Part shown: in pieces, positions 1 through 12,344 of the stretch
How the letters are laid out: every line of letters starts with the position of its first letter
Numbering within the stretch: the stretch's first letter is position 1
Origin: Candidatus Vampirococcus lugosii
GTDB taxonomy: Bacteria > Patescibacteriota > Gracilibacteria > Absconditabacterales > Absconditicoccaceae
NCBI RefSeq assembly: GCF_018420025.1
Contig: NZ_JAEDAM010000029.1
Location: 1-12,344 of the forward strand
Reading direction: 5' to 3'
Length of the DNA stretch: 12,344 nucleotides
The notes under the pieces: model-generated
Databases searched by the model: none
The model's input: the letters and a program-made list of their open reading frames with translations, nothing else
Told to the model about the DNA's origin: nothing
Translations under genes and position numbers: made by a program

Positions 1-2040
1 ACAATGTCAAATATCCACTTTACCATTAGACTTAAATACTATTTGAAATCTACTTTCATATTCTTCAGCACCTGCACTATTTCATTGTACTATTGTTCAT
101 TTTCTTGTAAAAGTTTTTTCATGACCAAGTTTAAGAGTAACTGGACTATATTTTCAAGAATTTACTTTAAAACTATTTTGAACATTTTTCCAATCTCAAT
201 CAACTGTAATAGTTTTATTATTTGGATCATATTTTATATTCCAATTATGATGTGTTGCACCTCATTTATAAGTTGTACTTTTTTTCTGCACTTCTAAATT
301 AACTTTTTCTTTCTTATTCCTTTTATTTACATCTTTCTTATCTTCTCAATTTCAATTAGATTTAGGTTTACATTCATAATATCATTGAACTTCTCAACAT
401 TCACAACTATCATGAGGAGGTCAACTAGTTACAGTTCATGATGCTTGCCATATACAATTAACTCCTGTTGTATCTTTTTTATTTGTATTTTTTTTATCTT
501 TTTTATTTCAAGTTATACCACCATCTGGACTAGTTGATTTACCTCAACCTTTTTCATTAATAGTTTCCAAAACCATAATTTCATAATTGATAAGTATCGG
601 TTCTAAGATATTCCAATAACTGAAATCTTTTGCAGCTTTTTTAATTTCACTTAATCCTTCCAATTTTTTTAACAATCATTCAATACCTTCATTTTTAAGT
701 TTTCAGTTTTGTTTAGATAATTCTTCCTCAACAAATGCATTATATACCAATTTATTTGATTCACTCAAATTTCAAACCTTACTATTTAATTCTTTCCTTA
801 AATTAGATAATTTATCTCATAAATTACTATCTCATAAATTACTATTATTTCAATTATTTCATCAATTACTATTATTTCAATCATTTCATTGATTATTATT
901 ATTAGTATAAGTTTTTAGAATATCTCTTAAATTAAACTCACAACTAATATCAGTATAACTATCCCAATTTTTATTAGACAAATTATATACTTCATCACAC
1001 CTTAAAATACAATCTTCTTCAGTTCTAACAGAATCATCATCAAATAATATTTTTGATGATGATTTTATTCTACAATTACGAGGAGGAGATACATTTTCAA
1101 TATCATTTTCATTTCAAGAATCTTTTTTATTCCAAGAACCATCATTTGTTGTAGTTTCTCATTTTCAAGGACAATAGCCATGTACTTTTTCATCACAAAC
1201 AACACATGATTTTAAATCATTATCAAAAATATATCAAAAATCACAAGATTCATGAATTCTTTCTTCTCAAATTTTAGTAAACTCTCAATTATTACAAACA
1301 AAATCTTGTTTTTTATAAGTAAGTCTAACTTCAGGATTATTAGATTTATCAACAATTTTAGTCGCTGTAAATACTGATCAATTAGGTACATTATAATTTT
1401 TACTAACACCTTGATTACTACCAATATCATGACTATTAAGTCAATATCAATCTATACTTGTTGGTCAACATCAATCTTCAATATTTGTAACAAATGAAAA
1501 TCAATCATCAGATATAGTATATCAAAAATCAAATTCAAACTTTATTTTTTCATTTGATGCTCTTTTAAGTTGTCAATCTTTAGTACATTGAAAAACTTTA
1601 GTTTTTATAATAGTTCATCATTTTACTTCAAATTTTTTAACAAGAGTTCTTACATATTCAGGTAATATAACTCTATCAATAACATATCAATCTATATTAG
1701 TACCCTGTGAACAACTATAATTTGTATCATCTCAAGGTAAAGCTATACAAGCATCAAAAGAAGGAGATAAAGTATATCAATTATTACATTCAATAATTTG
1801 TTCTTCTAATTTCCAATCATTCATTGGTGATAAAGTTGCTCTACATGAATACTTTCTTTCTATATTTCAATTTTGTATTTCTTTTTCTAATTTATGATAA
1901 CTTGTCCAAGTTTTATTAATATCTTCAGGTCTAGATTTTGGAAGATCTCAAAATCAAGAAATATTTGTTTCTGGACATTCTGCAAAAGAAAATCATAAAT
2001 ACAAAAACAATCATATAACAAATAAAAATATTTTTTTCAT
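1..2040 (-). CDS. Secreted cysteine-rich protein of unknown function with an N-terminal signal peptide. Partial: the C-terminus lies beyond the left edge of the window (680 codons visible, table 25).
   Basis: ATG at 2040-2038. I read all 680 minus-strand codons down to position 1 and found no TAA or TAG, but about 48 in-frame TGA by hand count. The N-terminus MKKIFLFVIGLFLYLGFSFA/ECPE looks like a classic signal peptide with an AxA-like cleavage site. Many Cys residues follow (for example CSQG, CGPT, CVVCDEKVHGYCPG, SCECGEVQGYYEC), plus a Gly/Asn-rich linker. I recognise no family. Confidence 0.8.
816..890 (-). repeat. Tandem direct repeats inside CDS 1..2040: a perfect 15-bp unit x2, overlapping a 27-bp unit x2. 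They encode a Gly/Asn/Ser-rich low-complexity linker.
   Basis: The plus-strand unit ctcataaattactat occurs at 816-830 and again at 831-845, both perfect. aattactattatttcaatTatttcatC (837-863) is repeated at 864-890 with 2 mismatches. Translated in table 25 this region reads ...NNNNQGNDGNNSNGGNNGNNSNLGDSNLGDK... Confidence 0.85.
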
Positions 2041-2042
2041 AA

Positions 2043-2066
2043 TAAATATATAAATATATAAATATA
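2043..2066. repeat. 8-bp AT microsatellite (taaatata x3 perfect, with a further 1.6 copies at 2073-2085), immediately upstream of the start codon of CDS 1..2040.
   Basis: Read directly: taaatata at 2043-2050, 2051-2058 and 2059-2066. It lies in the 157-bp gap between two minus-strand genes, so within the presumed promoter or 5' UTR. Confidence 0.6.
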
Positions 2067-2197
2067 TAATACTAAATATATAAATTTAATATTATTCTAT
2101 AAGTATAATTATTTTTTTTAAAATTTCAAATCTTTTATTTTATTATAAATATTTGATTAATTGAAAGATTTAGAAATTGTATATTACAAAGATGAGA

Positions 2198-3313
2198 TTA
2201 AAGTCTAATTTTAGTTGTATCCCAAGGTCTTCGTTCAGGATTTTCAATAGCCTTTTCTGTATTTTTAGTATCTGTATATAAATAATTATTATCAAGTAAA
2301 TTTTCAATATAATTAAATTTACGATGTAAAATTAAACTTGTTTCCGCCATTTGTTCAAAAACTCAATAATGATTAATATACATATTAATACTTTCTGCAA
2401 AATCTTCAAAAGGGTTTGTCATAGCATATCAACTTACAAAATCAAGACGAGATTTTCAAGATTTAGTAGTATCTTCTGAAAGCCATGAATATGAATAAAA
2501 ATCTATAGAAGGATCATCCAAATAAAATTTTTTCTTCCCAAATTCTGTAAAATTAGAATCTAATTTTCATCAACTTCATTTAATAACTCATAAATCAATT
2601 ATATGTCATAATTCATGTGTAAAAACTTCCATAAATTCTATTTTATTTGAAATTCATGGTAAATTAATAAGCATAGTATGATGACCTGCATATCATCTTC
2701 TTCAAGTTCATTTTTGATCAATTCTTAAAGACGACATTATATTTGAAATTTTTTCAGAACTATTTAAATATTCATCAATATTATTAATTATATATATAAT
2801 AATAGCTTTGTAATATAATCTTTGTGTATTAGAAAAATCACCTATAAAATGAGTAAAATCACAAACATAAAGATTTAAACTACAAATTCTATTTATATCA
2901 TTTTGAGTATATTTATTTTTTGCAGATGAATGTTCTTGTTTTATTGCTTCATTGAATATATAATATAGAAATCTTTGATTTTTTTGCTTTTCAAGTTCTT
3001 TTTCTTTAATTTTTTCTTGTATATTATTTTTTTCTTGATTTTCTTGTATATTTTCTTTATTTATTTTTTCATCAGATATATTTTTTTCAGAAATTTTTTC
3101 ATCTTGTTTATTATGTATTTCATTATTTATTTTTTTTTCATTTAATATATTTCTTTCAAATTTTTTATTAGTTAATAATTCATCCAAAACTCTATCATGC
3201 CTTTTATCAAAAGTTTTAACTCATACTTCAGGTACATACAAAATAAGTCAGTAAATAAAAACAAAACTTCAAAAAAATATTTTGGAAATAAAAATAAATA
3301 ATTTTGGCAACAT
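2198..3313 (-). CDS. Membrane-anchored zincin-type (HExxH) metallopeptidase, 371 aa, with a Lys/Glu/Asn-rich linker.
   Basis: ATG at 3313, TAA at 2200-2198, and no TAA/TAG in frame (checked triplet by triplet). The N-terminus MLPKLFIFISKIFFGSFVFIYGLILYV is a hydrophobic anchor. The HExxH motif FTHELGHIIDLG sits at 2603-2617, and the Gly in HELGH is a TGA codon. The downstream motif NPFEDFAESINMY resembles the Glu-ligand motif of gluzincin/MtfA-like peptidases. The standard-code ORF 2708..3187 is an internal fragment in the same frame. Confidence 0.8.
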
Positions 3314-3350
3314 AATTTTTTTTTAATTTTTAATATAATAAATTTAAATA

Positions 3351-4541
3351 TTATTTTAATTGTAAAATATCATAAAAGTCAGCATATCAATTTACTGATT
3401 TATACAATCAATCTTCAAATAAATCAATAAATCATATACTCTTTATATATTTATATATATCATCATTAAATTTTTTTTCAAATATCATTTTTGAAATAGT
3501 TTCATCAATTTTTATTATTTCATTTACTGGAACTAATCAATCATATCATTTATCACATTTATCACAAGAATTTTTATTAGCAAAATGTACAATAATATTT
3601 TTATCAATATTAGAAATTTCAAAATCATTTAAATTTATTTCTTTTTTTATACAACAATGATGACATAATTTTTTAACTAATTTTTGATAAATAACAAATT
3701 TTAAACCTGTAGCAATCAAATGATTTTGTATTTGCAATTGTTGAAGTCTACTAATTATTGATAATGCACTATTTGCATGTATGCTTCCAAAAACAATATG
3801 TCCTGTATTTGCTGTTTCTAAACAAATAGATGCAGTATCTTTATCTCTAATCTCTCATACTAATATAATATCTGGATCTTGTCTTAATATTCAATTTAAT
3901 CATTTTTGAAAAGTAAAATTTTCTTTTTTATCATTAGTTTTTCTATTAGTGACTTCAGATTGAATATATCCTGGTATAACATATTCAATCGGATCTTCCA
4001 ATGTAAAAATAGTTTTTTTATTACTATCAAATGTTCATAATATAGAATATAATGTTGTTGTTTTTCAACTTCAAGTACCACCAGCAACTAATACTAATCA
4101 ATTTTCCAAGTTTGAAATTGATTTTAATTTTTCCAAATTTTGTTTAGAAAACAATAAATTATCTATACTTATATGAGTTTGATCAGTAATAAGAATTCTC
4201 ATAACTAGATTCTCACCAAATATAGTTGGCATAGTAGATAATCTTAAATTTAATGAAACTGGTTTTCCTCAAAGATTTAAATTCATAGGTATTTTTCAAT
4301 CTTGAGGAATTCTTGTTTCATTAAAATCTAATCATGAATTGTTTTTCAAAACATTTAATAATTTATAATTTCTTTCATGAGTAATTTTTCAATAAGTTTT
4401 CATAACTCATGCTATTCTAAATCTAATTAATACTTCATTTTTAAATGGAGTTATATGTATATCAGAAGCATTATTTTTTAGTGCTAAAGAAACTATTTTT
4501 CTCAAAAATAAATTTGGATCAAAAGATGTATCTTTTATCAT
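3351..4541 (-). CDS. GspE/PilB/ComGA-family type II secretion / type IV pilus assembly ATPase. Compact form of 396 aa with no long N-terminal domain.
   Basis: ATG at 4541, TAA at 3353-3351, and every codon checked with no TAA/TAG. The Walker A motif LVAGGTGSGKTTTLY is at 4053-4085, and both the 4th and 6th residues of GGTGSGKT are TGA codons. Also present are the Asp/Walker B box RQDPDIILVGEIRD (Gly = TGA), the His box TGHIVFGSIHANSA, and the tetracysteine motif CHHCC...CDKCDKGYDG that is typical of GspE/PilB and absent from PilT. The standard-code ORF 3546..3737 is an in-frame fragment. Confidence 0.93.
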
Positions 4542-4581
4542 TAATTATATATTTTATATTTAAATAAAAATATACTTAAAT

Positions 4582-6351
4582 TTAATTAGATTTTCTATTA
4601 AATTTAAGATCTCATATTTTTATATATTCAGGTAATTTAATTATATTTCAAATTTGCAAATAAGCTCAAGATTCTTTAAAAAATCTTGAATTTAAATTTT
4701 TATTTCATTTATTAAAATCAATAATTTTATTAATTATATTAACAATATCATTATTTTTTTTAAATCAATAATTATTTTTTACAATATTCCATAAAGTATC
4801 TCAACTTTTTACTTTATAATCTATACTAGAAATATTTTCTTCTTCAATATTATTTTCATATACACTATCTTGTCTATCATAAGTTCATAAAGATTCTTGT
4901 GATTTTCATTCAACACTTTTTTCCTCTATATCATTTCTATATGTAGGAGGTGTTATTCTATAGCTAGGTACAGGTCTTTTATATCTACCATATTTACCAT
5001 AAGCAACTATTTCTTGTTCTGTTTTTTTTGCTTCTTTTTCTACTTCTATCTCTTTTTGTGATTTTGATTGAGATTTTTCAGATTTTTCATTTATATTATA
5101 ATCTAAATCTAAATTTTTTAAATAAAAATTTCATTGTTCATCTTTTGTCTTAAGTAAATATCTTCAAGAATTTACTACAACTTCTCAATTTCAAACATCA
5201 GCTCTTCATATTCAGAAATTATTCAACGACATATTTGATAAATCTTGTTTTACTCAAATATAACGAAGTGCTTTTATCAATCAAGAATCAGTTTCAATAC
5301 TATTTCAGATATCAATTTCATTTTCGTCAAAATTTATTTTTCAATTATAAAAAATCATTAATTCTTCATATACAATATCTATCAAATTATTTGTTAAAGT
5401 TATAGCTTGATCAAGATCTCACTTGTTTAATTTTTTGTATATATTTATAAAATCTTTTTTGTAAGAATTATCATTGTAATTTAATTCTAATACTCATAAA
5501 AATAGTTCTAATCTCTTAAATTTTTTACCATATTCTGTAAGATTCCATTCTTCATCAAAAGTATTATTCAAAATATTATCATTATCTACATTTCAAAAAG
5601 TACTAGCAACTAAATAAGTTTCATTAGTAATAATTGCTATATATTCAGAGTATGTAAATACTTCTTTTTCCTCATAAGAAGTATTACTGATATTATCATA
5701 TAATACTAATTTACTAGTAATTTCACTGTCGTTAAATCGTTTTTTATCTTCTTGAGTATGTAATGAATCCATTATTTTATTCAAAATCTCTATATTATAA
5801 AATCATTTTTTTCAAAATCTTGATCAATTTGATTTATTTTCTTGAAAATTTATAATATTTTTAATTTTGGAATATAAACTAATTCTATTTTCTAAATCTA
5901 CTAATGTCATTCATTCAGGCAAATTTAAAATCCATTCTTTAAATTCAGGAAATTTTTCTTTCAAAGAAAGAATTCTATTATTTTCTTTTATTAGATAATC
6001 CAATGAATTTTGATTTATACCCAAATTACTTCTTATATCTCTCAAAGATATTCAAACATTATCAATAATTTGATCAGTTTTATTTTTTTTATAAATTTCT
6101 AATTTTACAATTTCATCAATAAGATCGTAAAAAAATTTTGATAAATGTTCTTCATTTTCTCATAATGAATTTAAAATAAAATTTTTAAATTTTTGAATTT
6201 GACTTTTATTTGTCCAATCTATAGATTCCAAATCATAATTAAAATCGTATATAGACATTATGGGAGTAAAAAAATCTACCCAGTCTACAAATTCTATATT
6301 TTCATTAGATCTTTCATTTTCTTCTATTATATATTCAAAATTTTCTTTCAT
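4582..6351 (-). CDS. 589-aa protein of unknown function with a C-terminal LysM (peptidoglycan-binding) domain. No recognisable signal peptide or TM segment.
   Basis: ATG at 6351 with a TAA two codons upstream; TAA at 4584-4582; all 590 codons checked with no TAA/TAG. The C-terminal sequence YKVKSGDTLWNIVKNNYG...LQIGNIIKLP (about 4630-4822) matches the LysM pattern (x-V-x-x-GDTLW-x-I ... G-x-x-L-x-I/LP). The track ORFs 5593..5784 and 6160..6351 are in-frame fragments. The N-terminal ~500 aa is acidic and Asn-rich, and I recognise no family. Confidence 0.8.
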
Positions 6352-6500
6352 TTTTAAAATAAAAAAATAAATAATATATCTATAATATACATTATTTATT
6401 TTTTGTCAAAAAATCGTGTTTATTTTTGTTTAAACTTATCTTTGTAGAGTAAAATTTCTAAATTCTTGATCTAAACAAGGATTTGCAAGAAAATAAAGAT

Positions 6501-6537
6501 AGATTTGTGTACTACACAAATTTTATAATTTTATTTT
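6501..6537 (+). terminator. Weak AT-rich hairpin followed by a T-run, resembling an intrinsic terminator. T-rich flanks occur on both strands. It has no obvious upstream gene.
   Basis: The stem atttgtgt (6503-6510) pairs with acacaaat (6514-6521) around the loop act, and can be extended by A-T and G.U pairs to 10 bp. It is followed by tttataattttatttt. On the minus strand the same hairpin is followed by ctttattttctt. The stem is AT-rich with a 3-nt loop, so it could arise by chance in this composition. Confidence 0.25.
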
Positions 6538-6680
6538 AAATAATTTAAATATTTTTTCTTGAAGCTCATTTATTTATTTTACTTTATTTATATGTATATT
6601 ATATATTTTAAAGTAAACTTTACTTATACAAAGAAATTGCCTACAGAATCAACAAAATTCACTCTTTTCTTTAATTTAGG

Positions 6681-6714
6681 TGCAGAAGGTTAGCATAAAA
6701 TCTAATCTTCTGCA
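6681..6714 (+). other. A 13-bp stem-loop, the most stable local structure in the 488-bp intergenic region. Possibly a 5' UTR element or part of a small RNA.
   Basis: tgcagaaggttag (6681-6693) pairs with ctaatcttctgca (6702-6714) around the loop cataaaat. There are 12 Watson-Crick pairs plus one position that is G.U in a plus-strand RNA but C/A in a minus-strand RNA, which favours a plus-strand transcript. No U-run follows, so it is not a canonical terminator. It is noticeably more GC-rich than its surroundings. Confidence 0.35.
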
Positions 6715-6839
6715 ATAATAAAAATAAAAAAAGTTTGAAAAGTTAATTAAGAACTAATAAAAATAATAAATAAAAAAGGTGTAATTAGTGGAAATTTATG
6801 AAAAAATATGTAGAAAGGAGGTATTAAAATTAAGTTTAA

Positions 6840-7148
6840 ATGTTTTTAAATTTTAAAATATTAATTTTAATTTATTTTATTGCTTTAATTTTTTTAATTA
6901 TTTTAAGTTTTTTCTTTAATTATATATTAATATTATTAATATTTATTATGTTTATTCCATTTTTAAGAATTTTTTATATCAGAGAATTATTTTATGATTT
7001 TTCTATAAGCTTGTATAATTTTTATAATATTTGATTTTTTGATAATATTGAAAAAGAATTTATTAAAAATAATGAAGAAAAAAATAAAGAAAAAGAAAAA
7101 GTTGATTTTAATTCTGAACTTGATGAATTAAAAAATAAAATAATTTAA
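6840..7148 (+). CDS. Hypothetical small membrane protein, 102 aa, with a hydrophobic N-terminal half and a charged C-terminal tail.
   Basis: ATG at 6840 (preceded in frame by TAA), one internal TGA at 7032-7034, and TAA at 7146-7148. The first ~60 residues are rich in Phe/Ile/Leu, enough for 2 TM helices. The tail reads NIEKEFIKNNEEKNKEKEKVDFNSELDELKNKII. Caveat: T-rich DNA produces this kind of ORF by chance, and I recognise no conserved motif. Confidence 0.45.
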
Positions 7149-7171
7149 TTATTAAAATAATTTTATTGTAG

Positions 7172-7930
7172 TTAATATTTAAATTTTGTACATTTTTCAA
7201 AATTTATTTCTTCAATTCATATTTGTTTTTTTAAATTATTTATTCTAGTTTCTGTCATAGGATGAGTTCCAAAAAATTCTACAAATTTAGGATTTTTAGA
7301 TTGATTTTTTTGAAAAAAATTTAAAACACATCAAGGATTTAGTCATTTTTTTTGTACAAAATTTATTCAATAATTGTCTGCATTAATTTCCATATTTTTA
7401 CTTAATATATTTCACATCATTGAAGTAATTTGAGAAAAATCAAATCAAATATTGTATCAAATATATGAAAAAGTAGTTTGAAATGGAAAATTTGTTGTAA
7501 ACATTCTTAATGGATCCCTGTTTTCTATATGACCTTTTTCATGTCATATTACAAATAAAATTTCTTCTTCATATTTTATTTCTTCCAAAAGTCATTTTGT
7601 AATTGCTATATTTCATCATATACTTGCAAATGCATTAGCATCCTCAATATCCCGTAAATATAAATTGTAAGGAAAATCTTCTAATTTATTTCAAAATATT
7701 TTTTTATCAAATTTTGAAAAATTTTCTTCATTTTTTAATAAATTTCAAAACATTTTTATCTCTTTTTCCAAAGATATATTTGCTATAATTACATAAGAAA
7801 ACATATAAAATCACAAAAATCATACAACAATAAATATTATTAATATAGAAATCATTTTGATTCACCATTTTATATTTGGTCTTGATGGAACTGTTTCATC
7901 TACTTGAATTGGTAAATTTATTTTTTTCAT
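7172..7930 (-). CDS. M48-family zinc metalloprotease (HtpX/BepA/LoiP-like), 252 aa, with an N-terminal membrane anchor.
   Basis: ATG at 7930, TAA at 7174-7172, and all codons checked with no TAA/TAG. The motifs occur in canonical M48 order: NAFASIGGNIAITKGLL (GG = two TGA codons), HExxH as VIGHEKGHIENRD (7529-7543), E-x-x-AD as MEINADNYG, and the C-terminal THPMTETRI. A TM segment ISILIIFIVVGFLGFYMFSYVII lies near the N-terminus. Confidence 0.9.
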
Positions 7931-8023
7931 GTTTTTTTAGATATAATTGATTTTTAAAAAAAAATGATTATCTTTAAACAACTAGTTATTTATTTTTAAT
8001 AAACATTAAACTTAATAAATCTT

Positions 8024-10513
8024 ATGAAAACTAATATTAAATGTCCAGAGTGTCAAAATAGTTTTGAAATACAAGAGAATAAATTAGAAAAAGACATAGA
8101 ATGTCCTCATTGTTATAATGTTTTTTCTCCCAAAATGCAAGATAAAAATGAAATTTATCAAAAAAATAAAGAGTTTAAACCATATAAATCAAGTTATATT
8201 ATTTTTAATTCTTTTTTGTTATGGCTATGAATTTTGTCTGCAATTATTTCTCTTTTCTTAATATTTTTTTTAGGAAAAGTTTTTGCTATATTGTTTATTG
8301 TTTCTTTTATAATATGAGCAATAGGTTTTTGGTTGGTAAATATAATGTATGATAAAGAAAGATATTTAATAAAAGATAATGAAATTATTTATTGATATTG
8401 AACATTATTTCAAGATAATGAAGTAAAATTAAATTTTAAAAAAATAGTGCAAGTAAAAACTACTTTATGATTTTTTCAATGGAATATTTTTGGTACTTGA
8501 ACTGTTATTATAAAATCTGCATGAAGTGGTACTACAAATGTAAATATATATAATGTAAAAAATCCACTTCAATTACATAATTTAATACATTCTGTTATGA
8601 AAGAAAATGGATTCAATCTTTCAAAAGAAAAATTAGTTCAGGAAGCTAAACCACATACTTTATGAGTTATATTAGATATTTTAGGTAAATATTTGTGAAT
8701 TATAATATTTATTCTTGTACCATTAATTCCAGCAATATTAGATATAGATAATCAAGTAAATTTAATAATAAATTTATGATTTATTTTAATTTTATTACTT
8801 ACAGTTATTATACCTACAATATTTTTGTATTTGGATACGAAAAGAAGATATTATAGAGTTTTTACTGATGCAGTATATTTTACTGATTGATTTTTGACTA
8901 GAAGATATAGTTTTATTCCTTTTGAAAACATTTCTGATGTTGCTAATGATCAAAATTTTTTGGAAAAAATATTTGGTATTCATGATGTAAGATTAAGTTG
9001 ACAATGAAGTAATAATCAATTTATATTCAAAAATATTCTTTATTGAGAAATTATGATGGAGAATATAAGATATCTTAAAGATAAAACTATTTTATCAACT
9101 AGTTCTCAAAAAAATAATTTTGAACAAAAAGAAAAATCTTGAAATCTTGTTGAAGAAAATTGAAATATTGATAATGAAATAGATGAACAAATATGATATA
9201 AAAATTACTTGGAAGAAGCTTTGGATTATGATAAATCTTTTGAAGCAAGATATAAAATGGATATGTTGAAAAGTATTGCATCTACTATTCCATTTATTAT
9301 TATTCCTCCTGTATTTATAATACTTTTAATTTACAAAATAATAATTGTAAAATCATATGATTTTGTAGTAAAAAAAGATAGTATAGAAAGTCAATTTAGT
9401 TTTCTTAGCAATAAACAAGATATTTTTAGTATAGAAAGAATTACAAAACTTAATTTTGAAGAAAGTTTAATAGATAAATTATTTTGAACTTGTAGTATAA
9501 GATTTAGTTCAATTTGATCTTGATATGATATTGTTTTTAGAGACATAAAAAAAACAGAAAATTTATATCAAAATATTAAAAATAAATTATGACTTAAAGA
9601 AGATAATTTATTGAAAAAATTTGATATAAATTTTAATATAATTGAATATATTAAATCAGAAATATTAACAGTTATTACTTTTGTATCAATATTTATACCT
9701 TTAAGTATATTTTTAATTTTTTTTACTTATAGAATAGAAATATTTTTTTCTGTATTAATTTTATTTATTTTGATATTTCTTATCAAAATATTTTATCTTA
9801 AATATTATTATTCTTCAGATTGGTATTATCACAATATGTACAAAAATATGATTGAATCTATTAATTGAATAATTATTCAAAAAAAATCTTATTCATTGAT
9901 AAGATATTTAAAATGAATTAAAATAAAAAAATATCCATTTACTAATACTTGAAGTATTTATATTAATGTTGCTTGAGAACAAGTAATAAATACAAATAAC
10001 TGAAATTATGTAAAATCAAATTATATACAGATAGATTTTATTAAAAATGTTTTTGAAAAACTTAATCAAATTGATCAATTATTATCAGTAAATAAATTAG
10101 ATACTACTGAATTAAAAAATGATAAACCTTGTATATATAATTCATTAGTTCCTTTATTTATAGTTTTATTTATTTTGTGTGCTGTTTTAATGTTGCTTGA
10201 TTTAATATTATGAATTTTATGATTAATTATTTCAATGATTATAATATTTTTGATACGATGGTATATTAAAATACAATTTTTTAGTATTCAAAAAGATAGA
10301 GTATTATATAGTTATTGAATAATATATAAAAAATATCATAGTATTAGATTAGATAGAATAGATTTTGTTGAATCATATCAATGATTAATAAATAAAATAT
10401 TTAAGAATTGAAATGTTTATATATATACTATATGAAGTTCAAAAACAGAAATGACTGTCAATAATATTGATGATTATCAAGAATTTTATCAAAAATTAAA
10501 GGATTATAAATAA
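8024..10513 (+). CDS. 829-aa polytopic membrane protein: an N-terminal MJ0042-type CxxC...CxxC zinc ribbon followed by five repeated modules, each a TM segment plus a bPH_2/DUF304 (YdbS/YdbT-like bacterial PH) domain.
   Basis: ATG at 8024 and TAA at 10511-10513. I checked 8222-9209 codon by codon and read the rest sequentially; no TAA/TAG. The track ORFs 8024..8230, 9209..9487 and 9611..9868 are all fragments in this frame. The zinc ribbon is MKTNIKCPEC...IECPHC (8042-8113). Five modules each pair a hydrophobic stretch with a ~70-aa soluble domain ending in a Gly-rich strand: IIKSAGSG (8516-8530), VRLSGQGS (8996-9010), IRFSSIGSG (9509-9523), YINVAGE (9968-9979) and YIYTIGSS (10427-10441). Module 2 reads YRVFTDAVYFTDGFLTRRYSFIPFENISDVANDQNFLEKIFGIHDVRLSGQGS, which fits the DUF304/bPH_2 consensus well. 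Confidence 0.85.
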
Positions 10514-10559
10514 TAAATTATGAGTTATTTAATAAATTAATAATTTAAACCAAAATACT

Positions 10560-11678
10560 ATGTTAAAAATTCAAAAACTGAAATTACAAAATATAGATAA
10601 TACTGCTGAAAATATTGAAATAATATGAAAACTTTTTCCACAAGTAATTACTGAAAAAGAAGATGAAAATTGAAAAATAATTAAAGCAATAGATTTTGAT
10701 TTATTAAAACAAGTACTTTCCAAAGATTTGGTAGAAGATAATAATGAAAGATATCAATTAAACCGACCTTGAAAAAAAGCAAGTATTCTCAAAGCTAATA
10801 CTCCTATAAACAAAACTTTAAGACCTGCACCAGATGAAAGTGTAAATTTTGATAATACTGAAAATCTTTATATTGAATGAGATAATTTTGAAGTATTAAA
10901 AATTTTACAAGAATCATATTTATGAAAAGTTAAGATGATTTATATAGATCCACCATACAATACTGGTCAAGATTTTGTTTACAAAGATAATTTCAAAAAA
11001 TCAAAAGATGATTATGAAGATGATTTATGAGTAGAAGATGAAGAGTGATGAAAGTTATTTAAAAATACAGATACTAATTGAAGATTTCATAGTGATTGGC
11101 TAAGTATGATGTATGAAAGACTAGTTGTTGCTAGAGATTTATTAAAAGATGATTGAGTTATTTTTATGAGTATAGATGATAATGAAGTTCATAATCTAAG
11201 AAAAATTGCTGATGAGATTTTTGGAGAGGAGAATTGTGCATGAGTTATAACTATTTTAAAATGAAATGCACAAAATGATGCTGAAAATATACAAGTTAAT
11301 CATGAATATGTTTTATGTTATATTAAAAATAATATTAAAATAAGAAATATAAAATCTGAAAAAATTTTAGTTTTCAAAGATCAAAAATGATATTATTATA
11401 AATGAAGTTGAATAACAACTGGATGAGAATGATGAACATTAAAATCAAGACCTAATTTAGGTTGGACACTATATTATAATCCAACTACTTGAGATAAAAT
11501 AATTAAAAATGATTATAATAAAGAATTAATAAATACAAGTAATGATGAAGAAATTATATATGAAAACGACAATATATTATTACAAAAATGATATAGAATT
11601 ATTAGAGCCCCTAAAAAAATGAAATGAATTATGATGTTGGACTTGGCAATTTTCAAAAGCAAAAGATGAGCTTTATAA
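10560..11678 (+). CDS. mod: Beta-class N6-adenine DNA methyltransferase (type III Mod-like), fragment 1 of 2: N-terminal region, catalytic motif IV and most of the target-recognition region. The frame ends at a TAA 57 nt after an A7 tract.
   Basis: ATG at 10560. The sequence ...TENLYIEGDNFEVLKILQESYLGKVKMIYIDPPYNTGQDFVYKDNF contains DPPY at 10947-10958. It continues GRFHSDWLSMMYERLVVARDLLKDDGVIFMSIDDNEVHNLRKIADEIFGEEN. The conserved Gly of KDDGVIF is TGA at 11154-11156, while the conserved Trp of HSDWL is TGG at 11097-11099. RPNLGWTLYYNPTTGDKI is typical of this family. The frame-0 stop is TAA at 11676-11678. Confidence 0.9.
11613..11619 (+). repeat. A7 homopolymer at the exact point where the methyltransferase reading frame switches.
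   Basis: The sequence is gcc cct aaaaaaa tga aat gaa. With 7 A the upstream frame runs into ...MKGIMMLDLAIFKSKRGAL* and stops. With 6 A it reads APKK-GNELGCWTWQFSKAKDEL..., joining the two family-typical halves. Confidence 0.9.
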
Positions 11679-12344
11679 TTTATGAATAACCGATAGTTTT
11701 AATATTTATAAAAAAGAATATATAAATGAAAAATATGTTATAAAGGAAAATGATAAATTATATTTTATAAAAAATAAAGAATTTCCTATTAAATCTTTTA
11801 TTGAGATAAAAAGTTGAACTTGAACAACTAACTTAAAAGAATTGTTTAATAAATGAAAAGTATTTGATTATTCAAAAAATGAAAAAATGATTTTTGAATT
11901 AATATCTAGAGTAGAAATGAATAAAAACGACATAATCCTAGATTTCTTTTCTTGATCAGCAACAACAGCACATGCAGTAATGCAACTAAATGCAGAAGAT
12001 GATTGAAATAGAAAATTTATTATGGTACAAATTCCTGAAGCTACTGATGAAAAATCTGAAGCATACAAAGCTTGATACAAAAATATTTGTGAAATATGAA
12101 AAGAAAGAATTAGAAGAGCTGGGAAGAAAATATTGGAGGAGATGAAAGGACAAGATCTCTCGGCAAGCTCAAGATGACAAGAGTCTGTCATTTCGACCGA
12201 AACGAAGTGAAGTGGAGAAATCTCAAAACAAGATCCCTCGACTTCGCTCGAGATGACACAAGAAGAGAAATCTTTAGACATTTGATTTAGAGTTTACAAA
12301 GTAGATTCTAGTAATATAAAAGATGTTTATTTTCATCCAAATGA
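11620..12344 (+). CDS. mod: Beta-class N6-adenine DNA methyltransferase (type III Mod-like), fragment 2 of 2, in the +1 frame. It contains the AdoMet-binding motif I and the C-terminal region, and continues beyond the right edge.
   Basis: This frame (positions congruent to 1 mod 3) is open from 11533 to the end of the window. A gene caller would probably start it at ATG 11542. It reads GNELGCWTWQFSKAKDELYNLGI...TNLKELFNKGKVFDYSKNEKMIFELISRVEMNKNDIILDFFSGSATTAHAVMQLNAEDDGNRKFIMVQIPE (motif I, DFFSGSATT, at 11941-11970) ...ICEIGKERIRRAGKKILEE...LDIGFRVYKVDSSNIKD. Motif IV lies before motif I, which is the beta permutation seen in type III Mod and some type II enzymes. Confidence 0.88.
12153..12258. 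repeat. Locally GC-rich composite element made of three related ~27-38-nt units in direct / inverted / direct orientation, embedded in frame in the methyltransferase linker. Possibly a miniature palindromic or mobile-like element.
   Basis: Unit A is agatctctcggcaagctcaagatgaca (12153-12179). Unit B is tgtcatttcgaccgaaacgaagtgaagtggagaaatct (12186-12223), whose reverse complement is agatttctccac...tcgaaatgaca. Unit C is agatccctcgacttcgctcgagatgaca (12231-12258). A and C are roughly 80% identical. The 3' end of A is complementary to the 5' end of B at 9 of 11 positions, and the 3' end of B to the 5' end of C at 9 of 12. The element is translated in frame as QDLSASSRGQESVISTETKGSGEISKQDPSTSLEMTQ. 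The lack of stops on the opposite strand creates the spurious 137-aa track ORF 11868..12281. Confidence 0.65.

Follow-up and report, generated by a model that had tools for sequence, protein, structure and literature searches.

Gene content of the window

The window analysed here, a stretch of 12,344 nt with a GC content of 20.5%, carries eight gene models when TGA is read as a sense codon. With TGA translated as glycine, five of the predicted proteins are identical to GenBank proteins of ‘Candidatus Vampirococcus lugosii’, and the window is the whole of the 12,344-bp contig on which these are deposited. The taxonomy record places this organism, a member of the Candidate Phyla Radiation, in the phylum Candidatus Absconditibacteriota (Absconditabacteria, SR1), within the Absconditabacteria/Gracilibacteria group from which genetic code 25 is known. 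The initial annotation, made without knowledge of where the DNA came from, had pointed to this clade as the source, in agreement with the exact protein matches and the taxonomy.

At the left end, g1 (positions 1..2040, minus strand) encodes a secreted or surface protein whose N-terminus carries a signal peptide. It contains 48 in-frame TGA codons, has no Pfam match and is cut at its C-terminus by the start of the window. The gene g2 (2198..3313, minus strand, 15 TGA; GenBank MBS8121995) has the HELGH motif of a putative zinc metallopeptidase; its similarity to Peptidase_Mx is weak, at 26.9 bits with a cut-off of 27. The product of g3 (3351..4541, minus strand; GenBank MBS8121996) is a GspE/PilB-type ATPase of a secretion system or type IV pilus (T2SSE, 321.6 bits), and both invariant glycines of its Walker A motif, GGTGSGKTT (4059..4085), are written as TGA. 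The hypothetical protein encoded by g4 (4582..6351, minus strand, 27 TGA; GenBank MBS8121997) has near its C-terminus a sub-threshold LysM-like motif, YKVKSGDTLWNI. The initial annotation had assigned the KS-G-DTLW motif to a LysM domain; the TGA-containing motif is present, but at 16.3 bits the LysM match stays below the cut-off of 20.9, with only 12 of the 43 model positions aligned.

The 102-aa product of gx (6840..7148, plus strand) is a small predicted membrane protein; gx contains one TGA and is also called in the Logan assembly. We identified an M48-family metallopeptidase with an HEKGH motif in g5 (7172..7930, minus strand, 16 TGA; GenBank MBS8121990), whose TGA codons include those of NAFASI-GG-N and which holds the only CGG of the window. 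The product of g6 (8024..10513, plus strand, 32 TGA; GenBank MBS8121991) is a membrane protein in which a zinc ribbon is combined with repeats of the bacterial PH domain (bPH_2).

The last gene, g7 (10560..12342, plus strand), continues past the right end of the window and encodes a Type III Mod-like N6-adenine DNA methyltransferase. One extra A in an A7 homopolymer (11613..11619, plus strand) shifts the frame and breaks the gene into two pieces (10560..11678 and 11533..12342). The homopolymer is A6 in the Logan assembly of run SRR13241709, where g7 is intact (707 aa). Both halves match PF01555 (N6_N4_Mtase), the catalytic motif DPPYNTG and the SAM-binding motif DFFSGS were found, the comparison with EcoP15I Mod (4zcf) gives E = 4.9e-59, and a ResIII gene lies downstream of g7 on a longer Logan contig. 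We predict that g7 is the Mod methyltransferase of a Type III restriction-modification system, frameshifted in the GenBank assembly.

Reading frames and codon usage

Under table 11 the longest open reading frame has 159 aa (2708..3187), as first described, and only three stop-to-stop frames have at least 100 codons. Table 11 ORFs of at least 60 aa cover 27.6% of the window, compared with 92.8% for the eight gene models with TGA as sense. The frames without TAA and TAG then extend over 836, 695, 615, 397, 380, 374, 270 and 254 codons (829, 680 (partial), 589, 396, 372, 371 and 252 aa when counted from the first ATG). The range of 252 to 829 codons reported initially stands, but the count of seven does not; there are eight frames because two of them are halves of the one frameshifted methyltransferase. 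Among 200 shuffled versions of the window, the longest TAA/TAG-free run had a mean of 98 and a maximum of 149 codons, against 836 in the real window, and the chance of 829 open codons is P ~ 4e-29. The long frames with TGA as sense far exceed chance.

The gene models contain 188 TGA, 47 GGN and 25 TGG codons. No in-frame TAA or TAG occurs across the ~3,700 codons that hold the 188 TGA, and TAA is expected from base composition four times as often as TGA; all five stop codons counted in gene frames are TAA. TGA accounts for 80% of glycine codons (188/235), in keeping with its earlier description as the preferred one, and the estimate of about 17 TGA and about 8 GGN in the ATPase gene g3 proved exact. 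Arginine is carried almost wholly by AGA (87 codons), with four CGA and one CGG among the ~3,700 codons.

UGA encodes glycine

Reading UGA as glycine in V. lugosii is supported on every test run. In each of five Pfam domain matches the glycine translation scored highest, a version with TGA masked came next and the tryptophan translation scored lowest: 321.6, 289.5 and 275.9 bits for T2SSE; 89.0, 75.0 and 63.9 for Peptidase_M48; 126.6, 80.6 and 60.9 for bPH_2; and, for the N- and C-terminal halves of N6_N4_Mtase, 69.7, 64.4 and 54.5 and 40.5, 27.4 and 20.8 bits. When g3 was aligned to the GspE structure 4pht, the TGA positions corresponded to Gly in 11 of 15 cases and to Trp in none; alignments to EcoP15I Mod and to an M48 structure also agree with glycine.

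In a codon-by-codon test, two genes of the window were aligned to 108 and 103 standard-code homologues. Glycine scored +81.9 bits at TGA, the next best residue, Ala, -56.8 and Trp -104.0, and Gly occupied 22 of the 25 conserved columns under TGA; all other codons with at least three columns decode as standard. At the DNA level, the TGA codons of V. lugosii align in six recoded relatives with 46 TGA, 26 GGN and no TGG, and W and G are mixed at precisely the TGA columns in relatives whose genes were mistranslated with table 4. The initial annotation had placed TGA on invariant glycines of the ATPase, the metalloproteases and the methyltransferase, and we found every motif that it listed: GGT-G-S-G-KTT (4059..4085, minus strand) and LV-G-EIRD, as well as HEL-G-H, NAFASI-GG-N, KDD-G-VIF, DFFS-G-S and KS-G-DTLW.

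The literature on this clade suggests that UGA would be read by a tRNA-Gly with anticodon UCA and that release factor 2 would have been lost. The working stop codon in V. lugosii is UAA. The 12,344-nt window contains no tRNA genes. The identity elements of tRNA-Gly(UCA) are G1:C72, C2:G71, G3:C70 and U73, and in two Gracilibacteria in which UGA still terminates translation, RF2 is encoded and tRNA-Gly(UCA) is missing (PMC8629427).

That UGA encodes glycine in V. lugosii is already known and is not a new finding. The UGA-as-glycine code (genetic code 25) was reportedly described in 2013 by Campbell et al. and Rinke et al. Moreira et al. (2021) stated this assignment for the V. lugosii genome and predicted its genes by running Prodigal under table 25; the contig of the window is itself deposited with table 25 annotation as part of that genome (PMC8080830). 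Since the assignment was established for both the phylum and the genome, nothing new is learned about UGA here.

CGA and CGG as probable tryptophan codons

Table 25 is probably incomplete for V. lugosii, as CGA seems to be a tryptophan codon, with CGG likely another; of the initial assignment to table 25, the UGA part stands and the completeness probably does not. To our knowledge, a code with CGA and CGG as tryptophan has no NCBI table number, and we know of no other sense-codon reassignment in the Candidate Phyla Radiation (CPR). Shulgina and Eddy (2021) predicted it for Absconditabacteria with Codetta; V. lugosii is absent from the supplementary files of that study (PMC8629427).

Two of the five CGA/CGG codons in the window fall on tryptophan or aromatic columns and none on a conserved arginine, and only those two are informative, a number too small for a call from the window alone. 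One is codon 69 of g7, a CGA (10764..10766); at this column 117 of 119 homologues have W, as does EcoP15I Mod. This is the invariant tryptophan of the LNWPGK motif and qualifies the earlier statement that conserved tryptophans use TGG, which holds for HSDWL and GDTLW. One of the two homologues with ‘R’ at this position proved, at the DNA level, to be a TGA-recoded relative with its sole CGA there. The second informative codon is the CGA at codon 361 of g2 (2231..2233), where the homologue column is R30/Y13/W9/F5. In four relatives with available DNA, every ‘R’ at the tryptophan or aromatic columns 277, 361 and 364 of g2 is CGA or CGG, and the conserved arginine at column 362 is AGA or AGG. Aligned to V. 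lugosii, the CGA/CGG codons of relatives correspond to TGG five times, to CGA four times and to AGA/AGG never. The CGG of g5 (7652..7654) lies in an I/V/S/L/M column with neither R nor W, the CGA of g6 (10256..10258) in an A/T/F/I column, and the fifth such codon of the window is a CGA in g4 (5737..5739). Exchanging R for W at CGA/CGG changed Pfam scores by at most 1.5 bits, and at a further CGA just beyond the window W is favoured by 1.5 bits. A bPH-family column with an apparent W-to-R change was considered as a further case and rejected, as the codon is a true AGG arginine.

A relative (L005, 9854..9925) encodes a tRNA(UCG) with G1:U72, G73 and U20, a Trp-type identity that lacks the A20 of tRNA-Arg. 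Species-representative genomes, mostly of SR1/Absconditabacterales type, contain tRNA(UCG) of the same type at 47 loci, 12 of which adjoin a tRNA-Trp(CCA); no V. lugosii contig was among the matches of this genome-collection scan. We consider it likely that V. lugosii uses a code with three changes, in which UGA encodes glycine and CGA and CGG encode tryptophan.

Alternative explanations

A reading of TGA as tryptophan (genetic code 4), as in the Mycoplasmatales, Entomoplasmatales and some insect endosymbionts, would suit the very low GC content (20.5%) and the plain use of TGA as a sense codon, and public Logan gene calls do give these genes W at TGA. It is nevertheless extremely improbable: tryptophan scores -104 bits at TGA columns where glycine scores +81.9, tryptophan translations fall below even the masked version in every Pfam comparison, none of the 15 columns aligned to GspE is Trp, relatives swap TGA with GGN and never with TGG, and the proteins would be ~5.7% Trp and ~1.3% Gly. 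The initial annotation was therefore right to exclude table 4. It had also raised the case of a standard-code organism with a run of decayed pseudogenes, TGA being true premature stops. Such decay would explain why no gene is intact under table 11, and the methyltransferase does have a real frameshift in the GenBank assembly; its probability is practically negligible, as decay would scatter indels and all three stop codons randomly, whereas we counted 188 in-frame TGA and no TAA or TAG. The TGA codons also lie on conserved glycine columns, the domain matches are full-length (T2SSE, 321.6 bits) and the orthologues of relatives keep the same reading frames. The presence of a restriction-modification methyltransferase and of many lineage-specific hypothetical proteins might suggest that the contig comes from a phage or mobile element whose host is recoded, and not from a chromosome. 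We regard this origin as very unlikely, given that no family of phages or mobile elements came up in the Pfam scan of the window, the genes are of cellular kinds (membrane proteins, an M48 peptidase and a pilus or secretion ATPase), a g2 homologue lies near a T2SSE gene in the 1.13-Mb chromosome of Candidatus Absconditicoccus praedator, and the genome paper puts the contig in the V. lugosii genome (PMC8080830). A mobile-element origin would leave the conclusion on the genetic code unchanged.

If table 25 were strictly complete, CGA and CGG would be arginine, and ordinary substitutions would account for both CGA codons that fall on a tryptophan or aromatic column. GenBank gives Arg at these positions and the genome paper likewise translates CGA/CGG as Arg, three of the five codons in the window are uninformative, the Codetta data set does not include V. 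lugosii, and the scan matches include no V. lugosii tRNA(UCG). We still judge this reading unlikely. An arginine in place of the tryptophan of LNWPGK would have no counterpart in the 108 standard-code homologues, and the one ‘R’ homologue whose DNA was checked comes from a TGA-recoded relative and has CGA at that position. The consistent split in four relatives between CGA/CGG at tryptophan or aromatic columns and AGA/AGG at true arginines, the lack of any alignment between relatives' CGA/CGG and AGA/AGG of V. lugosii, and the clade-wide prediction of Shulgina and Eddy (PMC8629427) also argue against it. Overall, we conclude with high confidence that this is a chromosomal V. lugosii contig with eight genes, in which UGA is the main glycine codon, UAA is the stop and tryptophan is the likeliest meaning of CGA and probably of CGG.

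Implications and comparison with known codes

Neither table 11 nor table 4 gives a correct annotation of this contig. A large public protein collection already contains proteins from these and related genes that were mistranslated with table 4 and have Trp where glycine is invariant. About 10 of the best 119 homologues of the methyltransferase are of this kind, as are 21 of 150 for the M48 peptidase, and such entries can mislead alignments and codon-reassignment screens.

The modest addition of this analysis is evidence that CGA, and probably CGG, encodes tryptophan in V. lugosii. If so, every CGA/CGG in its published table-25 proteome, including that of the invariant LNWPGK tryptophan of the Mod methyltransferase, has been given a wrong Arg in place of Trp, a small but systematic error. 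The CPR sense-codon reassignment would gain one more lineage, and the Codetta-predicted code would extend to the best-studied predatory member of the phylum, here in a region of 20.5% GC.

Compared with genetic code 4, the window shares a stop-to-sense change of UGA in an AT-rich, reduced genome, but UGA is Gly rather than Trp and TGG stays an ordinary Trp codon. The likeness to code 25 of Absconditabacteria extends to UGA glycine, UAA stop, low GC and the phylum itself; there is no difference for UGA, and the window adds only quantitative confirmation and the dominance of UGA (80%). The code predicted by Codetta is matched within the window by rare CGA and CGG (four and one), by AGA arginine and by CGA on an invariant tryptophan, and in relatives by tRNA(UCG) with G73 and G1:U72 and without A20. 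That prediction is a genome-wide inference, whereas the case for V. lugosii is built on two codons and comparative data.

Reading frames and codon usage

Under genetic code table 11, the longest ORF in the window (GC content 20.5%) is 159 aa at 2708..3187, as the initial annotation had reported. Only three stop-to-stop frames reach at least 100 codons, and ORFs of at least 60 aa cover 27.6% of the sequence. When TAA and TAG are the only stops, open frames of 836, 695, 615, 397, 380, 374, 270 and 254 codons appear. The longest TAA/TAG-free run, at 836 codons, compares with a mean of 98 and a maximum of 149 in 200 shuffles, and 829 open codons would arise by chance with a probability of ~4e-29, as estimated from base composition. 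Treating TAG as sense instead did not improve the frames in the window, and treating TAA as sense gave merely many short, overlapping ones.

Gene models in which TGA is sense cover 92.8% of the window. They contain 188 TGA, 47 GGN and 25 TGG codons and no in-frame TAG, and all of the stop codons counted in them are TAA (5/5). If TGA is glycine, this residue makes up 6.3% of the proteins and 80% of it is derived from TGA, bearing out the view that TGA is the preferred glycine codon. The count for the ATPase given in the initial annotation (17 TGA versus 8 GGN) proved exact, and all the motifs named there are correct, including the ATPase Walker A, which lies at 4059..4085.

TGA encodes glycine

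We conclude that TGA encodes glycine, as initially proposed, based on four independent and concordant lines of evidence: Pfam scores, protein structures, a codon-by-column test and the DNA of relatives. When the same proteins were scored with TGA as Gly, masked or as Trp, glycine gave the highest Pfam scores for T2SSE (321.6, 289.5 and 275.9, respectively), Peptidase_M48 (89.0, 75.0 and 63.9), bPH_2 (126.6, 80.6 and 60.9) and both the N-terminal (69.7, 64.4 and 54.5) and C-terminal (40.5, 27.4 and 20.8) halves of N6_N4_Mtase. Comparison with structures of proteins from standard-code organisms placed Gly at 11 and Trp at none of 15 aligned TGA positions in Vibrio GspE (4pht), including both Walker A glycines and that of LVGEIRD. 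The Gly pair of NAFAxxGG is present in the M48 structure 3c37 and in BepA, and several TGA positions correspond to Gly in EcoP15I Mod, in LNWxGK, IKGDN, KEDG and DFFAGS.

The Codetta-style codon-by-column test was applied to the methyltransferase and the M48 peptidase, using only standard-code-looking homologues (108 and 103 sequences, respectively). Over 40 TGA columns, Gly scored +81.9 bits, Ala -56.8 and Trp -104.0. Gly was the majority residue in 22 of the 25 TGA columns that had one, and all other codons with at least three columns followed standard decoding. In the DNA of six recoded relatives, TGA of V. lugosii is aligned with TGA 46 times, with GGN 26 times and never with TGG.

The agreement of these four lines on glycine excludes the other explanations for in-frame TGA. 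Table 4, in which TGA is Trp, had been rejected in the initial annotation, and that rejection is upheld by the strongly negative Trp score, the lowest Pfam scores and the lack of any pairing with TGG. The same concordance rules out decayed pseudogenes, and selenocysteine is ruled out by argument, as 188 codons on Gly columns cannot be Sec.

Many database homologues are themselves code-25 genes translated by table 4, with Trp at invariant Gly columns (P0019, P0025-27, P0034, P0041, P0048, P0060, P0076, P0112, P0119 and P0132-P0140). These mistranslations contaminate the homologue sets, and a naive column count would lean to Trp.

Gene content

With TGA as sense, the reverse strand encodes a partial secreted protein (g1, 1..2040), a putative HELGH zinc metallopeptidase with a borderline Peptidase_Mx match (g2, 2198..3313), a GspE/PilB-type ATPase (g3, 3351..4541), a hypothetical protein of 589 aa (g4, 4582..6351) and an M48 peptidase (g5, 7172..7930). 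The forward strand encodes a small predicted membrane protein (gx, 6840..7148), a membrane protein with a zinc ribbon and repeated bPH_2 domains (g6, 8024..10513) and a Type III Mod-like methyltransferase (g7, 10560..>12342). The LysM motif noted earlier is present in the C-terminus of g4 (4582..4850, reverse strand); the domain assignment did not stand, being sub-threshold (16.3 bits versus a cut-off of 20.9), with just 12 residues matching, at the beginning of the LysM model. The remainder of g4 has no Pfam match.

An AT-rich gap of 490 bp (6352..6839) separates the divergent g4 and gx; within it, near 6680..6715, is an inverted repeat of 8 bp (TGCAGAAG ... CTTCTGCA). Promoter and terminator scans of the intergenic region 6300..7200 gave nothing above shuffles. 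An Rfam search of the whole window returned a single chance miRNA match (E = 0.2) and none in this gap, and the only tandem repeats in the window are low-complexity AT-rich arrays.

The reading of g7 is split into two frames because of an A7 homopolymer at 11613..11619, and with one A fewer the Mod protein is continuous. In L054, a longer contig of the same organism from the Logan assembly of SRR13241709, the homopolymer is A6 and the gene is intact at 707 aa. The A7 run may be an error introduced by amplification or assembly, or it may reflect real poly-A phase variation. Where L054 continues to the right of the window (L054 5562..9672), it encodes DUF4391, then an AAA-ATPase_like/PDDEXK_9 gene and then a ResIII gene, which gives the methyltransferase a Type III restriction-modification context. 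A comparable set of SNF2 helicase, DUF4391, Mod and Res is present in a relative, L001.

CGA and CGG probably encode tryptophan

CGA and CGG are rare in the genes of the window (4 and 1, versus 87 AGA). Absconditabacteria have been predicted to have both codons reassigned from Arg to Trp (Shulgina and Eddy 2021, PMC8629427); V. lugosii was not found in the available supplementary files of that study. The CGA of g7 (10764..10766) encodes the residue preceding PGKK in ERYQLN-x-PGKK, where EcoP15I Mod has Trp, as do 117 of 119 homologues. The two homologues with 'R' are both TGA-recoded, and for P0076 (locus L001), the one compared as DNA, the codon at this position is CGA, the only CGA in that gene.

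The CGA of g2 (2231..2233, reverse strand) lies in a column with R30/Y13/W9/F5 among 60 lineage-specific relatives. Two neighbouring columns, TGG in V. lugosii, are W32/R27 and W34/R25 in the relatives. DNA was compared for four relatives, among them Candidatus Absconditicoccus praedator with its complete genome. In all four, an 'R' in any of the three columns is invariably written CGA or CGG, and the conserved arginine lying one or two residues from them is AGA or AGG. Across six relatives, CGA/CGG is aligned with V. lugosii TGG five times, CGA four times and AGA/AGG never.

The other three codons do not help to decide: a CGG in g5 (7652..7654, reverse strand; I/V/S/L/M column), a CGA in the bPH protein g6 (10256..10258; A/T/F/I column) and a CGA in g4 (5737..5739, reverse strand). 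Overall, two of the five occupy columns that are invariant Trp or aromatic, and none occupies a conserved Arg column. Pfam scores with R or W at two CGR codons were uninformative, with +1.5 bits for W in AAA-ATPase_like (PF09820), whose CGA sits just past the window on the longer assembly, and no difference in M48. A W/R column of the bPH alignment (column 600) was dropped as evidence, as its DNA is AGG, a true arginine.

CGA and CGG probably mean Trp in V. lugosii. If so, the deposited GenBank proteins show Arg where the cell inserts Trp.

No tRNA genes, including the tRNA-Gly(UCA) sought, were found in the window, and a search for tRNA-Gly(UCA) in relatives' loci (L001-L006) found just tRNA-Leu(CAA) and tRNA(UCG). 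The tRNA(UCG) at L005 9854..9925 has G1:U72, discriminator G73 and U at position 20, lacking the A20 of Arg tRNAs; Shulgina and Eddy (PMC8629427) used G1:U72, G73 and a base other than A at position 20 as Trp-type features. A pattern-based scan of species-representative genomes for tRNA(UCG) with ends of the Trp type returned 47 loci, mostly in SR1/Absconditabacterales-type genomes; V. lugosii was not among them. Because tRNA-Trp(CCA) adjoins tRNA(UCG) in 12 of the 47, ~10-70 nt apart, we considered whether tRNA(UCG) is a recent copy of it; with an identity of just ~60-70%, this was not upheld.

Comparison with the published genome

The glycine translations of five genes are identical to the GenBank V. 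lugosii proteins MBS8121990, MBS8121991, MBS8121995, MBS8121996 and MBS8121997, encoded on a 12,344-bp contig that the window spans completely. The initial reading, drawn from the sequence alone, was right on all main points, the clade among them; NCBI places V. lugosii in the phylum Candidatus Absconditibacteriota. The gene content of the window is consistent with the genome paper (PMC8080830), where type IV pili, restriction enzymes and eight methylases are mentioned. Based on the clade literature (PMC8080830, PMC8629427), V. lugosii would be expected to have a tRNA-Gly(UCA) and to have lost RF2.

Reassignment of UGA to glycine has been described in Vampirococcus, with genes called by Prodigal under table 25 (Moreira et al. 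2021, PMC8080830). UGA as glycine is thus confirmed in the window, yet was already published for this exact genome; the new element is a small refinement, the probable reading of CGA and CGG as Trp in V. lugosii.

Follow-up and report, generated by a model that had tools for sequence, protein, structure and literature searches.

TGTC-tagged palindromic hairpins inserted in frame in the Mod methyltransferase gene of a Gracilibacteria-like bacterium that reads TGA as glycine

A Type III Mod-like DNA methyltransferase gene lying at the end of a bacterial contig harbours an inserted segment of 108 bp, missing from every one of the 93 aligned homologue segments, whose three constituent units are a TGTC variant of the CGTC-tagged REP superfamily. 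We regard this segment as probably a trimer of CGTC/TGTC-tagged REP hairpins inserted in the Mod linker of a host where TGA encodes glycine, and likely a passenger there. In other genomes, the family of these units displays covariation along its stem, a bias towards extragenic positions and an association with GIY-YIG genes. The features described below belong to a stretch of 12,344 nucleotides, hereafter called the window:

10560..12344, + strand: gene of the Type III Mod-like N6/N4 DNA methyltransferase, host of the insertion (PF01555, EcoP15I Mod 4ZCF_A, homologues)
12151..12258, + strand: inserted segment, 108 bp or 36 codons, peptide QDLSASSRGQESVISTETKGSGEISKQDPSTSLEMT (linker alignment with 93 homologue segments, GC content)
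12153-12179, - strand: unit U1, 27 nt, the most degenerate copy, forward letters AGATCTCTCGGCAAGCTCAAGATGACA (match to covariance model R1)
12186-12223, + strand: unit U2, 38 nt, long-loop class, inverted, reverse complement AGATTTCTCCACTTCACTTCGTTTCGGTCGAAATGACA (match to covariance model R1)
12231-12258, - strand: unit U3, 28 nt, forward letters AGATCCCTCGACTTCGCTCGAGATGACA (match to covariance model R1)

The Mod linker and its three tagged units

The product of the host gene matches PF01555 (E = 2e-28) and the EcoP15I Mod 4ZCF_A (E = 1e-63), the latter alignment stopping at query residue 526, which is where the linker starts. Its homologues are 49-55% identical across 99% of the length, so that even the closest match reaches only 55% and no close orthologue was found. 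Read with TGA as glycine, the gene is truncated by the contig end and shows a frame shift at a run of seven A residues (11613-11619). The downstream, C-terminal Mod frame has no TAA or TAG in 241 codons, while its two alternatives have 15 and 17. Outside the insert the gene uses 13 in-frame TGA codons in this C-terminal frame, and its AT content there is like that of the host. This host belongs to a barely sampled lineage: once the organism's own translations were set aside, the best protein match was 51% identical and the best named one 45% (Ca. Gracilibacteria), while an apparent relative at 96% (P0122) was rejected as the identical DNA translated with code 4. A PilB-like ATPase is also encoded in the window, and its use as a query against metagenome contigs returned one 33%-identical locus only.

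A preliminary description of this DNA had proposed an in-frame element adding some 36 residues between two conserved Mod blocks, at a place where the family would have only a short variable linker. The segment does lie between ERIRRAGKKI and LDIGFRVYK of this PF01555/EcoP15I-like Mod and comprises exactly 36 codons, and the alignment of Mod proteins suggested at the time as a check agrees with an insertion, the 36 codons being missing from 93 of 93 homologue segments. The linker of the family is not always short, however, since this block ranges from 26 to 73 residues across homologues and carries other inserts in some of them. Deletion of the 108 bp (12151-12258) leaves ...ILEEMKGQEEKSLDIGFRVYK, a block of 30 residues that compares with the 26-31 residues of short-linker homologues. 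A plain short linker is found in about 80 of the 93 segments; certain long linkers are low-complexity, coiled-coil-like sequence, and at three loci (L178, L179 and L180) the same linker contains long palindromes unrelated to ours, with folding energies of -40.5 kcal/mol (129 nt), -46.8 (108 nt) and -20.0, respectively. The inserted peptide is hydrophilic (GRAVY -0.89) and contains nine serines.

Owing to a direct repeat, ACAAGA at 12150-12155 and again at 12258-12263, the ends of the insert can be placed only to within 6 nt. This repeat was discarded as a target-site duplication, as repeats equal to or exceeding it occur at about 6% of control positions. A MITE-type duplication was likewise rejected for the family as a whole, the flanking direct repeats of 264 family clusters having a mean of 1.71 compared with 1.74 in the control.

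The units themselves span 106 bp (12153-12258), and the range 12141-12270 originally assigned to the element was therefore slightly wide. The compositional shift that had been pointed out is real: these 106 bp have a GC content of 46.2%, whereas the window averages 20.5% (sd 5.8%; z = 4.4), which makes it the maximum of the contig, the highest value elsewhere being 34.9%. There are seven CpG in the 106 bp and 24 in the other 12.15 kb, a density about 33-fold higher, and the ATGAC motif occurs three times in the element (28 per kb) compared with 1.15 per kb in the remaining window.

The coordinates of U1, U2 and U3 bear out the proposed arrangement of three related units (direct, inverted, direct), and their shared ends AGATyyCTC...TCGArATGACA are real, with one mismatch in U1 (TCAAGATGACA). 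Written from the tag onwards, U1 reads TGTC / ATCTTGAGC..CCGAGAGAT / CT on the - strand, U2 reads TGTC / ATTTC-GA-C [CGAAA CGAAG TGAAG T] G-GA-GAAAT / CT on the + strand, and U3 reads TGTC / ATCTC-GA-G CGAAGT C-GA-GGGAT / CT on the - strand. Common to all three are the TGTC tag, a stem starting with A-T and T-A, the GA...GA positions and a C following the stem, whereas the loops obtained by inspection under the R1 stem measure 5 nt in U1, 6 nt in U3 and 16 nt in U2. The spacers are 6 nt (U1-U2) and 7 nt (U2-U3) long, U2 and U3 forming across the second one a dimer with the tags outside. The mutual complementarity described for neighbouring units is there as well, in arms of 16 nt (88%) and 11 nt (82%), although folding of the whole region improves only modestly on shuffled sequences (z = -1.9 and -1.5).

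Two in-frame TGA codons fall within the element, one in the U2 loop (12208-12210), at a position that is TGA or TGG in the nearest relatives too, and the other (12175-12177) in the ATGACA end of U1, through which the Mod frame runs as AGA-TGA-CAA. The idea that such an element can be coding sequence only where TGA is a sense codon has thus held up, as the Mod frame would end prematurely in a standard-code host, at a codon placed where the unit is most conserved. Neither TAA nor TAG occurs in any of the six frames of the element; this is a property of the element and no evidence for selection.

A dispersed hairpin family and its GIY-YIG neighbours

The family pattern AGATYYCTC-N(8-22)-TCGARATGACA is present in at least 120 genome stretches from most bacterial phyla, from Nitrospirota to Patescibacteria, and in 53 viral contigs. 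Among the matches listed, unit lengths peak at 28, 33 and 38 nt, which correspond to one to three pentamers; at the outer variable stem pair, 188 units have T..A, 44 have C..G and a single one has a mismatch; and 16% of the units lie within long ORFs, compared with 74% of random positions. In 64 distinct 28-mers, 97.9% of the cells are paired and the A-T/T-A start is invariable (64/64), with 65 double-sided changes against 18.6 +/- 3.2 in shuffled sets, none of 500 shuffles equalling the observed value; controls in which the pairing was slid collapse. Allowing the extra stem types TCC, CCC, TCT, TGC and CCT brings the total to 250 units, versus 0-3 in shuffles. Wherever units occur as pairs in these genome loci (at least 120), the tags are outside in 48 cases and inside in 11, and 15 pairs are in tandem.

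A covariance model (R1) built from other genomes only detects the three units of the window: U3 with 41.9 bits (E = 3.2e-8), U2 with 36.8 bits (E = 4.6e-7) and U1 with 25.6 bits (E = 1.7e-4), the next-best match in the window having an E-value of 1.1. Neither the model nor pattern searches found further copies in the 12.3 kb, where the units form a single cluster, and no unit occurs in 21 kb of the nearest named genome of the Gracilibacteria. U1 is identical at 24 of 28 positions to the nearest units elsewhere, and U2 at 36 of 38 to a unit in a Clostridia MAG and at 31 of 38 to a unit in a Fischerella plasmid, which is likewise paired with a short unit. U3 coincides at 27 of 28 positions with units in two viral contigs (L031 and L043), the sole difference being a C to T change that results in a G-T wobble. 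Where the units depart from their nearest relatives, the change is from GC to AT, as expected in an AT-rich host. The dimer of a long and a short unit with the tags outside also occurs in a Flavobacteriales locus (L095) and in plasmids of Fischerella and Tolypothrix.

BLAST of the element against plasmids returned two cyanobacterial units together with chance matches, and against phages one match at chance level only. We presume that the units may be the same as some of the small dispersed repeat (SDR) families described in cyanobacteria by Elhai et al. in 2008. An Rfam search of positions 11900-12344 (E <= 10) gave only noise (snoRNA models, 16-21 bits), and a literature search with peptide fragments and DNA words of the units only primers and unrelated words. 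The concatenated six-frame peptide found, among 5.8 billion proteins, just the window's own fragment P0241, in a search that is insensitive for units of 9-12 residues.

The association of this kind of hairpin with GIY-YIG genes was already published in 2025 (PMC11893778), and so is not a new discovery. Chenal et al. reported that NTS/SRM hairpins (SRM for Ssn-related motifs, the present name of this kind of hairpin) are bound and cut as ssDNA by the small GIY-YIG Ssn nucleases, with a GTC on the 5' side of the palindrome and a C directly behind it as cleavage and binding determinants in N. meningitidis, and with a gene layout of NTS-ssnA-NTS (PMC11893778). In our data, tagged hairpins are found near the gene in 10 of 10 viral loci that were picked solely by GIY-YIG protein similarity, and under a strict definition their density is 4.4 per kb within 200 nt of the GIY-YIG gene, against 0.12 per kb beyond. 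Units of the type present in the window, hereafter GA-type, stand on both sides of a GIY-YIG gene in two loci (L096 and L186), whereas in L095 a GA-type dimer directly precedes the gene. The three genes are about 40% identical to those of L184 and L185, which have canonical NTS-like flanks; canonical CCA tails are restricted to L184, L185, L189 and L192. The ORF of L095 carries a leader that reads VISSVVEKS...FSRNDN...FARNDN, a likely example of the spurious protein sequence that such units may generate. No specific NCBIfam or PDB family was found for the small GIY-YIG proteins, and no GIY-YIG ORF in the 12.3-kb window.

The published SRM pattern, HGTCWYN(0-2)YYVSBRHN(0-5)WNVSBRGN(0-2)RNCYNB (PMC11893778), matches none of U1, U2 and U3, and its failure comes right after HGTCWY and YYVS, at the G·A positions.

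Origin and persistence of the insertion

Each unit would act as a hairpin of one strand of ssDNA, with an unpaired TGTC tag and a stem in which A-T and T-A are followed by three covarying pairs, then by a tandem G·A/A·G mismatch and one more covarying pair; one to three CGNAG pentamers make up the loop, and a C comes right after the stem. In other bacteria, Ssn nucleases, which are small single-domain GIY-YIG proteins, bind hairpins of this kind and cleave them a few nucleotides to the 5' side of the tag, and the location of nuclease genes between inverted repeat copies, in an IS-like layout, suggests the most likely route of multiplication. We know of no transposition mechanism demonstrated for the CGTC/TGTC-tagged class in any organism. 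From these data we infer that an Ssn-type nuclease or some other enzyme moved the element to its present site, in a cell where TGA was presumably already a sense codon.

The element in the Mod gene is most likely a passenger and seems to be neutral for Mod. The site is a linker of variable length, putatively exposed to solvent, directly behind the methyltransferase core, and the element would have survived there because the site tolerates insertions, because its length is a multiple of three, because its GC-rich units lack TAA and TAG in every frame and because in this host the TGA of the conserved ATGACA end codes for an amino acid. The frameshift at the A7 run implies that Mod is possibly inactive, in which case the tolerance of the insert would be of little informative value.

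An alternative that we judge unlikely is that the hairpin was selected for a function in the mod-res operon rather than merely carried along. Either it would be an RNA or DNA structure within the gene, with an effect on the stability of the mRNA or on pausing or attenuation ahead of the C-terminal domain and res, or it would be a cleavage site in ssDNA, which would restrict the transfer of restriction-modification genes by transformation. The unrelated long palindromes in the same linker of L178, L179 and L180 speak for selection, as does the little AT drift of U2 and U3, identical at 36/38 and 27/28 positions to units of GC-richer organisms. In Neisseria, moreover, NTS repeats that flank a gene reduce its uptake by transformation (PMC11893778), and a PilB-like ATPase is encoded in the window. 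However, the plain short linker of about 80 of the 93 segments indicates that the function needs no hairpin, and the linker inserts represent different repeat families, which fits a permissive site sampled by the repeats of each genome, as for the RPEs of Rickettsia. The marginal fold of the whole region and the strongly extragenic character of the family elsewhere also argue against selection.

The insert might also have been in the gene already when this was acquired horizontally from a GC-richer donor with the standard code, and it would then be uninformative on the mobility of the repeats in a code-25 cell. The frequent transfer of restriction-modification genes, the absence of a close Mod orthologue, a GC content far above that of the host and the near identity of the units to those of Clostridia and viral contigs would all agree with such a history. 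Yet the TGA codons of U1 (AGA-TGA-CAA) and of the U2 loop would truncate Mod in that donor, and the remaining gene has 13 in-frame TGA in its C-terminal frame and host-like AT content, which renders this possibility very improbable. An assembly artefact, where a foreign GC-rich fragment was joined to an AT-rich contig, appears extremely improbable. The foreign composition of the element and its position 86 bp from the contig end would be compatible with a chimeric join, and the two independent Logan contigs of the organism cover only window positions 2102-6528. But the reading frame of Mod is the same before and after the element, which adds precisely 36 codons, the differences between the units and their relatives run from GC to AT as expected in this host, and recovery of the conserved block LDIGFRVYKVDSSN downstream would be unexpected for a chimera. 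Finally, an ordinary lineage-specific linker resembling the repeats by chance has a negligible probability, since, for all the variability of this linker and the plain low-complexity sequence of certain long ones, it is already contradicted by the E-values of the three neighbouring units (3e-8 to 2e-4), the sole ones of the window, by identities of 36/38 and 27/28 to units in unrelated phyla, and by the GC (z = 4.4) and CpG (33-fold) enrichments.

The element extends the tagged-REP/Ssn-related hairpins to a Gracilibacteria-like genome with 20% GC and TGA recoded as Gly; the literature searched contained no equivalent in code-25 lineages. What is new is the presence of such hairpins in a code-25 host, with two in-frame TGA read as glycine, and the tandem G·A mismatches of the stem together with a pentamer-built loop and no match to the published SRM pattern. 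In-frame REP/RPE insertions, one of them in a DNA methyltransferase, and the GIY-YIG link were already published, and the present case is therefore an extension and not a new principle. It offers a natural example of a change in the genetic code that would alter which selfish insertions genes survive, and it indicates that the current SRM pattern overlooks a large and widely distributed variant. On the practical side, units of 28-40 nt that are open in six frames would give rise to peptides such as '...SVEMT / ...RNDK / VISSE... / SFRAK...' in spurious ORFs and false N-terminal extensions, which fits the earlier suggestion that these repeats are a source of spurious hypothetical proteins in other bacteria; recognition of the units would avert such mis-annotation and account for odd GC-rich islands in AT-rich MAGs.

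A broader proposal, which we put forward only as a tentative one, is that the GA-type TGTC hairpins, with their tandem G·A mismatch, pentamer-built loops (28/33/38 nt) and CTC tail, constitute a branch of their own within the Ssn/SRM system, spread across bacteria at large and carried by phages but missed by the pattern, which is or was recently mobile in a TGA-recoded CPR bacterium. If this were true, TGA recoding would take away the sole stop that these elements carry, leaving code-25 and code-4 lineages unusually open to their insertion within genes, and the repeated invasion of the Mod linker by hairpins of unrelated families could go beyond tolerance, for instance towards a control of restriction-modification transfer at the ssDNA level.

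Comparison with known systems

The GTAG REP/REPIN-RAYT system (TnpA-REP, Y1) also consists of short tagged ssDNA hairpins that form inverted dimers and of a small nuclease gene flanked by the repeats. Its tag is GTAG and its enzyme belongs to the HUH/Y1 class, whereas the present hairpins carry TGTC and are associated with enzymes of the GIY-YIG class.

Rickettsia palindromic elements (RPE) were reportedly described as in-frame insertions in ORFs by Ogata et al. in 2000 and 2002. The original analogy of our element to these selfish repeats was essentially right: it is a palindromic repeat that lies in frame in a conserved protein, at a site that is exposed and permissive, it encodes a hydrophilic peptide, and it combines the TGTC tag and the A-T/T-A stem start with an enrichment in ATGAC, a motif characteristic of RPE-4/6/7 (Matsutani et al. 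2013, PMC3767692). RPEs, however, are defined in Rickettsia and are typically elements with a consensus of ~100-150 bp, in another host with another genetic code. At most, the window element and the RPEs belong to the same superfamily, and the element does not belong to an RPE family.

With the NTS/SRM hairpins, the units share an oriented hairpin of 20-50 nt, and the GTC 5' of the palindrome and the C right after it are present in U1, U2 and U3. GA-type units, moreover, flank (L096, L186) or precede (L095) single-domain GIY-YIG genes. On the other hand, the units of the window escape the SRM pattern, and its 12.3 kb contain no ssn gene.

The closest parallel is found in the CGTC-tagged REPs, a superfamily of four families (CGTC-1 to -4) that includes Neisseria dRS3 and RPE-6/RPE-4 of R. 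conorii (Di Nocera, De Gregorio & Rocco 2013, PMC3733652). They are defined by a CGTC, often TGTC, tag, a stem of 8-9 bp with A-T and T-A as first pairs, a loop of 4-5 nt, with other lengths in certain families, and a tail that is mostly CCA (PMC3733652). Reported from five phyla, their many dispersed and mostly extragenic copies are predominantly tags-outside ('HH') dimers, and some in-frame intragenic copies are on record, one of them in an adenine-specific DNA methyltransferase; within genes, dimers or groups encode 20-30 residues and clusters 43-82 (PMC3733652). The units of the window agree with them in the TGTC tag at one end of each unit, the A-T/T-A stem start, a size of ~28 nt, a short unpaired tail and the tags-outside dimer of U2 and U3, and the GA-type family in being mostly extragenic with occasional in-frame copies within real genes. 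In contrast to the 8-9 continuous pairs of the REPs, the GA-type stem has five Watson-Crick pairs, a tandem G·A/A·G and one further pair; its loop, 6 to 16 nt instead of 4-5 nt, is assembled from one to three CGNAG pentamers; and the tail, in the units of the window and in the whole GA-type family, is CT(C/T) instead of CCA. The GA-type family is also found in many more phyla, together with viral contigs, and its host in this instance is a code-25, Gracilibacteria-like organism with a GC content of 20%.

A three-unit element in an AT-rich contig

The preliminary description had pointed to a GC-rich insert in a very AT-rich background, and this was borne out: the element has a GC content of 46% over 106 bp (z = 4.4, the contig maximum), against 20.5% for the whole 12,344-bp contig, and contains 7 of the 31 CpG of the window. 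Its proposed architecture of three related units, arranged direct, inverted and direct and sharing the ends AGATyyCTC...TCGArATGACA, was likewise found.

Features of the window
12153-12179, direct: unit U1
12186-12223, inverted: unit U2
12231-12258, direct: unit U3
10560 to contig end: Type III Mod-like methyltransferase (PF01555, E = 2e-28; EcoP15I Mod 4ZCF, E = 1e-63)

For each of the three units, the strand with the unpaired TGTC end (the tag) is the better-folding one. The region as a whole folds only marginally better than shuffles. No Rfam family was found in the element region, and pattern and covariance-model searches detected no further copies of the unit within the window.

Gly must be the reading of TGA in this contig. 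The motif GGTGSGKTT of a PilB-like ATPase, as well as HELGH and HEKGH in two metalloproteases, appear under this reading, and the gene calls on record also have Gly at TGA positions. Among named relatives of the PilB-like ATPase, the closest come from Candidatus Gracilibacteria (45%) and Absconditabacteria (40%), and the protein search with this ATPase shows a sparse sampling of the source lineage; a 21-kb portion of the nearest named Gracilibacteria genome contains no unit.

Two Logan assemblies, SRR13241708 and SRR13241709, hold contigs whose DNA is 100% identical to window 2102-6528, and both terminate at position 2102. Their proteins are stored under code 4 (TGA = Trp), and one gene is therefore split into two protein clusters that are 96% identical. 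At window 1-2085 (-) there is a large, secreted-looking Cys/Gly-rich ORF, truncated by the contig end, with an Asn/Gly low-complexity tract, NNNNQGNDGNNSNGGNNGNNSN; TGA encodes many of its Gly.

The methyltransferase linker

The Mod protein is 49-55% identical to hundreds of homologues. Its frame changes at an A7 run (11613-11619): the upstream frame meets a stop at 11675, and the downstream one, where the motifs are perfectly conserved, runs without a stop through 241 codons to the contig end; the other two frames contain 15 and 17 stops. Behind this change may lie an error in sequencing or assembly, a recent loss of activity, or phase variation of a Type III mod gene through its homopolymer. 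The top-scoring homologue, from the Bathymodiolus platifrons methanotrophic gill symbiont (1005 aa, partial), consists of two Mod copies fused head-to-tail in one ORF, with differing target-recognition regions.

An in-frame insertion of about 36 residues had been proposed, and an alignment of 93 homologue segments, from block ERIRRAGKKI to LDIGFRVYK, agrees with it. The segment spans 26-73 residues in the homologues, commonly 41, 33 or 31, and 66 in the window. Removal of 12151-12258 (108 bp, 36 codons) leaves ERIRRAGKKILEEMKGQEEKSLDIGFRVYK, 30 residues resembling the short-linker homologues, and the inserted peptide, which is hydrophilic and Ser-rich, is present in none of the 93 segments. 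The EcoP15I alignment stops exactly at the linker start.

Several other Mod homologues show repeat-like peptides in long linkers. The DNA of three of them was examined and proved palindromic in every case, at exactly the linker of the window insert; example peptides are TKGTKKHEKK...SCISWQ and NQGNQENQGSDN.

Linker palindromes in other Mod homologues
L178, gene 1605-3662: -40.5 kcal/mol
L179, gene 3001-4956: -46.8 kcal/mol
L180, gene 83-2089: -20.0 kcal/mol

These palindromes come from unrelated repeat families, which makes the linker a place where hairpin repeats have landed repeatedly and where insertions are tolerated.

A widespread hairpin family and neighbouring GIY-YIG genes

The wider family was collected with a pattern drawn from the ends of the window units, so the conservation of those ends is by construction; covariation, length classes and extra stem types are free of this circularity. 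The pattern matches 53 viral contigs and at least 120 stretches of bacterial contigs (one genome per species). The matches listed come from Nitrospirota, Clostridia, Bacteroidota, Acidobacteriota, Desulfobacterota, Verrucomicrobia, Planctomycetota, Chloroflexota, Actinomycetota, Cyanobacteria (plasmids) and Patescibacteria, the latter including Peribacteria, Saccharibacteria and Uhrbacteria. Among the matches listed (L001-L173), unit lengths cluster at 28, 33 and 38 nt, reflecting an interior of one, two or three CTNCG pentamers, and a second series has 36 and 40 nt. These classes may stem from slippage or from a need for recognition. Long units also pair with short ones, giving heterodimers.

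On the reverse strand, the units follow the plan TGTC | AT yyy GA N ... N' GA rrr AT | CT, with a tandem G·A/A·G mismatch on the TGTC strand. Among the matches listed, yyy and rrr covary almost perfectly (T..A 188, C..G 44, one mismatch), N and N' form a covarying pair too, and the stem types TCC, CCC, TCT, TGC and CCT raise the total to 250 units, against 0-3 in shuffles. In 64 distinct 28-mers from the same matches, defined without any pairing requirement, 97.9% of cells are paired and 65 double-sided changes occur, compared with 18.6 +/- 3.2 in shuffles (0/500 reach it); slid controls collapse. Units lie inside long ORFs in 16% of cases, versus 74% for random positions, and their pairs mostly have the tags outside (48, versus 11 and 15 of the other kinds), again among the matches listed. 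Neither conservation beyond the unit borders nor a target-site duplication was found in the family, and the ACAAGA repeat on either side of the window insert does not stand out against controls. In some contigs, as in L021 (12, 213, 414), L071 (1632, 1831) and L115 (2411, 2645, 2882), units form tandem series spaced about 200-235 nt apart, within larger composite repeats that combine several kinds of tagged hairpin (BIME- or NIME-like arrays).

A covariance model, R1, trained only on the 64 foreign 28-mers recovers U3 (E = 3.2e-8), U2 (E = 4.6e-7) and U1 (E = 1.7e-4) on the expected strands; the next-best match in the window has E = 1.1. Among the matches listed, the closest relative of U2 is in a Clostridia MAG (36/38), that of U3 in two viral contigs (27/28), and those of U1 in several places (24/28). 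A long unit, short spacer and short unit with tags outside also occur in a Flavobacteriales MAG and in Fischerella and Tolypothrix plasmids, where these dimers are intergenic. U1, U2 and U3 belong to this widespread tagged hairpin family. The best sub-threshold R1 match, at window 9117-9139 (+) (ATTTTGA-N7-GAAAAATCT, 9 bits, E = 1.1, no tag), is probably a random match in AT-rich sequence, though it may represent a decayed unit.

In the loci selected by their repeats, two of three small GIY-YIG ORFs adjoin units: identical inverted units lie on both sides of the gene in L096 (6376-6886), and a unit dimer just upstream of it in L095 (1435-1915), whose gene call would gain a false N-terminal extension from the repeats (VISSVVEKS...FSRNDN...FARNDN). 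Ten viral loci (L183-L192) were then picked solely by similarity to these GIY-YIG proteins, and all ten have tagged hairpins near the gene, with a density under a strict definition of 4.4 per kb within 200 nt versus 0.12 per kb beyond. Inverted copies flank the gene in most of the loci with such genes. Some of the ten (L184, L185) carry canonical NTS-like repeats with CCA tails, and another (L186) carries units with the tandem G·A mismatch of the window (R1, E = 6e-6), an association that would tie this GA-type variant to the same system.

Origin of the element and known tagged repeats

The element consists of three tagged REP/SRM-type hairpins inserted in a permissive linker, and it is most probably a passenger. 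Where U2 and U3 differ from their nearest neighbours, the changes go from GC to AT, the sole one in U3 turning a C-G pair into a T·G wobble; such limited drift towards AT hints at a recent event or at a constraint on the hairpins. A selected intragenic hairpin is the likeliest of four alternatives, followed by transfer of the gene, element included, from a standard-code donor. TAA and TAG are absent from all six frames of the element, TGA is the only stop possible in the units, and the conserved ATGACA end of U1 is read in the Mod frame as AGA-TGA-CAA. In a standard-code host this would truncate Mod, as the preliminary description had anticipated in restricting the coding element to TGA-sense hosts, and the insertion therefore most likely took place in a cell where TGA was a sense codon, unless the gene had by then lost its function. 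An assembly chimera ranks third, and chance is the least likely explanation.

CGTC-tagged REPs have a CGTC, often TGTC, tag, an 8-9-bp stem opening with A-T and T-A, a loop of 4-5 nt and a short tail, mostly CCA; they form mostly tags-outside dimers and lack a dedicated transposase (PMC3733652). They include Neisseria dRS3 (CGTC-1) and, in R. conorii, RPE-6 and RPE-4 (CGTC-1 and CGTC-4), and the in-frame intragenic copies on record include a dimer within an adenine-specific DNA methyltransferase (Di Nocera et al. 2013, PMC3733652). The signature of RPE-4/6/7 is ATGAC (Matsutani et al. 2013, PMC3767692), present three times in the 106 bp of the element versus 1.15 per kb in the rest of the window. 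The earlier comparison with selfish Rickettsia palindromic elements is supported, at the level of this superfamily.

NTS and SRM hairpins are the sites of Ssn proteins, single-domain GIY-YIG nucleases. These enzymes bind the hairpin in ssDNA form only, and their cut falls a few nucleotides to its 5' side; their genes are typically repeat-flanked, in an IS-like layout, and in N. meningitidis they reduce transformation by NTS-bearing DNA (Chenal et al. 2025, PMC11893778). Cleavage depends on the trinucleotide 5' of the palindrome, whereas for binding it is the C directly after it that matters (PMC11893778); both determinants are kept in U1, U2 and U3. The published degenerate SRM search pattern matches none of the three units. 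The tagged REP/SRM kind, its GIY-YIG association, its in-frame insertions and even one in a DNA methyltransferase are thus already known. What is new here is a host with a recoded stop codon, and a variant with a G·A stem, pentamer loops and a CTC tail that current search patterns miss.
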